From the NCBI GenBank assembly GCA_964195565.1, contig CAXMRN010000228.1, positions 1-61,103 on the forward strand: a stretch of DNA of 61,103 nucleotides, in the 5' to 3' direction. Numbering within the stretch: the first letter of the stretch is position 1; the number at the start of each line of letters is the position of its first letter. The translations under genes and the position numbers were made by a program. Positions 1 through 61,103 of the stretch are shown one piece after another. The stretch is from an uncultured Polyangiaceae bacterium (GTDB lineage: Bacteria > Myxococcota_A > Polyangia > Polyangiales > Houyiibacteriaceae). The notes under the pieces are model-generated. The model made no database searches and had not been told where the DNA came from. It worked only from the letters and a program-made list of their open reading frames with translations.

Positions 1-575
1 GGGATGTATGGGATCGGCCAATCCGGCACGCCCGTGATGACAGCTGGGTTCTCGTCGGGAGCAAAGAGGTCGACCTCTTCTCTGACCTCCGTGTCGCCGG
101 TGTCGAACAGGTCCTGGCCGACGCACTGGTTGGCAGACTGAGCCAACATCTTGAACTTCTGAGAGAGCACCCCGATCACCGTGAACTCGTGATTGCCGCG
201 ACCCGTGTCTCCTTGGGAGATTGCGTCGTTGAGGGCCGCCTCGCGCCGCTTGATGTTCTGGAGGTTGGCATTGCATTGACTGAGCTTGTCGTCGAGGCAG
301 GTCGCCCGGATGATGTCCTTGTCTCGCTTCGCGCTTTGGAGTGCCTGCGACTGCGCGCTGCAGCCCGCGGACGCGTTCGCCACCGCAGCCGTCGCAGCCT
401 TGGACTGTGCCTCCGGCGACAGGGCTTCCTTGTCCGAGGACGCGCCCATTGGCTCGACCTTGACGACATTCACCGTCGAGTCGGCCCCCTCCTGGGCCAC
501 CGCGTAACCCAAGGTGCCGCCGACCACCATAGCGGCCACCAGCGCGTGTCCCACGGTCCCCATCCGTCTAAACAT
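1..575 (-). CDS. Secreted hypothetical protein (partial, runs off the window start; absent from the ORF track)
   Basis: Hand translation from ATG at 575 gives MFRRMGTVGHALVAAMVVGGTLGYAVAQEG...KDIIRATCLDDKLSQC...ANQCVGQ..., open to position 1. It has a signal-peptide-like N-terminus (AVA|QE), a G-rich SD and a consensus promoter upstream. Confidence 0.85.
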   Translation of the reverse strand, partial: MFRRMGTVGHALVAAMVVGGTLGYAVAQEGADSTVNVVKVEPMGASSDKEALSPEAQSKAATAAVANASAGCSAQSQALQSAKRDKDIIRATCLDDKLSQCNANLQNIKRREAALNDAISQGDTGRGNHEFTVIGVLSQKFKMLAQSANQCVGQDLFDTGDTEVREEVDLFAPDENPAVITGVPDWPIPYI

Positions 576-599
576 CAACGATCCCCCCAACTTGCGGCG

Positions 600-627
600 A
601 TTATACGCCACGCCATTCTGCTGTCAA
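600..627 (-). promoter_or_regulatory. Consensus sigma70 promoter TTGACA-N16-TATAAT
   Basis: The minus strand reads TTGACA (627-622), 16 nt, TATAAT (605-600), ending 24 nt before the ATG at 575. Confidence 0.85.
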
Positions 628-673
628 TGGATGCACAATACAGTTAAGCAGGAAAACCATGGTCACGTCGAAA

Positions 674-2125
674 CTAATTCTGCGGCTGGAAGACAAAAGG
701 ATACCGGAAGGTCACGCTGCCTCCATCCGGTCCGGGATTGAATCGGAACCGGCTGATCGTCCTGGTCACGCAGTCCGCGACGCCTGGGCTGCCGGTCGTG
801 TTCTCGGTCGCCCTGGCGTCGGTCACGTTGCCTCGGACCTGGATGGTGAACGTCACGGTCACCTTCCCCGACAGGCTCGGGTTCTTCCGTAGCTCCGACT
901 CGTAGCAGCGGGTGATCGACTTCAAGCGCTGTTTGATCTGTCGTTGCACGAGCGCCGCGTCGAACTCGCCACTGCCGCCGACGTCGCCCCCACCCTTGAG
1001 GCCGACGTTTCCGCGAACTTCACGCTCTTTGACGGCCTGGCCTTCAGTGGCCGCCTTTCCGGCGCCTTTGCCCTTCTTGAGGGAGCCGAGGCCTGCCTTC
1101 TCCCCGCTGCCACCGCCGCTGCGGGTGCGCAGCGTCCCTGCTTTGCTCTTGGTGGCAACTCCGATGCCGGAGGCCTGAGCCAAGACATCGGCGGCGTTGC
1201 CCGTGACGGCACCCCCGGCGAGCACATCACCGAGCGCGCCGCCCTCCCCGCCAAGAGCGCCCAGCAACATGGCTTCGGCTTGGGCGGCAGCCTCCTGGAC
1301 GATGCGTGCGCGGCCTTCTGCCGCTTCAGCAGGCTCGGCTCCACCGGCTGGCTCTTTGTCTTGGGCCTTCACCGGTTCCTTGGCCGGGGCCTTGGTCTCC
1401 TTCTCTTCCTCTTCGCCCTCGCCTTCTTCCACCTCTTCTTCGACAGTGGGCGGTTCGATTGGGGCTTCGAAGATCAAGCGCGCGAGGCTCTCAGGCACCT
1501 CTTGCACTCCCGTCTCTACTTCCCAGTCGGCGTTCTCCATGTAGATGATGAACCCGAAGAACACCATGTACGAGAAGATCACCCAGGTGGTGAAGGTCCA
1601 ATCGATGTTCTTGACGAACCCGCGCTGAACGGCCGCAGGCAGCTGTGGTTTCGGCGTGATCGGCGGAGCCGAGACAAACTCGAAGAAGACGGTGAAGTCC
1701 CCCATGCGAATGTTGCCGCGTGACGTTTCCGCAAGCTTGATCTGGTAGTGGGTTCCGGCGTTTCGCGCAGCGCCAGTTTCGCGCAGGTGCTCGAGCTTCT
1801 GCACGCCACCTGGCAACGCCACCTTGCCGTTCATCTCTCCGGTGAAGTTCAGAATGTAGTCGTCGCCGACGAGTTGAAAGAGCTCAAAGCGCGACTCGAG
1901 TTTGGCCGGCAAGGTGCCTGACTTGAGAATCAGGTGGTTCTTCGCCGCGGTTCCGATCGACACGGTTTCGCGTCGCCGGACGATGCGCTCTTCGACAATT
2001 TTCTTTTCCCGAAAGAGGCCGATGCGCAAGACCTTTGGCCCCGACTGCTTCACCGGGACCGCCTGCATCTCCATGGTCATGGCGCCGGGACGCGGTCTCT
2101 GGCTGGGAGTCTGCGGTTGCGCCAT
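674..2125 (-). CDS. gltG: GltG/PglI-like TonB/TolA-type protein (AgmX/PglI C-terminal domain)
   Basis: N-terminal beta-rich cytoplasmic domain, one TM (WTFTTWVIFSYMVFFGFIIY), an E/K/G-rich linker and a TonB-C-like end (ITRCYESELRKNPSLSGKVTVTFTI...YPFVF). Last gene in the D-E-F-G order; could be a paralog. Confidence 0.85.
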   Translation of the reverse strand: MAQPQTPSQRPRPGAMTMEMQAVPVKQSGPKVLRIGLFREKKIVEERIVRRRETVSIGTAAKNHLILKSGTLPAKLESRFELFQLVGDDYILNFTGEMNGKVALPGGVQKLEHLRETGAARNAGTHYQIKLAETSRGNIRMGDFTVFFEFVSAPPITPKPQLPAAVQRGFVKNIDWTFTTWVIFSYMVFFGFIIYMENADWEVETGVQEVPESLARLIFEAPIEPPTVEEEVEEGEGEEEEKETKAPAKEPVKAQDKEPAGGAEPAEAAEGRARIVQEAAAQAEAMLLGALGGEGGALGDVLAGGAVTGNAADVLAQASGIGVATKSKAGTLRTRSGGGSGEKAGLGSLKKGKGAGKAATEGQAVKEREVRGNVGLKGGGDVGGSGEFDAALVQRQIKQRLKSITRCYESELRKNPSLSGKVTVTFTIQVRGNVTDARATENTTGSPGVADCVTRTISRFRFNPGPDGGSVTFRYPFVFQPQN

Positions 2126-2394
2126 TAGAACGGTTCCTTCTGAACGCTGCGCACGACCTCGCGGAGGAAGCTGGTACGAAGCTCGAGCACTTCATAGCCC
2201 AAGTTGGAACGGTTGAGGATGTAAAACGCGTTGGGTTTCTGAACGCGACCCTCGATGACGATTTCTTCGAGTTGGATGACTCGGGGTTGACGCTTCTTGG
2301 CGTCTTGCGCGTGTGCCCTAGTCGCAGTAGTCGCAGTGGTCGCCGTGGCGACGAGTATCAGCGCCGCCGCCATGATCGCAGCCCAGTGTTTCAT
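2125..2394 (-). CDS. gltF: GltF/CglF-like small exported protein
   Basis: Signal peptide followed by LEEIVIEGRVQKPNAFYILNR...RTSF; sits between the TPR gene and gltG. Confidence 0.8.
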   Translation of the reverse strand: MKHWAAIMAAALILVATATTATTATRAHAQDAKKRQPRVIQLEEIVIEGRVQKPNAFYILNRSNLGYEVLELRTSFLREVVRSVQKEPF

Positions 2395-3683
2395 GAGGCA
2401 CCTCCCTGGTCGCGCTCGATCCGGCGTCGGGCTCGCTTGATCATTCGATCGAGGTCGCGAAGATACTCCTCCGACTGATCGTCCTTGGCTAGCCGCGGAC
2501 CCATCTCGGCGCGATAGATCTTGAGCTCGTCGACCGCTTTCTCGTAGGCCGTGAGCTCATCAAGGCCCGGAAACTCGCCTGCGGCGGTGAGGAAAAGCAG
2601 CCCCAGGCCATAGTGGGCCTCCGGCAGTTTCGATTTCAGGTCGAGCGCACGCCGGTAGGCATGCTGGGCCTCGGTCCATCGCTGGGTCGCGCGATACGCA
2701 TCACCGAGATTGACGTGCACTTCGGGAAGCGTTGGAACGAGGCGCTCCGCGACTTGGAAATGAGAGAGGGCGCTCGGGTAGTTGCCGCCCGCCAGGAGTT
2801 GAACACCGAGCGCCATGCGCGCCTCCGCGTAGTTGGGGCGAAGCTGAACGGCCCGTTCGTAGGCGGCCATCGCCTCTCGGAGCTGTCCGGGCTCGGCGAC
2901 GAGCCTCTCGCCTCGCAGGTAGTGGAGCTCCGCGACGTTGGGGTCCACTTCCATCGCTTGGGCCAGGATCGAGTCCGCAAGCTCATCTCGTCCCTGCGCG
3001 CGGCTGGCCTTCACGAGCGCGATCAGTGCAGGCACGAACCGTTCGTCGCACTTGAGGGCCCGCCTCGCGGCCATCCAAGCCTCTTCGAGCCTCCGCGCCT
3101 CGACCAACACCTCGGCGTAGAGCGCCTGCATTTCGAGGTTGGCGCGGTATTGGTTGGCGAGTGGCTCGACCGTCGCCACGGCGTCGCCCACCTGCTTTCG
3201 CCTGATTTGGATCGTCGCGACGCCTCGTGCGGCCGGTTCGTAATCGGGCAGCACTCCCAACGCGCGACGGTAGTAGCGTATCGCTTCGCTCTCCTTGCCC
3301 GCGCGGTCAGCCAACACGCCCAGATTGTAGAGCGCCTGGTATGCGTTCGGGTCCTTCTTGAGGGCTGCCCGAAAGCCCGTCTCGGCTGCCCCGATGTCGT
3401 TAGCGGCCGCGGCCCGCACCCCGTTCTCGAAGGCCCGCCTTGCTTTGGACGACATCGCGGGGTGGGCCTCTCGGCGGCATTGCTCCGCGCGCGTCGCCCC
3501 CCAGACGCTCTGTGCCTCAGACGGCGCAGGCGATGCCGAGGGGGTGTCCCCGGACTCGGTCGCCTCACCACCTGAGGTCGATTCCGGCGTGGTCGGCTCC
3601 GAGGCCGACTGCCCACCGCAGCCATACGTCATGAAAAGCATCGCTCCAATCCACGCCAGCGCTGGGAGACCAAGTCGCATCAC
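2391..3683 (-). CDS. gltE: GltE/AglT-like TPR lipoprotein
   Basis: Lipobox-like TYGC, multiple TPRs (ALYNLGVL, VHVNLGDAY, AHYGLGLL) and synteny with gltF/gltG. Confidence 0.7.
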   Translation of the reverse strand: MMRLGLPALAWIGAMLFMTYGCGGQSASEPTTPESTSGGEATESGDTPSASPAPSEAQSVWGATRAEQCRREAHPAMSSKARRAFENGVRAAAANDIGAAETGFRAALKKDPNAYQALYNLGVLADRAGKESEAIRYYRRALGVLPDYEPAARGVATIQIRRKQVGDAVATVEPLANQYRANLEMQALYAEVLVEARRLEEAWMAARRALKCDERFVPALIALVKASRAQGRDELADSILAQAMEVDPNVAELHYLRGERLVAEPGQLREAMAAYERAVQLRPNYAEARMALGVQLLAGGNYPSALSHFQVAERLVPTLPEVHVNLGDAYRATQRWTEAQHAYRRALDLKSKLPEAHYGLGLLFLTAAGEFPGLDELTAYEKAVDELKIYRAEMGPRLAKDDQSEEYLRDLDRMIKRARRRIERDQGGAS

Positions 3684-6600
3684 TCGTTCCTCTCGGTGAT
3701 AGCAGGTGGGGCGATCCCAGGTCGAATCTCTAGTGGCTTGCCTCGAGGCGACCTAGCGAACTCGCCGGGCACGTACCCTTGGAATGTCGCGTCGTGGGCA
3801 TGTGCTTCCGCGATGCATTCCGCAATGCGCTCGTCGCCGTAGGCCTGAAGCCGGTCGATGGCGATGCGGGTGTACCGGTCATCGAAGCTCCCGGCTCGGC
3901 TTGCGCGCGCGGCCAATGCGTAGCGCACGACTGCGAAGCACTCGACCGGACGCACCTTTGTGTCGAGCACTTGACGAACCTTATCGTCGAAGTCGAGTTC
4001 GTACTCTTCGCGCTCGTCAGGGCCGGCTTGGCGAAGCACCTTCTTCAGATCGAGCGGCATCACCACCGGGGTGTTCAAAATCGAGCGAGCCAAGATTTCA
4101 TAGGCCCGCCCTTGGCGGACATACGACGCGATCATCCACCGCGGGCGTCGATAAGGGAAGACCGTTTCGTACCCATTGGCGATCGACTGTGCTTGGGTAC
4201 CGCCGGCGCCAATCTGTTTCGTGATCGTCTTGATGTAGGCCTCGACGGTCTTCGGCTTCCCGGGCTTGACCTGGAACTTCTCGAAGCCGGAGAGCTTCCC
4301 ATCTATCAAAATGAAGCGCGCCTCCGCGGCATACCCGGCCGCAATCGAGCCCGGGGGCTGGCCCGTGCGTTCGTACGATGCGGTCACTTCCTGGAGCGCC
4401 ATGCGGTAGTCGCCGGTTCGTCCCCGCGCCTTCCACGATTGCGCGATCGACCAGTAGGCGCGCACGACCAACTCTCCGGCCTCGCCGTCGTTGCCGTACA
4501 CTTTGATGAACGCCCGCATGCCTGCGATCGCCTGCGGGTAGCGCTCTTGTTTGTAGGCCATCTCGGCGATTCGGTAGAGAGCGTTTCGCTTCGTCTCGGG
4601 GTCCCCAACGGTGTCGTAGACCCTGCGGTAGTACTGCGTCGCCTCCGGGTACCGTTGGAGCTGTTCGAGCAAGATCGCCGAGTTCACGAGCCCATCGGCC
4701 CGCTTGCTCTGGACCTCCGAGTCGGCCGATTTTGCGAAGCGCGTCGAGTCGGCAAGGACGCGATAGTTCTCGACTGCGCGATCGAAGTCGAAGTTGCGGC
4801 TTGCGGTGTATGCGAGCTTGAAGTGCGCGTTCGCCAAGATCGCGTCGAGGCTCTGTTGCTCTTCGGCGTCTTCAGCGCGCCGCGGCCCCACTTCGTCGAT
4901 GATTCGTTGGTAGAGTTGGCCTGCCGATTCGAAGCGATTGGTCGCTTCGAGCGCAAGGGCCGCATACTCGAGCGCGAGCGGGGCCTGCCTGTCACCGGGG
5001 TTGCTGTTGACCGCCGCTAGCAACATCGTGGCGGACTGCTCGTACAAGAGCCGCTGCTCGGTGCCAGTCGCCTGGCCAGCGCGCTTGTAAACGTCGAGCG
5101 CGTCTTGGTAGACGAGCGCGTTGAGGTCCGCGCCCGCACGGCAAATCGGCTTGTCCCGGTTGGACGGCCTGGTGCAATCGATCTTGTCGGCGCGCGCCGA
5201 AAACGTGCAGCCACGCTCTTGGATGTCGGTGGCCAGACGTCGAATCTCTTCGGAGTCGTCCGTCGCAATGGCCATCGCACGCAGATTCTCCCAAGCGATT
5301 TGGCCTGTTGCGTCGGCCTCGGGCCCCGAACACCGTTCTTCGTAGATGCGCGTGAATCGCGCGTCGGCCTGCGGCCAGAAGCCGTACCGGTAGAGCAGCA
5401 GCGCGTTGTTGTAGTCATAGGCCGCGCGCACACCCTCCGTGTCCCGGTTCGATGGCACGCGTGTGAGGTAGATCTCCCTGGCGCGCGCCAGTCGCTGCAC
5501 AGTCTCCGGCATGGCGACGGGGTGGATCGACGGAGGCGCCCCGGCGGGAGCGGGGGGCTCGTCGCGGATGAGCAGGCGACCCTCTTCGACATCGCGGTCG
5601 GCGATGCGGTTCAACGATTCCACCACACGTCGCGCCGACTCGGCGAGGTAACTGTCGCCGACGTTGGAGTCCCGCACCTCGGCGTACTCCGTGGCCGCTT
5701 GCTCGTAGTTCCTCGACCAGTACAAGGCGTCGGCGAGATTGTAGTGGAGCTCGTAGCCTTGTGGGTTGTTTGGGTAACGCTCGAGGTAACCGCGGTATGC
5801 GCTCGCCGCCAGCTGGTACTCAACCCTGGAGTCGCGGCAGAGTTTGACGTTGCGCTCCTCTACGCACTGCTGGCGCAAACGTTGAGCCCGGTGGTGGTGG
5901 TGGACCGCGGTGACGATGAGCGCGTTCTCCGCGAGTTGTTCCGCGTTTCGCTGCTCTGCCGGGTGGTCCATGTTCGCGTTCCACCACGGACTTCCCTGCA
6001 CGTATTCAGTGAGCTCGGACCTCGCGAGAATCGCGTTCTCAAACTCGTTGTGCATCTGGTGGGCGACCGCGATGTCGTTGAGAACCTCCGGGGTGCGGTG
6101 GTGGTTTGGCCACTTCGAGATCGCTAGCCGCCACGCGGCGATAGCCTCCAGGTATTTGGCCTCGTCGAAGTAGACTTGGCCAAGCTGGAAGTAGACCTCG
6201 GGGGTCCAGAGCCGCTGCTGCGGGATGAGCGAGCCGTCCTGGACGCGCTCGAGACCCGTTGGCTGGCCCTCGATCGGGTCCGACACCTGATTCTCGTTCC
6301 AATCGTCGTACGCGAACGCGATGCCAAGGTAGTCGATCGCCTCGGGTCGGAGCTCGGAGCCCGCCTTTCCAGTCTTGCTCCGCGCGTCGTCTGACCACTG
6401 GACCAACCTGCCAAAGTGGTGAATCGCCTCTGGGTAGCGGCTTGCGCGGTAGTACGCCCAGGCGACTTTGTAGAGCGCGAGATTGTAGTTCCTGTCATCG
6501 GGGTTTTCGAGGATTCGACCGTACGCCGCGATGGACAGGTCGAGCGAACTCTGGCCCCCGAAGTCGTCGAAGTGGTACTCGCCCACGCGGAACCAGGTCT

Positions 6601-7510
6601 CGCTGACGAAGCGCGCCTGTGGCGTGATCGGTTGGCAGGTCCGGTACGGGTTGGCGAACGCGCCGTCTACCTGCGCACCGAGGGGTCGACCGTCCAGGGT
6701 CAAAGCGGGGTACTTGGCCTGCGCGGCAAGCGACTTGTCTGGCGGGGGCGGACGCCAATCGGGATTGTACCTGTACTTGTTCGCGCACACGAGCGCGAGC
6801 CACGCGGCGACCGCCTCTTCGGGCCGCCCCATCTCGTTGAGGGTGTACCCGATCAGATAGTAGACCCCGTCGGAGCGTTCGTAGGCAGGGAACCGCCGCG
6901 CGAGGGTCTTGTAGAGAGTGACCGTCGGTGTGAAGTCGGGCGACGTGGGGAGGCTGTCCTCGGCCGTGAGGTCGCCGGCCTCCCGGGCGGCTTGCGCATC
7001 GTCGTAGAGATTCTGAAAGTCGACGGCGCTTCGTTCGAAGTAGAGTTCGCCCAAACGAAACATCGCGTCCGGAGTGTACTTGGTGTGGTCGGGGTACCGG
7101 CGGATGAAGTCTTCGAAAACTCGAATCGAATTTTCACGAGCCTCGTCGAAGGCGCGCTCTTCAGTTTCGAGCCGCTCGCCATACCACCGGTCGCGCTCGC
7201 GCCGTTGCTGGAGATACTCGCGCCGCACCAATGACGTGACCGTCGAGCGGAAGGCTTCGCCCGTCTCAGTGAACCGGTCGACCTCCTCTTCGAGCTGTCG
7301 CAACGCTTCGAGTTGTTGGGCGGTAGGGGGCGGCCTCTGGTCGACGATACGCTTGTCGGTGTCCTGAAGGAACGGCGGCAGCGTCACGTCGGTCGCCCCC
7401 TCCCACGGCGCAGCCTCAGCTTCCTGCGCCGCCACGGGAACCGAGGAGCCCGACGCCGCGAAGCAGATCGCGAGCAACACCAGGGAGACGACCTTGCGAC
7501 CTGGGCTCAT
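3680..7510 (-). CDS. gltD: GltD/AgmU-like large exported TPR protein
   Basis: Signal peptide and 1276 aa of TPR repeats (DAMFRLGELY, WFRVGEYHFD, ALYKVAWAYY); 4-nt overlaps with both neighbours. Confidence 0.7.
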   Translation of the reverse strand: MSPGRKVVSLVLLAICFAASGSSVPVAAQEAEAAPWEGATDVTLPPFLQDTDKRIVDQRPPPTAQQLEALRQLEEEVDRFTETGEAFRSTVTSLVRREYLQQRRERDRWYGERLETEERAFDEARENSIRVFEDFIRRYPDHTKYTPDAMFRLGELYFERSAVDFQNLYDDAQAAREAGDLTAEDSLPTSPDFTPTVTLYKTLARRFPAYERSDGVYYLIGYTLNEMGRPEEAVAAWLALVCANKYRYNPDWRPPPPDKSLAAQAKYPALTLDGRPLGAQVDGAFANPYRTCQPITPQARFVSETWFRVGEYHFDDFGGQSSLDLSIAAYGRILENPDDRNYNLALYKVAWAYYRASRYPEAIHHFGRLVQWSDDARSKTGKAGSELRPEAIDYLGIAFAYDDWNENQVSDPIEGQPTGLERVQDGSLIPQQRLWTPEVYFQLGQVYFDEAKYLEAIAAWRLAISKWPNHHRTPEVLNDIAVAHQMHNEFENAILARSELTEYVQGSPWWNANMDHPAEQRNAEQLAENALIVTAVHHHHRAQRLRQQCVEERNVKLCRDSRVEYQLAASAYRGYLERYPNNPQGYELHYNLADALYWSRNYEQAATEYAEVRDSNVGDSYLAESARRVVESLNRIADRDVEEGRLLIRDEPPAPAGAPPSIHPVAMPETVQRLARAREIYLTRVPSNRDTEGVRAAYDYNNALLLYRYGFWPQADARFTRIYEERCSGPEADATGQIAWENLRAMAIATDDSEEIRRLATDIQERGCTFSARADKIDCTRPSNRDKPICRAGADLNALVYQDALDVYKRAGQATGTEQRLLYEQSATMLLAAVNSNPGDRQAPLALEYAALALEATNRFESAGQLYQRIIDEVGPRRAEDAEEQQSLDAILANAHFKLAYTASRNFDFDRAVENYRVLADSTRFAKSADSEVQSKRADGLVNSAILLEQLQRYPEATQYYRRVYDTVGDPETKRNALYRIAEMAYKQERYPQAIAGMRAFIKVYGNDGEAGELVVRAYWSIAQSWKARGRTGDYRMALQEVTASYERTGQPPGSIAAGYAAEARFILIDGKLSGFEKFQVKPGKPKTVEAYIKTITKQIGAGGTQAQSIANGYETVFPYRRPRWMIASYVRQGRAYEILARSILNTPVVMPLDLKKVLRQAGPDEREEYELDFDDKVRQVLDTKVRPVECFAVVRYALAARASRAGSFDDRYTRIAIDRLQAYGDERIAECIAEAHAHDATFQGYVPGEFARSPRGKPLEIRPGIAPPAITERNE

Positions 7511-9912
7511 GGCTCGCCCTCGCCGCCCTGGTTTTGGTCCATCACGTCGCGGAACTCGTCATCGAGGGCCTGGAGCTCGCGAGCTCGCTCCCGAGTCAGC
7601 GAGTCGATGCGCAGGCGGTGATCTTCGCGCCTTGCCCAGGCGATGTCGATCGTGCCGAGGTCCGCCCGCAAAACCAACTCGTAAAATCGGTTGTGAACGC
7701 GGTCGAAGTTGAGATAGGTGATCGCGCCGACGACGTCCTCGGTCTCGCCCTCGAAAGACCGGAGAGCCACGCGGTAGCGTGCGAGGTTGGCAGTCTCTTC
7801 GTCGACCACGACCAGCATCTCCGCGACCCGTCGTCGCACCATCGCCGCGACCTCTGCATCGCGTTGATCGAGCCGGCGCTCGACGGAGGCCACACGGACG
7901 AATGCGGCGTCGTACGCGGGGCCCCCCGACCCGGCTAGCTCACGCTCCCGGTCGACTAGGTTGATGAACTTGGCACGCTCCGCATCGTCAGCTTGATAGC
8001 GTTTGTCGCCCACCCCGACGTGGAGCCGGCCCACTTCCAGGCGGCGCCGAATCCACGTCAGCTGCTCCTCGTGCTTCTTGACCTCTGCCTCGTGCTGTTC
8101 GAGCTGTTCACGCAACGCTTCGGGATCGACCTTCGCCGGGTCGACAGCCCCGAGGCCCGTCCTCGATGCGACGATTCGAGCTTCAAGGCCGAGGATCTCG
8201 ACGCGCAACCCTTGAAGGCTTCGCTCCGCCGCTCGGTACTCTTCGAGCTTCTCCAAATCGCGGTCGATGAAGTCTTCGGTGTCGATCGGCATCTTCAGCA
8301 CTTCTGCCTGAAGTTCCTGACGCCGGGAGCGAACACGGGTGACCTCGCCTGCTCGGTTCCCTCGGACCTGGGCCTCGCCGGTAATCAGGGTTCCTCGGGC
8401 GCGCGCCGCGCGGTTGCGGAGCCCGGTCGTCCTTTCGCGCTGCCGGCGGAGGTCAGAGAAGACACTCACTCGATTCGGGGCGCTCAGGGCCGCGGTGATT
8501 CTGCGGGCGAGCTCGTCGGTCTCGATCACCAGCTGCTTGGCCTCGCTCAGATCGGCGAGCACTTCGAGCGCGCGCTGGTAGTCGCCTTCGAGCACAATCC
8601 AGCGCCGCGCGGACTCGGGGAGGAAGTCATCAATGTCGAAGTGTTCGAGGTTTTCCCGCACAACCCGTCGAAAATACGCATGAAGATCGGGGTGGTCGCG
8701 GCGAGTGCGATCCAAGTCGTCGCGGATGGGCCCGAAGGTCGCGCGGACCTCCTCGAACACCACTTCGGCTTCATCGTACCGCCCGCTACGGGCCAATAGG
8801 TCGCCTCTGAGAACTTTGCCGTCGGCGTTGAGCGGGCTATCGGGCGCAGCCACCGAGAGCACCTCGAGTGCACGTTCGGCCTGAATCGCATCGCCCAGCC
8901 TGATGTACGTCCACGCCAGCTCGTACAGCGCCTCGGCGAAGTGTGACGAGGTTTGTTCGATCGCCCGGTATGCTTCGATCGCCTGCTCGAGCTGTTCGGT
9001 TTCGTAGTAGAGGCGGCCGAGCGCGAGATAGGTCAGCTCGATGACCTGGCGTTCCTCGTCGTTGGTCGCTTCGTGGCCGAGGACACCGTGAAACGCCGCG
9101 ATCGCGTCGAGGTATTCGCCTCGCAACGTGTGGATGGTGCCGACGAAGTACTTGGAGCGTAGGGAGAACTCGGTGCCGCCAGGAATGGCGATGAACCCCT
9201 TGCGCGCCTGCTCGAGCCGACCTTGGTCGACTCCTCGAAGAGCGGCGTTGGCGGGGGCGTTGAGCACGTCATCCACCGGAACGGCCCGGTTGTATAGATA
9301 CTTCGCCCGGAAATATGCCGTGGTGATCGAGAGCGTCGCGGACGGGAGAGCTTCGAGGCGTGCGAAGTAGCCATCCACCTCGCGGAAATCACGCGTGTGG
9401 ATCGCGATCTCGATGAGGCGGCTGAGCGACCTTTGAAGAAATGGCGAGAAGGTCGGGTCGGCGCTCCGATCGATCACCTCCGCATAGCGTTTTCGCGCTC
9501 CAAGGTAGTCGCCCGCCAAGAACAGAGACTCGCCGAGCAAGAACAGCGCCTCCGGATAGGCGCGATGCGTCGGGTAGTGCTCGACGATGTCCATCAGAAG
9601 AATCGCGGCCCGGAGATAGTCTTCGAGGCGCAGGTAGAGTTCTCCGTCGGTCAGTCGCTCTTCGACGAACGTTTCGCTCTTCAGGTCGTGGGGATGGACG
9701 CGGCGCTCCATCAGGCGCTGTGTGTCGGACTCGAGGTCCGACACCTCGCGATTCGCTGCGGTCATGTCTTGTGCGGCGACCCCAGACCCAACAGACGCAA
9801 CGGACGCAAGCAGACTCACGCACAAGGCGAACGGGACCCATTCCCGCCAAACCCGTCGCCCCCTGCCAAGTGTCGGTGTGGGCGGCGATGTGGTCGCCCC
9901 ACGAGGTCGCAT
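7507..9912 (-). CDS. Exported TPR/coiled-coil protein (GltC/NfsC-like position)
   Basis: Hydrophobic signal segment, TPRs (ALFLLGESLF, LALGRLYY, ALYELAWTY) and a coiled-coil C-terminal half. Exact start uncertain. Confidence 0.75.
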   Translation of the reverse strand: MRPRGATTSPPTPTLGRGRRVWREWVPFALCVSLLASVASVGSGVAAQDMTAANREVSDLESDTQRLMERRVHPHDLKSETFVEERLTDGELYLRLEDYLRAAILLMDIVEHYPTHRAYPEALFLLGESLFLAGDYLGARKRYAEVIDRSADPTFSPFLQRSLSRLIEIAIHTRDFREVDGYFARLEALPSATLSITTAYFRAKYLYNRAVPVDDVLNAPANAALRGVDQGRLEQARKGFIAIPGGTEFSLRSKYFVGTIHTLRGEYLDAIAAFHGVLGHEATNDEERQVIELTYLALGRLYYETEQLEQAIEAYRAIEQTSSHFAEALYELAWTYIRLGDAIQAERALEVLSVAAPDSPLNADGKVLRGDLLARSGRYDEAEVVFEEVRATFGPIRDDLDRTRRDHPDLHAYFRRVVRENLEHFDIDDFLPESARRWIVLEGDYQRALEVLADLSEAKQLVIETDELARRITAALSAPNRVSVFSDLRRQRERTTGLRNRAARARGTLITGEAQVRGNRAGEVTRVRSRRQELQAEVLKMPIDTEDFIDRDLEKLEEYRAAERSLQGLRVEILGLEARIVASRTGLGAVDPAKVDPEALREQLEQHEAEVKKHEEQLTWIRRRLEVGRLHVGVGDKRYQADDAERAKFINLVDRERELAGSGGPAYDAAFVRVASVERRLDQRDAEVAAMVRRRVAEMLVVVDEETANLARYRVALRSFEGETEDVVGAITYLNFDRVHNRFYELVLRADLGTIDIAWARREDHRLRIDSLTRERARELQALDDEFRDVMDQNQGGEGEP

Positions 9913-10631
9913 TACCGATCGCCCTCACCGCTTGCTTCGGGTCGAGCCTGTCGTTCAACACGCTCGATGTATCGAACCGCCGGCCGCTCTTCGAGTGGCG
10001 TGGTCGGTCCTCCTTTTTCGTAGCCGACCACGTGCACCGTCGCGACCCGTCCTTCGGGGACCGCGAACGTGTAGGTTGACCGCACTTTGAAACGGTACCC
10101 CTTGAGGTACGCAAAGACGCCGTACCCATGCCCCCGGTACTCGAGGTTCACCGTGATGGTGTGCTCACCAGGAACGATGCTGCCGTTGTAGACTTCGAAC
10201 TCCTGCTGTTCGCCGAGCGTCCCTTCCTCGTCAGCTTTCGTGAAGATCGGAGCGCCATCGAGCGCATAGACCACCCGCACCAACTTGTAGGACTGTGACA
10301 TCCGATTCTCGTGGAGGATGACCGCTTGACCGCCGCCCACGACGCCCTCGAGGACCGTCTCCGCCAGCAGGGATAGCCTCGCCTTGGAGCGAAAGATCTG
10401 CTCCTTCAGCTCATTGATGCGCTGCTCGAGATCGCGAAGCCGGACCGCGTACGTGCCCGCATCGATCGTGCTCGTCGGCGCGGTCGACGTGGCCGCTGCC
10501 GGAGCGTCCGGCGCCCCGGGAGCCTCGGTTGATGTGTCCCGCGCCGGCGCATCCTGGGCCTGGACCGCCGCGATGGCGCTCCCCATCCCAACGCATAGCA
10601 ACGCAATTGAGAGCGCAACTGTCCTGCGCAT
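9912..10631 (-). CDS. Exported coiled-coil/beta-domain protein, first gene of the glt-like operon
   Basis: Signal peptide, A/T/P linker, coiled coil (LRDLEQRINELKEQIFRSKARL) and beta-rich C-terminal domain; SD AGAGGGG upstream. Confidence 0.8.
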   Translation of the reverse strand: MRRTVALSIALLCVGMGSAIAAVQAQDAPARDTSTEAPGAPDAPAAATSTAPTSTIDAGTYAVRLRDLEQRINELKEQIFRSKARLSLLAETVLEGVVGGGQAVILHENRMSQSYKLVRVVYALDGAPIFTKADEEGTLGEQQEFEVYNGSIVPGEHTITVNLEYRGHGYGVFAYLKGYRFKVRSTYTFAVPEGRVATVHVVGYEKGGPTTPLEERPAVRYIERVERQARPEASGEGDR

Positions 10632-10691
10632 CGGAATTCCCCTCTAAGTCACCACCATCTGAAGCGAAATTGCCCCCCGGCAGTCCCCGCG

Positions 10692-10721
10692 CTTATACCG
10701 CAGCGTCACGAGGTGGGTCAA
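10692..10721 (-). promoter_or_regulatory. Putative sigma70 promoter of the glt-like operon, TTGACC-N18-TATAAG
   Basis: Both hexamers match 5/6 and lie 60 nt upstream of the ATG at 10631. Confidence 0.6.
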
Positions 10722-10881
10722 TCAAGGTCCAGTGCATTTCCGAAGGTGCTCAATACGCAGAAGGGTTGAATTGTCCTTCACTTGGAGGGGGACGATCGAG
10801 TAGATCCTCTCGCAGTCTCAGACGTCGATCGATGTGTGGTCATCCGACGCAACATAGGCACTACCGTGAGGGGGACGCGTT

Positions 10882-11469
10882 TTGAGCGATCCCTCGGACG
10901 AACTGCTACTCGTGGCGTACCGTGCGGGCGACTTGGGAGCCTTCGAGACGTTGCTCGTTCGATACCGCGGACCGATTTTCAACTTCCTGCTGCGATCGGC
11001 CCGAGACCGCGGGCGAGCGGAGGAACTCTACCAAGACGTTTGGCTCAGAGTGGTCGAGCGATGCGAGGAGTTCCGCGGAGACGCCAAGTTCTCGACCTGG
11101 CTGTACACCATCGCCCGCAACCTCTGTATCGACCACCAACGGAAGATGAAGTTTCGGGGGCACGCCTCCCTCGATGCGCCCGAACCGCGGTCGGGGCAGC
11201 CCGTTGGCGAGCGTGTGTCGGGCTCGGGTCCTTCGACCGAGCAACTCGCCGGCGGCGGCCTGGTCAGGGAACGGATCGCTCGGGCGGTGGAGGGGCTGCC
11301 GCAGGAGCAACGAGAGGTGTTTCTCCTGCGACAGCTCCAGGGGTTGCCGTTCAAGGAGATCGCCGAGGTGGTCGGCGCTCCGCCCAACACGGTGAAGAGC
11401 CGAATGCGCTATGCCCTCGAGCGCCTGCAGGACGCTTTGAGCGATCTGAAAGATCCGCATGAACTGTGA
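10882..11469 (+). CDS. ECF RNA polymerase sigma factor
   Basis: Region 2 (AEELYQDVWLRV, FSTWLYTIARNLCID) and region 4 (LPQEQREVFLLR, FKEIAE, TVKSRMRYA); TTG start with GAGGGGG SD. Confidence 0.95.
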   Translation: MSDPSDELLLVAYRAGDLGAFETLLVRYRGPIFNFLLRSARDRGRAEELYQDVWLRVVERCEEFRGDAKFSTWLYTIARNLCIDHQRKMKFRGHASLDAPEPRSGQPVGERVSGSGPSTEQLAGGGLVRERIARAVEGLPQEQREVFLLRQLQGLPFKEIAEVVGAPPNTVKSRMRYALERLQDALSDLKDPHEL

Positions 11470-12418
11470 GGAATGCAAAGAGCAGGTCTTCGAACTGATC
11501 GAACGCGAGGCGGTCGACCGGGACGGAGTGCACGAGGTGCTCTCTCGGTGCCCTGAGTGCCGTGCGGCTTTCGAGGAAATGAAGGCGGCGCTGATGCTGG
11601 CCGAGCAGTTGCCGATCGAACCGCCGCCGGCCGAGATCGATGCGGTGGTTCTTCGTGCCGCCCGTGCCAAGGCCACCAAGGTGCTTCCGCTGAGGAAGCG
11701 TCGCCTGCAGCCGCCACCTTGGGCCATGGCGGCGATCGCGATGCTGGCGGTCGGGGTCGGGGTTTGGTCGATCCCGCGGGAGATCCGGTTTGAGGGGGAT
11801 CTCGCGCCGGCTGACGATGCGCCGGTCGGACGTGACGGGTCTGACCGGAAGGTCGCGGAGGAAGAGTTCCTGGCGGAGCAGACGCTCGCGGACGACGAAG
11901 ATGAGTTTGCCGGCAAGTTGGCCGCGACCGAGTCGCCGGCCGAAGTGAATGCGCCCGCAGCCGCCTTGGAACGCGGCGAATCCGGCCCCGAGAAGAGCGC
12001 GCCAAGACGCGCACGCGAGAACCGGAGGTCGAGGGCATCGATCGACGAAGAGCGCGTCGGGGGAGCGGCTCAGGCTCCCGCTTCGATTGCAGTCGCCGAC
12101 ATGCAAGGGCTCAACGCGGAGGAATCACAGAGTCGTGAAGTGACCGCCAAGGCGTCGGCTCCCGAGAAGAAGGAGGGAGACGCACCCGTCGACTTGGCCT
12201 CCGCATGCAAGCGCAAGATCGCCGACATCGAGCGAAGCGCGCGTGCCAACGACGACCACGAGCCCGCGCCCGCGCCCGAGGAAGAACTCGAAATCGGGCT
12301 GTGTTACCAGCGGCTGAAGAACGTGGTTGAGGCTCGCAAGTGGCTCGAGCGCGCGGCAGCTCACCGGAAGACCAAGGCACGTGCCGAGAAGGCGCTCCGA
12401 ACACTAGCGCCCGAGTAG
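11459..12418 (+). CDS. Zinc-binding transmembrane anti-sigma factor
   Basis: Overlaps the ECF stop; N-terminal CEEC...CPEC, one TM (WAMAAIAMLAVGVGVW), a disordered linker and a C-terminal TPR-like helix pair. Confidence 0.85.
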   Translation: MNCEECKEQVFELIEREAVDRDGVHEVLSRCPECRAAFEEMKAALMLAEQLPIEPPPAEIDAVVLRAARAKATKVLPLRKRRLQPPPWAMAAIAMLAVGVGVWSIPREIRFEGDLAPADDAPVGRDGSDRKVAEEEFLAEQTLADDEDEFAGKLAATESPAEVNAPAAALERGESGPEKSAPRRARENRRSRASIDEERVGGAAQAPASIAVADMQGLNAEESQSREVTAKASAPEKKEGDAPVDLASACKRKIADIERSARANDDHEPAPAPEEELEIGLCYQRLKNVVEARKWLERAAAHRKTKARAEKALRTLAPE

Positions 12419-12429
12419 CACGGGGCGTG

Positions 12430-13248
12430 TCATCGGCGGAGCCAGTCGAGGAGTGCGCGCCACTTTGGCCTTTTCGAGACGCTCGCGCGTGCAGCCATGT
12501 CCCGGGCTGCGGCGAGGGCACGATCGAGGTCGGCGGCGATCTGCAACGTGTCAAGTAGGATGCGTGCATCGTCTGCGGCTGCTTTCCAGCGGGAGTCGAC
12601 GCCGCTGAAGAAGCACGCCCCGCCGAGCATCCTGGTGATCTCGTCCGCGGCGAAGATCGCGGTCGCTCGTTCCCGGTTGGGTTCGCCGAGCTGCGTCAGG
12701 TCGACGACCGCAAGCTCGACGTCGGCGTTGAGCATGGCGCGCCCGAGAGCATCGACACACTCGGTCAGCACCTCCGGCTCATGCACTCCCGACACGATCA
12801 ACGCGAACACCTCGTCATCGATGCGTAGCGGCCGCAGAGATTTGGCCGCGCGCGCTTCCGCGACCTGCGCGATTCGTTCCTCGCGCCCGAGGACGAACCC
12901 TTCCATCGCCGCCGCAACGGCGCGCTGCGAAAACTCTTCCAGGGACTCCTTCTCATCGAGGCCATCGATGGAGCGAAGCGCGAGCAGAACCGCTTGAATC
13001 GCCGATGTGGGTGTGAGGTCGAGCAGAGCGAGGCGACGACCAAGTAGGCTCAGCACCGCAAAGCACTCGCGGAAACCGAACGACTCGTAGTCCCCATTGG
13101 CACGCTCATCCCGAGGCAGCTCGCTCAACAGCGGTAGGAGCGGTGAGACTTCCGCAGCGAGGTCCGCGTACGGGACCCCTCCCGTTGCTGGCCTTGCGTC
13201 TTCGAGGAAGGCCTCGAAGCGATCTACGGCGGACTCCCCATCGCTCAC
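12430..13248 (-). CDS. Hypothetical protein with a degenerate C-terminal STAS (RsbR-like) domain
   Basis: The C-terminal pattern FALIVSG...AVVDLTQL...RMLGGACFFSGV parallels the RsbR STAS fold. Confidence 0.55.
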   Translation of the reverse strand: MSDGESAVDRFEAFLEDARPATGGVPYADLAAEVSPLLPLLSELPRDERANGDYESFGFRECFAVLSLLGRRLALLDLTPTSAIQAVLLALRSIDGLDEKESLEEFSQRAVAAAMEGFVLGREERIAQVAEARAAKSLRPLRIDDEVFALIVSGVHEPEVLTECVDALGRAMLNADVELAVVDLTQLGEPNRERATAIFAADEITRMLGGACFFSGVDSRWKAAADDARILLDTLQIAADLDRALAAARDMAARASVSKRPKWRALLDWLRR

Positions 13249-13310
13249 AATCCCCCGACTCTATCACTCTTTGGGTGGGCGATAATCCGCCGTGATATAA
13301 GCGGCGTTGC

Positions 13311-14708
13311 ATGGCTGCCACAATTCTCGTCGTCGACGATGAAAAGAACATCCGGCGAACCTTGCGGATGGTGCTCGAGGGTTCTGGGTTTAACACCCTC
13401 GAGGCGTCCTCAGCGGAAGAGTGCCTCGAGACGTTGGGCGGTCAGGAGGTCGACCTCCTCATCCTCGACGTTCGCCTTCCGAAGATGAGCGGCATCGAAG
13501 CGCTGGAAAAGATCCGCAGCAAACCGGAGACGCGAAGGCTCCCGGTGCTGATGGTCTCCGGCCACGCGTCGGTCGCCGAGGCGGTTCAGGCCGTGCAGCT
13601 CGGGGCGACCGATTTTTTCGAGAAGCCGCTCGATCGGGACCGCATTCTGGTCACCGTTCGCAACGCACTACAGACCTGGCAGCTCCAACGCGAGGTCGAG
13701 CAGCTGCGCGCCGATGTCGAGCACCGGTACGAGATGATCGGCGAGAGCCCTGTCCTACGCTCGCTCTTCGCCCAGCTCGAGAAAGTCGCCCCGACGAACG
13801 GGCGTGTGCTCATCTCCGGGGAGAGCGGGACCGGCAAGGAGCTGATCGCCCGCGCGATTCATCGACTCAGCCCGCGCGCGGAGCAGCCCTTCGTCAAAGT
13901 GAACTGCGCGGCAATCCCGGCCGAGCTGATCGAGAGCGAGCTATTCGGTTACGAGCGCGGCGCATTCACCGGCGCGCAGGGCCGCAAGAAGGGCATGTTC
14001 GAGCTCGCCAACGCCGGTACGCTGTTTCTCGACGAGATTGGCGACATGAGCGCGAGCGCGCAGGCCAAGGTGCTGCGCGCGCTTCAGAGCGGGGAGATCT
14101 CTCGCGTCGGTGGCGAAAAGCCGATCGCTGTCGACGTCCGTGTGTTGGCCGCGACCAACAAGGACTTGGAGCTCGAGGTCAAGGACGGGCGTTTTCGCGA
14201 GGATCTCTATTTTCGCCTCAATGTCGTCCCTATCGTGAGTCCCCCACTCCGGGAGCGTAAGTCCGACATCCTCTTGTTGGCCAAAGGCTTTCTCCAAGAG
14301 TTTTCGGTCGAGAACGGGTTGCGCGAAAAGCCGATCGACGAAGAGGTCCTCGAGGCGCTCGCGGAGCGACCGTGGCCTGGGAACGTGCGGGAGCTCCGGA
14401 ACGTCGTGGAGCGGATGGCGATCTTGAGCGGCGACCGGATCACCCTCGACGATCTGCCCGAGGAAGGGGTGCTCAGCGAGGTTCGACGCGAGTCTGCCCC
14501 CCCTTCGGACGTGCCCTCGACCCTCGACGATGCCGGCGAACGCCTGACTTTGCGGGAGTATCGGACCCGCGCGGAGAAGGACTACATCCTGCGGACACTC
14601 GACGAGGTGGCGTGGAACATTTCTCGGGCCGCGACGATTCTTGGCGTGGAGCGCACCAACCTTCACAAGAAAATGCGGAGCTATGGTATCCGTCGGGAAG
14701 ACGTATGA
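13311..14708 (+). CDS. Sigma54-dependent response regulator (NtrC/NtrX family)
   Basis: REC domain (ILVVDDE, LDVRLP), Walker [31 protein letters not shown] and a Fis-type HTH. Confidence 0.95.
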   Translation: MAATILVVDDEKNIRRTLRMVLEGSGFNTLEASSAEECLETLGGQEVDLLILDVRLPKMSGIEALEKIRSKPETRRLPVLMVSGHASVAEAVQAVQLGATDFFEKPLDRDRILVTVRNALQTWQLQREVEQLRADVEHRYEMIGESPVLRSLFAQLEKVAPTNGRVLISGESGTGKELIARAIHRLSPRAEQPFVKVNCAAIPAELIESELFGYERGAFTGAQGRKKGMFELANAGTLFLDEIGDMSASAQAKVLRALQSGEISRVGGEKPIAVDVRVLAATNKDLELEVKDGRFREDLYFRLNVVPIVSPPLRERKSDILLLAKGFLQEFSVENGLREKPIDEEVLEALAERPWPGNVRELRNVVERMAILSGDRITLDDLPEEGVLSEVRRESAPPSDVPSTLDDAGERLTLREYRTRAEKDYILRTLDEVAWNISRAATILGVERTNLHKKMRSYGIRREDV

Positions 14709-15049
14709 TCAAGCGATCGCTGAGGCTGATGTGGAGGGGCGCCGTCCTGGCCTTCCTGGTCTACGTCCTCTTCTTCGTTCAGCTCGGTGAGCTGTCGGCT
14801 TTCCAGCACCTCATGCGGGTCGCCGATACGGATGAGGCCCAGGAGCTAGGGCGCGAAGTCAGCGCGGCGACCGAGCGAATCAGCAAAGAGATCGGCGGAC
14901 AGGTGCACGACGTGACGCAGCCCCCCGCTCAGGATGCGGGTGCCTCCCAGGTCCCCGAGGTGGTATCGAACCAGCTCCAGGGCGTCATCGGACATGCGTA
15001 CGACCGTGAGGACCGCATCGACACCGCTCGCCAAGAGCAGTCTCAGTGA
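14705..15049 (+). CDS. Small membrane-anchored hypothetical protein
   Basis: ATGA overlap with the upstream stop; MIKRSLRLMWRGAVLAFLVYVLFFVQLG gives one TM. Confidence 0.7.
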   Translation: MIKRSLRLMWRGAVLAFLVYVLFFVQLGELSAFQHLMRVADTDEAQELGREVSAATERISKEIGGQVHDVTQPPAQDAGASQVPEVVSNQLQGVIGHAYDREDRIDTARQEQSQ

Positions 15050-15074
15050 CGGAGCGGACGGAGCGGACGGAGCG
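15048..15074. repeat. Tandem repeat (GACGGAGCG)x3
   Basis: Three exact 9-mers in the gap between convergent genes. Confidence 0.9.
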
Positions 15075-15083
15075 GCGCCCACC

Positions 15084-16433
15084 TCAGGGCCACTCGAGCT
15101 GAAGGCGCTTCATCTTGCGCCACAGGGTCGTTGGGCTGAGACCGAGGAGGTCCGCCGCCCGTTCCTTGTTCCCTTCGACTTGCTGCAAAACGCGCACGAT
15201 GGCCTCGCGTTCAACGCCCTGCACGATCTCGGCCAACGACTGGCGTCCCGGATGCAAGGAGGCGCCGTTGCCGTTTGAGTTCGGCATGATGTCGGTGAGA
15301 TGGACCTGCCCATCCTGCGCCAGGGCCACGCCCTGCTCGATCAGGTTCTCGAGCTCTCGAATGTTGCCGGGGTAGTCGTATCCCAAGAGGTGATCCATCA
15401 CGCCAGGCCCGAGTGTCGCTCGGCGTGCCATCTTCTTGCCGTACTTCTCGAGGAAGCTGTCGACGATGGGCGAGATGTCTTCTTTGCGTTCCCGCAGGGG
15501 AGGAAGCTCGAAACGCGCGACGTTGAGCCGGTAGTATAGGTCCTCACGAAAGCGCTTTTCCTCGATGAGGACTCGGAGCTCCTGGTTGGTTGCGGCGATG
15601 ATGCGCGCATCGACGTTGATCGAGCTGTTGTCGCCCAGCCTGCGGATCTCGCCCTCTTGAATCGCGCGCAGCAGCTTCGCTTGCAGTGACGGCGGGGTCT
15701 CGGCAATCTCGTCGAAGAAGAACGTTCCGCCGTTGGCTTCTTCGAACAGCCCCTTGCGTGTTTGCACCGCGCCCGTAAACGCGCCGCGCATGTGCCCGAA
15801 GAGCTCGCTCTCCAGAAGGGTCTCGGTGAGCGCTGCGCAGTTGATCGAGACGAACGGCCGCTCCGCGCGCAGCGAGTTGGCGTGAATGGCACGCGCGACC
15901 AACTCCTTTCCGGTTCCGCTCTCGCCGGTGATCAGTACCGTCGCGTCGGTAGGGGCAATGCGGACGATACGCCCGAGGATGTCGCGGATCTCCGCCGACT
16001 GTCCGATGATGTTGCCGAAGTTGTAGCGCTCGCGAAAATCTTCCGCTACGGCGCTCCGCTCGCCCGCGAGTTCCCACCGGCGGGCGGAGCGCGCGACCTT
16101 CACGAGAAGCTCGTCCTGCACAAACGGTTTCTGAACGAAGTCGCGTGCGCCGAAGCGCATCGCCTCCACGGCGTCTTCGATGGTGCCGAAGGCCGTCATC
16201 ACGATTACCTCGGTCGACGGCGATGTCTCGCGCGTGCGCTGGAGCACTTCCAAGCCGCCCACGTCTCCCATCCTCAGATCGGTGATGACGAGGTCATAGC
16301 CGTTGTCGGCCACCATCGTGCACGCGGCGTCGCCGCTTGCCGCCTGGTCGACGTCATAGCCCTCCGCCAGCAGCATCTCCGAAAGCATGCCGCGCGCGCT
16401 GTCCTGATCATCGACGATGAGAATCCTGGCCAT
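15084..16433 (-). CDS. Sigma54-dependent response regulator (AtoC/ZraR-like)
   Basis: Likely start [10 protein letters not shown] at 16433 with GGGGG SD; [27 protein letters not shown] and an HTH. Confidence 0.95.
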
Positions 16434-16494
16434 CCCCCAACCGGTTCCGTCTAGCCCTGACCTTACCGCAAATCGTCGTCTTGTGCCCGAGCTG

Positions 16495-17793
16495 TCAATC
16501 GAGCACGTCGCGCATCGCCGCCACCACCTCATCCCGGAGCTCGGCGGGGAAGATGAGCCGCGGTCGCTCGATGCGCTTGTTGCGGAGCTGGCCGAGAAGG
16601 AAAGAAGCATCGCCGAGGCGCTGCAGGGGTTGGTGGCGGAGCGTGACCCACATGCCATCGGTGCTGCCATCCGTCGGCTCGCTGTAGGGGACATCCTCGG
16701 CGACATCGAGCCAGACCGTGAGGTCCGCGCGATGCCCTCTTGCCGCCACGACTTCCTCTGCCCGGGCCCGCGCCTTGCTCCACAGGTCCGGCCGGTCGTC
16801 TGGAAGCGGTAGCGTTTTCGGGAGCTGCCTGCACCGAAGACGCTTGCTGAGCTGCGCCAGCGTGGGGTCGCCCCCATGCTCCCATGCGCCGAGGCATGTA
16901 AGCAGCTCTGCATCGTCCATGCGAAGATGTTCGGCGAGCGACACAGGCTCACCGAGGGCGGCCGCTCGAAATGCAGGCAGCAATGGGTCGGGAGGAGTGC
17001 CGGCGGAGATCAGTTCGCTCACTCGCGTGAAGATGGCGCGCACCAAGGCATCGGCCGCGCGCGTGGTCTTATGGTGATAGACCTGCTGATGCATGAAGTG
17101 TCGGCCGAGGAAGAAACTCTCGGCCGGCGGCAAGCCCTTCGGGCCCTGCACTGCAAGAACCCATCGGTCGTCCACGCACGCAAAGGTCAATGCCTGAAGC
17201 AACCAGTCGAGGTCGTACAAGCCATAGCGGACGCCTGTCATGTGGCTGTCGCGCAAGAGGTAGTCGGCGCGGTCGACGTCCAGCGTGCCGCTGACGCTTT
17301 GGCTGAGGTACCCGAGCCGGTAGTCGCCCTTCAGCAAGCCCGCGACCCGCTCGGCCATGCCCGAAGAGATCGCCTGCAGGGCTTGGTGCACCTCCGTCGA
17401 GGGGTCGAGTATGATCTCCTGCGTCCACAGTTCGTGGTGTTTGGCATGCGGGAGCACCTCTTCGAACAGGTGCGAGAACGGCCCGTGGCCCAGGTCGTGC
17501 AGCAGCGCCGCGGCCAACCCTTCGGCCCTCGCCTCGTCGTCGAGCCTTTGGTCGGCGGGTAGCTCGTCGCTGCACGCATCGATCCGGCGTTGAAGGGACT
17601 GCATGATGTGCGCGGTACCCACGGCATGCGAGAAGCGCGTGTGCTCTGCCCCCGGAAACACGAGCGAGGCGAGCCCGAGCTGGCGAACACGCCGCAGCCG
17701 CTGCACTTCCCGAGTATCGAGGAGGGAGCGGATCACCCGCTCCGCCATGCCTTCGAAGGCGATCAAACCGTGGACCGGGTCCCTCAGGATCAC
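16495..17793 (-). CDS. HD-domain phosphohydrolase (SAMHD1/YwfO-like dNTP triphosphohydrolase family)
   Basis: RDPVHG, QRLRRVRQLG, HTRFSHAVG, LLHDLGHGPFSH, DVDRADYLLRD and QVYHH motifs. Confidence 0.9.
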   Translation of the reverse strand: MILRDPVHGLIAFEGMAERVIRSLLDTREVQRLRRVRQLGLASLVFPGAEHTRFSHAVGTAHIMQSLQRRIDACSDELPADQRLDDEARAEGLAAALLHDLGHGPFSHLFEEVLPHAKHHELWTQEIILDPSTEVHQALQAISSGMAERVAGLLKGDYRLGYLSQSVSGTLDVDRADYLLRDSHMTGVRYGLYDLDWLLQALTFACVDDRWVLAVQGPKGLPPAESFFLGRHFMHQQVYHHKTTRAADALVRAIFTRVSELISAGTPPDPLLPAFRAAALGEPVSLAEHLRMDDAELLTCLGAWEHGGDPTLAQLSKRLRCRQLPKTLPLPDDRPDLWSKARARAEEVVAARGHRADLTVWLDVAEDVPYSEPTDGSTDGMWVTLRHQPLQRLGDASFLLGQLRNKRIERPRLIFPAELRDEVVAAMRDVLD

Positions 17794-17815
17794 CCTTTAC
17801 GGTACCACCGCCCGT

Positions 17816-19345
17816 TCAAAACGCCAGCGTTCCGAAGCGTCCGTCTCTGGGCACATCGAAGCTCGATCCTCGACGGACCACCGCGACGGTGTCCGGCTGC
17901 CATAGCGGCAGGACGGGAAGGTCCCGGGCGAGGATGCTCTGGACGCGCTCGTAGGCTGCTCGCCGCTCGTTCTGATCGACTCGGGTTCTCCCCAGCTCGA
18001 ACAGCCGGTCGAGCTCGTCGTTCCGGTAGCGCCATCGGTTCGCGCCTTCGCTTTGCGGGCCAGGGATCCGCGAGGAATCGAAGAACCAGCTCAGCACGTG
18101 CGGCTCGATCACCTCGGGCACTTGCAAGAGCGTGATCTCGAAGCGGCCGCGGTTGAGGTCGGAGATCAGCGTCGCGGCCTCCGAGGGGCGGACGTCCACC
18201 TCGATGCCGACGTCGCCCAACATCGCCGCGATCGCGCGCGCGACCGATTGGCGAAAACGCTCGGAGGTGGTTCGAAGTGCGAGGCGGAGACGCGGTTCCG
18301 GGCCTGGTGGATCCGGGAACCCGGCGGCGTCGAGAAGCGAACGCGCTTCGTCGGGGTCGAAGCCCATCGGTGGCAATGCCTCGGTGTCGGCCCAGTGGTC
18401 GTGCGGGATCCAGCTGTCCGTGACCCGGGCAAGTCCGTCGTACTTCGCGCGAACCAGGAGGTCCCGGTCGATCGCGTGTCCAATGGCGCGCCGCACTCGA
18501 ACGTCGCCGAGCTTGGGCGAGGCGGTGTGGAACCCGAGATACATCGTCGAGATTCCCGGAGCACGTCGTGTCTCGAACCGGGGATCGTCCTCGAAGAGGG
18601 GAAGCAGGAGCGGAGGAATCGACGCAATTGCGAGGTCGCCCTGCCCTGCGAGCATCCGAAGTGCGCGCGTGTTGTCGTCTCGGATGACGACCAGTCGCAG
18701 GCTCGGGTACTTCGGCTCGCCGCGGTGCCAGTGAGGGTTCGCGCGCAGCTCGAGAACGCCTGGATCGCGCTTGACCAAGCGGTAGGGGCCGGCGCCGATT
18801 GGGAAGGGGTCTTCGGGCGTTGCGACGCGCCGAAATGCATCCTCGCTTCGGACGATCGGGAGCTCGAGGTCGGTCATGAAGGTGGCGTGGGGCTCGCGGA
18901 GGATGAACACGATCGTCCGCGGGTCGGACACCTGCATCTCCGCGATCCTTCGATAGGTGTGCGCGTAGCGGCTCCGGAGCTCCGGATCGACGACGCCCTC
19001 GAAGGTGGCGACCACATCGTGCGCATCGAGAGTGCTTCCGTCGCTGAAAAGCAAGCCCTCCCGGAGCCGAACCTCGAAACGCGTCGGGCTCGACGCCGTC
19101 ACCGACTCTGCGAGGTCCGGAACCACTTTGAGGGTCCGCGGATCGATCGTGACGAGCGAAGCAAAGAGAAGCCTCGAGACGCGCAGCCCGTACGGGTCGC
19201 CGACGAAGCGCGGGTCGAGCTGCTCTGCGTCCCGGGGGAGCATCACGACCAGGGCGTCCGAGTCGGGGGGCATGGGCTCCGTGCAGCCGACGCCGATCAC
19301 TAGGACCAGAAGCAGGGCGCTGCTAGGGTGCAGGCGATGGCGCAC
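17816..19345 (-). CDS. ABC transporter substrate-binding lipoprotein, family 5 (peptide/nickel)
   Basis: Lipobox VGVGC-like, LDPRF, VPDLAES, LREGLLFSDGSTLDAHDVVATF, GAGPY and RVRRAIGHAIDR. Start at GTG 19345 is inferred. Confidence 0.9.
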   Translation of the reverse strand: MRHRLHPSSALLLVLVIGVGCTEPMPPDSDALVVMLPRDAEQLDPRFVGDPYGLRVSRLLFASLVTIDPRTLKVVPDLAESVTASSPTRFEVRLREGLLFSDGSTLDAHDVVATFEGVVDPELRSRYAHTYRRIAEMQVSDPRTIVFILREPHATFMTDLELPIVRSEDAFRRVATPEDPFPIGAGPYRLVKRDPGVLELRANPHWHRGEPKYPSLRLVVIRDDNTRALRMLAGQGDLAIASIPPLLLPLFEDDPRFETRRAPGISTMYLGFHTASPKLGDVRVRRAIGHAIDRDLLVRAKYDGLARVTDSWIPHDHWADTEALPPMGFDPDEARSLLDAAGFPDPPGPEPRLRLALRTTSERFRQSVARAIAAMLGDVGIEVDVRPSEAATLISDLNRGRFEITLLQVPEVIEPHVLSWFFDSSRIPGPQSEGANRWRYRNDELDRLFELGRTRVDQNERRAAYERVQSILARDLPVLPLWQPDTVAVVRRGSSFDVPRDGRFGTLAF

Positions 19346-20761
19346 AGAGTGCTTCTTTGTTTCGCGATCGTTGGCCTGCTGGTCGTGAGCCCTGGTGCGC
19401 GCGCCAAGGGACCCGAGCCGGTCGCGCAAACCATCGCGAACCTCGTGCGGCAGGCCGGACTTGGCAATGGGCTCGGGATTCATGTCGTTCGCTTGCACGA
19501 TGGTGTCGAACTGTACCGCAATCGGCCCGAGCGCCCCCGAAATCCGGCGTCCAACCAGAAGCTTCTCACCTCGGCGGCCGCTCTTTGGCGACTGGGTCCT
19601 ACGTTCCGCGCCGCCACGAAAGTCGAAGGCGCCATCGAGAACGGCCGCGTAGCCACGTTGGTGGTGCGACCTTCCGGGGATCCAACGTTCGGATACGCCG
19701 GGTTGGCCGCGTTGGGCGAGGCCGTGCATCTGCGCGGGGTGGATACCGTCGATCGGATCGTCATCGATGACAGCTACTTCGACGATCAGATCCTCCCGCC
19801 TGCGTTCGAACAACAACCGAGGGAGGCAGCAGCCTTCCGTTCCGCGATCTCGGCGTTTGCGGTGAACCGGAACAGCTACGTCGTCCACGTGGGTCCCGGG
19901 CCAAAGGTGGACGATCCCGGACGCGTCCGGGTGCTCGCGGGCGCCTACGTGCGAGTCGAGAACCGCACCGTAACGACCGCGGGAGGCGCGCCAACGCCTC
20001 GGATCGACCACAAGTTGACCGACGACGGGCACCTCGCCGTTCGCGTCGACGGAGCGATTCCGAAGCAGGTCCGAACGTTGTACTACCGGCGCCGGGTACC
20101 GGACCCGAAAGCCTATGCGGCGAGCTTGTTGGTCCGGGCGTTGAAGAAAGCTGGAGTCGAGGGCGCGCTAGCTGTGGAGTACGGGGTGGCGCCGGAACGG
20201 CAGCCGTTGATCGCCGACATGCCCTCCCCGCCACTGAGCTCGATGCTCTATTCCGTGGGCAAGTGGAGCGACAACTTCGCGGCTGAGATGTTGCTGAAGA
20301 TCATGGGGGCGCAGGTGCAGCAGCCTGGCAGCTCCGCGCAAGGGGTCATCGCGGTACGAGAAGAGCTGATGAAGAGGGGCGTCGATACGGAGGGCCTGGT
20401 GATGGTCAACGGTTCGGGCTTGTTCGACGGAAACCAGGTCGCGCCACGGCACGTGACGCAGACTTTGATCGCCGCATATCGTGATCCCGCGATCCGAGCA
20501 GAGTACGTCGCCCACCTGGCCGTCGGTGGCTCCGACGGGACCTTGAAGTCTCGCCTCGAAGATCTTCCGCGCCCCAGGATGGTCCGGGCGAAAACCGGAA
20601 CTCTCAGAGATGTGATCGCGCTGTCCGGCTATGTGCTCGGAGAGCCAGACCGCTCGGTGGCGTTTAGTTTCTTGGCAAACGGGATCGCCGGCAAGCAGGG
20701 AGACGCGAAGAAACTGGCCGACAACATCGTGAGAGCACTCGCCAACTACGCTGTCCCGTGA
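19337..20761 (+). CDS. dacB: D-alanyl-D-alanine carboxypeptidase/endopeptidase (PBP4, peptidase S13)
   Basis: PASNQK (SxxK), SDN and AKTGTL triad motifs, GDP, GSGL and a signal peptide. Confidence 0.92.
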   Translation: MAHRVLLCFAIVGLLVVSPGARAKGPEPVAQTIANLVRQAGLGNGLGIHVVRLHDGVELYRNRPERPRNPASNQKLLTSAAALWRLGPTFRAATKVEGAIENGRVATLVVRPSGDPTFGYAGLAALGEAVHLRGVDTVDRIVIDDSYFDDQILPPAFEQQPREAAAFRSAISAFAVNRNSYVVHVGPGPKVDDPGRVRVLAGAYVRVENRTVTTAGGAPTPRIDHKLTDDGHLAVRVDGAIPKQVRTLYYRRRVPDPKAYAASLLVRALKKAGVEGALAVEYGVAPERQPLIADMPSPPLSSMLYSVGKWSDNFAAEMLLKIMGAQVQQPGSSAQGVIAVREELMKRGVDTEGLVMVNGSGLFDGNQVAPRHVTQTLIAAYRDPAIRAEYVAHLAVGGSDGTLKSRLEDLPRPRMVRAKTGTLRDVIALSGYVLGEPDRSVAFSFLANGIAGKQGDAKKLADNIVRALANYAVP

Positions 20762-22884
20762 AGATGATGCGCCCCGTTCTTTTCCTTTTTGTCTTTGCTG
20801 CCCTGGCCCCCACGGGTTGCGCGGGGAGCCAGAAACCCTCACCGGAAGGCCGAACTCTCATGCCGCCGCCCGTCGCTCCGATCCAACCGCACTCCATGAC
20901 CCTGCACGGCGACACACGCGTCGATGACTATTTCTGGCTTCGCGACAAGGGGACACCCGCCGTGACCGCCTACCTCGAGGAGGAGAACGCGTACGCCGAG
21001 GAGCGCATGGCGCCGACCGTCGGGCTCCAAAAGACGCTGTACGACGAAATCCTCGGACGCATTCAAGAGACTGACCAGAGCGCGCCATATCGCAAAGGCG
21101 CCTTCGAGTACTACCATCGCACTCAGGAAGGGAAGCAGTACCGGACCTATTGCCGGCGCCAGCCTGGCAATACGGAAACCGAACAGGTGCTTCTCGACAT
21201 GAACGCGCTCGCCGAAGGGCGCCCGTTCCTCGGGCTGGGCGCCTACGAGGTGTCCCCGGACGGACGCTATCTCGCGTTCTCCCTCGATGACACCGGCTTC
21301 CGCGACTACACACTTCAGATCAAAGACCTTCGATCGGGCGAGCTGCTTCCCGCACGAATGGCAAAGGTGAAGTCGGCCGCCTGGGCAAGCGACAGTCGCA
21401 CGCTGTTCTACACCGTGGACGACGACACCAAGCGGCCGCACCAGGTTCGACGGCACGAGCTCGGCTCGGGGGGCGAAGACGCCCTCGTGTACCGGGAGGA
21501 CGACGAGCGCTTCCGAGTCGCGGTATGGCGCTCGCGTAGTGGCGAGTACGTTTTTCGAGGCGCGTTCAGCCACACGACGACCGAGATCGGATTCGTGTCG
21601 GCCGCCGAACCCGCGGGCGACTGGCGGGTCGTCGCGGAGCGCAAGCAAGACCACGAATACATGGTCGCCCACCGCGGCCGTGACTTCTTGATCCGCACCA
21701 ACGATCGCGGCCGCAACTTCCGACTGGTCCGGACTCCGGTCGTCAGCCCCGGCCCCGCTTCCTGGAAGGAACTGGTGGCGCACCGCGACGCGGTGATGCT
21801 CGAAAGCTTAGATGTGTTCGAGGATTTCCACGTGCTGCTCGAGCGCGAAAAGGGGCTTCCACATCTTCGGATCTCGGCCTTTGGTGATGGCAGTTCCCAT
21901 CGAGTGGTGCTCGACGAGCCTGTGTACGCGCTGTACCCGGGCAACAACGAGGAGTTCACCGCGGGCGTTTTTCGCTTCGGGTACGAGTCGCTGACGACGC
22001 CCGACTCCGTGTTCGACTACGACGTGGCGTCAAAGCGTCGAAGCCTGGTGAAGCAGGTCGAGGTCCTGGGCGGGTACGACCCGTCCGACTACCAATCGGA
22101 GCGCGTCTGGGCGACGGCCGAAGACGGCACCCGAGTTCCAATTTCGGTGGTCTACAAGAAAGGCACACCGAGGGACGGCTCCGCTCCGATGCTGCTCGTG
22201 GGCTACGGGTCGTATGGCTACCCGTACCCAACGGGGTTCTCCCATGCGCGCGTGAGCCTGCTGGATCGCGGCATGATCTACGCCATCGGTCACATTCGTG
22301 GCGGAGGCGAGCTTGGGAAGCCGTGGCACGACGAAGGCCGAATGCAGAACAAGATGAACACCTTCACGGATTTCATCACGGTTGCCGAACACTTGATCGC
22401 GAACGGATACACCTCGAGTGAGCGTCTTGCCATCCAAGGAGGCAGCGCCGGTGGCTTGCTGATGGGCGCGGTCACCAACATGCGGCCCGACCTGTTCGGC
22501 GCGGTCGTATCGCTCGTCCCCTTCGTCGACGTCCTCAACACCATGCTCGACGACAACCTCCCGCTCACGGTGGGCGAATACGAGGAATGGGGAAACCCAA
22601 ACGAACGCGACGCCTACTTTCGCATCAAGGCGTACTGCCCATACACCAACATCGCCCCGCGCCCGTACCCAAGGATGCTAGTCCGCACATCCCTCAACGA
22701 CAGCCAAGTGATGTACTGGGAGCCCGCAAAATACGTCGCCAAGCTCCGTGCCCTAAAAACCAACGACGCCCCCCTACTCTTCAAGATCAACCTAGAAGCC
22801 GGCCACGGCGGAGCCTCCGGCCGCTACGACTACCTCAAAGAAACCTCCCTAGACTACGCCTTCATCCTCACCCACCTCCCATAA
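20758..22884 (+). CDS. ptrB: Oligopeptidase B (S9A), probably a lipoprotein
   Basis: DDYFWLRD, GGSAGG nucleophile, YEEWGNP, DSQV and AGHGGASGR; N-terminal hydrophobic segment ending PTGC. Confidence 0.93.
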   Translation: MKMMRPVLFLFVFAALAPTGCAGSQKPSPEGRTLMPPPVAPIQPHSMTLHGDTRVDDYFWLRDKGTPAVTAYLEEENAYAEERMAPTVGLQKTLYDEILGRIQETDQSAPYRKGAFEYYHRTQEGKQYRTYCRRQPGNTETEQVLLDMNALAEGRPFLGLGAYEVSPDGRYLAFSLDDTGFRDYTLQIKDLRSGELLPARMAKVKSAAWASDSRTLFYTVDDDTKRPHQVRRHELGSGGEDALVYREDDERFRVAVWRSRSGEYVFRGAFSHTTTEIGFVSAAEPAGDWRVVAERKQDHEYMVAHRGRDFLIRTNDRGRNFRLVRTPVVSPGPASWKELVAHRDAVMLESLDVFEDFHVLLEREKGLPHLRISAFGDGSSHRVVLDEPVYALYPGNNEEFTAGVFRFGYESLTTPDSVFDYDVASKRRSLVKQVEVLGGYDPSDYQSERVWATAEDGTRVPISVVYKKGTPRDGSAPMLLVGYGSYGYPYPTGFSHARVSLLDRGMIYAIGHIRGGGELGKPWHDEGRMQNKMNTFTDFITVAEHLIANGYTSSERLAIQGGSAGGLLMGAVTNMRPDLFGAVVSLVPFVDVLNTMLDDNLPLTVGEYEEWGNPNERDAYFRIKAYCPYTNIAPRPYPRMLVRTSLNDSQVMYWEPAKYVAKLRALKTNDAPLLFKINLEAGHGGASGRYDYLKETSLDYAFILTHLP

Positions 22885-22915
22885 AAGGGGACAGTCCCCT
22901 TTTTCAAAGGGTTAA
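22883..22915. repeat. Palindromic repeat, copy 1 (left arm truncated)
   Basis: AAAAGGGGAC-A-GTCCCCTTTT followed by TCAAAGGGTTAA; the right arm matches copy 2 with 2 mismatches. Confidence 0.9.
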
Positions 22916-22939
22916 TTCTGGAGGAGTTCGCCGGGGCTT

Positions 22940-23656
22940 CTAGCGGCGGTTCCGCCGGGAGCGCGGGGCCGGAACCGAGTTGCCGGTCTTGCACGCCAAC
23001 CAATGCAGGATGTCCAAGGATGAAAGGAGGCCAACGACCTTGCCGCCAGTGTCGACGACGGGGAGCCGGTGGATGCCTTCGTACGCCATTAGCGCGGAGG
23101 CCTTCGATAGCGACTGCTCCTCGTGCAGCGTGAATGTCATCGGGGTCATGATGTCCCGTACCAGACCGTCGCGCGTCACCCCGTGGCGAAGCAGGTCGGT
23201 CCTGGAGACAACCCCCACCGGCGCGCCCTCGGCATCGACCACGGGCGCGCCGCTATACCCGCCCTCCAGCAGGCAACTCGCCAACGCCGGCAAGCTCACG
23301 TCTTCGGCAACGCACTGGACGTTGAGGCTCATGATTCGTGAGACCGGCGTGGAATCGGCACGCTGGTGCAGCTTCCGTAGCAACCCCTCGCGCTCACCCG
23401 CTGCGAGAAACCGTCGAAGAGACTGTCGCGGGGTGGGCGCGCTGCTCTCGTAACAATGCAGGAGGCCGCTTTGCTCTTCGCGGTCGAAGGAAAGCCCGAT
23501 GTACTCCTCGCAGTCGACGCATTCGTTGACCCGCACGGTGCGCATCCGCCGAGGACAGTAGACGGTCGAATACGAGGAGGTCGTCCCATCCGCCGCCAGA
23601 GTCTGGCGAACGCGAATCTCGAGCTCGTAGTAAGGGGCCCTCGCAACCATCGGCAT
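22940..23656 (-). CDS. CBS-pair protein with Cys-rich N-terminal domain
   Basis: Tandem CBS domains (SGAPVVDAEGAPVGVVSRTDL; HRLPVVDTGGKVVGLLSSLDI) and YCPRR...CVDC...HC. Start uncertain (23698, 23656 or 23650). Confidence 0.85.
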   Translation of the reverse strand: MPMVARAPYYELEIRVRQTLAADGTTSSYSTVYCPRRMRTVRVNECVDCEEYIGLSFDREEQSGLLHCYESSAPTPRQSLRRFLAAGEREGLLRKLHQRADSTPVSRIMSLNVQCVAEDVSLPALASCLLEGGYSGAPVVDAEGAPVGVVSRTDLLRHGVTRDGLVRDIMTPMTFTLHEEQSLSKASALMAYEGIHRLPVVDTGGKVVGLLSSLDILHWLACKTGNSVPAPRSRRNRR

Positions 23657-23716
23657 CCCTGTGGAGAGAGTATGCTGAACGAGATTCGGTATCAACATCG
23701 GCCCCGGCGCCGCGAC

Positions 23717-23761
23717 TTAACCCTTCCAAAAAGGGGACTGTCCCCTTTTTGGAAGGGTTAA
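23717..23761. repeat. Perfect 45-bp palindrome, copy 2 (REP/MITE-like)
   Basis: TTAACCCTTCCAAAAAGGGGAC-T-GTCCCCTTTTTGGAAGGGTTAA, with 22-bp perfect arms. Confidence 0.95.
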
Positions 23762-23766
23762 ATTGG

Positions 23767-23797
23767 AAACGCCGGTGAGGGGGGCTCACCGGCGTTT
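23767..23797 (-). terminator. Hairpin terminator after the sigma factor gene
   Basis: AAACGCCGGTGAG-N5-CTCACCGGCGTTT, a 13-bp stem 17 nt after the stop; U-tract is short. Confidence 0.7.
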
Positions 23798-23814
23798 GGG
23801 GGTGTGGGTTGGGG

Positions 23815-25224
23815 TTACTCTTTGATTTGGCGACGAATCTTGCCAAGGGCTTGTTCTTGGAGTTGGCGGATTCGTTCGCGCGATAGGTTGTACTTGTCGC
23901 CGATTTCCTTGAGGGTGAGCTCGTCCTCGTCGTCGAGGCCGAAGCGCCATCGGAGGATGCGGGCCTCCATCGGGGTCAGCGTGTCGAGGAGCCTGCGCAC
24001 CTCGTCGCTCCACTTGCGGGAGACGAGCTGCTCGTAGGGGGTCGGCACGTTTTCCTCTTCGAGGAAGTCGATGAACTTGCGGCCGTCCTCATCGTTGACC
24101 GGACGGTCGAGAGAGAACGGGGTTTCGGCCCAGTAGCCCTTGATCTTCTCGAGCTTCTCGGCGGCGATGCCGGTCTCCTTCTCGAGCTCTTCGGGCGTCG
24201 GCTCCATGCCGGTCCGAGTCGCGATGGCCTGCGTTGCGCGCGCCACCCGGTTGTACGTGTCGAGCATGTGAACCGGGATACGAACCGCGCGGCCCTTGTC
24301 GGCAAGAGCTCGGCTGATCGCGTGGCGAATCCACCACGAAGCGTAGGTGCTGAAGCGGTAACCACGGTTGTGGTCGAATCGCTCGACGGCCTTCATGAGA
24401 CCGATGTTGCCCTCTTGGATGAGGTCGATGAGTGGCAGCCGGCCGCGGTTGTAACGGCGGGCAATCGACACCACGAGACGCAGGTTGGCGGCGACGAATC
24501 GGTTCTTCGCTCGCTGCTGCCCATCTTGCGCGCCGCGCACGTGTTGCAGGTACTTCTTGAACGTGGGGGTCACGCGGACGTGATCACCGACGATGTCGCG
24601 CTCGTCCGCGAAGTCACCGGCGAGGCGGTGCACCGCGCGGTCCGACTCCTGGACGAAGAGACGGTCGCTGTCGAGCTCGCGCATCTTGGTCGAGAGCTGG
24701 AGACAAAGGTCATTCCAACGCGTCTCCTGTCGCTTGCCGAGCTTCTCGGCCTTCGCGCTCTTACAGAGCTTGCGAAGCGAAGCGATTTCCGGAAGCGGTT
24801 CTTCCTTGACGCGCGCCTCGATGACGGCGGCCACGCTCTCGAAGCACGAGGGGTAGCTGAGCAGAGCCTCCCAGTAGGCGATTTCGAGCCGCTCGACTTG
24901 CTTAGCGGCCTCGATCTCTTCCTGGGGGGTGAGCACGCGATGACCGATCATCTCTCGGAAGTACCGAGTGAGGGTCGAATCTCCGGCGCCTTGCCGCTCG
25001 AACTCCTTGAGAGCCTTTTCGCTCTCGACGCGAGCCTTTTCGAGCTGCTCCTTGCTGGGCTCGACCGAGGGGGCGGCCGGAGCCACGCCTGCCTTGGCCT
25101 CGGTGGGCTTTTGAACCTCGGCCTCAGCCTTCGGCTCCGTTTGCTTGGATGCCTTGGCCCGAACCTGGCTCTTCTTCCCAGACCGTCCTGTCGCCGCTGT
25201 TCTTGTTACTGCCTGTCTTGCCAT
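23815..25224 (-). CDS. RpoD-like (group 2-type) sigma70 factor
   Basis: Region 1.2 ([11 protein letters not shown]...LTPQEE), [41 protein letters not shown] and TLKEIG...SRERIRQ. No acidic region 1.1. Start MARQ with GAGG SD. Confidence 0.93.
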
Positions 25225-25422
25225 TTTGCCTCTCGCCTTCCGGTGGCGCCCCGCGATGTGTGGCACCCCGATTACTGGCTGAACACTCGAAACCGCCCGA
25301 CTCTTCCACCGGGCATGAACCAATCGTCGTGGCCCAACAGAGATGCACGCACCGTGCCGGAATGTGGTCCGCTGCGGAATCGCGCTCTCGAACCAGATGG
25401 CTTTGTCGTTGTGGTAACAAGG

Positions 25423-25452
25423 AGTATATGGGTCCTCGATTGATCTTGGGAA
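25423..25452 (-). promoter_or_regulatory. Possible promoter of the sigma gene, TTCCCA-N18-TATACT
   Basis: The -10 matches 5/6 and the -35 4/6; would imply a 5'UTR of about 190 nt. Confidence 0.4.
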
Positions 25453-25464
25453 GGGGTATTCGGA

Positions 25465-27186
25465 GTGTTTCTGCGGGCGAATTCCAGTGACAATCCCGCT
25501 CGTCGCGAGCTACTGGAATCCGTACGAGGACGCCTCCCCCTTGCCGTCAAGACTTTGTGCGTCACCCTACTTTCCGCCGCGGCCACGGCCGGCTACGCAT
25601 GGGTCGTCGGGCCGCTGGTGCACGCTTTGGAAGGCAATTCGGGTTCCGAAGTCACATCAGGGGCACTCCAGGTCCCCGGTCTCTCCGTTGCGCAGATCGT
25701 CTGGCTGCTCGTCGCACTGGGCCTTCTCAGAGCGGTTTCAGAGACTGTTCGAGCCAATTTGAGCGCCAAGCTCCAGCTCGGTGTGGTGCGGGAATTCCGG
25801 GGCAAAGTGCTCGCGCATGTCCTTCGCCTCGAGCCGACGACCCTCCTTCGCTGGCCCAGTGGCGAGCTGGCGTCCCGCATTCAAGTCGAGGTGCATGGGG
25901 TTCGGACCTTGCTCCATTTGGGTGTATCCCAGGGCATTCGGAGCATAGTGGTGGCTACAGCTCTAGCCAGTGTGGCTCTAGGGGTGGACACTGCACTAGC
26001 CATCCCAGGCCTCTTGGTGGTGCCCCTGGCGGTCGCTGCCGTCGTCTTCCTGGCCCGTCCGGCGAGGAGGCTTCAGCGTGAACTCTTCGCCGCCGAGTCA
26101 TCGGTTGTCTCCGATACGGCCGAGGCCATCGACGGGGCCGCCGTCCTCCGGGCGTACGGGGCCGTGAGATCGATACAGAGCAAAATCGGCCTTCGAGCTG
26201 GCCATTCGGAAGGGCGCGGGATCGCGGCGGAGACGTGGAGCACCGCTGCCGGGCCTCTCGTCGAGCTGGCTGGGGCTCTCAGTATCGCGATGGTATTCGC
26301 GCTCGCTTGGTCGCAGCGAGGTCCGGTGGACCTCGCTGCGACAGGCACGGTGCTGGTCGCTCTCGTGCTGATGTATCGGCCCCTGCACGGTCTTGCCCAG
26401 GCGGTGTTCGGTTGGTGGTCCGGCCTGGCTTCGCTCGATCGCTTGGATGAGCTTCTCCGGCTGCCCATCGAACCCCTCGCCACTGCCGAGCAGCCGGTGC
26501 GCCCCATCGCATCCCTTGGCCTCGAGGACCTTTGCTTTGGCTACGACGACCAGCCGGTGTTGACCCATGTGACCGCGTCCTTTCGTTCCGGGGAGCTGGT
26601 CGTGATCAGCGGCCGGAGCGGCGCGGGCAAGTCGACACTGCTCGGCCTGATCGCAGGCGTTCTCCCGCCCGACAGCGGCCAGGTGGTGATCGACGAGGGC
26701 CCTACCCCGCGCGCCGTGCTCGCCGGAGCGACCGCATGGATGCCGCAGGCCCCAGTGCTCTTCCGCGACACAGTTCTGCGCAACGTGGCGATCGGCGCGG
26801 CGCATCCCGACCGGGCGCGTGTGATCGAGGTGTGCCGTCGGGTCGACGCGCACGAGTTCATCGCCGAGCGGCGCGGGGGCTACGACGCGGTGCTTCAAGA
26901 AGGCGGGAGCGACCTCTCGGTGGGTCAGCGACAAAGGATCATGTTGGCGCGCGCCCTCTACCGCGCAGCGCCTGTGATGCTTCTTGATGAGCCGAGTTCC
27001 GCGCTCGGCGACGAGCAGGAGCGCAACGTGATTCACGTGTGTCGTGAGTATGTCGAGCGCGGCGGTTTGGTTGTCGTCGCGACGCACCGCGAGGATTTCC
27101 TGCGCCACGCGGACCGCGTGTTAGAGCTGCGAGACGGAACGGTGACCGAGTGGGAACGACGAACTTCAGACGCGCTACTGCACTAA
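25465..27186 (+). CDS. ABC exporter, fused permease/ATPase (MsbA-like)
   Basis: TM domain, [22 protein letters not shown] and ATHR; start uncertain. Confidence 0.9.
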
Positions 27187-28598
27187 CTGCCCTCGTGGTG
27201 CTGACCGCTTGGAGCGGGCAGGCGCTGGCCAATCCGGACCCCGTCGCCATTGCGAACGCAGTCCGAGCCCTCGAGGGAGACCACGACCAGGCTGTCGCTG
27301 CGGTCTACGTGCTGCAGGCTGGCGGCGAGAGATCAGCCCGACAGATCCGGGACGCCTGGCCCTCAATGTCGTCGCTCGGGCAGAAGCGAGCGCTCGTCGC
27401 CCTTGCTCAACTCGCGAAGGAGCACGGTGCGGCCGTCGACGTTCTGATTGAGGCGGCGCGGTCCGACGATGAGGAGATCCGCAACCGCGCGTTGCTGATC
27501 TTGAGGCGGACCACTCCCCGCGGAAGGGATGGGTTGGTCGCGCTGCTCGGCGATCCGATCGTCGGCGACCGGGCCGCCGCGTCGTTGGCGCGGTCGGACC
27601 CTGACTTTGCGATCGAACCAATGCTGCAAGCGATAGCGAGTCCGGGAGGTGAGGGTCGTCCTGGGCTCCGGAGCGCGCTTGGCATTGCGGTGCAGCACGC
27701 CCGCGGCAGCGTGAAGGAGCGCCTTCGCGCGTGGGTCGCTGGCAGTCCTCCGGCTGGCGCGGCTGCAAGCGTCGCGCTCGGCCTGGCCTTGCTCGACGAG
27801 CACCGCGAAGATGTCGCGGCGCTCATCGAGTATGCGGTCGTCGGGTCGCCCGACTTCGCGACGAAGTGGCGGCTCCTTCAAAGCGCCGGCGCTGCGGGCT
27901 CGAGCGACGAGGTGGACCGGTGGGTGCGGTCCCAGCTGGCCGGCCCAGAGGAATGGATGATTCGTCAGTCCGCGGTCGACGCGATCACCGCGCGCGGGCA
28001 TCGCGAGGACGCTCGCGCTTCGTTGACCGACCCCTACCCGCGTGTCCGCTCGCGCGCCGCTACCGCGCTATCTGGGGATTCGGAGACGCTGGTGCAACGA
28101 GCAACGCTCGCCCGGCGAGACACCTGGCCCATGGTGCGCGCCGAAGCGGTGATCAGTCTTCGGACCGAGGGCGATGCGATTCCGGTGCTCGTCGCATCGG
28201 TCGACGATTCGATGTCCGTGGTTCGGTCGGCCGCGATCGAGGTTCTTGCCGCCTCCTCGCACGACCAGGGCTGGGAGCGCATCCACCGGAGGCTCCGAGC
28301 CCGAAACGAGTGGCCGCAGGTGACCGCCGCCGCCATTGGTTACGTGGTCGCCCACTGTCGGACCGATTCCGTCGACGCCCTGCTCCACATCGTGATGCGC
28401 GCCGCTCCCAGCAACGCGCCCACCGAAGACCTCAACAACGCAGCCCGCGCCATCGAGGCCCTGCGGGCGCTCGGGACGTCCGACGCCCAGGCGGCCGTGG
28501 AACAGCTCCGATCCACCGATGGGGTTCCGCCCACGCTGAAAATGGCCCTCGAACAGCCCCTACCCGAGGAGGGGGGATGCTCCTCTTTCGGCCGCTAG
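27150..28598 (+). CDS. Exported HEAT-repeat protein
   Basis: Signal peptide (ALA|NP) and repeated D-x-x-x-x-VR-x-x-A HEAT units. Confidence 0.8.
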   Translation: MGTTNFRRATALTALVVLTAWSGQALANPDPVAIANAVRALEGDHDQAVAAVYVLQAGGERSARQIRDAWPSMSSLGQKRALVALAQLAKEHGAAVDVLIEAARSDDEEIRNRALLILRRTTPRGRDGLVALLGDPIVGDRAAASLARSDPDFAIEPMLQAIASPGGEGRPGLRSALGIAVQHARGSVKERLRAWVAGSPPAGAAASVALGLALLDEHREDVAALIEYAVVGSPDFATKWRLLQSAGAAGSSDEVDRWVRSQLAGPEEWMIRQSAVDAITARGHREDARASLTDPYPRVRSRAATALSGDSETLVQRATLARRDTWPMVRAEAVISLRTEGDAIPVLVASVDDSMSVVRSAAIEVLAASSHDQGWERIHRRLRARNEWPQVTAAAIGYVVAHCRTDSVDALLHIVMRAAPSNAPTEDLNNAARAIEALRALGTSDAQAAVEQLRSTDGVPPTLKMALEQPLPEEGGCSSFGR

Positions 28599-28648
28599 AT
28601 TGTCCCTCGCGAATCCGCCGTGTTACTTTGTTTGGGACAGGGGGAAGC

Positions 28649-29251
28649 ATGGGAGTTCGTCTAATTGGCCTAGTGTTGGCTGGGGTGCTGTTGAGCGCCG
28701 GTTGTGAACAGATTACGTCCGCTTCAGAGCCTGAGGCTGAGGCCGAACAACTGCCGGAAATCGTCCCGAACCTCCCCGAGGTTCCGACGCTGCCGCCGCC
28801 ACCGTTTCCAACGACCTACGAGGATGAGTCGTACAGCGTGTATGGCGTTCGTCTGCGGCCGACCAATGTGCTCGACACGGACCTTTCGGTGACGGGCTAC
28901 ATCATGGACATCTACGAGCCTCCGGTCTGCAAGAAGCGGAAGAAAGAGGAGTGCCCCAAGGTTGCTGCGCCGCACATGTTCATCGCGGACACCGCGGACC
29001 AGACCGAGCGGGCCCAACAATTGCTCGTCGTAGGTTACGCCGACAACCAGGAGCAACTCGCCCGTGCGCGCCGTGGCCGCAGGACGACGACCATTGCTGG
29101 AGCCGTCGTGGTCCCGAGGGACCTCAAAGTTGGCAACAAGGTGCGCGTGAAGGGTCACTTCACGCTGATGTCGTCCGGCGGGTTCAACACGAGCAATGGG
29201 CTACTCGAGTACGCATCGCACGACACACTGGCCAAGGCCGAAGCGAAGTAG
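28649..29251 (+). CDS. Lipoprotein with a possible OB-fold-like domain
   Basis: ATG at 28649 with GGGGGA SD; lipobox LSAGC; Pro-rich linker; CKKRKKEEC. Confidence 0.8.
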   Translation: MGVRLIGLVLAGVLLSAGCEQITSASEPEAEAEQLPEIVPNLPEVPTLPPPPFPTTYEDESYSVYGVRLRPTNVLDTDLSVTGYIMDIYEPPVCKKRKKEECPKVAAPHMFIADTADQTERAQQLLVVGYADNQEQLARARRGRRTTTIAGAVVVPRDLKVGNKVRVKGHFTLMSSGGFNTSNGLLEYASHDTLAKAEAK

Positions 29252-29860
29252 TCAGGGCGCGGCGACCGCCGCGTCTGTTTCAGAGTCGGCGATCTGATCG
29301 AGATCCGGTGCGCCCGCGTCGCCTTTGATCTCGAAACCATCCGCGGTGCGGCCGAAGAGCGAGACGACATCGTCGCCGACCACCGAGATGGCACGGCTAT
29401 CGTCGACGCGCACGTAGCCGCCTCCGTCTACGGGTGAGCCCGTCCCGAGTGAGACCCGCACTTTGGCGCGCCCCATCTCGAACGTGACTTCGGCCTTTGG
29501 CGCGTCGAGCCCGAAGCTCACGAGGTCCTCTGGGCTCGGGCTCTGCAGAGTGCGAACCGGAATCGCAAACTCCCAGTTGCGGAGGTAGTCCTCGATGACT
29601 TCGGAATCGGCGGGCGCCTGCTTCGGCTCTTCGAGGGTCCAGGTCTCATCGAAGCCCTCGCCCTCGCGGTGGAGTGCCACCCTTTTGTCCCCCGCGGCGA
29701 TTCGCACCCCGGTGATCCGTTCGCGAATGACCGCTTCGAGCAACAAGCCGGAGCGCGAGTCGATTTCGGAGCGGCCGGGGCGGTCCCGCTCAAACAGCAG
29801 TACGTAAGCCAGCAAGATGGCGGCGACGACGAAGAGGACGATGGGCGTGCGTGCGCTCAT
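29252..29860 (-). CDS. DUF4340-like membrane-anchored protein
   Basis: N-terminal TM, FGLDAP and LG...P...GYVRV motifs; follows the GldG-like gene with an ATGA overlap. Confidence 0.75.
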   Translation of the reverse strand: MSARTPIVLFVVAAILLAYVLLFERDRPGRSEIDSRSGLLLEAVIRERITGVRIAAGDKRVALHREGEGFDETWTLEEPKQAPADSEVIEDYLRNWEFAIPVRTLQSPSPEDLVSFGLDAPKAEVTFEMGRAKVRVSLGTGSPVDGGGYVRVDDSRAISVVGDDVVSLFGRTADGFEIKGDAGAPDLDQIADSETDAAVAAP

Positions 29861-31353
29861 GAGCGCCTCGACCACCATACGCCGAAGCCGGCGATCAGCG
29901 CCGCCAGCGGCAGGAGCACCACCACCCGGAACAGCAGGTTCTGCAGATCGGCGTCGCTCATGATGACGGCACGCGCGTTGGTCTTGCGCGGCGCGATGTT
30001 GATCAATGCCTCACGCTGCGTGAGCCAACCCGATGTGGAGGAGAGGAAATCGATATTGGAGAGCTGCGGGTTCTCGAGGAGCTCGGTCGCCATCCAGTCG
30101 GTGTCGCCGATGACCAATAGGCGGCCCGGTGTCGGCCCCTCGTTCTTCACCGGCGTCAAATCATCGCCGAGAGGCGGAACGTACTCCCAGGCCACCGCAA
30201 GCGGCACGGCGCTCGGCGGTGTCGGTCCTCCGTTGGCGTCCGGGTCGATCGCGCGCGCCAGGTCGGTTTCCGCGACAGCGTTGAGGCTCGTCCGGAAGAG
30301 GACCTCGGCGTCGCTTCCTTTGGCCGCGTCAATCGAACGAGCCACGGCCAACAGGAGACCGCCCCCACGCTTCCGGATGGTGTCGACGAGGCGATGTGTT
30401 CCGAGATTGGTCACCAGAAACAGGTCGCCGGGGTTGCCAGGGAGCTGCTGGGCCGGGTCGTTCTCGATGACGAGGTTCTCCCCGACGAGGATCCCCCGTT
30501 GCTCGAGCCACGTCTCGAAGCCGGTCGGCGTCAGCGCTTCTTTCTTGAGCACCGGGTCGAACGCGAGGAGCACGTTGCCACCGGAGGTGAGGTAGCGGTC
30601 GACCACGGCGACCTCGTCTTCGGCAAATCGGCGCTGGGGGCTCACGACAAACAAGGAGTCGCAGGATTCGGGGACGTCGTCGGTGCGAATCTCGACCGGC
30701 TCGACCTCGATCTTCTCCCACTCGAGTTCGCGTACCACCGCGTCGAGGCTGCGGTCGCCGTAGGCTCCCACTTCCCACTCCCCGTGGCCCGCCGTCACGC
30801 AGACCTTCGTCGGCTCACCGGTGGTCACTTCGAGGATGGCGCCGGTCAACGCTCTCTCCGACTGCAGGTCCAGCTTGTGGCCGTCCGCGTCATCGAAGGT
30901 CTCGAAGTCCTCGACGATCAACTGATGGCGCTCCACCTTCCATTTACGGTCGCCGCTGGTCACGACGACGGGCACCTGGGAGAGCGTTACTTCGCCCGCG
31001 AGCCAGCTGTCGATGCCGAATTTGTCCGCGAGGATCTGGTAGCGCGCCTGGTCGCGATCGGGGTCCACCCACTCGACGGTGATCCTATCCGTGACCGCCT
31101 TGTACTCTTCGAGGAGCGTCTCGACGTCCGCGAAGTCCTGCTCGTCCCGCCCGAGGAAGACGTAGACTTGAACGTCTTGGTCGAGCTCCCGCAGCGCTTG
31201 GTGGCTACGGTCCGAGAGCGTGAACAGGCCGTGGCTAGTCCAGTCCCATCGCTTGTAGTGGCGAGCCGAAAGGTAGTTGACCAACACGACGACCACGAGG
31301 CCCAGTACCGCAGTGAGCAGGAGGTTCAGTCGGGTGCGAGGTTGCGCGCTCAC
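29857..31353 (-). CDS. GldG-like ABC transporter auxiliary component
   Basis: N-terminal TM, RWDWT..FTLS, GHGE, LVIGDTD and a C-terminal TM; start GTG 31353 overlaps the upstream stop. Confidence 0.85.
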   Translation of the reverse strand: MSAQPRTRLNLLLTAVLGLVVVVLVNYLSARHYKRWDWTSHGLFTLSDRSHQALRELDQDVQVYVFLGRDEQDFADVETLLEEYKAVTDRITVEWVDPDRDQARYQILADKFGIDSWLAGEVTLSQVPVVVTSGDRKWKVERHQLIVEDFETFDDADGHKLDLQSERALTGAILEVTTGEPTKVCVTAGHGEWEVGAYGDRSLDAVVRELEWEKIEVEPVEIRTDDVPESCDSLFVVSPQRRFAEDEVAVVDRYLTSGGNVLLAFDPVLKKEALTPTGFETWLEQRGILVGENLVIENDPAQQLPGNPGDLFLVTNLGTHRLVDTIRKRGGGLLLAVARSIDAAKGSDAEVLFRTSLNAVAETDLARAIDPDANGGPTPPSAVPLAVAWEYVPPLGDDLTPVKNEGPTPGRLLVIGDTDWMATELLENPQLSNIDFLSSTSGWLTQREALINIAPRKTNARAVIMSDADLQNLLFRVVVLLPLAALIAGFGVWWSRRS

Positions 31354-32093
31354 CCGTGCCTCCGTGCCTTCAAGGCGCCGATACTCAATCCGACCGCCAG
31401 GGTCGCGACCGAGACGTCGAACACCAGGTACCGTGTATCGACCACGCCCTTCGAGAAGCTCCGCATGTGGCCCCACATACTCAGGTACCCGCAAACCTCA
31501 CGCGCCAACCCATCGAGCACAAACTCGCCGATGCCAAGCGTGAACAGTACGCCAAGAGTCACGAACGAGAGCACCGCTGCGATGATCTGAGTGGGCGCGA
31601 GCACGCTCATCAAGAGGCCGACCGCCATGAAGTAGGAGCCCAGGAAGAAGATCCCGAAGTAGCTCGCTGCCGTCGCCCCCCAATCGACGCTGCCATGTTG
31701 GCTCATGATCCAGGCGTAGATGAGCGTTGGCAGCCACAACGTGCACCAGATCACGAGGGAGGCCCAGTACTTTCCGAAGATGACGGAGGCCTCGGAGATC
31801 GGCGCAGTCAATAGGGCTTCGATCGTGCCCGATTGCTTCTCTCCGGCGACGAGTCGCATGGTGAGGACCGGGACGAAAACTAGAAGTGGGATGAAGAAGA
31901 GCGCGCTCCCGCCGAAAAACCCGGCCAGCGGGGACGAGGCTCCCGAAGACACCGCGTTGCGGGAGTAGAACTCGCTGAGCACCCAGAACACGACTCCGTT
32001 CCAGACCAACCATGATGTGAGCACCACGTACGCCAACGGGGAGACGAAGAAGGACCCGAGCTCGCGCTTCAAGACGACCCACGCGCTCTTCAT
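31350..32093 (-). CDS. GldF-like ABC-2 permease
   Basis: KRELGSFFVSPLAYVV, LTMRLVAGEKQSGTIEALLTAP, SFSKGVVD; about 6 TM segments. Confidence 0.9.
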   Translation of the reverse strand: MKSAWVVLKRELGSFFVSPLAYVVLTSWLVWNGVVFWVLSEFYSRNAVSSGASSPLAGFFGGSALFFIPLLVFVPVLTMRLVAGEKQSGTIEALLTAPISEASVIFGKYWASLVIWCTLWLPTLIYAWIMSQHGSVDWGATAASYFGIFFLGSYFMAVGLLMSVLAPTQIIAAVLSFVTLGVLFTLGIGEFVLDGLAREVCGYLSMWGHMRSFSKGVVDTRYLVFDVSVATLAVGLSIGALKARRHG

Positions 32094-32803
32094 GACGCGT
32101 CTCCTGTCGCTCCGGGTTTCGTGAGCTCGGCAAACACGTCTTCGAGGCTCGTTTCGGAGTCGTTTGGCGCGAGGTCGGCGACTTTTCGGCCTTCGCGAAT
32201 GATGATCACCCGGTCACACACCGCCTCGACCTCGGAAAGAATGTGGGTCGAAAGCACGACCGTCTTCGTGCCGCTGAAGCCACGCACCAGTTCGCGGAAC
32301 TGGCGCACCTGGTTGGGATCCAGCCCCGATGTCGGTTCGTCGAGAATCAGGATCGGCGGGTCAGCGATGAGCGCTTCAGCGAGTCCCACGCGTTGACGGT
32401 AGCCCTTCGAGAGTTGCCCGACGATTCGTGTCCGTGCGTCGGCGACGCCCGCCAAGTCGAGTGAGCGGTCGACCGCCTCGGCTAGCTTGGGAACGTTCTT
32501 GAGAGCGCCGCGATGGCGGAGGTATTCCTGCACGCGCATCTCGCGGTAGAGAGGCACCCCCTCGGGCATGTACCCGAGGCGCTCGCGGGATCGAATCGAG
32601 TCGCTCACCGCATCGATGCCGTCGATCCGAATGTCGCCCGATGTGGGCGCGAGATAGCCGGTCAGCATTCGGAGCGTGGTGGTCTTGCCCGCTCCATTTG
32701 GACCGAGGAATCCAACGATCTCCCCTGGTTCAACGCGGAACGATATTTCGTTGACCGCGAGTCGCCTTCCGTACCGTCTGCTGAGCGCCTCGACTTCAAT
32801 CAC
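32090..32803 (-). CDS. GldA-like ABC ATP-binding protein
   Basis: GPNGAGKTT, LSKGYRQR, ILDEPTSGLD and STHIL. Confidence 0.95.
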   Translation of the reverse strand: MIEVEALSRRYGRRLAVNEISFRVEPGEIVGFLGPNGAGKTTTLRMLTGYLAPTSGDIRIDGIDAVSDSIRSRERLGYMPEGVPLYREMRVQEYLRHRGALKNVPKLAEAVDRSLDLAGVADARTRIVGQLSKGYRQRVGLAEALIADPPILILDEPTSGLDPNQVRQFRELVRGFSGTKTVVLSTHILSEVEAVCDRVIIIREGRKVADLAPNDSETSLEDVFAELTKPGATGDAS

Positions 32804-32922
32804 GTATTGCCCGTAAGGCGCACGGGGTACTCGATGCGATCCCCCCTTGCAACTGCAGACCTGTCCAGGTGCTGCCGGTTTCTCGCATCCGTGCCCCGTG
32901 CTTCCGTAGGATCGCCTTCAGG

Positions 32923-33909
32923 ATGACCCGGATCCCATGGACGGTTCGACTCAGTTGCTGCGCCCTCGCGCTGGTGGGCGGCGGTTCGTTTGCGGGCGCT
33001 TCGGAGGCAGGCCCCGCTCCGAGCGCGATCGCGCCAATCGGGATTCGGCCGGCCCCGGCTCCGATCATCGAGCCCGTTCACTCCGAGCCTGGGCCGGAGG
33101 TGGTCGAAGTCGTTCCGATTCCGAACCAGGATGTGGCGGGTCTGCGCTTTCCGAGTGGGCTGACGATTCAAGGCGGCACCAAGCGCCGCGCGATCCTCTT
33201 CACCTTCGACGACGGTCCTTCGCGGCGGACCACCCCGCGCCTTCTGGACATGCTGGACGACCTCGGCATCAAGGCGGTCTTCTTCGTCAAGACCGAAAGC
33301 TTCGGCAACGGCAATCCATGGGAGCGGGAACACGCGGCGATCGTTCGCGACATCGTCCGCCGCGGGCACACCGTCGGTAACCATACGGAGACCCATCGAC
33401 AGCTTCCCCTGCTTCGCAACGCCGAGATCGAAGCGGAGCTCGCGGTGAGCGAGCGGAAGATCGAGCGCGCCATCGGAAGCGAGCTGAGGCTGATCAGGCC
33501 CCCAGGCGGCGCCCTGTCCGAGCGCGTCGAGCAACTCCTTGGGGAGAACGGATACACCAGCGTGATGTGGGCGCTGTACGGTGGTGACCTCGAGGTCAGC
33601 ACGCCCGAAGATGTGGTTCGGACCTTTTTCCGGGTCCTAGACCGCCGGGAGCGAGAAGTCGGCGACCGAGGGGGCATCGTCCTCATGCACGACACCAAAC
33701 CACACAGCCTCGACGCCGTGCCCCGTTTGGTGAGCGCTCTGCAGGCGCGCAATTGCAAGCTCCTCGCCGAGGGCGAAGAGCTGTACGACATCGTCGATGA
33801 CCTGGGCTACTTCATTCCAGGGCACGAGCCCGACCAGACGCTCGACGAGCGTCAGGAAGAGCTTCGAGAGCGCACAGAGCGTGCGTGCAACACCCTCGCG
33901 CTTCGCTGA
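32923..33909 (+). CDS. Exported polysaccharide deacetylase (CE4/NodB)
   Basis: TFDDGP, GNHTETH, RPPGG and LMHD motifs; signal peptide. Confidence 0.9.
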   Translation: MTRIPWTVRLSCCALALVGGGSFAGASEAGPAPSAIAPIGIRPAPAPIIEPVHSEPGPEVVEVVPIPNQDVAGLRFPSGLTIQGGTKRRAILFTFDDGPSRRTTPRLLDMLDDLGIKAVFFVKTESFGNGNPWEREHAAIVRDIVRRGHTVGNHTETHRQLPLLRNAEIEAELAVSERKIERAIGSELRLIRPPGGALSERVEQLLGENGYTSVMWALYGGDLEVSTPEDVVRTFFRVLDRREREVGDRGGIVLMHDTKPHSLDAVPRLVSALQARNCKLLAEGEELYDIVDDLGYFIPGHEPDQTLDERQEELRERTERACNTLALR

Positions 33910-34527
33910 TCAGTCTCGCGTGGCGAGGATGCGCCACACCGGTAACCCGTCTTCGATGGCTCGCCTCTCGCGATTGGAGCGCGCGTGGAACGGGTTCGCG
34001 TCGACGTACCCACCGTCCGAAGCGAGCGTGAAGCCCGCCGTCTTGCGAAGCTGAGCTACGTACTGCTCGGCCCGATGCTCGACGTCGGTTTGAATGAAGA
34101 GCTCGCCCCCGGGCGCCATCAGGCGGCCGAGCTCCGTCAGCAGGTCCTCACCGATGACTCGCCGCTTGTCGTGCCGCTTCTTCCACCATGGGTCGGGGAA
34201 GTGGAGCGCCACCCGTTGAACCGATCGGGCTGGTTCAGCTCTTTTCAAGATTTCACGCGCATCCCCGCAGAGAATCGCGACATTTTGGAGATCGTGTTTT
34301 GGGAGCCGCTGGTTGATTTTGTAGGCGAGCTTGGTCTTGACCTCGATGCCGATGATGCGGCTCTCGGGGAAGGCGGTGGCACGCTCGAAAAGGGACAAAC
34401 CACGGCCAAAACCGATGTCTAACTCGATCGGGCCTTGCCCTGCGATGAGGTCGATGAGCGAAAAACGGCCCTCCGGGGCCCTCGGGGCCTCGTCTCGGTA
34501 GAGCCACCGTAGGTCCGAATCCGACAC
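33910..34527 (-). CDS. trmB: tRNA (guanine-N7)-methyltransferase
   Basis: LDIGFGRG, GIE, FPDPWWKKRHDKRR and QTD. Confidence 0.92.
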   Translation of the reverse strand: MSDSDLRWLYRDEAPRAPEGRFSLIDLIAGQGPIELDIGFGRGLSLFERATAFPESRIIGIEVKTKLAYKINQRLPKHDLQNVAILCGDAREILKRAEPARSVQRVALHFPDPWWKKRHDKRRVIGEDLLTELGRLMAPGGELFIQTDVEHRAEQYVAQLRKTAGFTLASDGGYVDANPFHARSNRERRAIEDGLPVWRILATRD

Positions 34528-34533
34528 CCGCGC

Positions 34534-34562
34534 TCCCTACCGGGGCCCGCCTAGGGGGTCAA
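34534..34562 (-). promoter_or_regulatory. Putative leaderless promoter of trmB, TTGACC-N17-TAGGGA-N6-GTG
   Basis: Ideal 17-nt spacer; the start codon lies at the expected +1. Confidence 0.55.
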
Positions 34563-34579
34563 ACCGGGCGTTCCGCTTC

Positions 34580-34609
34580 TTGACCGGGAAGGTGCCGATC
34601 GCGTATGTC
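34580..34609 (+). promoter_or_regulatory. Putative promoter of romR, TTGACC-N18-TATGTC
   Basis: Good -35 and weaker -10, 36 nt before the ATG at 34646. Confidence 0.45.
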
Positions 34610-34645
34610 AGCGAGCATACATCTAGGTGAACGGGGCTTGAGTCG

Positions 34646-35500
34646 ATGAGGATTCTAATCGTCGAAGACAGCGTGACCATACGCAAGGTCATGGAGATGA
34701 CTTTCGCGGGGGAAGACGCGGAGCTGCTCGCCGTCGAGAGCGGCGAGCTTGCACTTCAGCACGGGCGTGACTTCGGTCCGGACGTCGCATTCATCGATGC
34801 GTCGTTGCCCGGGATCGACGGGTACGAAGTCACCCGGGCCATCAAAGGCGACCCACAGCTAGCGGGCACCTCGGTGATCCTGATGGCCAGCCAACATCGC
34901 CCCCTCGACGAGGCGCGCGCCTCCGAGGTCGGCGCCGACGACCACATCCTAAAGCCGTTCGACACGCAGGAAGCCATCGACAAGGCCACCGGCCTCGCCG
35001 GCAAGGCGGCGAGCCTCTCGGACGCTCCCTCGATCCCCGTCGCGCGTCCCGCTGTCTCGGATGCGCGTCCCGCTGTCTCCGATGCGCGTCCCGCGACGGG
35101 CCCACCTAGGCCGATCTCGCGGCCTTCGTATCGGCCCACCCCGCCGCCGCTGCCTATCAATGGTCCCTCTTCGCGGCCGATGGCACCGACGCCTATGACC
35201 AGCACGCCACTGACTGGCGCACACGTCTCGGTTGCGCCTGCCGCCGCATCGTTCTCTTCGGAGCCAGCGGCTGCCGTGATTGCCTCCACCTCGTTGCCAG
35301 CGCAAGCCCGCGCGGTGGCCAACGAAGCGCTGTCGCATTCGGTCGTCGAACGCCTCGAGACGCTGGGGCTTACCCCCGACCAGGTTGAAGGCGTGCTGAA
35401 GCTCTCCGCCGAAGTCGTGGAGCGTGTGGTTTGGGAGGTCGTTCCCGAGCTCGCAGAGGCGATGATCAGTGAGGAATTGCACCGTCTCGTCGGCGACTGA
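34646..35500 (+). CDS. romR: RomR-like polarity response regulator
   Basis: N-terminal REC, Pro-rich linker and C-terminal VVERVVWEVVPELAEAMISEEL helix typical of RomR; directly upstream of valS as in Myxococcus. Confidence 0.85.
   Translation: MRILIVEDSVTIRKVMEMTFAGEDAELLAVESGELALQHGRDFGPDVAFIDASLPGIDGYEVTRAIKGDPQLAGTSVILMASQHRPLDEARASEVGADDHILKPFDTQEAIDKATGLAGKAASLSDAPSIPVARPAVSDARPAVSDARPATGPPRPISRPSYRPTPPPLPINGPSSRPMAPTPMTSTPLTGAHVSVAPAAASFSSEPAAAVIASTSLPAQARAVANEALSHSVVERLETLGLTPDQVEGVLKLSAEVVERVVWEVVPELAEAMISEELHRLVGD
35042..35094 (+). repeat. In-frame 21-bp tandem repeat (ARPAVSD x2.5) in the RomR linker
   Basis: GCGCGTCCCGCTGTCTC(G/C)GAT x2 plus GCGCGTCCCGC. Confidence 0.9.
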
Positions 35501-35541
35501 GGCTTGACTGCCCCGCGATTTCACCGCACACGATCGGTCGG

Positions 35542-38325
35542 ATGAGCGAACCGTCTGAGGAGATGCCCAAGCAGTACTCGCCGGCCGAGAGCGAGACCCG
35601 CTGGTATGAGTTCTGGGAGGCTTCGGGGTACTTCAACGCGTCTGAAGATCCCGAAGACCATCGGCCGACGTACACCCTGGCCATTCCCCCTCCCAACGTC
35701 ACCGGCTCGCTTCATATGGGGCACGCGTGCCGGACGACCTTCGAGGACGTCCTGTGCCGCCATAAGCGAATGCAGGGCTACAATACGCTGTGGGTGCCCG
35801 GCATCGACCATGCCGGGATTGCGACGCAGGTGGTCGTGGAGCGGCAGCTCAAGCAGGAAGGCTTGACCCGGCACGACCTCGGCCGCGAGAAGTTCATCGA
35901 GCGGGTTTGGCAATGGAAGGAAGAGTCCGGCGGGCGGATCCTTCAACAGCTCCGCAAGATGGGCGCCTCATGTGACTGGCCTCGGACCAAGTTCACGATG
36001 GACCCGGACATGGTGCGCGCGGTCCGTGAAGCGTTCGTGCGGCTCCACGAAGAAGGGCTGATCTATCGGGACACCCGGTTGGTCAACTGGGACGTCGAGT
36101 CGCAGACGGTCCTCTCGGATCTCGAGGTCGAGCAGGAGGAGAATGTCGAAGGCGCGATGTTCGACTTCGCCTACCCGCTAGCAGACGGCGACGGCGAGGT
36201 CGTGGTGTCGACCACGCGTCCCGAAACGATGCTTGGGGACACTGCGGTGGCGATTCATCCCGACGATGAACGGTACAAACACTTGCACGGCAAGTACGTC
36301 CGCCACCCGTTCGTCGACCGAATGATTCCGGTGATCCTCGACGGGGAGCTCGTAGACCCGGAGTTCGGTACCGGTGTCGTCAAGGTGACTCCTGCCCACG
36401 ACCCCAACGACTTCGCGACCGGTAAACGGCATGGCCTCGAAGAGATCAATATCTTCAATCTCGACGGCACGCTCAACGAGAACGGCGGGTCGTTTCAGGG
36501 GCTCGAGCGCTTCGAAGCGCGCAAGGCCGTCGAGATCGAGCTCGCCAACCGCGGGCTCGCGCGTGGGAGCAAGAAGCACACGATGACGCTGCCCCGCTCG
36601 CAGCGCTCGGGGACCATCGTCGAGCCAATGATCTCGACCCAGTGGTTCGTGAAGATGAAGCCGTTGGCGGCGCCGGCGATCAAGGCGGTGGAGGACGGCA
36701 CGATTCAGATCCTACCGCCGGACTGGAGCAAGACGTACTTCCACTGGCTCCGGAACATCCAAGATTGGTGCATTTCGCGTCAGCTTTGGTGGGGACACCC
36801 AATTCCGGCCTGGTACTGCGAGGACTGCGATCACGTCACGGTGTCGCGAGAAGACGCGACCGCGTGTGGGGGGTGTGGCGGCAGCTCGATTCGCCAAGAC
36901 GAGGACGTGCTCGATACTTGGTTCAGCTCCGGCCTTTGGCCGTTCTCGACACTTGGCTGGCCCGACAAGACCTTGGCGCTCGACCGTTTCTACCCGACAC
37001 AAGATATGGAGACGGGGTACGACATCCTGTTCTTCTGGGTCGCGCGAATGATCATGATGGGCCTGCACTTCATGGGCGAGGTTCCATTCACGCGCGTCCT
37101 GCTGGCCGGCCTCGTCACCGACGAGCGCGGCGAGAAGATGAGCAAGGTAAAGGGCAACGTCGTGGATCCGCTCGACGTGATCTACGGCGCCACCGGAGAA
37201 GAGCTGATCGCGAAGGCCGAGAAGGCAGGCGCCAAGAAGTCGGGGGTCAAGTACCTGCGGGCCACCTACCCGGACGGGTTCGCGGCGTACGGCGCCGACG
37301 CGCTGCGGATGACGCTCTTGAGCTATTCCCCGCAGTCGCGGCGCATCGCACTCTCGATGAAGCGTATCGAAGGCTACCGCAACTTCGCCAACAAACTCTG
37401 GAATGCGTCGCGCTATGCGCTGATGCGTTTGAGCGACTCCTCGACGAAGGCTTCGCAGGATTGTCCGCAGCCGAACGCCCTTGCGAACCGATGGGTGCTT
37501 TCGCGCCTCTACCACGCGCTCGACGTCGCCTCGACCGGCCTCGACGCGTACCGCCTCGATGAGGCGTCGGGCGCGCTCTATCACTTCGTCTGGGATGAGT
37601 TCTGCGACTGGTTCCTCGAAGTCAGCAAGCCGGCGCTCGATAGCGGCGACGCGGCTCTCGTGCAGGAGACCGAAGCGATTCTGGTGCATACGCTCGAGAC
37701 GGTGCTGCGCGCGCTCCACCCGATGATGCCTCACATCACTGAGGAGATTTGGCAGCGCGTACCCAAATGGGACGCCGCCGAGGCGAGCATCATGATCAGC
37801 CGGTTCCCATCGGCGCTGGTCGATGCGAAGATAGACCGCGATGCTGAGCGTGACTTCGCAGTGGTGCAGGCGTTCGTCGGAAGCGTGCGAACGATCCGAG
37901 CCGAGCACGACGTGTCGAAGAGTCATCCGATGAGAATTCATTGGCACACCGACGACGGGGACAAACGCGCGGTCCTCGAGGCCGAGCGGTCGACGATCGA
38001 ACGGCTGGGGCGTTGCGAGCTCTGCTACGAGTCAGACGCTGCCAAGTTGGACAATCCGGCCGAGCACTTCGAGAACTCCGCGGTGTTCATGATCCCGGGA
38101 ATTCGAGCGGCCGTGCCAAACGTCATCGATACCGAAAAGGAGCGCGACCGCCTACAGCGTGACCTGAAGAAGGTCGAAAAGGAACTCGGTGTCCTGGAGA
38201 CGAAGCTCGCCAATCCGAGCTTCGTCGAGCGTGCACCGGCGACGGTGGTCGAGAAGGCGAGGCGCGATGCCTCCGAGCTCGGCGAGAAGCGCGAGCGACT
38301 GGGCGCCGCACTAGCTAGCCTTTGA
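35542..38325 (+). CDS. valS: Valine--tRNA ligase
   Basis: PPPNVTGSLHMGHA, DWCISRQLWWGH, DVLDTWFSS, KMSKVKGN and a C-terminal coiled coil. Confidence 0.98.
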   Translation: MSEPSEEMPKQYSPAESETRWYEFWEASGYFNASEDPEDHRPTYTLAIPPPNVTGSLHMGHACRTTFEDVLCRHKRMQGYNTLWVPGIDHAGIATQVVVERQLKQEGLTRHDLGREKFIERVWQWKEESGGRILQQLRKMGASCDWPRTKFTMDPDMVRAVREAFVRLHEEGLIYRDTRLVNWDVESQTVLSDLEVEQEENVEGAMFDFAYPLADGDGEVVVSTTRPETMLGDTAVAIHPDDERYKHLHGKYVRHPFVDRMIPVILDGELVDPEFGTGVVKVTPAHDPNDFATGKRHGLEEINIFNLDGTLNENGGSFQGLERFEARKAVEIELANRGLARGSKKHTMTLPRSQRSGTIVEPMISTQWFVKMKPLAAPAIKAVEDGTIQILPPDWSKTYFHWLRNIQDWCISRQLWWGHPIPAWYCEDCDHVTVSREDATACGGCGGSSIRQDEDVLDTWFSSGLWPFSTLGWPDKTLALDRFYPTQDMETGYDILFFWVARMIMMGLHFMGEVPFTRVLLAGLVTDERGEKMSKVKGNVVDPLDVIYGATGEELIAKAEKAGAKKSGVKYLRATYPDGFAAYGADALRMTLLSYSPQSRRIALSMKRIEGYRNFANKLWNASRYALMRLSDSSTKASQDCPQPNALANRWVLSRLYHALDVASTGLDAYRLDEASGALYHFVWDEFCDWFLEVSKPALDSGDAALVQETEAILVHTLETVLRALHPMMPHITEEIWQRVPKWDAAEASIMISRFPSALVDAKIDRDAERDFAVVQAFVGSVRTIRAEHDVSKSHPMRIHWHTDDGDKRAVLEAERSTIERLGRCELCYESDAAKLDNPAEHFENSAVFMIPGIRAAVPNVIDTEKERDRLQRDLKKVEKELGVLETKLANPSFVERAPATVVEKARRDASELGEKRERLGAALASL

Positions 38326-38341
38326 GAAGAGGACCTTGAGC

Positions 38342-39796
38342 ATGCCGTCCACAGAATCGACTCCCGCTCCGACGAAGGGGCCGCTCTGCGTGGACCTCGA
38401 TGGCACACTCGTTGCCACCGACACCTTGGCCGAGAGCTTCCTCGGCCTGTTGAAGACCGCGCCTTGGAAGCTCTTCGGGCTCCTCGCGGCGTGGATGGGG
38501 GGGCGACCGAAGCTCAAGCGTTTCATGGTGCGCAATGCGCCGGTCGACCCGGCCACGCTTCCCTACCGCGAAGAAGTGTTGGAGGAGATGCGCCGCGCGC
38601 GCGACGACGGCCGCCGCGTGCTCCTCGTCACCGCGTCGGACCAGGGCACGGCAGACTTGGTTGCGGGCCACCTCGCGCTTTTCGACGAGGCGATCGGGAG
38701 CAACGGCGAGAACAATCTCAAGGCTCAGCACAAAGCCGACTACCTCACGTCGCGCTTTGAAGCCGGCGGCTTTCAGTACATCGGTGATTCGCGTGCCGAC
38801 TTGCCCGTCTGGAAGGCGGCCAACGAGGCGATCATGGTGTGGCCGAGCTCGAGCACACGGATGGCCGCCGAGCGTTCGGTTCCGAAGGTGCGCGTGCTCT
38901 CAGAACGGCCGAGCCAATGGAAGGCCGCCGTCAGAGAACTTCGGCCCCATCAGTGGGCGAAGAACGTGTTGCTGTTCGTGCCGCTCTACTTCTCACATCA
39001 GTACACGGATCTGCACCTGGTCTTCACGGCGGTGATGGCATTCCTGTCGTTCTCCTTCTGTGCATCGTCGATCTACGTGCTGAACGACCTGGTCGACCTT
39101 CCGTCTGACCGACAGCACAGGACCAAGAGTCAGCGCCCGCTCGCTGCCGGCACACTGTCGATTCCGAGCGGCATCGTGCTGTCGGCCGGATCTCTGGCGC
39201 TGGCGGTCGCCCTTGCCGCGATCTTCGTGAATTCGGCCTTTGTCCTCGTGTTGTTTGGATACGTCGTGCTCACGACGGCGTACACGTTCGTCCTCAAGCA
39301 GAGGATGATCGTCGATGTGCTCACGCTCGCCTCGTTGTTCACCTATCGCGTCTTTGCAGGTGGCGTCGCGGTGAGTGTGTCTCTTTCACCGTGGTTGCTC
39401 GCCTTCTCGATCTTCTTCTTCACCAGCCTCGCCTTCGTGAAGCGGTACGCGGAGCTGATCCAAATCAAGGGTGACCCGACGCAGTCACTCAAGGGCCGCG
39501 ACTACGTTCCGGCAGACCTCCCAATCATCGCATCCGCCGGACCAGCGGCGGGGTTGATCGCCGTGCTCGTGTTCGCTCTCTACATCAACAGCCCGACGAT
39601 GGTGGTGTACTACTCTCGTCCTGAGGCACTCTGGGGCATTTGCCTGATCCTGGTGTACTGGATCATCCGCATCTGGTTCCTCGCAGCGCGCAACCAGATG
39701 CACGACGACCCCGTGCTCTTCGCCGTGAAGGACAGAATCAGCTTGGCGGCTGGCGCCCTGGTCGTCGCTTGCCTGCTGGTCGCACGCTACGCGTAG
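38342..39796 (+). CDS. HAD-fused UbiA-family prenyltransferase (polyprenyl-phosphate phosphoribosyltransferase-like)
   Basis: N-terminal DLDGTL, then RPHQWAKN, YVLNDLVD...DRQH.TK..RPLAAG, KRYAE and HDDPV; multiple TMs. Confidence 0.9.
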   Translation: MPSTESTPAPTKGPLCVDLDGTLVATDTLAESFLGLLKTAPWKLFGLLAAWMGGRPKLKRFMVRNAPVDPATLPYREEVLEEMRRARDDGRRVLLVTASDQGTADLVAGHLALFDEAIGSNGENNLKAQHKADYLTSRFEAGGFQYIGDSRADLPVWKAANEAIMVWPSSSTRMAAERSVPKVRVLSERPSQWKAAVRELRPHQWAKNVLLFVPLYFSHQYTDLHLVFTAVMAFLSFSFCASSIYVLNDLVDLPSDRQHRTKSQRPLAAGTLSIPSGIVLSAGSLALAVALAAIFVNSAFVLVLFGYVVLTTAYTFVLKQRMIVDVLTLASLFTYRVFAGGVAVSVSLSPWLLAFSIFFFTSLAFVKRYAELIQIKGDPTQSLKGRDYVPADLPIIASAGPAAGLIAVLVFALYINSPTMVVYYSRPEALWGICLILVYWIIRIWFLAARNQMHDDPVLFAVKDRISLAAGALVVACLLVARYA

Positions 39797-39797
39797 C

Positions 39798-40346
39798 TCA
39801 GAACAGCTCCATCTGTCCGGGCTGTACGACGCCCTCGTGGAAACGGACGCCCTCGAGCTCGAGCAACAGCTGCTTACGTTCGATTCCGCCGCCGTAGCCA
39901 CCAAGGTGATGCCCCGCTTCGACGACCCGGTGGCAGGGCACGATGATGGGGACGGGATTGACGTGATTGGCTTGGCCCACCGCCCGCATTGCGCGTGGCG
40001 AGCGGATCTCCTGGGCGACGCCTCCGTAGGTGCGGACCTGGCCCCAGGGGATGTCGCGGAGCGCATTCCAGACGCGCAGTTGAAAATCGGTGCCCCGCAG
40101 ATCGAGTGGCACCGCCGCGAAGTCTTCGGGTGCCCCTTCGAAATAGCTGCTCAACGGCTCGACGTAGACGTCGGGAACAGCGCTCTGATCGGCCAAGGCG
40201 TCACTCAGGCGTTCGTAGGCAAGTCGCAGCAACCCTGCGTCGCTCCATTCGAGCCAGAGTGTCCCGAGGCCGTCGGCCTCGAAGGTGCCCCACCCCGCGA
40301 CCGGAGCTTGGTTGGGCTCCCCGGCGGTGATACCTTCTGCGGTCAT
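39798..40346 (-). CDS. ogt: Methylated-DNA--protein-cysteine methyltransferase
   Basis: GTDFQLRVW, IPWGQVRTYG, RAVGQAN, PCHRV and GGYGGG; start inferred. Confidence 0.93.
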   Translation of the reverse strand: MTAEGITAGEPNQAPVAGWGTFEADGLGTLWLEWSDAGLLRLAYERLSDALADQSAVPDVYVEPLSSYFEGAPEDFAAVPLDLRGTDFQLRVWNALRDIPWGQVRTYGGVAQEIRSPRAMRAVGQANHVNPVPIIVPCHRVVEAGHHLGGYGGGIERKQLLLELEGVRFHEGVVQPGQMELF

Positions 40347-40803
40347 GGCTCGCTTGCTCTGTTCATGTTGCCTGTTGGTTTCAATTGCATGCGGACCGAG
40401 CCTTAAACAAGCCCAAAGGAGCACCGAGTACTATGAGCAGTGCTACGGCGCAGATTTCGATCCATCGGTGACCCCCGACCAGCGTCGTGGTTGCTGGAGC
40501 CGCTGGCTCGAAGAGCAGGCCGACAACCAACCACCGGAACGCATTCGCTACGCCGAAATGCGCCTTCAACAGCTCGCGGTCGACGGATCGACGAGGCCGC
40601 TTCCCCACCAGGAGCCCGAGCCGATCCCCGCGCGCGAGCACGAGTATCCACGAGCGCCACCCGGGGAGTACCACACGGCCCCCTGTATTCCGCTTTGCAA
40701 CGATCGCTGGGCGGGTTGCAACACCTACTGCGACATGAAGGACAAGAACTGCGTCGCGGCTTGTGAGAGCGAGTTTCGGGTGTGCGTCAATGGATGTCCG
40801 TAG
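40345..40803 (+). CDS. Cys-rich lipoprotein
   Basis: MARLLCSCCLLVSIAC lipobox; C-terminal 8-Cys periodic motif. Confidence 0.75.
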   Translation: MARLLCSCCLLVSIACGPSLKQAQRSTEYYEQCYGADFDPSVTPDQRRGCWSRWLEEQADNQPPERIRYAEMRLQQLAVDGSTRPLPHQEPEPIPAREHEYPRAPPGEYHTAPCIPLCNDRWAGCNTYCDMKDKNCVAACESEFRVCVNGCP

Positions 40804-40824
40804 TGCGGACGCGGCGCAGATGAC

Positions 40825-41682
40825 ATGAACGGGTTGCTCACGGTCGTGACGCTGGTGGCGTTTGCTGCGAACTCGCTGTTTTGTCGGATGGCGCTTGGGG
40901 CTGAGCTGATCGACCCGGTTGCGTTTACCGCGATTCGGCTTGGGAGCGGGGTTGCCGTGTTGCTTCCGCTGGCTGCTTTGACATCAGAGTCGCGCCCGCT
41001 GGGGCGGTCCGCGGGGTCGTGGGGGTCGGGCGTCGCCCTCTTCCTCTATGCGATGGCATTCTCGCTTGCCTACGTGTCGTTGGAGACCGGAATGGGTGCG
41101 CTGATTCTCTTCGGGTCTGTGCAGGCGACGATGATTGGGGTTGGGCTTTGGCGCGGGGAGCGCCCCCGGCCGCGCGAGTGGATCGGCCTCGTCGTCGCGA
41201 TGAGCGGGCTCGTCTATCTAGTGTTGCCCGGCATCGCTGCGCCGGACCCTGTCGGGGCGTTGCTGATGCTCGCGTCCGGGGTCGGGTGGGGAATCTATTC
41301 GCTTCGCGGCAAGGGTGCCCCGGCACCCGTAGCCGCTACGGCCGGCAACTTCCTGCGCGCCCTTCCCTTCGCTCTTCTTGCCATCCTGGTCGCGTGGCGG
41401 TCGCTACACACGACGCCACGCGGAGTGACCCTGGCCGTCGTCTCGGGGTCTCTCACCTCGGGACTCGGGTACGTGGCCTGGTACCTCGCCCTCCGCGGCC
41501 TCACGGCGACTCGAGCGGCTATCGTTCAGCTTGCCGTACCCGTCTTCGCCGGAATCGGCGGGATTATGGTCCTTTCCGAGGAGCCCACCCTGCGCCTGGC
41601 CATCTCGAGTGTATTGATCCTTGGTGGCGTGGGCGTGGCGGTCTTGGCGCATCGCACGAATTCGGGTGTGGTGAGCGATTAG
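40825..41682 (+). CDS. DMT/EamA-family transporter
   Basis: About 10 TM segments; AFAANSLFCRMAL, YAMAFSLAY, SGLGY and QLAVPV. Confidence 0.9.
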   Translation: MNGLLTVVTLVAFAANSLFCRMALGAELIDPVAFTAIRLGSGVAVLLPLAALTSESRPLGRSAGSWGSGVALFLYAMAFSLAYVSLETGMGALILFGSVQATMIGVGLWRGERPRPREWIGLVVAMSGLVYLVLPGIAAPDPVGALLMLASGVGWGIYSLRGKGAPAPVAATAGNFLRALPFALLAILVAWRSLHTTPRGVTLAVVSGSLTSGLGYVAWYLALRGLTATRAAIVQLAVPVFAGIGGIMVLSEEPTLRLAISSVLILGGVGVAVLAHRTNSGVVSD

Positions 41683-41718
41683 CGTTTCATCGCCCCGAGA
41701 GATGTGCGAAACGGGATC

Positions 41719-42153
41719 ATGGGTGCTGAAACCAATGATGTCTGGCCGAGCGGGATGCCGAGGGTTGGTCAGCGTGCGGAACGAACGCGGGCTGTCCAAG
41801 CACGCGACATCGAGTTGTTCACAGAGATCTCCGGCGACCGCAATCCGCTTCACTACGACGAGGAACTAGCGAAGGCCACGCGGTTTGGGGGAATCGTGGT
41901 TCAGGGTGGCATCACGAGCGCCATTCTCAACGCCGTCGTCGCGGAGGATCTGCCAGGCCCCGGAACCGTGTTCTTGCACGTCGACTGGAGCTTCAAGGCG
42001 CCGGTGCGGCCCGGGGATGAGATCACGGGCAGGGTCGAAGTCCTCGAAGTGAGGACCGACAAGCCGATTACGAAGCTCAAGACCGAGGTCGTGCGCGAGG
42101 ACGGGACCGTCGTGCTGGAGGGCGAGGTGCTCTGCTACACGATGCCGCTTTAG
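41719..42153 (+). CDS. MaoC-family dehydratase
   Basis: SGDRNPLHYD, LPGPG and FKAPVRPGD. Confidence 0.9.
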   Translation: MGAETNDVWPSGMPRVGQRAERTRAVQARDIELFTEISGDRNPLHYDEELAKATRFGGIVVQGGITSAILNAVVAEDLPGPGTVFLHVDWSFKAPVRPGDEITGRVEVLEVRTDKPITKLKTEVVREDGTVVLEGEVLCYTMPL

Positions 42154-44549
42154 TGCTGATGCTGGTCGAGGACTTTTTTCGACAGCGGACGCAGCAGCAA
42201 CCCGTAGAACATCTCCAGATACCGCCGCGTCTCGTCGCGCTCGAGCGATGAGATGTAGCGCCAGAAGCCGTAGATCCGGGACAGCTTGAGGAGGGTCGAG
42301 GCATAGAGCTTCCAGTTGTATCGCTCGTCGACGCGCGCGATGCCGCCCCTGGAGATCGAATCCCAGGTGTTCGGGTCTTTCTCACAAGCCCGGAAGAATT
42401 CGAGCAGCTTCTGACTCGTCGCGGCGCCCTGATTGGGGTCGATGTGGAAGCCAGATAGGCCATCCTCGATGATCTCGAGGGGGCCGCCGTAGCGAGTTGC
42501 GAAGGTCGGTAGGCCACTGCTCATCGATTCGATGACGGTGAGGCCAAACGCTTCGAAGAGCGCGGGCTGCACGAAGGCGCCCCGCTGGTCGGCGACGAAG
42601 CGGTAGAGCCCCCCCACCTTGTTCTTGTCGGTCTGCATCTCGACCCAGCGGACGCTGCCCTCGAGATCGTATTGGTCAAAGAGCGAGTGCGTGCGCTCGA
42701 TTTGCTCCCGCTCGTCGCGGTCGCCGGACTCTTCGGCACGCAGTCGGCCCCCGACGATGAGTAGGTTGGCGGCGTTTCGGAGCTCGTCGTTCTGCGCGTA
42801 CCACTCGACCAAGCCGGCCATGTTCTTGATTCTGTCTAGCCGCGACATGGAGAACAGCAGTGGCTTGTCTTGGTCTTTCATGGACCCCCGAAAGGCGCAG
42901 TCCGGTGATCCGTACACCATCGTCTCGATCTCCGCGCGGAGCTCTTCGGGGCGACGCCCCTCATCGAAGTATGGGAAGAAGACGCGCGTATCGGCGCCCG
43001 GCGAGACGACGTTGAACTTTGGGTCGAAACAGTCGATCCCGGAGACGACGCGGTACAGACGGGGCAGGGTGAACGAGCTGTAGCTCTCGTACTGTCCAAC
43101 ACTCTCCGCAGTCCCGGCGATTTCCTGATAGGTGCTGGTGATGATGAAGTCGGCCGTGTTCATCGCCATGAGGTCGGCGGTGTACTGCGCGGCAAAGTGA
43201 TGCTCTGCTTCGTGGTCCTGCCAGTACACATCCGACAACAGATACTTCGTCTTCTCGAGGGCGTGGGCGATATTGCACTGCGTGACCCCAAGTCGATGCG
43301 CCATGATACTGGCGACGAGATTGCCGTCGGAATAGTTCCCAATGACGAAGTCGGGCGTCATGCCAGCGAGCTCCGCGAGAAGCTCGCGCTCCGCGTCGAC
43401 GGCGTAGCGTTCCAAATACGGCCACACCTCGAATCGTGAGATCCACTGCGGAATGACCTCGCCTGTTTCGTAGGTGCGGAAAGGCACACGGAGGATGCGC
43501 GCGTTCTCCGTCCCGAGGATCGGCTCGATGCGCTGATCGCAAGTCGTCCCGTCTGCTTCCGGGATCAATCGCGTGAGCACCACGATCTGTGGGGCGATGT
43601 CGAGTCCTTGCTCGTGGATCGACTGCCGCATCTCACGCTCGAGGGCGCGAACCTGGTCCAGGATGTAGACGACTTGCCCGCCGGTGTCGGGCTTGCCGAG
43701 GACGTTCGATTGTCCGAAATAGCCGTGCGGCGAAAGAATGGCGATTGAAAAGATCATCGGCATGCGCGCGAGAAAGCTCTCGAGGTTCGCCGCAGACGGG
43801 GCTTCGAGGATGTCGCGCAGGAGCCCCATCGTCTCGTTGATGCGCGCTGGCGTTCGTCCCCAGCCCGCCTCGAAACCTAGCCTCCGGAGCTGGCGCGTGA
43901 GGCCGGAGCTCTCCGTCGAATGCTCTTCGAGCAGTTTCATCGCGCGGTCCAGGGCTTCGCGAAGCTCTTCGGTGTCGTGCAGCGTCCCGTTCAACATCAG
44001 CTGTTGACCGCGAACCTGGTGCACCTGCAAGAAGTCGAAGAGGAGAGTCTCCCCGCGACCGCCGTCCATGAAGAGCCGTCCGGACAGATGACGGTTGAGG
44101 AACTCGACGCCGCGTCCGATGCTCCGGGAATCTTTGAGCTTGGGGAAGCCTCGCTCGAACGGGCTCAGGTCGACCTCGAGCACATAGCGATCGCCCTTGG
44201 GGAGCCCTGCCGCGACGCGTTCCTTGACGTCCAAGAACTCCGCCACGGTGAGCTCTCTGCAGTGCATCTCCTCGGTGTGTACTTGTACGAACTGCCAGCG
44301 CCCCACGCGCGTCCGAACCGCGAGGCTGACGAACGGCTCGTCGATGGCGGCCTCCTGCGCATGCCGCATGATCGACGACAACTCCGTCTCGAGAAGGGGC
44401 GCACCCACTGTCGACTCGCAGAACTGTTCGTACTCGTGGACCAAGTCCGACCACAGGAGGAACTTCCGATCCAACGCCTTGAGGCGCCTGAACAGAAGGT
44501 AAATCGGTTCGCGATGGGCCTGGAGCAACGCTTCGAGCTCTTGAATCAT
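42150..44549 (-). CDS. susA: Sucrose synthase (GT4)
   Basis: 799 aa; SIGRGVEFLNRHLS, SPHGYFGQ, PDTGGQVVYILDQVRALE, GNYSDGN, HALEKTKY, RLDRIKN and EAFGLTV. Confidence 0.96.
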   Translation of the reverse strand: MIQELEALLQAHREPIYLLFRRLKALDRKFLLWSDLVHEYEQFCESTVGAPLLETELSSIMRHAQEAAIDEPFVSLAVRTRVGRWQFVQVHTEEMHCRELTVAEFLDVKERVAAGLPKGDRYVLEVDLSPFERGFPKLKDSRSIGRGVEFLNRHLSGRLFMDGGRGETLLFDFLQVHQVRGQQLMLNGTLHDTEELREALDRAMKLLEEHSTESSGLTRQLRRLGFEAGWGRTPARINETMGLLRDILEAPSAANLESFLARMPMIFSIAILSPHGYFGQSNVLGKPDTGGQVVYILDQVRALEREMRQSIHEQGLDIAPQIVVLTRLIPEADGTTCDQRIEPILGTENARILRVPFRTYETGEVIPQWISRFEVWPYLERYAVDAERELLAELAGMTPDFVIGNYSDGNLVASIMAHRLGVTQCNIAHALEKTKYLLSDVYWQDHEAEHHFAAQYTADLMAMNTADFIITSTYQEIAGTAESVGQYESYSSFTLPRLYRVVSGIDCFDPKFNVVSPGADTRVFFPYFDEGRRPEELRAEIETMVYGSPDCAFRGSMKDQDKPLLFSMSRLDRIKNMAGLVEWYAQNDELRNAANLLIVGGRLRAEESGDRDEREQIERTHSLFDQYDLEGSVRWVEMQTDKNKVGGLYRFVADQRGAFVQPALFEAFGLTVIESMSSGLPTFATRYGGPLEIIEDGLSGFHIDPNQGAATSQKLLEFFRACEKDPNTWDSISRGGIARVDERYNWKLYASTLLKLSRIYGFWRYISSLERDETRRYLEMFYGLLLRPLSKKVLDQHQH

Positions 44550-47500
44550 TCGTGGTCCTCTGTTGGGACCCGAATGTCCCCTAAGAAATCATAGTGATCG
44601 ATGCCCTCGAGGATACCTCGGGCGTGTGGATTTTCCGCAAAGTGCACGCGTGGCCGTCCGCGCAGTCGTTCGAGCTCCGGCGTGTGGTTGCTCACCACGA
44701 CACCCAACGTGTCTCCTGAAAGCATGTCCCAGTCGTTCCCGGAATCGCCTGCCACGAGCAAGCGCTGCGGCTCCAGGTTCCATTTGAAACAGAAAAACCG
44801 AATCGCAAGCCCCGGTGACGCGCGGACCGGAATCACATCGAGGTAGACCTCGTGGTCGAGGATGGTCGTCACTCGGAGGCCCTCTTGGCGAACGAGGCGC
44901 CGGATTTCACGGAGACTGGGGGCCTGCTTTGGGTCGAGGCGATATCGAAGACGGTACTTGGTTTCGGATTTGGCCACTCGGCTCAGGCCGGGAATCGCGC
45001 CGACGACGCGATGCACCTCGTCGCGGTTCCATCGGTAGCGGATTTGCCGCTCCCAGGATCGGTCAGGCAGCAGGCGGGTGCCGTAGTGGAGCTCGGTCCC
45101 CGCCGCAGTGATGAGAAGGTCGGGCACCCTCACCTCGAGCTCCTTCATGAGGTCGAGAGATTCGTTCAGATTTCGTCCGGTAGCGATGCCAAAGCCGACT
45201 TTGGCGTCGGTCGTTTCGAGTTTCTGCAGCAGGATCGCCAAGGCTTCGTCGTCGCCGGTGAGCGTGTCATCGACGTCGGTCACGAGTACCCGGTCGATGC
45301 CTGCGAGTTTGCTCCGGAGCCGATGGACCGGCTGCGTGCCCCTCACGATTTTGCGGACCTCCTGCACGTAGCGGGCCGCGTGGCTATCCCAGGAGTAGTT
45401 CGCGTGTGCAGCGGCGAGGCCCGCCTTGGACCAACGGCTCCAACGCGCCGAGTCACTCAGAGCGTCCCGAATCGCTTCGCCGATCGCGTTTGAATCGAGG
45501 GCGTCGACCAGGAGTCCGTTGTTACAGGCGCCGATGATGTCCTGCGGACCCCCGTCGTCTGTGGCCACGACCGGGAGCCCCGTAGCGGCAGCCTCGAGCA
45601 GCGTCAGTCCGAACGGTTCGGTTAGCGCAGGATTGACGAACAAGCCCCTCGTCTGTGCCGCCAACTTGTAGAGATCGGGCACGTCGGTCGAGTCGTGATG
45701 CTTCGGGTATGCCGCCGAGCCGTAGAGGTCGTAGCGGTCGATCAACCCCAGAATGTTCCTGAGGACGCGGCGTTGACCAGCACTCATCTCCGCGATGTCG
45801 TCGCGGTTTCCCGCGACGATGATCAGGTTGGCCAGCTCACGGAGCCCGTCGGTCTCGCCAAATGCGCGCACCAGGCCTTCGAAGTTCTTTCGCTCGTCTG
45901 CTCTGGCCAACGCGAGGACCATCGGCTTGCGCGGATCGGCCAAAAAGCGGTCGAGCTCGCCGGCGATGCGCGGGCGTGACCACCCCGACTCTGGAGGAGA
46001 GAAACGCGACAGGTCAACGCCCGGCGGAATCACCTGCATGCGGTCGGGCTGGTAGTGGTCGTAGAGCTCATACTGCTCGCTAACCTCTTGGCGAGTACTG
46101 GCGATGACCAAGGCGGCCGTCTCGACGGCCCGTTCCTCGGCTTCGATTCGCTGTGTGAACCGGTACGTTTGCTCACTGGCTTCGCCCCGGGATTCGAGCC
46201 GCAGCTTTTTGACCCGGCCGAGCGAGTGGCCCGTGAAGACGAATGGCACACCGAGCAGCTTTGCGAGCTGAGCGCCAAGATAGCCCGCGTCTGCGTAGTG
46301 ACCATGGATCACGTCGGGGGTTCGCTCTTGCATCCGTACGTAGCGCGTGAGCTGATCCAGGAGGCTGTCGAGATGGGGCCAGAGGGTCTCTTTGCGGAGA
46401 TAACGGCGGGGGCCAAATGGAATGCGGACGATCTGCGCGCCCTTGCAGATCGGTTCGAACGGTCGTGAGTAGCTGTCGTCGACCCTTCGGTCCTCGATGA
46501 GTCGCGTCACGACGTCAACTCGTTCGACGTCAGGGTGTTGGGCGAGCGCCCTGGCCTGGTCCACCACGTACGAAACCTGGCCCCCTGTGTCGGCGTCCCG
46601 TCCAAGCTCGATATCGGTCGCGCGCACCAAACCGTGGATGGTGAGCGACAGGACGTAGAGGCCCTCGGAGCCAGGCGCACTGATCGACCCGGCGCTCGTG
46701 TCTTCGGACCAGGTGGCTAGGTGCCGCTCATACAGGGCGAAGTCGGGGGTGGTCGCACCACGGACCGCGCACAAGTCCGCCGCGAATCGGGCCGCGCGGT
46801 CGAGGGTCGTCTGGTGGTCCCAATCGTGAAGCAATCCGAGGCACACGACGGCGCTGAACGCGTCGCCCGCTCCCACTGTATCGACGATGTCGGTGACCGG
46901 CGCAGCCGCTGCTTCAAAGACCCGCTTGCCGTCCACGATCGATAGCGCGCCCCGTGAACCCCGAGTCACAATCACGCCGTCGATCGAGTGGTCACTCGCC
47001 AGCCGGAGTGCCGCGTCTCTGCATTCTTCGAATGTGCGCGTCGGCCGGCCGGAAAGATCCGCGAGCTCGTTGTCGTTGAGCTTGATCCAGTCTGCGGTCG
47101 ATAAGCACCAATCGACTTTTTCTTTCGTCCACCAGGGATCGCGAAGGTTGAGGTCGACGAACGTCGGGGCATCGGCCTTGTCCCTCAACGCGCGCAACGT
47201 ATTCCAGCTATCAGCGGCGCGAAGGGCGAGCGTCCCGTGGTAGAGGAGGCCGGCCGGCTTCTCCGACGCGGCCCGAACGGCATGGTCGCGGTGGATGAAG
47301 TCCCACGCCTGGGCCGGCGCGATCTCGAAGTGGTTCTCGCCGCCGACGACCGTTGCGGTGACTCTTCCCGTCGGATGGGTGGCGTCGGTCTGCACGCCGT
47401 CCGTCATCAGATCCCAGCTGGTCATCCGCTCGAGGACCTCGCGACCGTCGGCGTCTTCTCCCACCGCACTGACCACCAGGGGATTCGCCCCGAAGCCCCG

Positions 47501-47611
47501 CAGATGCCAAGCGACATTGAACGGCGCGCCACCCAACACACGACTCCCGTCGACGAAGTGGTCGAAGAGAACCTCGCCAAAAATGACAGGGCGATTGTGG
47601 AAACGGTGCAC
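44546..47611 (-). CDS. Triple fusion: PfkB fructokinase + sucrose-phosphate synthase (GT4) + HAD-IIB sucrose-phosphatase domain
   Basis: PfkB: GEVLFD, GGAPFNVA, DLNLR, DTVGAGDAF. SPS: HGLVR...ELGRDADTGGQ, HGHYADAG, TGHSLGRVK, EPFGLTLLEA. HAD: TDVDDTL, ATGR, GDSGND. One frame with no internal stop. Confidence 0.93.
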   Translation of the reverse strand: MHRFHNRPVIFGEVLFDHFVDGSRVLGGAPFNVAWHLRGFGANPLVVSAVGEDADGREVLERMTSWDLMTDGVQTDATHPTGRVTATVVGGENHFEIAPAQAWDFIHRDHAVRAASEKPAGLLYHGTLALRAADSWNTLRALRDKADAPTFVDLNLRDPWWTKEKVDWCLSTADWIKLNDNELADLSGRPTRTFEECRDAALRLASDHSIDGVIVTRGSRGALSIVDGKRVFEAAAAPVTDIVDTVGAGDAFSAVVCLGLLHDWDHQTTLDRAARFAADLCAVRGATTPDFALYERHLATWSEDTSAGSISAPGSEGLYVLSLTIHGLVRATDIELGRDADTGGQVSYVVDQARALAQHPDVERVDVVTRLIEDRRVDDSYSRPFEPICKGAQIVRIPFGPRRYLRKETLWPHLDSLLDQLTRYVRMQERTPDVIHGHYADAGYLGAQLAKLLGVPFVFTGHSLGRVKKLRLESRGEASEQTYRFTQRIEAEERAVETAALVIASTRQEVSEQYELYDHYQPDRMQVIPPGVDLSRFSPPESGWSRPRIAGELDRFLADPRKPMVLALARADERKNFEGLVRAFGETDGLRELANLIIVAGNRDDIAEMSAGQRRVLRNILGLIDRYDLYGSAAYPKHHDSTDVPDLYKLAAQTRGLFVNPALTEPFGLTLLEAAATGLPVVATDDGGPQDIIGACNNGLLVDALDSNAIGEAIRDALSDSARWSRWSKAGLAAAHANYSWDSHAARYVQEVRKIVRGTQPVHRLRSKLAGIDRVLVTDVDDTLTGDDEALAILLQKLETTDAKVGFGIATGRNLNESLDLMKELEVRVPDLLITAAGTELHYGTRLLPDRSWERQIRYRWNRDEVHRVVGAIPGLSRVAKSETKYRLRYRLDPKQAPSLREIRRLVRQEGLRVTTILDHEVYLDVIPVRASPGLAIRFFCFKWNLEPQRLLVAGDSGNDWDMLSGDTLGVVVSNHTPELERLRGRPRVHFAENPHARGILEGIDHYDFLGDIRVPTEDHE

Positions 47612-47630
47612 GGCTTCTTACCTGACGCCT

Positions 47631-47644
47631 TCCTGCGTGCAGGA
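47631..47644. promoter_or_regulatory. Dyad TCCTGC-GT-GCAGGA between the divergent sps and spp genes (possible operator)
   Basis: Perfect 6-bp arms inside the 63-nt intergenic gap. Confidence 0.35.
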
Positions 47645-47674
47645 GGGTTCGGTCCTCGCTAAGCTCACGTCCGG

Positions 47675-48478
47675 ATGAGCATACCACGTTCCCTACTCGC
47701 GTCAGATCTCGATGGCACGTTGATTCCGTTGGAACGTGGCGCGCAACATTTGCGTGGCGTCGCGGAGCTGGTCGCTGCGTTCGAAGCAAACGAGGAGCTC
47801 CTGCTTGCGTACGTGACGGGCCGCCATCTTGCGCTCGCGAAGGCTGGCATCGCAGCCATCGGCCTGCCTTCACCGGACTGGTTCATCTGCGACGTCGGTA
47901 CGAGCGCGTACCGACGGACAAACCGAGGCTTCGAGGCCGATATGGAGTATCGCCGAGCGATGCGGGACGCGCTTGGGGGGCTTGGCGGCGACGACGTTCG
48001 AGCCGCAGTTGGAACAATCGAGGGGCTCGAACTTCAAGAGGATGAGAAGCAGGCGGAGTTCAAGGTGAGCTATTACACCCGAGGCCGGCCGGAGCCGTTT
48101 GTCGACACTGTGCAGTCGCGGCTCGACGTTGCTGAGGCGAAAGTGAATCTCGTAGCGAGCCATGATCCCGTGTCCGGGCGCGGGCTGCTCGATGTCCTCC
48201 CCGCGGGTATCGCAAAGGATTACGCGATCCGATACCTCCAGGAGCATTCAGGCGTGGACGAGGCGCTTCTCGTGTACGCCGGAGACTCCGGAAACGACCG
48301 CGCCGCCCTACTCAGCGGGTATCAAGCCATCGTCGTGGGCAACGCAGACGAGGCACTCAAAGCCGAACTGGCCGCCGATGCCGCCGCACAGGGCATCGCA
48401 GACCGGGTCTACTTCTCCGAACATCCATACGCCCGCGGCGTCCTGGAAGGCCTTCGACACTTTGAAATGGTGAAGTAG
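47675..48478 (+). CDS. Sucrose-phosphate phosphatase-like HAD-IIB hydrolase
   Basis: LLASDLDGTL, YVTGRH, DVGT, KVSYY, LDVLP...K and GDSGND; adjacent to sps and sus. Confidence 0.88.
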   Translation: MSIPRSLLASDLDGTLIPLERGAQHLRGVAELVAAFEANEELLLAYVTGRHLALAKAGIAAIGLPSPDWFICDVGTSAYRRTNRGFEADMEYRRAMRDALGGLGGDDVRAAVGTIEGLELQEDEKQAEFKVSYYTRGRPEPFVDTVQSRLDVAEAKVNLVASHDPVSGRGLLDVLPAGIAKDYAIRYLQEHSGVDEALLVYAGDSGNDRAALLSGYQAIVVGNADEALKAELAADAAAQGIADRVYFSEHPYARGVLEGLRHFEMVK

Positions 48479-48490
48479 GGATCCGGGGCG

Positions 48491-48633
48491 GAGGCCGGGG
48501 CACGGGGGAACGCGACACGCGGATATGACGAACGGGGCGCCTTGCGTGGCCCACGCCCCCAGTTCTTCCGGCCACCTTTGCAAGGCGCCCCGTCCGCAGA
48601 AACCGCGTATGGCGTTTCGCTGTGCCCCGGCTC
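48491..48633. repeat. Long imperfect inverted repeat (about 140 nt) between convergent spp and polA
   Basis: Nested arms GCCGGGGCAC/GTGCCCCGGC, ACGCGG/CCGCGT, ACGGGGCGCCTTGC/GCAAGGCGCCCCGT and GTGGCC/GGCCAC. Confidence 0.85.
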
Positions 48634-48639
48634 TTGCGT

Positions 48640-51345
48640 CTAGTGTGCCGCGCCCCAGTTGGGGCCCCAGCCTATGTCGACGGGCAACGGTACCGATAGG
48701 GGTACTGCGTTTTGCATGTGGTCGACGACGAGCTTCTCGAGCGCTTGGCGTTCGTCGGGCGGTGATTCGAAGACGAGCTCGTCGTGCACTGTCAGTACCA
48801 TGCGGCTCTGCAGCTTCTGCTTCTCGAGGTCGTGTTGAATCTGGACCATGGCGACCTTCATGATATCCGCCGCTGTGCCTTGAATCGGGGTGTTGCGCGC
48901 GATGCGTTCGGCGGCGGCTCGGAGGTTGTGGTTCGTGCTTCGGATGTCGGCGAGCGAACGGCGTCGGCCCAGCAGAGTCGTGACTAGGCCATTGGCGCCG
49001 GCCTGTTCGACCACTTCGTCGAGGAACGCTTTGACGCCGGCGTACTGGTCGAAGAAGGCGTCGATGTAGCGTTTGGCTTCCTTGCGCTCGATCTTGAGGT
49101 TGCGAGCGAGAGCGAAACCGGTTTGTCCGTAGATGACCGCGAAATTCACCGTCTTGGCTTGGCCCCGCATGCTCTTGGTGACTTCCTCGGGCTGGACCCC
49201 GAAGAGCGCGCAGGCAGTCTGGACGTGGACGTCGTCTCCACGAGAGAAGGCGTCGACCAGGGCCGGGTCCCGGCTGAGGTGGGCGAGCACCCTGAGCTCG
49301 ATTTGCGAGTAGTCGGCTGCGAGCATCGACCAGCCCTCCGCCGGCACGAAGGCATCGCGCACCCGCCGGCCCATCTCGGTGCGGATCGGGATGTTCTGGA
49401 GGTTCGGGTCGCTCGAGGAGAGCCGTCCGGTGGCGGTGACGAGTTGGTTATAGCGGGTGTGGATCCGCCCGGTGTCGGGATTTATCTCTCGCGGTAAAGC
49501 GTCTAAATACGTGCTCTTGAGCTTGGAAACCGAGCGGTATTCGAGGATCGCCTGTGGGAGCGGGTGAAGCAGTGCGAGCTCTTCGAGAACCCCGTGGTCG
49601 GTCGAACGCGCGGTCTTGGTCTTCTTGACGACCGGCAGGTCGAGCTCGTCGAAGAGGATGGTCTCGAGTTGCCGCGGCGAGGACACATTGAACTCGTGGC
49701 CGGCGAGCTCGGTGCATAGTGTGCGGAGTCTTTCGAGCTCCGCCGTCGCCTCGACGGAGAGTTCCTCGAGGGGCTGTGTGGCGACCCTGATGCCGTTGAG
49801 CTCCATCGTGGCCAGGACGCCTGCGAGGGGAAGCTCGACGTCGTAGAACAAGCGTTCGAACTCCCCTTCGTGCATCCGTGGGGTCAGCAGTTCGCTCAAC
49901 CGAAAGGTGAAGTCCGCGCGCTCGTTGGCGAAGTCCGCGACGGGGCCGACCTCGACCTCGTCCCAGGTCAGCGCCTTCTTGCCCTTCCCGCGGACGAGCT
50001 CCTCTTCGCTCAAGTCGCCGTCCAGCTCGTGGCGCGCCACGTCCTGAAGCCGATGGGCATGCCGAGACGGGTCGAGCAGGTAGCTCGCGAGTGACGGGTC
50101 GAAACGAACCCCCCGCAGCGTCACGCCTCGCCGCGCCCAGAACACGGCCTCGCGTTTGGCCAGTGCAAGTTTGGGGATGAGTGAGTTCTCGAGGAGTGGG
50201 GTCAGGACGGGCCCGGCTTCTTCCCAGCTCAGATGGTCCGGTGCACCGATGTAGCGGTGATCGAGCGGAATGTACGCGCTGACGCCTTCCACCCAGCTTA
50301 CCGCCACCCCAACGAGTTCGGCGCGGATGGGATCGTCAATGTCCATCACGGAATACAACGAAAAGCCGTTGGTTTCGCGGATGGCTCGGGCGACTCGGGC
50401 CAGATCCTCGGCGGTCGTGATGGTTTCGTAGTGCCCCTCGACGACGGCTGCGGCCTCGTCCGGCGAAGCCGGTTCGAGTTGGGCGAGCAGGCGGGTGAGC
50501 TCGAGCTCACTGAAGATCGCCCGGAGGGCGCTGGTGCTGCCACCGGTGAACGGGCGGGTGACCGCAGCCGGATCGATCTCGACGTCAGTCCGAAGGGTCA
50601 CGAGCTCCCGGGAAGTGAGCGCGTCGTCGCGATGGTCAGTCAGCTTCGCCTTGAGCGCCTTGCGTGTGATGTTGTCGAGGTTCTCGTAGATGCCCTCGAA
50701 CGTCCCATACTCTTCCAGTAGCTTGGCGGCGGTCTTCTGCCCGACCGAGGGAACGCCGGGCACGTTGTCAGAGCTGTCGCCCATCAGCGCGAGCAGGTCA
50801 CGCACCTGCCCTGGGTCCACGCCGAGCTTCTCGCGCGTCTCCTCGGCGCCGAACACCTTGTTGCGCATGGTGTCGTACATGACGACATCCGGCCCGACGA
50901 GCTGGAGGAGATCCTTGTCGGCGCTCACGATCACGACCCGGAGCCCCTTGTCACGCGCCTGGCCCACCAGGGTGGCGATGATGTCGTCCGCCTCGAACCC
51001 GGGCGCCTCGATCGGCGACATGCCCCAGGCCTCGACCACCTCTCGGACGCGACTCATCTGCTGTTGCAGATCGGGCGGCGCGGGGGGGCGGTTCGCTTTG
51101 TAGGCTTCAAACAGCTCCTTGCGGAAGGACCGTTGCTTGGAGTCCATCGCCACGATGAGCCCGTGAGGCTCGTGCTCCCGCAACAACTTGTGCAACATGG
51201 CCGCGACCCCGGCCACGGCGTGGGTTGGCTCGCCTTTGCTGCTCGAAAGCGGTGGAAGCGCGTGATACGCACGGAACACGTAGGAGCTGATGTCGATCAC
51301 GTAGATCGTCTCGGGATCCCCCTTGTTGGGCAGCTTCTCCACCAT
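48640..51345 (-). CDS. polA: DNA polymerase I
   Basis: 5'-3' exonuclease (YKANR, EADDIIAT, GDSSDNVPGV) and polymerase motifs (TGRLSSSDPNLQNIP, DYSQIELR, K.VNF..IYG, VHDE). Confidence 0.98.
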   Translation of the reverse strand: MVEKLPNKGDPETIYVIDISSYVFRAYHALPPLSSSKGEPTHAVAGVAAMLHKLLREHEPHGLIVAMDSKQRSFRKELFEAYKANRPPAPPDLQQQMSRVREVVEAWGMSPIEAPGFEADDIIATLVGQARDKGLRVVIVSADKDLLQLVGPDVVMYDTMRNKVFGAEETREKLGVDPGQVRDLLALMGDSSDNVPGVPSVGQKTAAKLLEEYGTFEGIYENLDNITRKALKAKLTDHRDDALTSRELVTLRTDVEIDPAAVTRPFTGGSTSALRAIFSELELTRLLAQLEPASPDEAAAVVEGHYETITTAEDLARVARAIRETNGFSLYSVMDIDDPIRAELVGVAVSWVEGVSAYIPLDHRYIGAPDHLSWEEAGPVLTPLLENSLIPKLALAKREAVFWARRGVTLRGVRFDPSLASYLLDPSRHAHRLQDVARHELDGDLSEEELVRGKGKKALTWDEVEVGPVADFANERADFTFRLSELLTPRMHEGEFERLFYDVELPLAGVLATMELNGIRVATQPLEELSVEATAELERLRTLCTELAGHEFNVSSPRQLETILFDELDLPVVKKTKTARSTDHGVLEELALLHPLPQAILEYRSVSKLKSTYLDALPREINPDTGRIHTRYNQLVTATGRLSSSDPNLQNIPIRTEMGRRVRDAFVPAEGWSMLAADYSQIELRVLAHLSRDPALVDAFSRGDDVHVQTACALFGVQPEEVTKSMRGQAKTVNFAVIYGQTGFALARNLKIERKEAKRYIDAFFDQYAGVKAFLDEVVEQAGANGLVTTLLGRRRSLADIRSTNHNLRAAAERIARNTPIQGTAADIMKVAMVQIQHDLEKQKLQSRMVLTVHDELVFESPPDERQALEKLVVDHMQNAVPLSVPLPVDIGWGPNWGAAH

Positions 51346-51353
51346 GCGGGCGC

Positions 51354-51382
51354 ACCATCCAACGCCCGAAACCGACGGTCAA
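51354..51382 (-). promoter_or_regulatory. Putative leaderless promoter of polA, TTGACC-N17-GATGGT-N8-ATG
   Basis: 17-nt spacer; no SD before the ATG. Confidence 0.45.
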
Positions 51383-51458
51383 GGGGCGAAGCCCGGTTGC
51401 ATGGCGGCTTTGGCACATGCTACGCGCACGAGCCGCAGGACCCGGATCCCTACGCCGT

Positions 51459-53036
51459 ATGTTTGAGACGCTCACAAAGGGCTTTCGCAACGCCCGCAAT
51501 CGCCTCTCGGGAGTCACTGAGCTCACCGAAGAGAACATCGATCAGGCGCTCCGTGACGTACGCCTATCGTTGCTCGAAGCCGATGTGGAGTTCGGCGTCA
51601 CCAAGGCCTTCCTCGCTCGGGTGAAAGAAAAGGCGGTCGGCCAGGTCGTCGAAACCGCAACCAAGTCCAAGAAGCGCAAAGCGAAGATCGGGCCCGCTGA
51701 GCAGTTCGTGAAGATCTGTCAGGACGAGCTCGAGGCGATGATGTCGTTCGAGGGTGAGCCTGTCGACTTCGCCAAGGCGCCGAAGCCCACCGGCATCATG
51801 ATGGTCGGGCTTCAGGGCTCGGGTAAAACGACGACGTCTGCGAAGCTCGCCCGGCTCCTCGAAAACAACAACGCGCGGCGGCCTCTCCTGGTGGCGGCTG
51901 ACGTGGCGCGCCCCGGCGCCATCGAGCAGCTCCAAGTGCTTGGCGAGCAGATCAACGTGCCGGTGTTCTCGATTCCTGGCGGGTTGCCACTCGAGATCTG
52001 CAAGCGCGGGCTCGCGCATGCCAAGAAGCTCAAGTGCGACACGGTCATCTACGACACTGCGGGGCGCCTAGCGATCGACGAAGCGCTCATGAAGGAGCTC
52101 GCCGACATCCGTTCGTCGGTTGATCCACAAAACGTGTTTCTCGTGGTCGACGCCATGATCGGGCAAGACTCGGTGAAGACCGCCAAGTCTTTCGACGAGC
52201 TACTTGGGCTGAGCGGCGTAATCCTCACCAAGCTCGACGGCGACGCCCGTGGCGGAGCAGCGATTTCAATCAAGAACGTCACCGGGAAGGCGGTGAAGTT
52301 CGTCGGTACCGGCGAGACGCTCGACCAGCTCGAGGAGTTCCGCGCCGAGGGCATGGCGAGCCGCATCCTCGGGATGGGAGACGTCGTCGGCCTGATGAAG
52401 GACTTCGAGGATGTCGTCGACGAGGAGAAGGCCGAGCAGGACGCCAAGCGCATGCTCCGGGGCCATTTCACGCTCGATGATTTCCTCGAGCAGCTCCAGA
52501 TGCTTCAAAACATGGGGCCGCTCCAGGACCTGCTCGACAAGGTCCCCTTCTTTGCGGACAGCGTGCCGGACGGATTTCAGGTCGACGAGCGCGAGATCGG
52601 CCAGATCAAGGCCATCGTCAGCTCCATGACTCGTCAGGAACGCGCCAAGGCTGAGCTTTTCAAGAAGCAGCCGACGCGCCTCGCGCGCGTGGCCAAGGGC
52701 TCAGGCACCGCCGAGAAGCAGGTCGCAGAGATCCTTCAGCGCTTCACTTTCATGAAGCAGATGATGGGTAACATCGGTTCGCAGGCAGGCATGCTCTCGA
52801 AGATACCGGGCATGCAGCAGATGGCGGCCGCCAACCGCCTTCGCGATGCGGTGAAGACCGGCGGCCTCGAAGGCAACCCGATGATGGCCAACTTGACCGA
52901 CTCGCTGCTCCAAGCCGCAGTGGCCGAGCACGGGGGCGTCGGGCCAGGCCAGGCGCCGCGCAAGGTCATCAACAAGACCCAGAAGAAATCCAAGCGAAAG
53001 ATGCAGAAGAAGTCACGCCGCAAATCGCGACGATGA
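51459..53036 (+). CDS. ffh: Signal recognition particle protein
   Basis: MFETL start, LLEADV, GLQGSGKTT, DTAGR, TKLDGDARGG, RILGMGD and a Met-rich M domain. Confidence 0.97.
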   Translation: MFETLTKGFRNARNRLSGVTELTEENIDQALRDVRLSLLEADVEFGVTKAFLARVKEKAVGQVVETATKSKKRKAKIGPAEQFVKICQDELEAMMSFEGEPVDFAKAPKPTGIMMVGLQGSGKTTTSAKLARLLENNNARRPLLVAADVARPGAIEQLQVLGEQINVPVFSIPGGLPLEICKRGLAHAKKLKCDTVIYDTAGRLAIDEALMKELADIRSSVDPQNVFLVVDAMIGQDSVKTAKSFDELLGLSGVILTKLDGDARGGAAISIKNVTGKAVKFVGTGETLDQLEEFRAEGMASRILGMGDVVGLMKDFEDVVDEEKAEQDAKRMLRGHFTLDDFLEQLQMLQNMGPLQDLLDKVPFFADSVPDGFQVDEREIGQIKAIVSSMTRQERAKAELFKKQPTRLARVAKGSGTAEKQVAEILQRFTFMKQMMGNIGSQAGMLSKIPGMQQMAAANRLRDAVKTGGLEGNPMMANLTDSLLQAAVAEHGGVGPGQAPRKVINKTQKKSKRKMQKKSRRKSRR

Positions 53037-54478
53037 ACACGAGCACCATGGGCTTCACGCGCTTCGCCTCCTTGCTTCTCGTCGGTTGGGCCGCGGCGTG
53101 CACGAGCGACGTGGAACCGCTGACACCCGCCCAGCGGCAGGCGGTCGCCGCGTACGTATCGAAGGCAGCGCCCTCCCCGCAACACCGCCTCGACTTCGAC
53201 TTCGAGGGCAAGGCTACGCTGTTGGGGTACGATCTCGATCGCGCGGAGTGGCGACCCGGGGAGACCATCCGGGTCACGTGGTACTGGCATTCGGTCGAGC
53301 CGACCGGCGAAGGCTGGAAGCTCTTCACCCACATCGATGATGCCGACCACGGTCGCACGCTCAACCAGGACAGCAACGGCACCCTTCGCTGGCTGTACGG
53401 CCCCGACCGCTGGGACGCGGGGACTTACATCCGAGACTCTCAGGATCTGAATTTGCCCGAGGACTGGGCGGGACCCTCCGCGCAGGTCTACGTGGGTCTA
53501 TGGCGGGACGGAAGGCGCTTACGAGTGGCCGATGCCGTCTCCGACGAACAGGGCCGTACGCTCGCGGTGACCATCCCGACGCCCGGCGCGAAGGACGAGG
53601 GAGGTGGCGCGCAGGATGTCCCGAAACTCGCGCTCGTTCAGACGAAGCGCCCGCCGCGTCTCGACGGCTCGCTCGGCGATCCGGTGTGGAGCTTTGCCAA
53701 CACGACGCGGGTGTTCGTCGAAACCCGGAGAGGTGGGGTCGCGCCGGTACAGGCGTCCGCCAAGCTCCTGTGGGACGAGCGTTACCTCTACGTCGGGGTC
53801 GACGTAAACGACTCGCTACTTCGCGCGAGCCACACCGAACGCGACGACCACCTTTGGGAGCAAGATTGCGTCGAGCTGATGATCGACCCGGACGGCGACG
53901 CGAAGAACTACTTCGAGATTCAGGTTTCGCCTCGCGGCATGGTGTTCGACACGAGATACGATTCGAGGCGTGTCCCACAGCCTTTCGGCCACACCGATTG
54001 GGACAGCAAGATCCGTGTCGGGGTCTTGCCCCGTGGAAAGATCGACGACAGGGAGGCCGATGCTGGGTACGCCGTCGAGATCGCGATCCCGTGGCAGGCG
54101 TTCAGTCTTGATGGGAGGCCTGGGTCCCCGCCCGCCATCGGGGACGAATGGCGGGCCAATTTGTATGTCATGGACCTGACCGCGGACCGTCAGCAAGCGG
54201 CCGCTTGGTCATCTTTAGGCATTGGCGATTTCCATGTGCCGCGTCGATTCGGTATCCTTGCGTTCGAGGGGCCACCCGAGGAAATGGTGGGGACGAACGA
54301 GCCACTGGAGATCTCTGGGAACCGCATGCCGAAGCCGATGGTGCGCGGTCCGGCGCTCGAGCCCGGCGTGAAGGACACGATGATTAGAAACCGAGCGATC
54401 AATCGACGACACGCGGGTGAGCCCGCGCCCAAGCCACAGGGCGCGCCGTCTGCGCAACCCTCGGACTCGCCCCGCTAG
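53033..54478 (+). CDS. Lipoprotein with Ig-like and CBM9-like carbohydrate-binding domains
   Basis: Lipobox AAAC; LLGYD...W...F.H Ig-like domain; P.LDGSL, LLWD..YLY, DCVELMIDPDGD..NYFEIQVSP and EIAIPW. Confidence 0.8.
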   Translation: MNTSTMGFTRFASLLLVGWAAACTSDVEPLTPAQRQAVAAYVSKAAPSPQHRLDFDFEGKATLLGYDLDRAEWRPGETIRVTWYWHSVEPTGEGWKLFTHIDDADHGRTLNQDSNGTLRWLYGPDRWDAGTYIRDSQDLNLPEDWAGPSAQVYVGLWRDGRRLRVADAVSDEQGRTLAVTIPTPGAKDEGGGAQDVPKLALVQTKRPPRLDGSLGDPVWSFANTTRVFVETRRGGVAPVQASAKLLWDERYLYVGVDVNDSLLRASHTERDDHLWEQDCVELMIDPDGDAKNYFEIQVSPRGMVFDTRYDSRRVPQPFGHTDWDSKIRVGVLPRGKIDDREADAGYAVEIAIPWQAFSLDGRPGSPPAIGDEWRANLYVMDLTADRQQAAAWSSLGIGDFHVPRRFGILAFEGPPEEMVGTNEPLEISGNRMPKPMVRGPALEPGVKDTMIRNRAINRRHAGEPAPKPQGAPSAQPSDSPR

Positions 54479-54481
54479 ACG

Positions 54482-56158
54482 ATGCTTCGTACACGCCTCA
54501 TCGCTGGTCGCACCTCCGGGCTGATTCTGAGCGCCGTCTTCGCCTCGGTCATGACCCTCGCAAGCCAAGTCGAGGTGGTGCTCGAGCCGCTTCGTGTCGA
54601 CCCCGTGCGGCCGGCCCCCGTCACTCTGCGCATCCCGAGCAACTACTTGCCCAAGGAGGTCGTCCGAAGCCGCCGCGGGTTGCCACAGCCGCTGGTCGTC
54701 TCACGCGGTGAGGTGGTGAGCGACCCGGAGAGCCAACGCATCGTTCGCGCATTCGAACGCGAGCGACGTCCCCCAGACCAGGAGACGCTCCTCGGCGTCT
54801 GGATCAGCTACTTCCTCATCTCGTACATCTTCCTCGCGTACCTGAGACTCTTTACCGGCGGACGAGGCGGGCTGCTCCGCACCGAGGCGGGCCTGCTCGT
54901 ACTCGTAGGCGCCACCTGTGTCGCTGCGAAGCTCATGCTGCTGTTCACCGGGCTATCGCCATTCCTTCTGCCGCTGGCGACGGTGCCGTTGTGGGCGGCC
55001 CTGTACTTTGATCGCGGGACCGCGACAGCGTCGGGTCTCGTCATTTCGCTCGTCTGCGCATCGTTCCTTCACTTCTCGATGCCCGTGGTCGTCGTGTATT
55101 TAGCGACCACCCTCGGCGTCGTGATCTTCTTCCACGACCGCAAGCACGCGACACACATGCTCGTCGCAGGCACCGCTGCGGGGCTATTCGCGGCGTTGGT
55201 CTTGATCAGCGTCGCGATGTCGGTCGGGAGCGGAATCGACGTCATCGGCGACTTGGCGCGGCTCAACGAGTCGGCTTTGCTGTCGACTATCGCCGGCGGC
55301 ATGATCTCCGGCGTCGTCGCCGTGCTGCTGCAGCGGCTCGCCACCGCAGCCCTTGGCGTCGTCACCCGCGGCCGGTTGCAAGAGCTGACCGACGTGGACC
55401 ATCCGCTTCTTCGCAAGATGGCGCGAGACGCTCCGGGGTCGTGGCAACATGCTCGGGCGATGGCGAACCTGGCCGAAGGTGCCGCCGCGGCAATTGGAGC
55501 AGACGCGCTGCTGACCCGCGTCGGCGCCTACTACCACGACCTAGGGAAGACGATTCAACCGAAGTACTTCGTCGAGAACCTATCGCCGGGCGAGCCCACG
55601 CCGCACGCGGATCTCGAGCCCGACGTCAGTGCGGACGCGATCATGGCGCACGTCGTCGAAGGCGCGCGGATCCTTCGCGAGGGAGGCATTCCGGAGCCGG
55701 TGGTTGAGTTTGCTTACACGCACCACGGAACCAGCGTCATCGAGTATTTCTGGCACAAGTACCTGGAGGAGGGGAACCCGAAGGGGCTTTCGGACGCGGC
55801 CTTTCGCTACCCGGGAATGCGACCACGAACCAAGGAAACCGGGATCTTGATGCTCATCGATGCCATCGAGGCCGCTGCTCGCACCGTCGACGAGCCATCG
55901 CGTGAGAAGTTCGAAACGGTGGTTCAGCGCGTGACCAACATCAAGCTTCGCCAAGGCCAGCTAGACGTATGCGGCTTGACTATGGAGGACATTCGCGTGC
56001 TCCAGAGCACCCTGACGGACACCCTGTGCAACGCGTACCACAACCGTATCAAGTACCCCTGGCAGGACAAGAACGGCGGTGGCGACGCGCAGCTCCCGGC
56101 TCCCGGCGTGGCGACCGAGAAGGACGTGGCGCGAGAGCGAAGCCGTGAGTCGACCTAG
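54482..56158 (+). CDS. Multi-TM HD phosphohydrolase (7TM-HD/PgpH-like)
   Basis: Several TMs followed by HPLL, APGSWQH, YYHDLGK, YFVEN, HHGT, FRYPG and D.IEAA. Confidence 0.88.
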   Translation: MLRTRLIAGRTSGLILSAVFASVMTLASQVEVVLEPLRVDPVRPAPVTLRIPSNYLPKEVVRSRRGLPQPLVVSRGEVVSDPESQRIVRAFERERRPPDQETLLGVWISYFLISYIFLAYLRLFTGGRGGLLRTEAGLLVLVGATCVAAKLMLLFTGLSPFLLPLATVPLWAALYFDRGTATASGLVISLVCASFLHFSMPVVVVYLATTLGVVIFFHDRKHATHMLVAGTAAGLFAALVLISVAMSVGSGIDVIGDLARLNESALLSTIAGGMISGVVAVLLQRLATAALGVVTRGRLQELTDVDHPLLRKMARDAPGSWQHARAMANLAEGAAAAIGADALLTRVGAYYHDLGKTIQPKYFVENLSPGEPTPHADLEPDVSADAIMAHVVEGARILREGGIPEPVVEFAYTHHGTSVIEYFWHKYLEEGNPKGLSDAAFRYPGMRPRTKETGILMLIDAIEAAARTVDEPSREKFETVVQRVTNIKLRQGQLDVCGLTMEDIRVLQSTLTDTLCNAYHNRIKYPWQDKNGGGDAQLPAPGVATEKDVARERSREST

Positions 56159-56576
56159 GCACGCTTGGGTCGTTGCGGTCCTGTCTCTGCTCGGCGCATG
56201 CGAGCAGTTGGGCAACCCACCGCAGTACGCGACCGGTCCCACGGAGTGGAAGGACGAGCATGGGCACGTCGTCACGACGACACGTTCGTTTCGAAACGAG
56301 AAGACCATCCAGCGCCTGGTGGCCGAGGGGCTAGGTGACTTGGAGCATGCGGACGCGTCGATCGGGCCCTCCGAAACGCTCACCATCGTCTCGGTAGTGC
56401 CCCACAGGCTCCGCCGAGATCGGCGCGGCAAGCTCGAGCTCGTGACGATATTCAAGGTGCCCGATAGGGCCCCGATCGCGCGCCGCTGGTCGGTGCCCGC
56501 GTCGTCCAAGCATTGGCATGCGGCCTTCGCCCTGCCCGCGCCCCCTCAGGGCGCCGCTACGTCCGTGGTGCCATGA
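56145..56576 (+). CDS. Small lipoprotein
   Basis: GTG overlapping the upstream gene end; SRPRHAWVVAVLSLLGAC lipobox. Confidence 0.65.
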   Translation: MSRPRHAWVVAVLSLLGACEQLGNPPQYATGPTEWKDEHGHVVTTTRSFRNEKTIQRLVAEGLGDLEHADASIGPSETLTIVSVVPHRLRRDRRGKLELVTIFKVPDRAPIARRWSVPASSKHWHAAFALPAPPQGAATSVVP

Positions 56577-58086
56577 TGCCAGACCGCGTTTCCCGCACGT
56601 CGGGGAACTCCTCGAGCGACCTGCCCTCTTCGCGAAACAAGTCGATCGACTCGAGAAAGCCGTGCGCGAGCTCCGGGTCGAACTGGCTCCCGCCACAGCG
56701 GTCGATCTCGGAGATGGCGAGGTCGTGGGCGAGCGCCTTTCGATACGCACGGTCGCTGGTCATCGCGTCGTAGGTGTCCGCCACGGCGATGATGCGCGCA
56801 ATGATGGGGACGTCATTTCCTTTGAGGCCGAGCGGATAGCCGAGCCCATCCCAGCGCTCGTGGTGCAGATGTACGCCCGGAATGAGCGGATGAAGGAACT
56901 CGATCGGCTGCAAGATGTCGCGACCGTGGTCGGGGTGCTGCTTGAAGATTTCGTATTCTTCTTGGGTCAGCTTCCCGGGCTTGTTCAGGTTCATCACGCA
57001 GCCGATTTTGCCGATGTCATGCATCAGCGCCGATTGCCGCACAATCTCGATGTCGGCGTCGCTCAGGCCGAGCTTGATGGCGAGGATCTGCGCATACGCC
57101 GCGACCCGCGCGGAGTGTCCCGCCGTGTAGCGGTCCATCTTGTCGATTGCGCTCGCGAGCCCGCGGATGGTCTGCTTGAACGTCGCCTGGAGGTCTTCGT
57201 AGAGCCGCGCGTTCTCGATGGCGGCCGAGGCGCGGTCGGCGGTGGCGTGCAGGAGCTTGCGCTGCCCTTCGTCAAAGCGCTTTCCCCGCGTATAGCTGAG
57301 CGCGCACAAGAAACCGATGGTATCGCCGCGCGCGGTGAGTCGGGCGACGGCGAGTGATTGCGGCGACGGCTCCTCCTCGACCTCGTCGAAGTAGCGCCAG
57401 CACCGCTCCCCATGCTCGAGGAGCGCCGGTGCGTGCACAAAATGCTCGCCCAGAGTCTCGATGTTCAAGGTGTCCGGCTCGCGCCGCAGTCGAAAGTTGG
57501 GGTTGAGCTCGGTGCTCCGCCGATAGAAGCTCCCGCCTCCGTCGCTTAGGAGCACGGTGACCAGGTCGGAATCGACCTCGTCGATGGCGGCGCGGCTCAA
57601 CGTGTGCACGACCTGCTCGAGCGAGAGGCTTGCCGCTATTGCTTCGCTCACTTTGTAGAGTGAGAGCGCTTCTTTGAGGCGGAAGTTCTCGGCTTCGAGG
57701 CGCTGCGTCTCGAGGCCGCGCCGAATCGTATGGACGACTTCCTCGACCTTGAACGGCTTGAGGACGTAGTCGTACGCGCCCTGCTTCATTGCTTCGATCG
57801 CCGTTTCCACGGTGCCAAATCCCGTCATGATGATCGTCACGACGTGCGGCGTGTGCTTACGAATCGCGCCGAGCAGTTCGAGGCCGCCCATGTTGGGCAT
57901 TTTCAGGTCGCTCAGCACGAGGTCGAAGCGGTCGCGCGAAAGCTCGACAAGCGCGGCGCTCCCGTCCTCCGCGGTGCGGACGTAGAAGCCCTCCATCGTC
58001 AGGAAGTCTGCGAGAATTTCCCGTATGACTTCCTCGTCGTCGACCACGAGGACCTTCGCGACGTCTTCGCCTGGCTGCCCGCTCAT
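56557..58086 (-). CDS. REC-GAF-HD-GYP cyclic dinucleotide phosphodiesterase
   Basis: REC (LVVDDE, SDLKMP), GAF-like middle, YTAGHS, HDIGK, HHERWDGLGYP and ADTYDAM. Confidence 0.93.
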   Translation of the reverse strand: MSGQPGEDVAKVLVVDDEEVIREILADFLTMEGFYVRTAEDGSAALVELSRDRFDLVLSDLKMPNMGGLELLGAIRKHTPHVVTIIMTGFGTVETAIEAMKQGAYDYVLKPFKVEEVVHTIRRGLETQRLEAENFRLKEALSLYKVSEAIAASLSLEQVVHTLSRAAIDEVDSDLVTVLLSDGGGSFYRRSTELNPNFRLRREPDTLNIETLGEHFVHAPALLEHGERCWRYFDEVEEEPSPQSLAVARLTARGDTIGFLCALSYTRGKRFDEGQRKLLHATADRASAAIENARLYEDLQATFKQTIRGLASAIDKMDRYTAGHSARVAAYAQILAIKLGLSDADIEIVRQSALMHDIGKIGCVMNLNKPGKLTQEEYEIFKQHPDHGRDILQPIEFLHPLIPGVHLHHERWDGLGYPLGLKGNDVPIIARIIAVADTYDAMTSDRAYRKALAHDLAISEIDRCGGSQFDPELAHGFLESIDLFREEGRSLEEFPDVRETRSGIMAPRT

Positions 58087-58102
58087 GAACGTATGGCCTT
58101 GG

Positions 58103-58132
58103 CTAGTACTCCGGTCCGCGCGATCGTGTCAA
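58103..58132 (-). promoter_or_regulatory. Putative promoter of the HD-GYP gene, TTGACA-N18-TACTAG
   Basis: Perfect -35; the -10 lies 16 nt before the ATG. Confidence 0.5.
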
Positions 58133-58189
58133 ATCCGAGGGTTGGCTGCATTGCGGCTCGAGGCGCACTTTGATACATCCCGCTCGACC

Positions 58190-58747
58190 TTGCCATCGAC
58201 AACTCGGATCACGACGCTCGCGTTCGTCGTTTACACCCCGCTGACACTGGGTGCCTTGGCCTGGGCATGGTTCGGTGGGGATCGCTTCGCTTGGACGCTT
58301 GCGGAGCCTTGGCTGGTCGCGCCGTACTGGCAGCGCCTTACGCTCTCCCTCGGGTTGGGTCTCGCGCTGGCGCTTGCCGTGGTCGCCCTGACCCCGATCC
58401 TCATTCGACGGACCGAGTGGGCGCGCGCTCTCCACGCAGAGCTCAGGGAGATCGTCTCTCCGCTGTCATCTTCCGAGATCACCTGGCTGGCGCTTGCCTC
58501 CGGGTTTGCCGAGGAGCTCTTCTTTCGAGGGGCGATGCAGCCGGTTCTGGGGCTGCTGATCACCTCGGTCATCTTTGGCGCCGTTCACGTCGGCCCAAAG
58601 CGCGTATTCCTAGCCTGGACGACCTGGGCGTTCGTCATGGGCATTTTGTTGGGTCTGATCTTCGAAGCGACCGGCGTACTCTGGGGCGCTGTTTTGGCCC
58701 ACGTTTGGATCAATCAACGCAACATGGCCTTCATTCGGCGACATTGA
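58190..58747 (+). CDS. CPBP (Abi/CAAX) intramembrane glutamic endopeptidase
   Basis: EELFFRG, FGAVH and HVWIN motifs with TMs; TTG start inferred. Confidence 0.88.
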   Translation: MPSTTRITTLAFVVYTPLTLGALAWAWFGGDRFAWTLAEPWLVAPYWQRLTLSLGLGLALALAVVALTPILIRRTEWARALHAELREIVSPLSSSEITWLALASGFAEELFFRGAMQPVLGLLITSVIFGAVHVGPKRVFLAWTTWAFVMGILLGLIFEATGVLWGAVLAHVWINQRNMAFIRRH

Positions 58748-58772
58748 CGCTCGACGCGCCCCTTTCTACCCT
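58744..58772 (+). promoter_or_regulatory. Putative promoter of the FHA-GGDEF gene, TTGACG-N17-TACCCT
   Basis: 17-nt spacer; 12 nt before GTG 58785. Confidence 0.55.
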
Positions 58773-58784
58773 GAGTGGATACCC

Positions 58785-59684
58785 GTGGAGAGCGAAATCA
58801 AAACGAGGGTCACGCCCTTTTCGGAGCCTCATATCTCGACCGGGGCCGGTCAAGATTGTCTCGTGGTGATCTACGCGCCCAGCTCGAATCAGTTGGGGAA
58901 GCGCTTCTCGCTGGCAGACGGAACGGTGCAGATCGGCCGAGGGGTCGAGAACGACGTGACTCTCCACAGCGACAGCGTCTCGCGCCGTCACGCGCGCATC
59001 GAGAGGAGCGCTGGAAGCTATCGGGTCGTCGACCTGCACTCGACCAACGGCACGTACGTGAACGACGAGCTCGTGCAGGATCGACAGCTTCGCCGTGGCG
59101 ACCAGATCAAAATCGGCGACACGATCATGAAGTTCCTCAGTGGCGCCGACCTCGAATCTCAGTACCACGAAACGATTTATCGGATGACCATCGTGGATGG
59201 ACTCACCGGTATCCACAACAAGCGCTACCTGGTGGAGCAACTCGACCGAGAGCTGTCGCGCGCGACGCGACATGGACGTCCGCTGAGCCTGGTGATGTGC
59301 GACATCGACCACTTCAAACGGGTCAACGACGAGTTCGGTCACCTGGCGGGGGACCACGTGCTCAAAGAGGTCGCGCAGCTTGCGAAGAGCAGGCTCCGAC
59401 CGGATGACGTGATCGCGCGATACGGCGGAGAAGAGCTCGCGGTCATTCTTCCCGAAACCGACGTGGTCGGCGGCGTTCGTATCGCCGACGAGCTGCGAAA
59501 GATGATTGCGACCGAGACCTTCGTCTTCGAGGACGAAGACATCGATGTCACGATTTCCTGCGGGGTGGCTCAGCTCGAGCCAAAGTGGCGAGCTTACGAC
59601 TTCGTTCGCGCGGCGGACGAGCAGCTCTACGAAGCGAAACGAGCTGGTCGCAATCGGGTGTGTCCCGCGAGTCAATCGACCTGA
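58785..59684 (+). CDS. FHA-GGDEF diguanylate cyclase
   Basis: FHA (IGR, VSRRHA, STNGTYVN); GGDEF (DGLTG, DIDHFKRVND, I-site RPDD, RYGGEEL). Confidence 0.93.
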   Translation: MESEIKTRVTPFSEPHISTGAGQDCLVVIYAPSSNQLGKRFSLADGTVQIGRGVENDVTLHSDSVSRRHARIERSAGSYRVVDLHSTNGTYVNDELVQDRQLRRGDQIKIGDTIMKFLSGADLESQYHETIYRMTIVDGLTGIHNKRYLVEQLDRELSRATRHGRPLSLVMCDIDHFKRVNDEFGHLAGDHVLKEVAQLAKSRLRPDDVIARYGGEELAVILPETDVVGGVRIADELRKMIATETFVFEDEDIDVTISCGVAQLEPKWRAYDFVRAADEQLYEAKRAGRNRVCPASQST

Positions 59685-59708
59685 CGAGTCGTGCTAGGCT
59701 CGGCCCTC

Positions 59709-60956
59709 ATGCGATCGATCGCAGAGGCCCTCGCTTCGATGATGCCGGTGTTTTCTCCGCTGGGGGAACAAGACGTCCATCTGACTGAAGCATCGGGGCG
59801 CCGCGTGTCTCGCGATATCACCGCCCGCTTCGACGCGCCGGCTTTCGATAACAGCGCCATGGATGGCTATGCCGTTCGTGCCGGCGATGTTGCTTCTGCG
59901 ACTGCGGACGCCCCTGTCCGGCTGCCCGTGCGAGGAGAATCTCGCGCTGGGAAGCCTCTTCGAGACGCGATGAGGCGCGGGACCGCGTGCCGTATCTTCA
60001 CGGGCGCGCCGATGCCAACAGGTGCAGACGCAGTCGTCATCCAGGAGGACACCGACCGCCACGGGGACGAGGTGATGATCAAAGAGGCCTCCCCCGAAGG
60101 GCGGCACGTTCGGGCACGAGGGAGCGACGTGTCTTCGGGCTCGCTGTTGTTGCGCCGAGGCGATCGCCTATGGCCCGGCGAAATTGGGCTCCTCGCCGGC
60201 CAGAATATCGACCGCGTGCATGTGTTCCGGCAACCCAAAGTCGCCATCCTCTCGACCGGCGACGAGCTTCGGCAGCTCGGCGATGACCTCGAGCCGGGTA
60301 TGATCGTCAACTCGAACATCTATGTGCTGACCGAAATGCTGCGCGGGCTCGGGGCGATTCCCGTCCCCCTTCCCGCAGCTCCGGACACACTGGCCGACAT
60401 CGAAGCCTCCCTGCGAACCGCCCTCGAAGCGGATGTCGTGATCACGACTGGCGGGGTTTCGGTCGGCGAATACGACTTCGTGAATGAGGCGTTCGAGAAT
60501 GTGGGCATCGAGCTGCTGTTTTGGAAGGTCCGCATGAAACCGGGCAAGCCTGTCTCGTTTGCACAGTACGAGGGCAAACCCGTCATTGGCGTGCCGGGCA
60601 ATCCGATCAGCGCGATGGTGGCGTTCGAGGTGCTGATCGCCCCGTGCTTGCGCCACATGCTTGGGGACCCAAAGCCGCACCCCCAGACGGTGCTTGCGAG
60701 GTTGCGCGATTCATATCGGCGCCGCCCTGGGCGAACCGAGATCGCGCGCGCGCTCGCGACCCGAGAGGGGAATGAAATCGTCGTCACCCTGCATCAGCTG
60801 CAGGGGTCCGGCTCCCTCCCCTCGTTCGTCGGGGTGAACGCCCTCGTCGTTCTGCCCGCCGACAAGGCGGAACTCGCAGCCGGCGAGGAAGTCGAAGCCA
60901 TCCTCTGTGGGCCGGGTTTGACGGGCCCAACGTCGTTTTTCGACGGAATGAGCTGA
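59709..60956 (+). CDS. moeA: Molybdopterin molybdotransferase
   Basis: FDNSAMDGYA, IFTGAP, STGDEL, TGGVSVG, KPGKP and PGNP. Confidence 0.95.
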   Translation: MRSIAEALASMMPVFSPLGEQDVHLTEASGRRVSRDITARFDAPAFDNSAMDGYAVRAGDVASATADAPVRLPVRGESRAGKPLRDAMRRGTACRIFTGAPMPTGADAVVIQEDTDRHGDEVMIKEASPEGRHVRARGSDVSSGSLLLRRGDRLWPGEIGLLAGQNIDRVHVFRQPKVAILSTGDELRQLGDDLEPGMIVNSNIYVLTEMLRGLGAIPVPLPAAPDTLADIEASLRTALEADVVITTGGVSVGEYDFVNEAFENVGIELLFWKVRMKPGKPVSFAQYEGKPVIGVPGNPISAMVAFEVLIAPCLRHMLGDPKPHPQTVLARLRDSYRRRPGRTEIARALATREGNEIVVTLHQLQGSGSLPSFVGVNALVVLPADKAELAAGEEVEAILCGPGLTGPTSFFDGMS

Positions 60957-60996
60957 GCAGATCCACTGTGATTTCGGCCGTTTGTGTGTTGCCTTC

Positions 60997-61024
60997 TTGA
61001 CTAGTGGATCGCGATCATTATGCT
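60997..61024 (+). promoter_or_regulatory. Putative sigma70 promoter TTGACT-N16-TATGCT
   Basis: Upstream of the SD AGGGGA and the ATG at 61052. Confidence 0.55.
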
Positions 61025-61051
61025 GGCGCTCCCTCAAAGGGGATCAGAAGT

Positions 61052-61103
61052 ATGAAGAAGTCCGAGCTCAAGCGGTTTCGCGCCGACCTGGAAGAGAAGA
61101 GAG
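61052..61103 (+). CDS. Partial CDS (MKKSELKRFRADLEEKR...), possibly DksA/TraR family
   Basis: SD and ATG present; only 17 codons visible, so the family call is a weak guess. Confidence 0.4.
   Translation, partial: MKKSELKRFRADLEEKR

Follow-up and report, generated by a model that had tools for sequence, protein, structure and literature searches.

In the genome of an uncultured Polyangiaceae bacterium (here G000), genes that run towards a short palindrome are depleted in G and T at their third codon positions. This base skew, first seen around two palindromes in a 61,103-nucleotide window (the whole stretch of DNA that was analysed), is confirmed to be real and to hold genome-wide. Both palindromes are REP elements, mobile repeats of a REP/RAYT (HUH tyrosine transposase) system, an identity beyond the view of the first-pass annotation, which was made from the sequence alone. 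The explanation that we prefer, with slightly less than even confidence, is a REP-anchored, outward-polar, strand-asymmetric substitution bias that acts at the DNA level and is strengthened by transcription towards the REP. The locus at 20758–25323 contains the following features, with the evidence in brackets:

20758–22884, + strand: oligopeptidase B-type S9 peptidase gene (Pfam Peptidase_S9_N, 5.2e-103; Peptidase_S9, 1.4e-62)
22585–22884, + strand: 3'-terminal 100 codons of the peptidase gene, depleted in G/T (codon counts, five orthologs)
22883–22915, no strand: REP copy 1, consisting of an A-run, the core GGGGACAGTCCCC, a T-run and then the tail CAAAGGGTTAA, with a tail on the right only (sequence, family consensus)
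22940–23698, − strand: gene for a CBS-domain protein, between both REP copies (Pfam CBS, codon counts)
23717–23761, no strand: REP copy 2, full two-sided 45-nt palindrome TTAACCCTTCCAAAAAGGGGACTGTCCCCTTTTTGGAAGGGTTAA (sequence)
23767–23797, − strand: GC-rich hairpin AAACGCCGGTGAG...CTCACCGGCGTTT, distinct from REP, between the sigma gene and REP copy 2 (sequence)
23798–23814, − strand: non-coding C/A-only tract CCCCAACCCACACCCCC, immediately 3' of the sigma stop codon (sequence)
23815–23892, − strand: sigma-70 stop codon and last 25 sense codons, the skewed end (codon counts, orthologs)
23815–25323, − strand: sigma-70 family gene (Pfam Sigma70 r1_2, r2, r3, r4)

The palindrome cores are GGGGACAGTCCCC at 22887–22899 and GGGGACTGTCCCC at 23733–23745, and two palindrome matches are observed against a mean of 0.14 in shuffles. 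The stop codon of the peptidase gene (TAA, 22882–22884) shares bases with the A-run of REP copy 1. Past the sigma stop codon, CCCCAACCCACACCCCC is followed by the hairpin and then by the second palindrome; the hairpin looks like a putative terminator of the sigma gene itself.

The codon counts bear out most of what the first-pass annotation had described here. All of the last 28 codons of the peptidase gene end in C or A (0/28 in G/T), within an unbroken C/A run of 33 codons, and 3 of the last 48 end in G or T; over the 100 codons at the 3' end the count is 15, compared with 44% in the first 600 codons. Likewise, CTA occurs five times and CTG is absent in 22678–22851 (leucine: CTA 5, CTC 4, CTG 0), whereas the remainder of the gene contains 18 CTG and 0 CTA. 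The described switch to CTA/CAA/GAA/CGA/AAA at the end of the sigma gene is also present: 6 of its last 25 codons, the stop codon included, end in G or T against 46% upstream, a weak and short skew made up of A-ending Gln, Glu, Lys, Arg and Leu codons. The CBS gene had been called little skewed, which holds for its last 50 codons (21 G/T-ending), at the end that faces the TTAA-tail side of REP copy 1, but not for its start, adjoining palindrome 2, where 34 of the first 50 codons are G/T-ending, a mild mirror-image skew. Keto skew over 150 nt reaches −0.37 at 22735 and +0.39 at 23780 (genome quantiles: 0.1%, −0.35; 99.9%, +0.35). Terminal C/A runs of at least 28 codons occur in 10 of 2810 called genes, eight of them no more than 120 nt from a palindrome copy.

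The genome contains about 118 REP copies, compared with 0 in a reversed-genome control, and the family consensus is TTAACCCTTnnAAAAAGGGGACWGTCCCCTTTTTnnAAGGGTTAA. As far as the excerpts of Bertels & Rainey 2011 (PMC3116915) and bioRxiv 10.1101/2021.07.10.451892 describe the REP/REPIN-RAYT systems of Pseudomonas and Enterobacteria, the family resembles them in being a short palindromic extragenic repeat of ~100 copies that occurs as singlets and inverted doublets, in a copy number that is patchy and varies by lineage (among 19 genomes of the genus, from 0 to 113 exact copies each, with about half of the syntenic sites shared by different species) and in having a Y1/HUH transposase gene between two inverted copies, a RAYT-like gene found in the relative G018. 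In G000 itself tblastn gave no cognate RAYT in an assembly that is 88.8% complete, only a 34%-identical RAYT of another family, and this RAYT is flanked by a second repeat family. The skew is strongest in G000, the genome without a cognate match, which counts against the preferred reading.

In the last 50 codons, A+C at third positions is 0.80 in the 97 genes followed by a REP and 0.55 in 2066 others (Mann-Whitney p=1.4e-38, all positions). At four-fold sites on the approaching strand of genes ending at a REP, G+T is 0.16 at 15–100 nt from the REP, 0.24 at 100–200 nt, 0.34 at 200–300 nt, 0.43 at 300–450 nt and 0.46 at 450–600 nt; the skew falls smoothly with distance and the background level (0.466) is reached by ~450 nt. 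The strand leaving the REP has more G than C and, closer to the REP, more T than A; the switch lies exactly at the REP. Of 129 regions of extreme skew, 70 adjoin an element with the polarity that is expected, against 2 with the reverse polarity; the chance share is ~2.7%. Gene ends without a REP are rarely skewed (10 of 2066 with A+C of at least 0.68, about half of these next to a copy of the palindrome or of the second repeat family), and a small set of 18 non-REP terminator-like hairpin-plus-T sites shows no skew (0.543 against 0.545). The flanks of the second repeat family are skewed as well (0.665, n=22, p=1.6e-4). Skew is thus present around other copies of the palindrome and gene 3' ends without the palindrome are not equally skewed, contrary to both of the refuting outcomes named by the first-pass annotation. 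The polar, local effect centred on the palindrome that had been proposed at the outset stands, with recurrence at ~118 copies in one constant polarity, a smooth decay, a mirror image at gene starts, and no skew at non-REP hairpins or in REP-less orthologs. The inferred direction of chromosome replication has no visible effect on the skew.

In another reading the skew came first: REPs might insert into, or survive only at, pre-existing switches from C/A to G/T composition, for instance if the transposase needs unstructured single-stranded DNA, in which case the skew would have another origin. We consider this order of events quite unlikely. Apart from the rarity of skewed ends without a repeat, five oligopeptidase B orthologs have no palindrome, ordinary G/C third positions and no skew; some REP loci of G018 (C156, C238) are unskewed in both genomes, as young insertions would be; and no process is known that would create such switches beforehand. 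At 10 loci, however, where G018/G017 carry a REP and G000 none, the arms are equally skewed (0.552 in G000 against 0.560, 20 arms), and the composition switches cleanly at one convergent junction that has no REP (C94, near 11300). Such G000 arms could be what lost REPs left behind, or the skew could have preceded the REP; at several of the supposedly REP-less junctions of G000 (C16, C53), remnants of a REP can be seen. Skew in one arm of a REP does not correlate with skew in the other (rho −0.08, n=94), nor does it change with mismatches in the REP core (rho −0.06). Neither measure gives any sign of an age effect; this would suit a pre-existing skew and counts against the preferred reading.

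The skew recurs in G018, where A+C over 70 arms falls from 0.67 to 0.50; it is weaker in G017 and, past 50 nt, almost absent from low-copy genomes. Independent assemblies show it too: in four metagenome runs, the loose-end consensus sequences at other REP copies are rich in C/A ahead of the REP and in G after it. Strain-level contigs, at more than 99.5% identity, differ too little to reveal mutation directly. Four-fold divergence of G000 from G018/G017 is near saturation, and excess identity amounts to 0.144 close to the REP compared with 0.160 at a distance (difference −0.016, CI −0.07 to 0.04), so that neither a raised nor a lowered substitution rate near the REP is demonstrated.

The substitutions themselves do not support the G>A change on the approaching strand that the first-pass annotation had suggested. 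In the last 80 codons of the peptidase gene, third-position G of the relatives has become C in 17 cases and A in 7, and lost G at four-fold sites near REPs is replaced mostly by C; at the sigma end, compared with 11 orthologs, third positions show five G>A and one G>C. The predominance of G>C over G>A lends no support to simple deamination. A+C gains over G+T, yet the ratios A:C and G:T hardly move from background, a pattern which fits one bias between two base classes on top of normal codon preference. The G>C excess is awkward for the preferred reading: a direct polymerase or deamination spectrum can account for it only by way of a two-step equilibrium argument.

A mirror-image skew, about one third as strong as that in genes ending at a REP, is present in genes that start at one. 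Their approaching-strand G+T at four-fold sites is 0.40 at 15–100 nt and 0.43 at 100–200 nt (background 0.534), and the log-odds shift is ~−0.5, compared with ~−1.5 in genes ending at a REP. For 12 of the 17 most skewed genes of this kind, Pfam confirmed domains in the called orientation in all 12, and in 10 the domain begins within the first 45 residues. With the orientation confirmed, the composition of sense mRNA cannot be the whole cause. A purely REP-centred process, on the other hand, predicts an effect of gene orientation only with an added assumption. Negative supercoiling between divergent genes should favour cruciforms, and the six REPs between divergent genes show no skew, which weakens the proposal that nicking of a cruciform at the palindrome is the cause.

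The orientation effect would follow from selection on transcripts, an explanation that we consider doubtful. The REPs would be the main bidirectional terminators of a Rho-less genus with few ordinary terminators, and G/U-poor, unstructured RNA would be favoured over the last ~100 codons for efficient termination or 3'-end formation. The REP indeed has the form of a bidirectional intrinsic terminator (A5-hairpin-T5), other terminator-like hairpins are few (18 after 2145 genes), and TAA is the stop codon in 77/110 genes followed by a REP against 304/2362 controls. The roughly threefold stronger skew in genes transcribed towards the REP and its absence between divergent genes (n=6) agree with this explanation, as does the reweighting of A+C against G+T at constant A:C, as from a selection coefficient; a log-odds shift of ~1.5 falls within the range of strong codon selection. 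However, the mRNA 5' ends of genes starting at REPs are G/U-rich (12/12 Pfam-checked genes in confirmed orientation), the 3' ends of the RAYT and CBS genes run into REPs and are unskewed, and the other terminator-like hairpins, few as they are, lack skew. Moreover, the zone lies inside translated sequence over 300–400 nt, which to our knowledge is far past any terminator determinant, and base-pairing between C-rich upstream RNA and the GGGG arm could hinder formation of the hairpin.

The first-pass annotation had also offered C-rich, G-poor gene ends selected as Rho entry sites. This alternative is close to refuted and hardly credible. Pfam Rho_RNA_bind has no match in G000 and five more genomes of the genus (96–100% complete), and the best scores for TIGR00767 (NCBIfam rho) are 25–30 bits against a cut-off of 509 in 5/5 genomes, three of them 97–100% complete; the searches exceeded the cut-off in 9/14 (Pfam) and 8/14 (TIGR00767) control genomes. 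With no Rho factor found in six genomes, the obvious RNA-level reason is all but removed. Rut sites are C-rich and G-poor, and the skewed flanks resemble them in lying 5' of a termination point, but here T, which Rho does not need, is depleted too, the zone is coding and translated, and mirror skew appears at gene 5' ends.

The skew also depends on the side of the REP. At the REPs flanking RAYT genes in G018 and G000, the inner, TTAA-tail sides are unskewed and the outer sides skewed, and the RAYT 3' end runs towards the REP yet is unskewed. At singlets, the bare hairpin side gives 0.598 against 0.566 for the TTAA side in genes ending there (p=0.007), and 0.576 against 0.527 in genes starting there (p=0.015). 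Canonical base pairs each need G or T, so that an A/C-only strand cannot fold on itself. Selection on single-stranded DNA for REP/RAYT function might therefore keep the 5' flank free of G and T and unable to pair, so that the REP hairpin forms and is recognised. The tie to the outer, hairpin side and the partial independence of gene strand suit this idea, which is nonetheless very unlikely: it leaves unexplained a 3' flank that, on the same strand, is rich in G/T instead of unstructured, the 300-nt range and the threefold effect of transcription direction, and the arms are complementary to each other no more than composition gives.

Under the preferred DNA-level substitution bias, the strand reading 5' to 3' towards the REP would lose G and T and gain C, and close in also A, while its complement leaving the REP would become G/T-rich. 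DNA synthesis or single-strand exposure would begin repeatedly at the REP and move outward on the departing strand, starting from a nick made by RAYT at the hairpin's outer foot or from a polymerase switch where the hairpin stalls replication. In both cases the departing strand would be left with G/T-biased errors or damage, and codon preference would then fix the A:C ratio of the remaining bases. As skew is ~3 times stronger when the gene is transcribed towards the REP, transcription into the REP probably raises the rate of these events. We infer that the cause is mutational and not selective, and each molecular step is proposed on the same footing.

At replication origins the leading strand is G/T-rich, and the skew at REPs is of the same sign and type, with a G/T-enriched departing strand and a switch exactly at a point. 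Unlike origin skew, it extends over 300 nt instead of megabases, switches at ~100 places in a genome, always at a mobile repeat, is far larger in amplitude and shows no dependence on inferred replication direction. Kataegis-type deamination produces strand-coordinated mutation clusters at resected breaks, which resemble the REP flanks in mirror-image, strand-coordinated changes around a point and in tract-like decay. The sign, however, is opposite, as deamination of 3'-ended strands would deplete C on the approaching strand, where it is enriched, and the pattern at REPs is an evolutionary equilibrium and not a single event.

Among RAYT loci, a minus-then-plus skew, judged by eye, is present at 7/12 loci in one set and 9/30 in another, including loci of other genera and of further families in the class. 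No such skew is seen at the single E. coli rayT locus that was examined, and the skew is not general to RAYT systems. The excerpts of the two REP/REPIN-RAYT sources cited above contain no mention of compositional skew in REP flanks. Compared with those systems, the repeat described here differs in its A5/T5 tracts and TTAA-ended tail, and its flanks are recoded: within a zone of ~200–400 nt on each side of a REP, up to ~100 codons of the adjoining genes are changed while the proteins remain unchanged.

The small palindrome, referred to here as REP, occurs in two copies in the window, and a CBS-domain gene is placed exactly between them (window 22883-23761).

Features around the two REP copies (genes assigned with Pfam)
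20758..22884, + strand: S9 oligopeptidase B-type gene
22887-22899: 13-nt palindrome core, REP copy 1
22940..23698, - strand: CBS-domain gene
23733-23745: 13-nt palindrome core, REP copy 2
23815..25323, - strand: sigma-70 gene

REP copy 2 (23717..23761) is a perfect 45-nt palindrome, TTAACCCTTCCAAAAAGGGGACTGTCCCCTTTTTGGAAGGGTTAA. Copy 1 (22883..22915) carries a TTAA-ended tail on its right side only, and on its left side the peptidase stop codon TAA continues directly as the A-tract. None of the final 28 codons of the oligopeptidase B gene ends in G or T, and the unbroken run of C/A-ending codons extends to 33; over the final 48 codons three end in G/T, and over the final 100 codons 15 do, versus 44% in the first 600. 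Leucine is encoded between 22678 and 22851 by CTA (five times) and CTC (four times) but never by CTG, whereas the rest of the gene contains 18 CTG and no CTA codons. The skew in the sigma gene is shorter and weaker, with 6 G/T-ending codons among the final 25 versus 46% upstream, and a C/A-only tract, CCCCAACCCACACCCCC, lies directly 3′ of its stop codon. All codon counts reported for these two gene ends in the first-pass annotation were reproduced by recount. The CBS gene, described there as showing little skew, is indeed only mildly skewed, but it is not fully neutral: 34 of its first 50 codons, beside copy 2, end in G or T, which is a mild mirror image of the neighbouring gene ends. The 150-nt keto skews of -0.37 and +0.39 in the window exceed the 0.1% tails of the genome, and a terminal run of at least 28 C/A-ending codons is found in 10 of 2810 called genes, eight of which adjoin a palindrome copy. 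Elsewhere in the window, a G/T-rich stretch at 40830-41026 has a 150-nt keto skew of at least 0.36 and no adjoining repeat element.

The genome containing the window (G000; 3.36 Mb in 243 contigs, 63.5% G+C, 88.8% complete) contains the palindrome, A and T tracts included, 118 times when a pattern allowing three substitutions is used, and the reversed genome does not contain it. The copies are mostly situated directly after stop codons or between genes. Genes were called with a home-made dicodon dynamic-programming caller, on which every gene-based count depends and which recovers the Pfam-supported genes around the window, including the overlap at 17816-20761. In the final 50 codons of the 97 genes followed by a REP, third-position A+C amounts to 0.80, versus 0.55 in 2066 other genes (p=1.4e-38, computed on all positions); this comparison with gene ends lacking the repeat had been proposed in the first-pass annotation. 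Measured at four-fold sites as G+T on the strand running towards the repeat, the skew decays with distance.

G+T at four-fold sites on the strand running towards the repeat
Distance from repeat: genes ending at the repeat; genes starting at the repeat
15-100 nt: 0.16; 0.40
100-200 nt: 0.24; 0.43
200-300 nt: 0.34; 0.48
300-450 nt: 0.43; 0.52
450-600 nt: 0.46; 0.54
Background: 0.466; 0.534

Near REPs the lost G is mainly replaced by C, and A is raised only in the ~40 codons closest to the repeat. Within the skewed flanks, A:C and G:T ratios are near background, so that the skew amounts to a reweighting of A+C versus G+T over a normal codon preference. In a reverse test, 129 regions of G000 with an absolute keto skew of at least 0.36 were considered, the expected polarity being C/A-rich on the left and G/T-rich on the right. 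Seventy of these adjoin an element in the expected polarity and two in the opposite one, while 55 are without an element and two lie at a contig edge; the chance share is ~2.7%. The proposal that the effect is local, polar and centred on the palindrome is thus borne out genome-wide, both by this polarity and by the decay with distance. Tandem repeats of CCGCGAACCGCAAA-like, GACGAAGAAGCGCAC and GCGATCC units, at C121:6790-7075, C162:13102-13253 and C190:3829-4097, explain part of the extreme-skew regions away from REPs. Of the 110 genes followed by the repeat, 77 (70%) end in TAA, versus 304 of 2362 controls (13%). The stop codon frequently overlaps the REP A-tract, and the element may therefore supply or shape the stop.

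The convergent pair of peptidase and sigma genes is conserved across the genus. In five relatives (G005, G013, G002, G017 and G011) the oligopeptidase B ortholog has no palindrome after its stop codon and shows ordinary G/C-mixed third positions. Polarised on these five orthologs, the last 80 codons of the window gene comprise 17 G>C, 7 G>A and 2 T>C changes, with G kept at seven positions, and the protein is conserved despite the third-position changes. The sigma gene, compared with 11 orthologs, is altered only in its last ~25 codons (five G>A changes and one G>C), where the amino acids are identical. Polarisation on repeat-less orthologs, likewise proposed beforehand, thus reveals unskewed orthologs and a skew that tracks the repeat. 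It does not uphold the predicted G>A process on the strand reading 5′ to 3′ towards the REP: G>C prevails in oligopeptidase B, as C does among the replacements of lost G genome-wide.

Exact REP 19-mers number 61 in G000, 113 in the relative G018 and 17 in G017; six congeneric genomes have 1-6, and none was found in nine further genus members or in 12 genomes from 12 other genera of the order. The skew recurs at the REPs of G018 (70 arms, or flanks), is weaker in G017 (20 arms) and is almost absent beyond 50 nt in the low-copy genomes (18 arms). REP loci of G018 or G017 that are syntenic in G000 number 20, and a REP is also present in G000 at 10 of them. At the loci without a REP in G000 the mean arm skew is 0.552, versus 0.560 in the relatives; some of these junctions hold REP remnants, the one on contig C94 is empty, and at others neither genome is skewed. 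An order of events in which the skew came first and the REP later gains some support from these REP-less G000 sites, on average as skewed as the REP sites of the relatives, but is contradicted by the rarity of skew away from repeats and by the unskewed repeat-less orthologs. Likely REP remnants are seen at C16:1190-1215 (TTAACCCTTCGAAAGGG without the hairpin core) and C53:4730-4765 (AAAAAGG...GTCCC), and the G018 sites have an intact REP. The convergent junctions at C94:11100-11500 and C197:12103-12454 show a clean switch from C/A-rich to G/T-rich with neither this family nor the second repeat family described below; G017 carries a REP at the C94 switch, and another small inverted repeat, CCCCCTC...GAGGGGG, sits on the C197 switch.

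Among seven genomes compared by tblastn, a CBS gene lies between the peptidase and sigma genes in G000 and the relative G009 only, and in G013 the two genes are 24 nt apart; the CBS gene may have arrived, or been retained, as a REP-bounded insert. In G009 (locus L003, G009:C4) the peptidase ortholog has no stop codon at the usual place, and its frame stays open for >50 additional codons, reading antisense into the region of the CBS gene.

Twelve studies of marine-sediment metagenomes contain this species. The sequence of the skewed peptidase end recurs in metagenome contigs from four studies, with zero differences over 22179-22886 in run X1, and other REP copies in these metagenomes have flanks that are C/A-rich before the REP and G-rich after it. 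The agreement of these independent contigs excludes an assembly artefact. The contigs of the four runs are >99.5% identical, and among the differences listed none falls within 22585-22884 or 23798-23892. Joints that skip 22902-23717 were rejected as a deletion, their sides measuring only 21-34 letters and most likely representing other REP copies. In runs X1, X7, X10 and X11 the summed contig depth over the REP bins (22876-24143) is up to ~20x that of neighbouring bins, which indicates that the repeat is abundant in these marine-sediment communities.

Judged by its sequence features, the palindrome fits the REP/REPIN-RAYT type, with two caveats: the cognate RAYT, the transposase of such systems, was not found in the assembly, and the NCBIfam scores are below threshold. 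The shared features comprise a short imperfect palindrome in many, mostly extragenic copies, the presence of inverted doublets (REPINs) and, in G018, a RAYT gene enclosed by an inverted pair of one and the same REP. The doublets are arranged head-to-head with their TTAA tails inside, for example at C234:1936-1990, C89:224-290, C7:33296/33337 and C52:5166/5207. At locus L070 of G018 a Y1_Tnp gene (Pfam, 61.4 bits, over the cut-off) lies between GGGGACAGTCCCC and GGGGACTGTCCCC, and the TTAA tails of the two inverted REP copies flanking this RAYT gene face inward. The orthologous site in G000 (C232:14541) contains a solo palindrome. A tblastn search of the 88.8% complete G000 assembly found no orthologue of the G018 RAYT and hence no cognate RAYT for the REP population, although at this completeness its absence is not proven; the matches were one weak hit and a second-family RAYT at C44:8953-9279, the only RAYT homologue detected in G000, which is 34% identical to that of G018. 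The sole NCBIfam match of the G018 and G000 products is NF047646 (REP_Tyr_transpos), with 69.3 and 61.1 bits, respectively, below the cut-off of 80. The proteins contain HFH / HVH and Y..RNP / Y.DLNP, candidates for the HUH motif and the catalytic tyrosine, and a sequence search retrieved no structurally solved relative. REP/RAYT systems are widespread and are vertically inherited over long periods; we know of no agreed function for them.

On either side of the G000 RAYT gene lies a second repeat family, GGGGACACTCTCC...AAAGATCGCAGCG and its inverse. The terminal inverted repeats of this family are GGGGACACTCTCC / GGAGAGTGTCCCC, and AAGATCGCAGCG / CGCTGCGATCTT make up a hairpin inside them. 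GGGGAC occurs both in its termini and in the small palindrome, and the skew of its outer flanks is of the same kind.

Copies of the second repeat family in G000
C44:8586-9430 (L080 1134-1977): around the RAYT gene
C47:48735/48884, C63:80332, C86:35074 and C151:26906: further copies

At RAYT loci more generally, a minus-then-plus skew, judged by eye, was present at 7 of 12 loci in one set and at 9 of 30 in another, the positive loci of the latter including families f29, f6 and f16 of the class; three loci have the opposite sign on at least one side. Around the many multi-copy, IS-like homologues no skew was observed, and the pattern is not seen at the single rayT locus inspected in Escherichia coli K-12.

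The gene ends resemble rut sites in being C-rich and G-poor, yet the zone lies inside the reading frame, and the encoded Rho that a rut site requires was not found in the genus: PF07497 (Rho_RNA_bind) has no match in six genomes (G000, G008, G012, G015, G017 and G018), and the best scores with TIGR00767 are 25-30 bits versus a cut-off of 509 in all five genomes searched. Rho loading, the alternative put forward in the first-pass annotation, is thereby all but excluded. The REP has the form of a bidirectional intrinsic terminator, a GC-rich stem-loop with a 5′ A-tract and a 3′ U-tract (AAAAAGGGGACWGTCCCCTTTTT), and only 18 non-REP terminator-like hairpins were found after 2145 G000 genes. REPs may be the main terminators of this lineage, and transcript-level selection in a Rho-less genus may underlie some of the effect seen where genes end at a REP. 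The 18 non-REP hairpins show no skew, unlike the flanks of the second repeat family; in this comparison of hairpin classes a loose family-1 pattern took in 295 genes, diluting that class, and a strict set was used elsewhere.

The arms of genes starting at a REP (44) are bimodal in skew, with ~15-17 strongly skewed genes having G/T-rich third positions for 40-80 codons. Pfam searches of 12 of the 17 most skewed genes found domains in the called orientation in every case, and in 10 the domains begin within the first 45 residues. At four-fold sites the mean log-odds effect in genes starting at a REP reaches about a third of that in genes with their 3′ end there, and REPs between divergent genes (n=6) show no skew. 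Singlet REPs with one TTAA tail have more skew on the bare hairpin side, and no skew is seen on the inner sides of the REPs around RAYT genes, not even at a REP into which the RAYT gene runs. On the basis of the mirror image at gene starts, the polarity of the REP, the inert hairpins, the RAYT loci and the lack of Rho, we argue that sense-transcript composition is not the primary cause of the skew. The G/T-rich 3′ flank is left unexplained by selection that keeps the 5′ flank unstructured in single-stranded DNA.

Several other candidates were rejected. An extended palindrome or template switching is contradicted by arm complementarity, which is, for example, 0.356 for the same REP versus 0.357 for different REPs (20-120 nt, 94 REPs). 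For a fork-collapse or replication-direction model, origin-near and origin-far arms of genes ending at a REP are alike (0.592 vs 0.597, p=0.97), the replication direction being derived only from weak local GC skew on short contigs. Insertion age is not the main variable, as left and right arms are uncorrelated (rho -0.08, n=94) and skew is unrelated to mismatches in the REP core. Transcription-coupled repair and non-template-strand damage have the wrong sign in genes starting at a REP, and an incoming transcript acting on the downstream arm only predicts more skew downstream than upstream in tandem pairs, contrary to the data. Substitution rates near and far from REPs do not differ significantly between G000 and G018/G017, for which four-fold sites are near saturation; with such divergence on the one hand and near-identical strains on the other, mutational bias and selection of comparable strength look alike.

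The skew has its anchor at the outer edge of the REP unit and forms mirror images on the two strands, and its decay resembles a distribution of tract lengths. As at a replication origin, the departing strand (the complement that leaves the REP) is G/T-rich, and like an origin the REP marks a fixed point at which one strand switches from C/A-rich to G/T-rich. In deamination clusters on resected 3′ tails, the strand with its 3′ end towards the break loses C and gains T, whereas in the REP flanks that strand is enriched in C (0.65 vs 0.44 at four-fold sites).

The simplest account would be recurrent outward events on the departing strand. HUH nucleases leave a 3′-OH and remain bound to the 5′ end, and G.T mispairs are the commonest polymerase error. 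The events could be repair synthesis primed at a RAYT nick, or a low-fidelity polymerase patch made after the replicative polymerase stalls at the hairpin; because of the predominance of G.T mispairs, both would enrich the new strand in G and T. Under strong G+C pressure at third positions, the G>A drive would end up as net G>C, which would also account for the accumulation of A only at sites of strongest drive. For the effect to be three times as strong in genes that end at a REP, either the events would have to become more frequent when transcription enters the REP, or selection would have to act against G/U-rich 5′ coding regions. Tentatively, and as a reading that we consider plausible rather than probable, REPs, with or without a RAYT nuclease, could be fixed and recurrent sites of strand-specific nicking or polymerase switching, each launching short, outward, low-fidelity synthesis.

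In two REPIN papers the passages on skew, flanks and termination describe no effect on flank composition, and full-text searches of the openly accessible literature returned no description of a flank skew. According to the excerpted text of 10.1101/2021.07.10.451892, almost no study ties REPIN function to the RAYT nuclease. We rate the flank footprint as new relative to the literature searched, the REP system itself being of the known REP/RAYT type. A strong polar footprint beside REPs would be the first genomic trace of in vivo events at these elements, and ~100 natural replicates per genome are available for separating local mutation from selection on composition. If the proposed synthesis takes place, a mobile repeat would act as a local polar mutator that writes an origin-like skew and silently recodes up to 100 adjacent codons; such a footprint, mutational and anchored on an element, would represent a new class in bacteria and possibly offer a readout of RAYT activity. 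Codon usage in essential genes can be overridden by an adjacent mobile repeat, and extreme local codon bias need not mean expression or horizontal transfer. In a Rho-less genus with few ordinary terminators, the role of the REPs may also bear on how transcription ends.

Follow-up and report, generated by a model that had tools for sequence, protein, structure and literature searches.

Our analysis of a 61,103-nucleotide stretch of DNA (hereafter the window), labelled as coming from an uncultured Polyangiaceae bacterium, revealed three adjacent genes which are proposed, from their sequences, to encode a self-contained unit for the synthesis and recycling of sucrose. We consider it likely, though short of certain, that the cluster as a whole is best explained by such a make-and-recycle unit, combined with a history of gene fusion and transfer and a role of sucrose as a solute. 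The open reading frames agreed exactly in position with those of the original prediction (sucrose synthase, 799 aa; fusion, 1021 aa; stand-alone SPP, 267 aa), and its gene identities, ATGA coupling and divergent SPP were all borne out by the reading frames, the profile scores and the sequence.

Genes and enzymes of the sucrose cluster

The first gene (42150..44549, minus strand, ATG start) encodes a protein of 799 aa that, judged by its sequence, is a full-length sucrose synthase (SuS). It passed the TIGR02470 equivalog cut-off (1130.7 bits against 810.4) over profile positions 4-782 of 784, with domain matches to PF24861 (95 bits), PF24862 (80), PF00862 (483) and PF00534 (78), and its SUS_N and EPBD domains precede the two GT-B halves, as membership of the family requires. 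Matches to solved structures reached 971 bits for the Nitrosomonas europaea SuS 4rbn (residues 4-793) and 873 bits for Arabidopsis SUS1 3s27.

The second gene (44546..47611, minus strand, GTG start) encodes a 1021-aa triple fusion of a PfkB kinase, an SPS and an SPP-like domain, as identified by Pfam and NCBIfam profiles, and homologues of 1010-1027 aa align across 99-100 % of the length of the fusion. The sugar-kinase domain (residues 1-300; 46712..47611, minus strand) matched PF00294 over residues 23-289 with 137 bits and has the fold, the GG dipeptide (LGGAPF) and the catalytic DTxGAGD motif (DTVGAGD) of the PfkB family, the two motifs being invariant in 12 of 12 aligned fusions. Its best solved match was the fructokinase 2qhp (92 bits), with a ribokinase reaching 65 bits, and it scored 64 bits with the NCBI fructokinase equivalog NF006957, far under the cut-off of 450; the domain is probably a fructokinase, its fructose specificity being read from gene context alone. 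The SPS glycosyltransferase domain (GT4; residues 318-756; 45344..46660, minus strand) scored 659.9 bits with TIGR02472 (cut-off 576; residues 318-752) and had the Halothermothrix orenii SPS 2r60 as its best solved match (210 bits). The SPP-like, or PHD, domain (residues 775-1009; 44585..45289, minus strand) scored 284.7 bits with TIGR02471 (cut-off 209.75). With both domains over their cut-offs, the fusion has the GTD-PHD make-up of a bacterial bidomain SPS. Profile scores of this size cannot have arisen by chance.

Kinase, SPS and SuS follow one another on one strand of the window, in the order of frk-sps-sus clusters. The fusion and SuS overlap by ATGA (44546..44549, minus strand), the stop codon TGA of the former having three bases in common with the start codon ATG of the latter. 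A Shine-Dalgarno-like word (GAGGA) lies 6 nt upstream of the SuS ATG, and the end of the fusion coincided with the start of SuS in every related Myxococcota-clade locus in which both genes were mapped. The third gene, the stand-alone SPP of 267 aa (47675..48478, plus strand, ATG start), diverges from the fusion, the two start codons lying on opposite strands with 63 nt between them (47612..47674). In an alignment of the window with 17 Myxococcota-clade loci this spacing was mostly 63-64 nt and contained a near-invariant TGAGCCTAGCGAGGAC block, given here in the orientation of the fusion strand; no match to the sigma-70 consensus was found in the 63-nt region. The protein is a HAD-IIB phosphatase that scored 173.1 bits with PF05116 (S6PP; cut-off 20.3) and 86.8 bits with the plant and cyanobacterial SPP equivalog TIGR01485, under the cut-off of 183.65, and is therefore a member of the S6PP family rather than of the curated equivalog.

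Mannosylfructose phosphate is made in Agrobacterium, and the SPS-like and SPP-like genes could in principle produce this or another fructose-containing disaccharide phosphate in place of sucrose phosphate. NCBI labels TIGR02472 a 'putative' SPS domain, and the score of the stand-alone phosphatase with the SPP equivalog would agree with such a product. However, a bona fide SuS, well over its equivalog cut-off, overlaps and co-evolves with the SPS gene, and the SPS domain is itself over its cut-off and closest among solved structures to a characterized SPS, which makes a product other than sucrose very improbable.

Two phosphatase-type domains

The stand-alone SPP has the complete HAD motif set (DxDxT, T-G-R, K and GDxxxD), with D11, D13, T15, G49, R50, K181 (codon 48215-48217, plus strand) and GDSGND (G203-D208) invariant in 37 of 37 orthologues. 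Its catalytic positions align to D9, D11, K163 and D186-D190 of the Synechocystis SPP 1s2o (54 bits), residue numbers that were counted from the alignment. In the fused SPP-like domain, motifs I (DVDDT), II (TGR) and IV (GDSGND) are intact, but Pro933 (codon 44813..44815, minus strand, confirmed by translation) stands in place of K163, the alignment reading RASPG against RSNKG. With the motif III lysine missing, the PHD does not hold the four whole HAD motifs of a bifunctional SPS/SPP.

This lysine was missing in 49 of 74 readable loci, among them all those from Myxococcota, and had been replaced by P (29), S (11), C (7), L (1) or A (1), a variety which indicates that the position is no longer constrained. 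A neighbouring SPP was found at 42 of the 49 lysine-lost loci and at none of the 25 that keep the lysine. When only loci with adequate flanks were counted, the figures were 29 of 30 and 0 of 15, and in the sole exception among the 30 (L008) an S6PP gene lies at another place in the genome. On the SPS tree the association maps to a single deep branch (support 91), so that the 74 loci amount to roughly one evolutionary event and are not independent of one another. Because the loss of the lysine across loci accompanies a neighbouring SPP, the stand-alone SPP is probably the working phosphatase and the fused domain probably is not.

The fusion might instead be truly trifunctional, with active kinase, SPS and phosphatase, and the stand-alone S6PP-family protein be redundant or act on another sugar phosphate. 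Motifs I, II and IV do not vary among the 12 fusions compared; the AlphaFold model of the SPP-like domain is confident (mean pLDDT 92.9) and has a real SPP, 1s2o, as its best structural match (TM 0.83); the domain is nearer in sequence to this Synechocystis enzyme than the stand-alone protein is (111 versus 54 bits) and better conserved (mean column identity 68 % versus 56 %); and a bifunctional SPS/SPP is described for Synechococcus elongatus PCC 7942 (PMC4390843, PMC6753628). Since these three motifs are kept and conservation exceeds that of the stand-alone SPP, the domain does have a function of some kind and may still be hydrolytic. Against this, none of the 49 subfamily members has the lysine and its replacement varies, a motif-complete SPP lies beside nearly all well-flanked lysine-lost loci and beside no lysine-keeping one, and the genome without a neighbouring SPP retains one elsewhere. 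We therefore regard a trifunctional fusion as unlikely, and a division of labour between SPS fusion and separate SPP as the better reading.

Such a split resembles that described for Synechocystis, where an SPS with an inactive phosphohydrolase domain is accompanied by a separate dephosphorylating SPP (PMC4390843, Kolman et al. 2015; PMC6753628, Kirsch et al. 2019). The cyanobacterial loci L060 and L063, unlike the window, keep the lysine, have lost an aspartate in motif I (now E) and one in motif IV (now A) and are without the kinase fusion, and cyanobacterial sucrose genes are described in the same two papers as mostly scattered rather than clustered. The S. elongatus PCC 7942 enzyme shares with the window the GTD-PHD order in one polypeptide, but is reported there to have retained its essential catalytic residues and to be active as a phosphatase, whereas the SPP-like domain of the window lacks the lysine and has an SPP of its own alongside.

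Host, distribution and origin of the cluster

That the host is a myxobacterium was upheld at the level of labels, as all 20 organism-named ValS matches were of Myxococcota lineage; taxonomy throughout is that of the submitters. Among related loci, those likewise flanked by polA/ffh and maoC/eamA/ogt were titled Myxococcales, Polyangiales, Sandaracinaceae or Deltaproteobacteria. The metagenome-assembled genome (MAG) is 88.8 % complete, and no 16S gene was found in it. The original prediction had named a chimeric contig among the findings that would undo it. We tested whether binning or assembly could have attached foreign DNA to a contig of myxobacterial origin, and found no support for such an artefact. 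The genome is a fragmented MAG of 243 contigs and the closest relatives of the genes outside Myxococcota are from Gemmatimonadota, as an artefact could also produce. However, the cluster lies mid-contig, with valS on one side and polA/ffh on the other, and composition is uniform, GC being 0.62-0.68 in all 30 bins and GC3 0.70-0.81 in the three cluster genes against 0.74-0.83 in genes up to about 10 kb away on each side. The order polA/ffh, SPP, fusion, SuS, maoC/eamA/ogt recurs in many related Myxococcota-labelled genomes, including a closed 3.54-Mb chromosome (L006), and both junctions are bridged by metagenome contigs from other runs (maoC to SuS by contigs of two runs, fusion to SPP by one). 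An artefact is thus extremely improbable.

The cluster is unusual for the phylum, as had been proposed: SuS exceeded the cut-off in 18 of 401 sampled genomes, 17 of these from one genus, that of the window. The positives were G000, 16 of 18 other members of the genus, none of five other genera of the family and one of 377 genomes outside it. Genus-wide, SuS was found in 44 of 55 genomes at E<=1e-150, with 42 of the matches also exceeding the curated cut-off, and in 32 of the 39 of high quality. Two species lack the cluster at the site it would occupy, where G210 has eamA, a 190-bp gap and polA, and G090 has polA, 1.3 kb and valS; SPS was not found in either genome.

The earlier view, which named cyanobacteria, plants and some proteobacteria as the main known holders of such sets, proved too narrow. 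We confirmed 597 relatives in species genomes of many phyla, and the SPP / fusion / SuS layout also occurs in Gemmatimonadota and Acidobacteriota, while the order kinase-SPS-SuS was seen in loci of both these phyla and of Gammaproteobacteria. A sucrose locus of the frk/sps/sus kind is said to have been described in Nitrosomonas europaea by Wu and colleagues in 2015. The proteobacterial type, represented here by Gammaproteobacteria loci such as L043, L045, L053 and L066, resembles the window in the order of kinase, SPS with C-terminal SPP-like domain and SuS on one strand, and in the close packing or overlap of its genes. The window differs in the in-frame fusion of kinase to SPS, the loss of the motif III lysine and the divergent upstream SPP; the 17 Pseudomonadota loci keep the lysine, and no neighbouring SPP was found in the DNA examined around them. 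In unfused loci the kinase is its own gene adjoining sps, abutting or overlapping it in L039 and L043. The fusion probably arose when two such adjoining genes, from the frk-sps-sus cluster common in bacteria, were joined in a lineage that is today represented in Gemmatimonadota and Acidobacteriota. No published description of the three-part kinase-SPS-SPP-like fusion was found, and the fusion is common in metagenome data.

In the phylogeny, the Myxococcota sequences formed a clade (support 100/100) within a larger clade of 22 rows (100/99), the rest of which were only kinase-fused Gemmatimonadota and Acidobacteriota. Separate SPS and SuS trees agreed in placing the genus inside Gemmatimonadota diversity, beside other kinase-fused forms. 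An approximately unbiased (AU) test on the concatenated data rejected holding Gemmatimonadota and Acidobacteriota together (p-AU 0.0046), a group that was named after inspection of the tree; singly, a sister relationship was not rejected for SPS (p=0.284) or SuS (p=0.12). Organism-named homologues of the fusion pass from Myxococcota labels at 72-85 % identity directly to Gemmatimonadota at 59-63 %, and those of ValS stay within Myxococcota down to 64 %. The nested position in the trees and the concatenated test point to a single transfer, and most likely the genus took the whole cluster at once from an unrelated bacterial group, a direction that we infer. The block would have entered the ancestor of one Myxococcota genus, of small genomes (about 3-5 Mb) and marine sediment, between polA and eamA/ogt/valS; its absence from two species at that site may reflect loss or later gain.

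Proposed pathway and role of sucrose

In the pathway that we infer, the SPS domain of the fusion would convert NDP-glucose and fructose-6-phosphate to sucrose-6-phosphate, from which the divergent stand-alone SPP would take off the phosphate, the fused SPP-like domain, well folded and conserved but without the lysine, probably not doing so. The translationally coupled SuS would interconvert sucrose and NDP with NDP-glucose and fructose, and the front kinase domain would return the released fructose to fructose-6-phosphate, the SPS acceptor. All four activities at once would make an ATP-wasting loop, and so some regulation must separate them. UDP-sugar pyrophosphorylase (PF01704) was present in 5 of 5 genomes, and GH100 invertase was found in none of 21 genus genomes. 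Contigs from RNA libraries touch all three genes, although they are short, of low depth and also cover neighbours and the intergenic stretch, so that DNA carry-over is possible.

A comparable gene set is the sps-spp-frk-ams operon described in Synechococcus sp. PCC 7002 and halotolerant methanotrophs, in which sucrose is linked to salt response and carbon storage (PMC11046441, Chem Rev 2024; PMC8062543). As described there, these operons likewise combine sucrose synthesis genes with a fructokinase that recovers fructose from breakdown. Their breakdown is by amylosucrase, which passes glucose to glucan, whereas that of the window would be by SuS, which passes it to NDP-glucose, and each of their genes is separate, unlike the fusion in the window.

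Alternatively, the cluster might work mainly in cleavage and supply ADP-glucose to a glycogen-synthase-like enzyme in a genus without ADP-glucose pyrophosphorylase. Sucrose, whether imported or formed from UDP-glucose, would then be an intermediate rather than an osmolyte. Across the 55 genus genomes, GlgC was found in none and a GlgA-like gene in 51; GalU was found in 0 of 5, and bacterial and cyanobacterial SuS are tied to ADP-glucose and polysaccharide synthesis in the account of PMC4390843. However, the GlgA-like gene is present in all 11 SuS-less genus genomes, and its glucosyl donor is therefore independent of SuS; G002 has the cluster and no GlgA-like match; the GlgA-like scores (189-307 bits) are under the family cut-off of 328; and the conserved block has no sucrose transporter, eamA remaining at the empty site of G210. 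We judge this supply role quite improbable. More speculatively, the SPP-like domain could be a pseudo-phosphatase which retains sucrose-6-phosphate and serves as a dock for the stand-alone SPP, so that kinase, SPS, pseudo-SPP and SPP form one assembly and, with the coupled SuS, a closed fructose loop that could double as a converter of UDP-glucose to ADP-glucose in a genus lacking GlgC; this we hold as a rather doubtful suggestion.

A role of sucrose as osmolyte or NDP-glucose store, with recapture of fructose by the kinase, would be in keeping with the genes present and with an origin in marine sediment. Near-identical DNA came mostly from that habitat: 18 DNA runs from 11 studies each contained half or more of the words of the window, 15 of the runs being labelled marine sediment. 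In addition, the cluster-less species G090 has a glucosylglycerol-phosphate synthase/phosphatase fusion instead. The statement that model myxobacteria use trehalose holds for M. xanthus (bioRxiv 10.1101/2023.05.19.541530), and OtsA was present in 5 of 5 genus genomes tested.

Taken together, the cluster is a real variant of the frk-sps-sus type found in bacteria, modest in its novelty and built of ordinary enzymes. A putative osmolyte role is plausible, and in this genus sucrose would most likely act as a compatible solute and, over short periods, as a carbon buffer beside trehalose.

A three-gene sucrose unit on a myxococcotal contig

The three-gene set of the original prediction, including its ATGA overlap and divergent phosphatase gene, was borne out by coordinates, profile scores and sequence reading alike. 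Sucrose synthase (SuS; 42150-44549, minus strand, 799 aa in the ORF listing) is full-length, scoring 1130.7 bits against TIGR02470 (cut-off 810.4) with SUS_N, EPBD and both GT-B halves found, and it matched the solved structures of N. europaea SuS (4rbn) at 971 bits and Arabidopsis SUS1 at 873 bits. The triple fusion (44546-47611, minus strand, 1021 aa from a GTG start in the ORF listing) comprises a PfkB kinase (PF00294, 137 bits), a sucrose-phosphate synthase (SPS) glycosyltransferase (TIGR02472, 659.9 bits; cut-off 576) and a domain resembling sucrose-6-phosphate phosphatase (SPP; TIGR02471, 284.7 bits; cut-off 209.75), the top solved matches of which were fructokinase 2qhp, H. orenii SPS 2r60 and Synechocystis SPP 1s2o, respectively. 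The ATGA overlap lies at the fusion/SuS junction, where a GAGGA word precedes the SuS start by 6 nt. A 63-nt spacer separates the fusion from the stand-alone SPP (47675-48478, plus strand, 267 aa in the ORF listing), an S6PP-family phosphatase (PF05116, 173 bits). No extra copies of the cluster genes were found in the window's genome, G000.

This metagenome-assembled genome (MAG) comprises 3.36 Mb in 243 contigs and is 88.8 % complete and 0.22 % contaminated; the window is one entire 61-kb contig, and a search of the MAG for 16S found none. Its assignment to Myxococcota is based upon the submitters' labels and the phylum grouping of our survey. Among the best 120 matches to ValS, all 20 organism-named proteins carried Myxococcota-lineage labels (Polyangiales, Myxococcales, Myxococcota, Deltaproteobacteria, Sandaracinus sp. 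and Polyangiaceae), at identities as low as 64 %. The cluster sits mid-contig, flanked on one side by valS, a UbiA-family gene, ogt, an EamA gene and a MaoC gene, and on the other by polA and ffh. The order ffh, polA, SPP, fusion, SuS and then maoC/eamA/ogt recurs in genomes of related species titled Myxococcales, Polyangiales, Sandaracinaceae or Deltaproteobacteria, one of which is a closed 3.54-Mb chromosome, and in those loci the fusion end and SuS start fall on one coordinate. Contigs from other sequencing runs bridged the maoC/SuS and fusion/SPP junctions, GC was 0.62-0.68 in all 30 bins of the window, and the GC3 of the three cluster genes (0.70-0.81) was near that of flanking genes. A chimeric contig, which would have undone the original prediction, was therefore rejected on shared flanks, bridged junctions and even composition.

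The spacers were also inspected. The divergent spacer at 47612-47674 holds an almost invariant TGAGCCTAGCGAGGAC block as well as a small palindrome (CCTGC..GCAGG). This spacer is 63-64 nt long and its TGAGCCTAGCGAGGAC block is common to the window and 17 loci of the Myxococcota clade, whereas neighbouring codon third positions vary; the block could serve these loci as a common operator or promoter element. A scan of 41900-48800, the 63-nt spacer included, gave no sigma-70 promoter match, and the three terminator-like sites in that interval, against 5.3 expected, are uninformative. An inverted repeat, GGGGCGCCTTGC ... GCAAGGCGCCCC, with arms at about 48535-48546 and 48581-48592, lies in the spacer (48479-48639) that separates the stops of SPP and polA. 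Metagenome contig depth rose threefold at this spacer, with many loose ends, and the 12-mer arm occurred in 19 copies on 9 MAG contigs against about 2.5 expected, which looks like a dispersed REP-like repeat.

Two phosphatase domains

Compared with Synechocystis SPP, the fused SPP-like domain has motifs I (DVDDT), II (TGR) and IV (GDSGND) in place, but motif III reads RASPG rather than RSNKG, with Pro933 where the Synechocystis enzyme has K163. In the stand-alone SPP all four HAD motifs are intact, and they are invariant in 37/37 orthologues. Motif III was readable in 74 of the 80 related loci fetched, 45 of them with good flanks. The lysine was kept in 25 loci, none of which had a neighbouring SPP (0/15 with good flanks), and lost in 49 (P 29, S 11, C 7, L 1, A 1), of which 42 had one (29/30 with good flanks), although this split falls on a single deep branch in the SPS tree (support 91) and thus counts as about one event, not many. 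The sole exception among the lysine-less loci with good flanks was locus L008 in genome G004, which has lost the divergent SPP, leaving about 330 bp between polA and the fusion, and which carries an S6PP-family gene away from the cluster (G004:C4:602730-603527).

The lysine-less domain is not decaying, because its mean column identity over the same 37 loci is 68 %, compared to 56 % for the stand-alone SPP, and because its confident structural model (pLDDT 92.9) has 1s2o as top structural match (TM 0.83). Our conclusion, of moderate confidence, is that dephosphorylation falls to the stand-alone SPP, and the fused domain is predicted to serve a different purpose, for example in binding, docking or regulation. 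If so read, the lysine loss would represent a catalytic domain that shed one residue once a separate enzyme did its job. The arrangement parallels that of Synechocystis, for which two papers (PMC4390843, PMC6753628) describe an inactive SPP-like phosphohydrolase domain of SPS plus a separate SPP; the residues lost in two fetched cyanobacterial loci are other than the motif III lysine.

Distribution and origin of the cluster

Our survey found SuS over the cut-off in 18 of 401 sampled genomes of the phylum, namely G000, 16 of 18 congeners in its marine-sediment genus, none of five other genera of the family and one of 377 phylum genomes beyond the family. Across the whole genus, SuS was matched at E<=1e-150 in 44 of 55 genomes, and 42 of these matches passed the cut-off; for high-quality genomes the figure was 32 of 39. 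Two SuS-less members, G210 and G090, also lack SPS and have empty sites: the former runs valS, ubiA, ogt, eamA, about 190 bp and then polA, and the latter has 1.3 kb from polA to valS.

In G279, a myxococcotal genome of another family, an unfused 855-aa SPS-SPP adjoins SuS (locus L083; G279:C1:16176-20489). Its SPS keeps the motif III lysine (RASKG) and is closest, at 59 % identity, to gammaproteobacterial forms, which indicates that sucrose genes entered the phylum a second time, independently. The family is large beyond this phylum: among the 599 candidate stretches listed from species genomes, 597 encode relatives, a lower bound. The PfkB family occurred together with SPS families in 119 of the best 120 protein clusters, so the triple fusion is common in sequence data.

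A GH31 alpha-glucosidase-like gene of 705 aa lies convergently, directly after SuS, in 10 related loci of the Myxococcota clade (L006:11493-13610, minus strand, and the same position in L003, L005, L007, L008, L011, L014, L015, L017 and L022). Neither locus L030 nor the window has it; in the window the stop codons of SuS and maoC touch. The sole GH31 of G000 is 26 % identical and on a different contig. The 705-aa gene may encode another hydrolase of the cluster, acting on sucrose or alpha-glucosides, and would then have been lost by the window's species.

The SPS and SuS phylogenies proposed in the original prediction (75 and 45 rows) each recovered the sequences of the Myxococcota clade as a single group with support of 100, and both nested it among Gemmatimonadota and two Acidobacteriota. 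In a concatenated tree of 43 rows and 1501 columns, the Myxococcota clade (100/100) fell inside a 22-row clade (100/99), the rest of which was exactly the kinase-fused loci of Gemmatimonadota and Acidobacteriota; Gemmatimonadota with a separate kinase gene, or none, lay outside it. Holding Gemmatimonadota and Acidobacteriota together was rejected on the concatenated data (p-AU 0.0046), in a test that used LG+G4, assumed a root among Pseudomonadota-type sequences and named the group after the tree had been seen. The same constraint gave p=0.284 for SPS and p=0.12 for SuS, so a sister position was not rejected on single genes. Identities of named fusion homologues among the best 120 clusters were 72-85 % under Myxococcota labels and then jumped to 59-63 % under Gemmatimonadota labels; the phylogeny agrees with this jump and with the genus-restricted distribution. 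These comparisons are best read as a single transfer, in which the cluster reached the genus ancestor or an early member with its fusion already made. As to the fusion itself, in unfused loci the kinase gene abuts or overlaps the SPS gene (6900/6881 in L043; kinase end at 6897 in L039), which makes loss of the boundary a simple step, and the kinase-SPS fusion would have arisen in this way.

Sugar supply, habitat and significance

A UDP-sugar pyrophosphorylase family gene (PF01704, eukaryote-type) was present in 5/5 genus genomes tested, GalU in 0/5 and GlgC in 0/55, and a GlgA-like gene was found in 51/55 at 189-307 bits, below the 328 cut-off. On these findings the genus (G000:C238:23473-24795 in the window's genome) has an unusual supply of nucleotide sugars for making glycogen, trehalose and sucrose. 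A reading of the cluster as an ADP-glucose supply that bypasses GlgC is weakened, because the GlgA-like gene is kept in all 11 SuS-less genus genomes. OtsA was present in 5/5 genus genomes tested, so sucrose adds to trehalose rather than replacing it. A search of 21 genus genomes for GH100 invertase gave none, so among the sucrose-cleaving enzymes covered, SuS and GH100, only SuS was recognised. A putative role of sucrose as osmolyte and carbon buffer is the most economical reading.

Near-identical DNA, matching at least half of the sampled words, was found in 18 runs from 11 studies. Fifteen runs from 8 studies were labelled marine sediment, or 7 studies without that of the best holder, a possible source. 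In two metatranscriptome libraries, X19 and X20, short contigs fell on SuS (43739-43983), the fusion (45792-46052 and 47304-47559) and SPP (47880-48121). Contigs covered 23/30 bins of the window in X19 and 17/30 in X20, uncovered bins being uninformative. Neighbouring genes and an intergenic stretch were equally covered and depth was low, so transcription of all three cluster genes is only hinted at.

Other compatible solutes were also surveyed. G090 encodes a 788-aa protein (L087:1050-3416, plus strand) in which an S6PP-like HAD phosphatase is fused to a glucosylglycerol-phosphate synthase; this GgpPS-type compatible-solute enzyme scores 673.5 bits against TIGR02398 (cut-off 569). GgpS occurred in 1/55 genus genomes, G090 itself, which is without the sucrose genes. 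EctC occurred in 4/21, including G411 with SuS and G418 without it. A swap of sucrose for glucosylglycerol or ectoine was thus rejected, there being no clean co-occurrence pattern.

The window's unit would work like bacterial frk-sps-sus clusters and like the Synechocystis-type pair of SPS and SPP. It is set apart from both by its in-frame kinase fusion, its divergent SPP and the identity of the residue missing from its SPP-like domain. Within the full texts covered, a literature search found no account from myxobacteria, Myxococcota or Gemmatimonadota of either sucrose synthase or SPS, the matches on these topics being just GT4 family activities or cyanobacterial MAGs. Nor did it find a PfkB/fructokinase-SPS fusion; either may nevertheless be in print. 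Trehalose, named in the original prediction as the protective sugar of model myxobacteria, is accumulated by M. xanthus according to one report (bioRxiv 10.1101/2023.05.19.541530). For the marine myxobacteria Enhygromyxa and Plesiocystis, betaine, hydroxyectoine or amino acids are reported as solutes.

In summary, the sucrose unit is real and its novelty is modest; nothing here overturns the current understanding of the sucrose pathway. The cluster offers a clean natural example of the fusion of abutting kinase and synthase genes, and the fusion with its coupled SuS provides candidate one-operon parts for biocatalysis, in sucrose and NDP-glucose cycling. Sucrose becomes a candidate protective sugar of Myxococcota, for which trehalose in Myxococcus and betaine, hydroxyectoine or amino acids in marine isolates are reported. 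It is tied to one abundant, uncultured, small-genome marine-sediment genus, in which the pathway is best read as having been gained whole, in one step.

Follow-up and report, generated by a model that had tools for sequence, protein, structure and literature searches.

Two-domain (GTD-PHD) sucrose-phosphate synthases (SPSs) of bacteria consist of an SPS glycosyltransferase followed by a HAD domain of the sucrose-phosphate phosphatase (SPP) family. In cyanobacteria such enzymes, among them that of Synechococcus elongatus PCC 7942, can be bifunctional; bifunctional SPSs are described as having intact key residues, and genomes with a bifunctional SPS are described in the same source as having no separate SPP (PMC4390843). 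The two-domain SPS/SPP of Methylobacillus flagellatus is likewise reported to have both activities (PMC7792115). The phosphohydrolase domain of the Synechocystis SPS is described as non-functional (PMC4390843), and plant SPS and SPP are reported to interact (PMC5113954; PMC4493782). The operon spsA-sppA-frkA-amsA has been described in Synechococcus PCC 7002 (PMC11046441), and proteobacterial and cyanobacterial clusters (sps-spp-frk-susy or -ams) encode together the same four activities as the locus presented here.

We analysed a window of 61,103 nucleotides, the whole stretch of DNA studied, from an uncultured marine-sediment Myxococcota bacterium whose metagenome-assembled genome (MAG) comprises 243 contigs and is 88.8% complete. 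The features of the locus are the following:

42150..44549, minus strand: sucrose synthase gene, 799 aa; TIGR02470 with 1130.7 bits, above the cut-off of 810.4
44546..47611, minus strand: tri-domain fusion ORF, 1021 aa, GTG start; PfkB kinase, linker, SPS glycosyltransferase, linker, SPP-type HAD
44585..45289, minus strand: SPP-type HAD-IIB domain, residues 775-1009; TIGR02471, PF05116 and 1S2O matches, motifs I/II/IV
44813..44815, minus strand: P933 codon, aligned with Lys163 of Synechocystis SPP (motif III)
44945..44947, minus strand: R889 codon; Arg in 151/153 fused HADs, Ser in canonical SPPs (71/76)
45356..46660, minus strand: SPS GT-B (GT4) domain, residues 318-752; TIGR02472 and 2R60 matches, motifs
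46658..46723, minus strand: interdomain linker 1, residues 297-318; AF2 pLDDT <50 at residues 305-315
46745..47545, minus strand: PfkB (fructokinase-like) domain, residues 23-289; Pfam PfkB 1e-39, conserved motifs, fold match
47612..47674, no strand: divergent intergenic region between fusion and spp, 63 nt; presumed shared regulatory region
47675..48478, plus strand: stand-alone SPP, 267 aa, divergent; four HAD motifs (DLDGT, TG, K in GIAKDY, GDSGND)

A layout of GT+HAD, SPP and PfkB (+SuSy) genes was found at 13 loci in Gammaproteobacteria, Desulfobacterota, Acidobacteriota and Hyphomicrobiaceae. Compared with the clusters having a separate frk, the fusion cluster differs in its frk-sps order, in the joining of the two genes and in the divergent spp. 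The SPS-attached HAD of those clusters is degenerate in another way, with DLDQN and GGSGAD in place and the lysine kept. The first-pass annotation had stated that the fructokinase of proteobacterial sucrose clusters is normally a separate gene; the kinase is indeed separate in 14 gammaproteobacterial-type and nine split Gemmatimonadota/Pirellulaceae loci.

A single polypeptide with three domains

The fusion protein is a true single polypeptide. The ORF listing and the Pfam and NCBIfam matches agree with the first-pass annotation of one 1021-aa ORF with PfkB, SPS and SPP-type HAD domains. The strings quoted there (GGAPFNVA, DTVGAGDAF, DVDDT, GDSGND) are all present in the translation, and so is the linker TWSEDTSAGSISAPGSEG, which contains neither Met nor a stop. 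The AF2 model of the full-length protein had a mean pLDDT of 87.0 and a pTM of 0.73. As a fragmented MAG was the source, and as frameshift-like breaks occur in two related MAG loci (L040 and L053), two genes could have been merged through chimeric assembly, a frameshift or an overlooked stop codon. The first-pass annotation had asked for a check of read support at this junction, and neither a stop nor a frameshift was found there. Four public runs bridge linker 1 with 0 gaps, by contigs of X2 (46421-46817), X7 (44843-47013), X19 (46651-46840) and X20 (46652-46831), and no indels were reported in these runs for 44546-47611. These contigs stem from two other DNA studies and from two RNA libraries, the latter indicating presence only and not proving transcription. 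Moreover, the ORF is uninterrupted in 38 of 79 related genome loci, and full-length fusions (at least 990 aa) make up 114 of the best 120 protein clusters at 90% identity and occur in 17 of the 19 genomes of the host genus, with conserved linker flanks. An assembly artefact is thus extremely improbable and was rejected on the basis of the bridging contigs, the related loci and the genus genomes.

The carriers of the fusion, many of them uncultured bacteria, belong to a single genus of Myxococcota and to part of the Gemmatimonadota. Half or more of the sampled words of the window were present in 18 DNA runs of 11 studies, and marine sediment was the label of almost all of them. Literature searches found no published description of a kinase-SPS-HAD fusion, in line with the earlier remark that the architecture is not known to have been characterised. 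The fusion is, however, neither rare nor unrecorded, given the number of clusters above and the public database entries named "PfkB family carbohydrate kinase" or "sucrose-phosphate synthase".

Kinase and glycosyltransferase domains

The kinase domain (residues 23-289) matched PF00294 with 137.1 bits against a cut-off of 25.8. Its GGAPxN (G27, G28, N32), D153/N155, E182 and D244/G247/G249/D250 residues are conserved in 115/115 fusions, R157 in 113/115 and N179 in 95/115. These include the GG/sugar-binding N-terminal motif of the family, its DTxGAGD motif with the catalytic Asp and anion hole, and the Glu of its NxxE region. The domain is a complete PfkB kinase, as had been claimed before. The top sequence and fold matches in the PDB are entries named fructokinase (2QHP, 5EY7/5F0Z), the best sequence match being 2QHP (3e-26; TM 0.86 for the fold). 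With the stand-alone PfkB genes of the 14 gammaproteobacterial-type sucrose clusters the domain shares 41-48% identity. No NCBIfam fructokinase equivalog reached its cut-off on this domain (NF006957, 64.2 bits vs 450).

Linker 1 is 18-23 aa long in 114/115 fusions and differs in sequence from clade to clade. AF2 indicated no fixed contact between kinase and SPS (pTM 0.60 for residues 1-760, linker pLDDT <50), pTM being an indirect proxy for the packing of domains. Therefore, channelling of the kinase product to the SPS would at best occur through proximity.

The glycosyltransferase domain was recognized by TIGR02472 (659.9 bits vs a cut-off of 576), by Pfam GT4/GT1 models (residues 343-731) and by similarity to the sequence of the H. 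orenii SPS, 2R60 (4e-61). The presumed acceptor- and NDP-sugar-binding motifs shared with 2R60 (DTGGQ, H438-Y439, GHSLG, K468, R570, K575, E665 and E673) were found in 115/115 fusions. The host's own genome and 5/5 genus mates carry a UDPGP-family gene, and the GlgC and GalU models reached their cut-offs in 0/5 genus mates. Among the NDP-glucoses, the donor is probably UDP-glucose.

The two domains could also be read differently. The kinase might have a substrate other than fructose, or a role in oligomerisation or in regulation through the sensing of ATP or sugar, with the fusion a neutral result of gene overlap; or the product of the glycosyltransferase might be an analogue of sucrose, for instance mannosylfructose phosphate, which SPS homologues in Agrobacterium are known to make. 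The sub-threshold equivalog models and the missing confident kinase-SPS interface would fit this, and the occurrence of both fused and split forms in Gemmatimonadota implies that the fusion is not essential. Nevertheless, we consider such readings quite unlikely, as the catalytic Asp, the anion hole and the GG and sugar-binding motifs do not vary among the fusions, the solved structures closest to the domain are those of fructokinases, and a homologous kinase gene is fixed in sucrose clusters of three gene layouts. The TIGR02472 score argues against a sucrose analogue, and the gene next to the fusion encodes a true sucrose synthase. This gene is matched by PF24861, PF24862 and PF00862 (SUS N-terminal and EPBD domains) and lies directly downstream of the fusion in 33 of the 38 fused loci. 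Its ATG overlaps the TGA of the fusion (ATGA, 44546-44549) and no terminator was found between the two genes, so they are probably co-transcribed and translationally coupled.

The HAD domain and the separate phosphatase

The C-terminal domain matched Pfam S6PP (PF05116, residues 774-1009) with 229.4 bits (6.5e-68), and TIGR02471, the SPP-like, SPS-attached subtype, with 284.7 bits against a cut-off of 209.75. The SPP equivalog TIGR01485 stayed below its cut-off on the fused HAD (115.8 bits vs 183.65). Resemblance to 1S2O was evident in both sequence (5e-31) and fold (TM 0.87). Motifs I (D779, D781, T783) and IV (D956, D960) are kept in 115/115 fusions and motif II (T811) in 114/115, the motif-IV region being among the most conserved stretches of the fusion (0.92 identity to the window). 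The retention of DVDDT and GDSGND had been noted in the first-pass annotation, which missed that the motif-III lysine is absent. Lys163 of Synechocystis SPP is reported to touch the phosphate of sucrose-6-phosphate (PMC5113954). At the equivalent position (P933), the 153 fused HAD domains have Pro (116), Cys (21), Ser (8), Leu (7) or Ala (1) and never Lys or Arg, whereas the lysine is present in 90/113 two-domain SPSs and in 68/76 stand-alone SPPs. It is also kept in P0121, the closest unfused two-domain representative, which is 54% identical to the fusion over residues 316-1014 and has no N-terminal PfkB kinase. Among the two-domain SPSs, the HAD is fully canonical in 54 of 77 representatives.

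The fused HAD is not decaying, and its conservation is consistent with continued binding of metal and phosphate and possibly with remaining turnover.

A canonical SPP was found in every carrier genome examined, unlike in the genomes described with a bifunctional SPS (PMC4390843). It adjoins the fusion in 32 of the 38 fused loci. Where it does not, a canonical SPP of another lineage, with 32-39% identity, was found elsewhere in the genome in 5/5 cases tested. Having lost the motif-III lysine, the fused HAD is probably a poor phosphatase or none, and might instead be a substrate-binding, structural or regulatory module. This would resemble the SPS of the Synechocystis and plant type, in which a degenerate SPP-like domain is accompanied by a stand-alone SPP; in the fusion, however, the nucleophile and the metal-binding Asp residues are all kept and the lysine alone is lost.

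On the other hand, the HAD could be an active sucrose-6-phosphate phosphatase despite the loss of the lysine. The protein would then be trifunctional, making sucrose from fructose, ATP and NDP-glucose, and the stand-alone SPP would either duplicate its activity, be regulated in another way or be directed at another substrate. The missing positive charge could come from R889, which co-varies with the change from lysine to proline, the Ser of canonical SPPs being replaced exactly in the lysine-less clade. The strong conservation of the domain and of its remaining catalytic residues, the TIGR02471 match and the existence of bifunctional enzymes in cyanobacteria and M. flagellatus would agree with activity, and the full-length pTM would allow SPS and HAD to be closely packed as one unit. 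Against this, the Lys163 position is variable, which indicates that it is unconstrained rather than swapped for another functional residue; a canonical SPP is maintained even by means of another lineage's gene; and the key residues are described as intact in the known bifunctional SPSs, which are said to occur where a separate SPP is missing (PMC4390843). We regard a trifunctional enzyme as doubtful. Thus, of the earlier proposal of fructose to sucrose in one enzyme, the kinase, SPS and HAD on one polypeptide stand, while the step from sucrose-6-phosphate to sucrose is questionable because of the lost lysine and the retained SPP. On its own, the fusion is unlikely to yield free sucrose.

Origin, proposed pathway and implications

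Split frk / sps-spp' / susy clusters in Gemmatimonadaceae and Pirellulaceae have the same gene order, orientation and divergent SPP as the fused loci. Their HAD is likewise lysine-less (RASPGL or RGGSDL), and they are sister groups of the fusions on the tree, but they have two genes instead of one. In five Gemmatimonadota loci (L046, L048, L049, L050, L054) the PfkB TGA and the SPS ATG, lying in different frames, overlap by 11 nt. On the tree, one starred clade unites these split loci with the fused loci of Gemmatimonadota and Myxococcota. The fusion probably arose when adjoining, overlapping frk and sps genes were joined by a small frame change. The occurrence of the fused cluster in one Myxococcota genus and in Gemmatimonadota, mostly from marine sediment, suggests that an osmolyte module has spread horizontally among non-phototrophs.

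We slightly favour a scheme in which the three-domain protein heads a two-gene operon with sucrose synthase and passes its product to the separate SPP; the architecture, its genuineness and distribution and the state of each motif rest on the data, while the substrates, the direction of flux, the inactivity of the HAD and the role in an osmolyte cycle are what we infer. Fructose would be supplied by the co-expressed sucrose synthase through sucrose cleavage, or by uptake, and would be phosphorylated to fructose-6-phosphate by the N-terminal PfkB domain. The tethered SPS domain would combine it with NDP-glucose, probably UDP-glucose, to sucrose-6-phosphate. The HAD would pack on the SPS domain in its probable binding, structural or regulatory role, with little or no phosphatase activity, and the final dephosphorylation would be mainly due to the canonical SPP. 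All four activities at once would result in net ATP hydrolysis, so the scheme needs regulation, and none is visible. No sigma-70 consensus was found in the 63-nt intergenic region (47612..47674).

A bolder version, which we think rather unlikely, is a self-contained ATP-driven cycle. Here, sucrose synthase would release fructose and NDP-glucose, the kinase would recapture the fructose beside the SPS, and the HAD site would be re-engineered, either catalytic via Arg889 or as a module that holds or senses sucrose-6-phosphate and gates its hand-over to the free SPP. If true, this would be the first natural fructokinase built into sucrose synthesis and not breakdown, and a catalytic Arg889 would mean that the cationic residue of a HAD phosphatase has moved to a new position.

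The fusion is a variant of known enzymes. The fructokinase of bacterial sucrose clusters is usually read as serving sucrose breakdown; a conserved frk-SPS fusion is Rosetta-stone evidence that the kinase product feeds sucrose re-synthesis. The cluster implies a full cycle of synthesis and cleavage within about 6.3 kb, and the fusion is a compact biocatalysis candidate for converting fructose to sucrose-6-phosphate or sucrose. The natural series of separate, overlapping and fused genes, with HADs showing three patterns of motif loss, offers a test of what fusion buys and of the role of the SPS-attached phosphatase-like domain, a question common to plant SPS.

Architecture of the fusion and its neighbourhood

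The fusion ORF joins a PfkB kinase, an SPS glycosyltransferase and an SPP-type HAD domain. The genes for sucrose synthase (SuSy) and for a stand-alone sucrose-phosphate phosphatase (SPP) beside it complete a sucrose module, and the genes around this module are housekeeping genes (valS, polA, ffh).

Genes of the sucrose module and domains of the fusion protein
42150-44549, downstream of the fusion: sucrose synthase gene (TIGR02470, 1130.7 bits)
44546-47611, minus strand: three-domain fusion ORF, 1021 aa, GTG start
47675-48478, plus strand: stand-alone SPP, 267 aa, upstream of the fusion, divergent, 63 nt away
Residues 23-289: PfkB domain (Pfam)
Residues 343-731: GT4/GT1 domains (Pfam)
Residues 774-1009: S6PP domain (Pfam)
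Residues 318-752: SPS glycosyltransferase domain TIGR02472 (NCBIfam, 659.9 bits, cut-off 576)
Residues 775-1009: SPS-attached SPP-like domain TIGR02471 (NCBIfam, 284.7 bits, cut-off 209.75)

The ORF listing and the translation contain all the motif strings quoted by the first-pass annotation. By sequence, each domain found its expected solved relative, namely the fructokinase 2QHP for the kinase (3e-26), the H. orenii SPS 2R60 for the SPS domain (4e-61) and the Synechocystis SPP 1S2O for the HAD domain (5e-31). The AlphaFold2 model of the fusion had a mean pLDDT of 87.0, and fold comparison gave TM values to the target of 0.86, 0.77 and 0.87 for the kinase, SPS and HAD domains, respectively. 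Linker residues 305-315 were disordered (pLDDT below 50) in both this model and that of residues 1-760. The pTM was 0.73 for the full-length protein versus 0.60 for residues 1-760, with equal pLDDT; as an indirect measure, these values fit a model in which SPS and HAD form one rigid body and the kinase is only loosely attached to it.

The ATG of the sucrose synthase gene overlaps the TGA of the fusion (ATGA), and no terminator-like site was found between the two genes. The promoter and terminator scan of 41600-48700 detected no sigma-70-like promoter and two terminator-like sites, both inside coding sequence and fewer than in shuffled sequences. No Rfam family was found across the whole window at gathering thresholds. 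The convergent spacer between spp and polA (48480-48640) is a partly palindromic repeat that likewise lacks an Rfam match. It has 28 further matches in the same genome: 27 are spread over 11 other contigs, and in the remaining one the repeat matches itself in reverse. Its summed depth in metagenome contigs was 157-643 versus about 4-75 for the flanking genes, with many loose ends, and it looks like a REP/MITE-type element.

Integrity and distribution of the fusion

To check the junction, contigs were aligned to the region from two metatranscriptome libraries and from two DNA runs that belong to other studies. No indels within the fusion ORF were reported in these four runs, and four contigs bridged the linker with 0 gaps; the first-pass annotation had asked for read support at this junction. 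The shares in the RNA libraries were small (0.21 in X19 and 0.11 in X20), and their contigs indicate presence only, not transcription. At least half of the sampled words of 44000-48600 were present in 18 DNA runs; these come from 11 studies, and almost all carry the label marine sediment.

The comparative evidence for a real fusion is stronger still. Among the best 120 protein clusters at 90% identity, 114 were full length (at least 990 aa), and all except P0115 (686 aa, partial) combined PF00294 with SPS-type glycosyltransferase families; P0079, P0091 and P0115 lacked either PF00294 or PF05116. In a set of 79 loci, taken as contigs from one genome per species, 38 carried an unbroken three-domain ORF, and in three more the PfkB-GT junction was continuous and the ORF was cut by the contig end. 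Among 151 sampled genomes of the order, the full-length fusion occurred in 17 of the 19 genomes of the window's genus, its own genome included. None of the five genomes from the family's other genera had it, nor did any genome of the 23 other families, where the only signal was a set of weak hits on separate PfkB genes in family f17. An assembly artefact is ruled out by the indel-free contigs, the unbroken ORFs and the occurrence in most genomes of the genus. In two MAG loci (L040:3-2947 and L053:6144-8878) the fusion is broken by apparent frameshifts, the PfkB frame entering the SPS motif before going out of frame; probably these are either pseudogenes or errors of sequencing or assembly.

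Several proteins of the SPS family show other fused arrangements. P0124 (998 aa) has an S6PP-GT-S6PP architecture, P0208 (743 aa) and P0215 (718 aa) have an N-terminal S6PP followed by GT, and P0122 (782 aa), which may be truncated, has PfkB and GT without the HAD domain.

Active sites and the separate phosphatase

The motifs were compared by aligning 114 full-length fusions, 58-89% identical, to the window protein. The kinase residues G27, G28, A29, P30, N32, D153, N155, E182, D244, G247, G249 and D250 were present in 115/115 fusions and R157 in 113/115, as were, in all 115, the SPS elements DTGGQ, H438-Y439, GHSLG, K468, R570, K575, E665 and E673. The linker measured 18-23 residues in 114/115; its sequence differs between clades, while its flanks are conserved.

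The fused HAD domain keeps D9, D11, T13, T41, D186 and D190 of the Synechocystis SPP, as D779, D781, T783, T811, D956 and D960. According to PMC5113954, the phosphate of sucrose-6-phosphate (Suc6P) contacts Lys163, Asp9, Gly42 and Thr41 in that enzyme. This motif-III lysine aligns with P933 of the fusion (RSNKGN versus RASPGL) and is retained by the window's stand-alone SPP (GIAKDY). When 342 HAD domains, from partly redundant proteins and locus ORFs, were aligned with MAFFT, the residues at this position were distributed as follows.

Residue at the position of Synechocystis SPP Lys163
Fused domains: Pro, Cys, Ser, Leu or Ala in 153/153
Two-domain SPSs: Lys in 90/113
Stand-alone SPPs: Lys in 68/76

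The loss co-varies with a change specific to the clade, R889, found in 151/153 fused domains where 71/76 canonical SPPs have Ser. Among the 50%-identity representatives of two-domain SPSs, all four HAD motifs were present in 54/77, including P0121, the one closest to the window protein. In contrast to the fusion, gammaproteobacterial-type SPSs keep the lysine in a HAD domain that is otherwise degenerate (DLDQN, GGSGAD). PMC5113954 describes Arabidopsis SPP2 S54A as inactive and the serine after the TGR motif as needed for activity. At this position the fused HAD domain has Asn 814 and the window's stand-alone SPP His 51; thus, these bacterial SPPs may not need the serine. In one fused ORF of a Gemmatimonadales MAG (L042:5623-8604), which has no SuSy gene downstream, the HAD domain is far more degenerate, with DMDAD, VTE and a motif IV that does not align; this may be a copy in decay.

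A canonical stand-alone SPP adjoins the fusion both in the window and in 32/38 fused loci. Six loci lack it, and in 5/5 tested genomes without an adjacent SPP an S6PP-family gene was found on another contig (157.7-169.1 bits). These distant SPPs carry DLDRT, the lysine and GDSGND, and since they share only 32-39% identity with the SPP of the window they belong to a different lineage. At L085-L089, in the genomes of loci L020, L037, L018, L026 and L025, no stand-alone SPP is present other than one of the gammaproteobacterial-cluster type (DLDRT...ATK.H), which looks like non-orthologous displacement. According to PMC4390843, truly bifunctional cyanobacterial SPSs have intact key residues and many of their genomes lack an independent SPP, while the phosphohydrolase domain of Synechocystis SPS is non-functional and coexists with a separate SPP. 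The fusion, which has lost the lysine and keeps a separate SPP, shows the opposite pattern to the bifunctional enzymes. Taken together, the lost lysine, the retained canonical SPP and the cyanobacterial pattern make the fused HAD domain unlikely to be the main phosphatase. The strict conservation of this domain is an argument for a retained role of some kind. The first-pass observation of the kinase-SPS-HAD fusion is confirmed, and its reading of one enzyme converting fructose to sucrose finds partial support only, the final phosphatase step being doubtful.

Gene layouts, origin and sucrose metabolism

Three layouts of the sucrose genes were distinguished, where frk is the PfkB kinase gene and sps-spp' an SPS with attached SPP-like HAD domain.

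Layouts of the sucrose genes
A: divergent spp, fused frk-sps-spp', then susy; Myxococcota, some Gemmatimonadota
B: same order, frk and sps-spp' separate; Gemmatimonadaceae, Pirellulaceae
C: sps-spp', spp, frk, susy; Gammaproteobacteria, Desulfobacterota, Acidobacteriota, Hyphomicrobiaceae

Five layout-B loci have an 11-nt overlap between the TGA of PfkB and the ATG of SPS. Measured by hand, the conserved Trp lies about 40 nt from the GLY motif when the genes are split and about 45 nt when they are fused, so a small indel would interconvert the two forms. In a Pirellulaceae MAG (L044:5941-9045), PfkB and SPS-HAD share a frame with one TAA between them (6868-6870), which may be coincidence, recent fission or read-through. 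The GT+HAD part was used for a quick ML tree of 72 rows (LG+G4) with layout C as the root. It placed Pirellulaceae and Sumerlaeota as sister to a clade, starred in the tree, that is an unresolved trichotomy of Gemmatimonadota with the fusion, Gemmatimonadaceae with split genes and Myxococcota with the fusion. Consequently, the fused state requires either two gains or a gain followed by a loss, unless the polytomy resolves in a way that allows a single gain. That few hosts within the order carry the fusion, together with 58-63% identity to Gemmatimonadota proteins, suggests horizontal transfer.

Phototrophy or autotrophy was rejected as the setting of sucrose synthesis, as neither Photo_RC nor the RuBisCO large subunit was found in the window's own genome, which is 88.8% complete, so that this is not proof of absence. 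Neither the GlgC nor the GalU model scored above its cut-off in this genome or in any of five near-complete genus mates; the weak matches were RmlA, glucose-1-phosphate cytidylyltransferase and ManC/MurU-like proteins. The resulting puzzle of NDP-glucose supply was resolved by a UDPGP-family gene (PF01704) in the own genome and in 5/5 genus mates (G013, G045, G053, G075, G101); this family had no match in 14 control prokaryote genomes. A GlgA-like gene of the genus fell just under the cut-off (280-291 bits versus 328). The own-genome site given for the UDPGP, GlgC, GalU and GlgA observations is 18391-19239 of contig C66.

We propose that free fructose, such as that released when SuSy cleaves sucrose, would be recaptured by the kinase domain as fructose-6-phosphate beside the SPS site. 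The SPS domain would then make Suc6P, probably from UDP-glucose given the UDPGP gene and the GlgC and GalU results, and the stand-alone SPP would complete the pathway at the Suc6P step. We infer the substrate specificities, an osmolyte role and the inactivity of the HAD domain. With all activities together, the net reaction would be ATP hydrolysis, resembling sucrose cycling in plant sink tissues.

The first-pass annotation knew of no characterised protein with this architecture. No description of a PfkB-SPS fusion was found in the main texts searched in full, which cover few subscription journals. The three-domain architecture is already in public protein sets under generic names. The fusion is a variant of known enzymes and not a new kind of system. 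Its value lies in being a Rosetta-stone link from fructokinase to sucrose synthesis, with a clean natural series from split through overlapping to fused genes, and in a HAD domain that consistently lacks the lysine yet is conserved.
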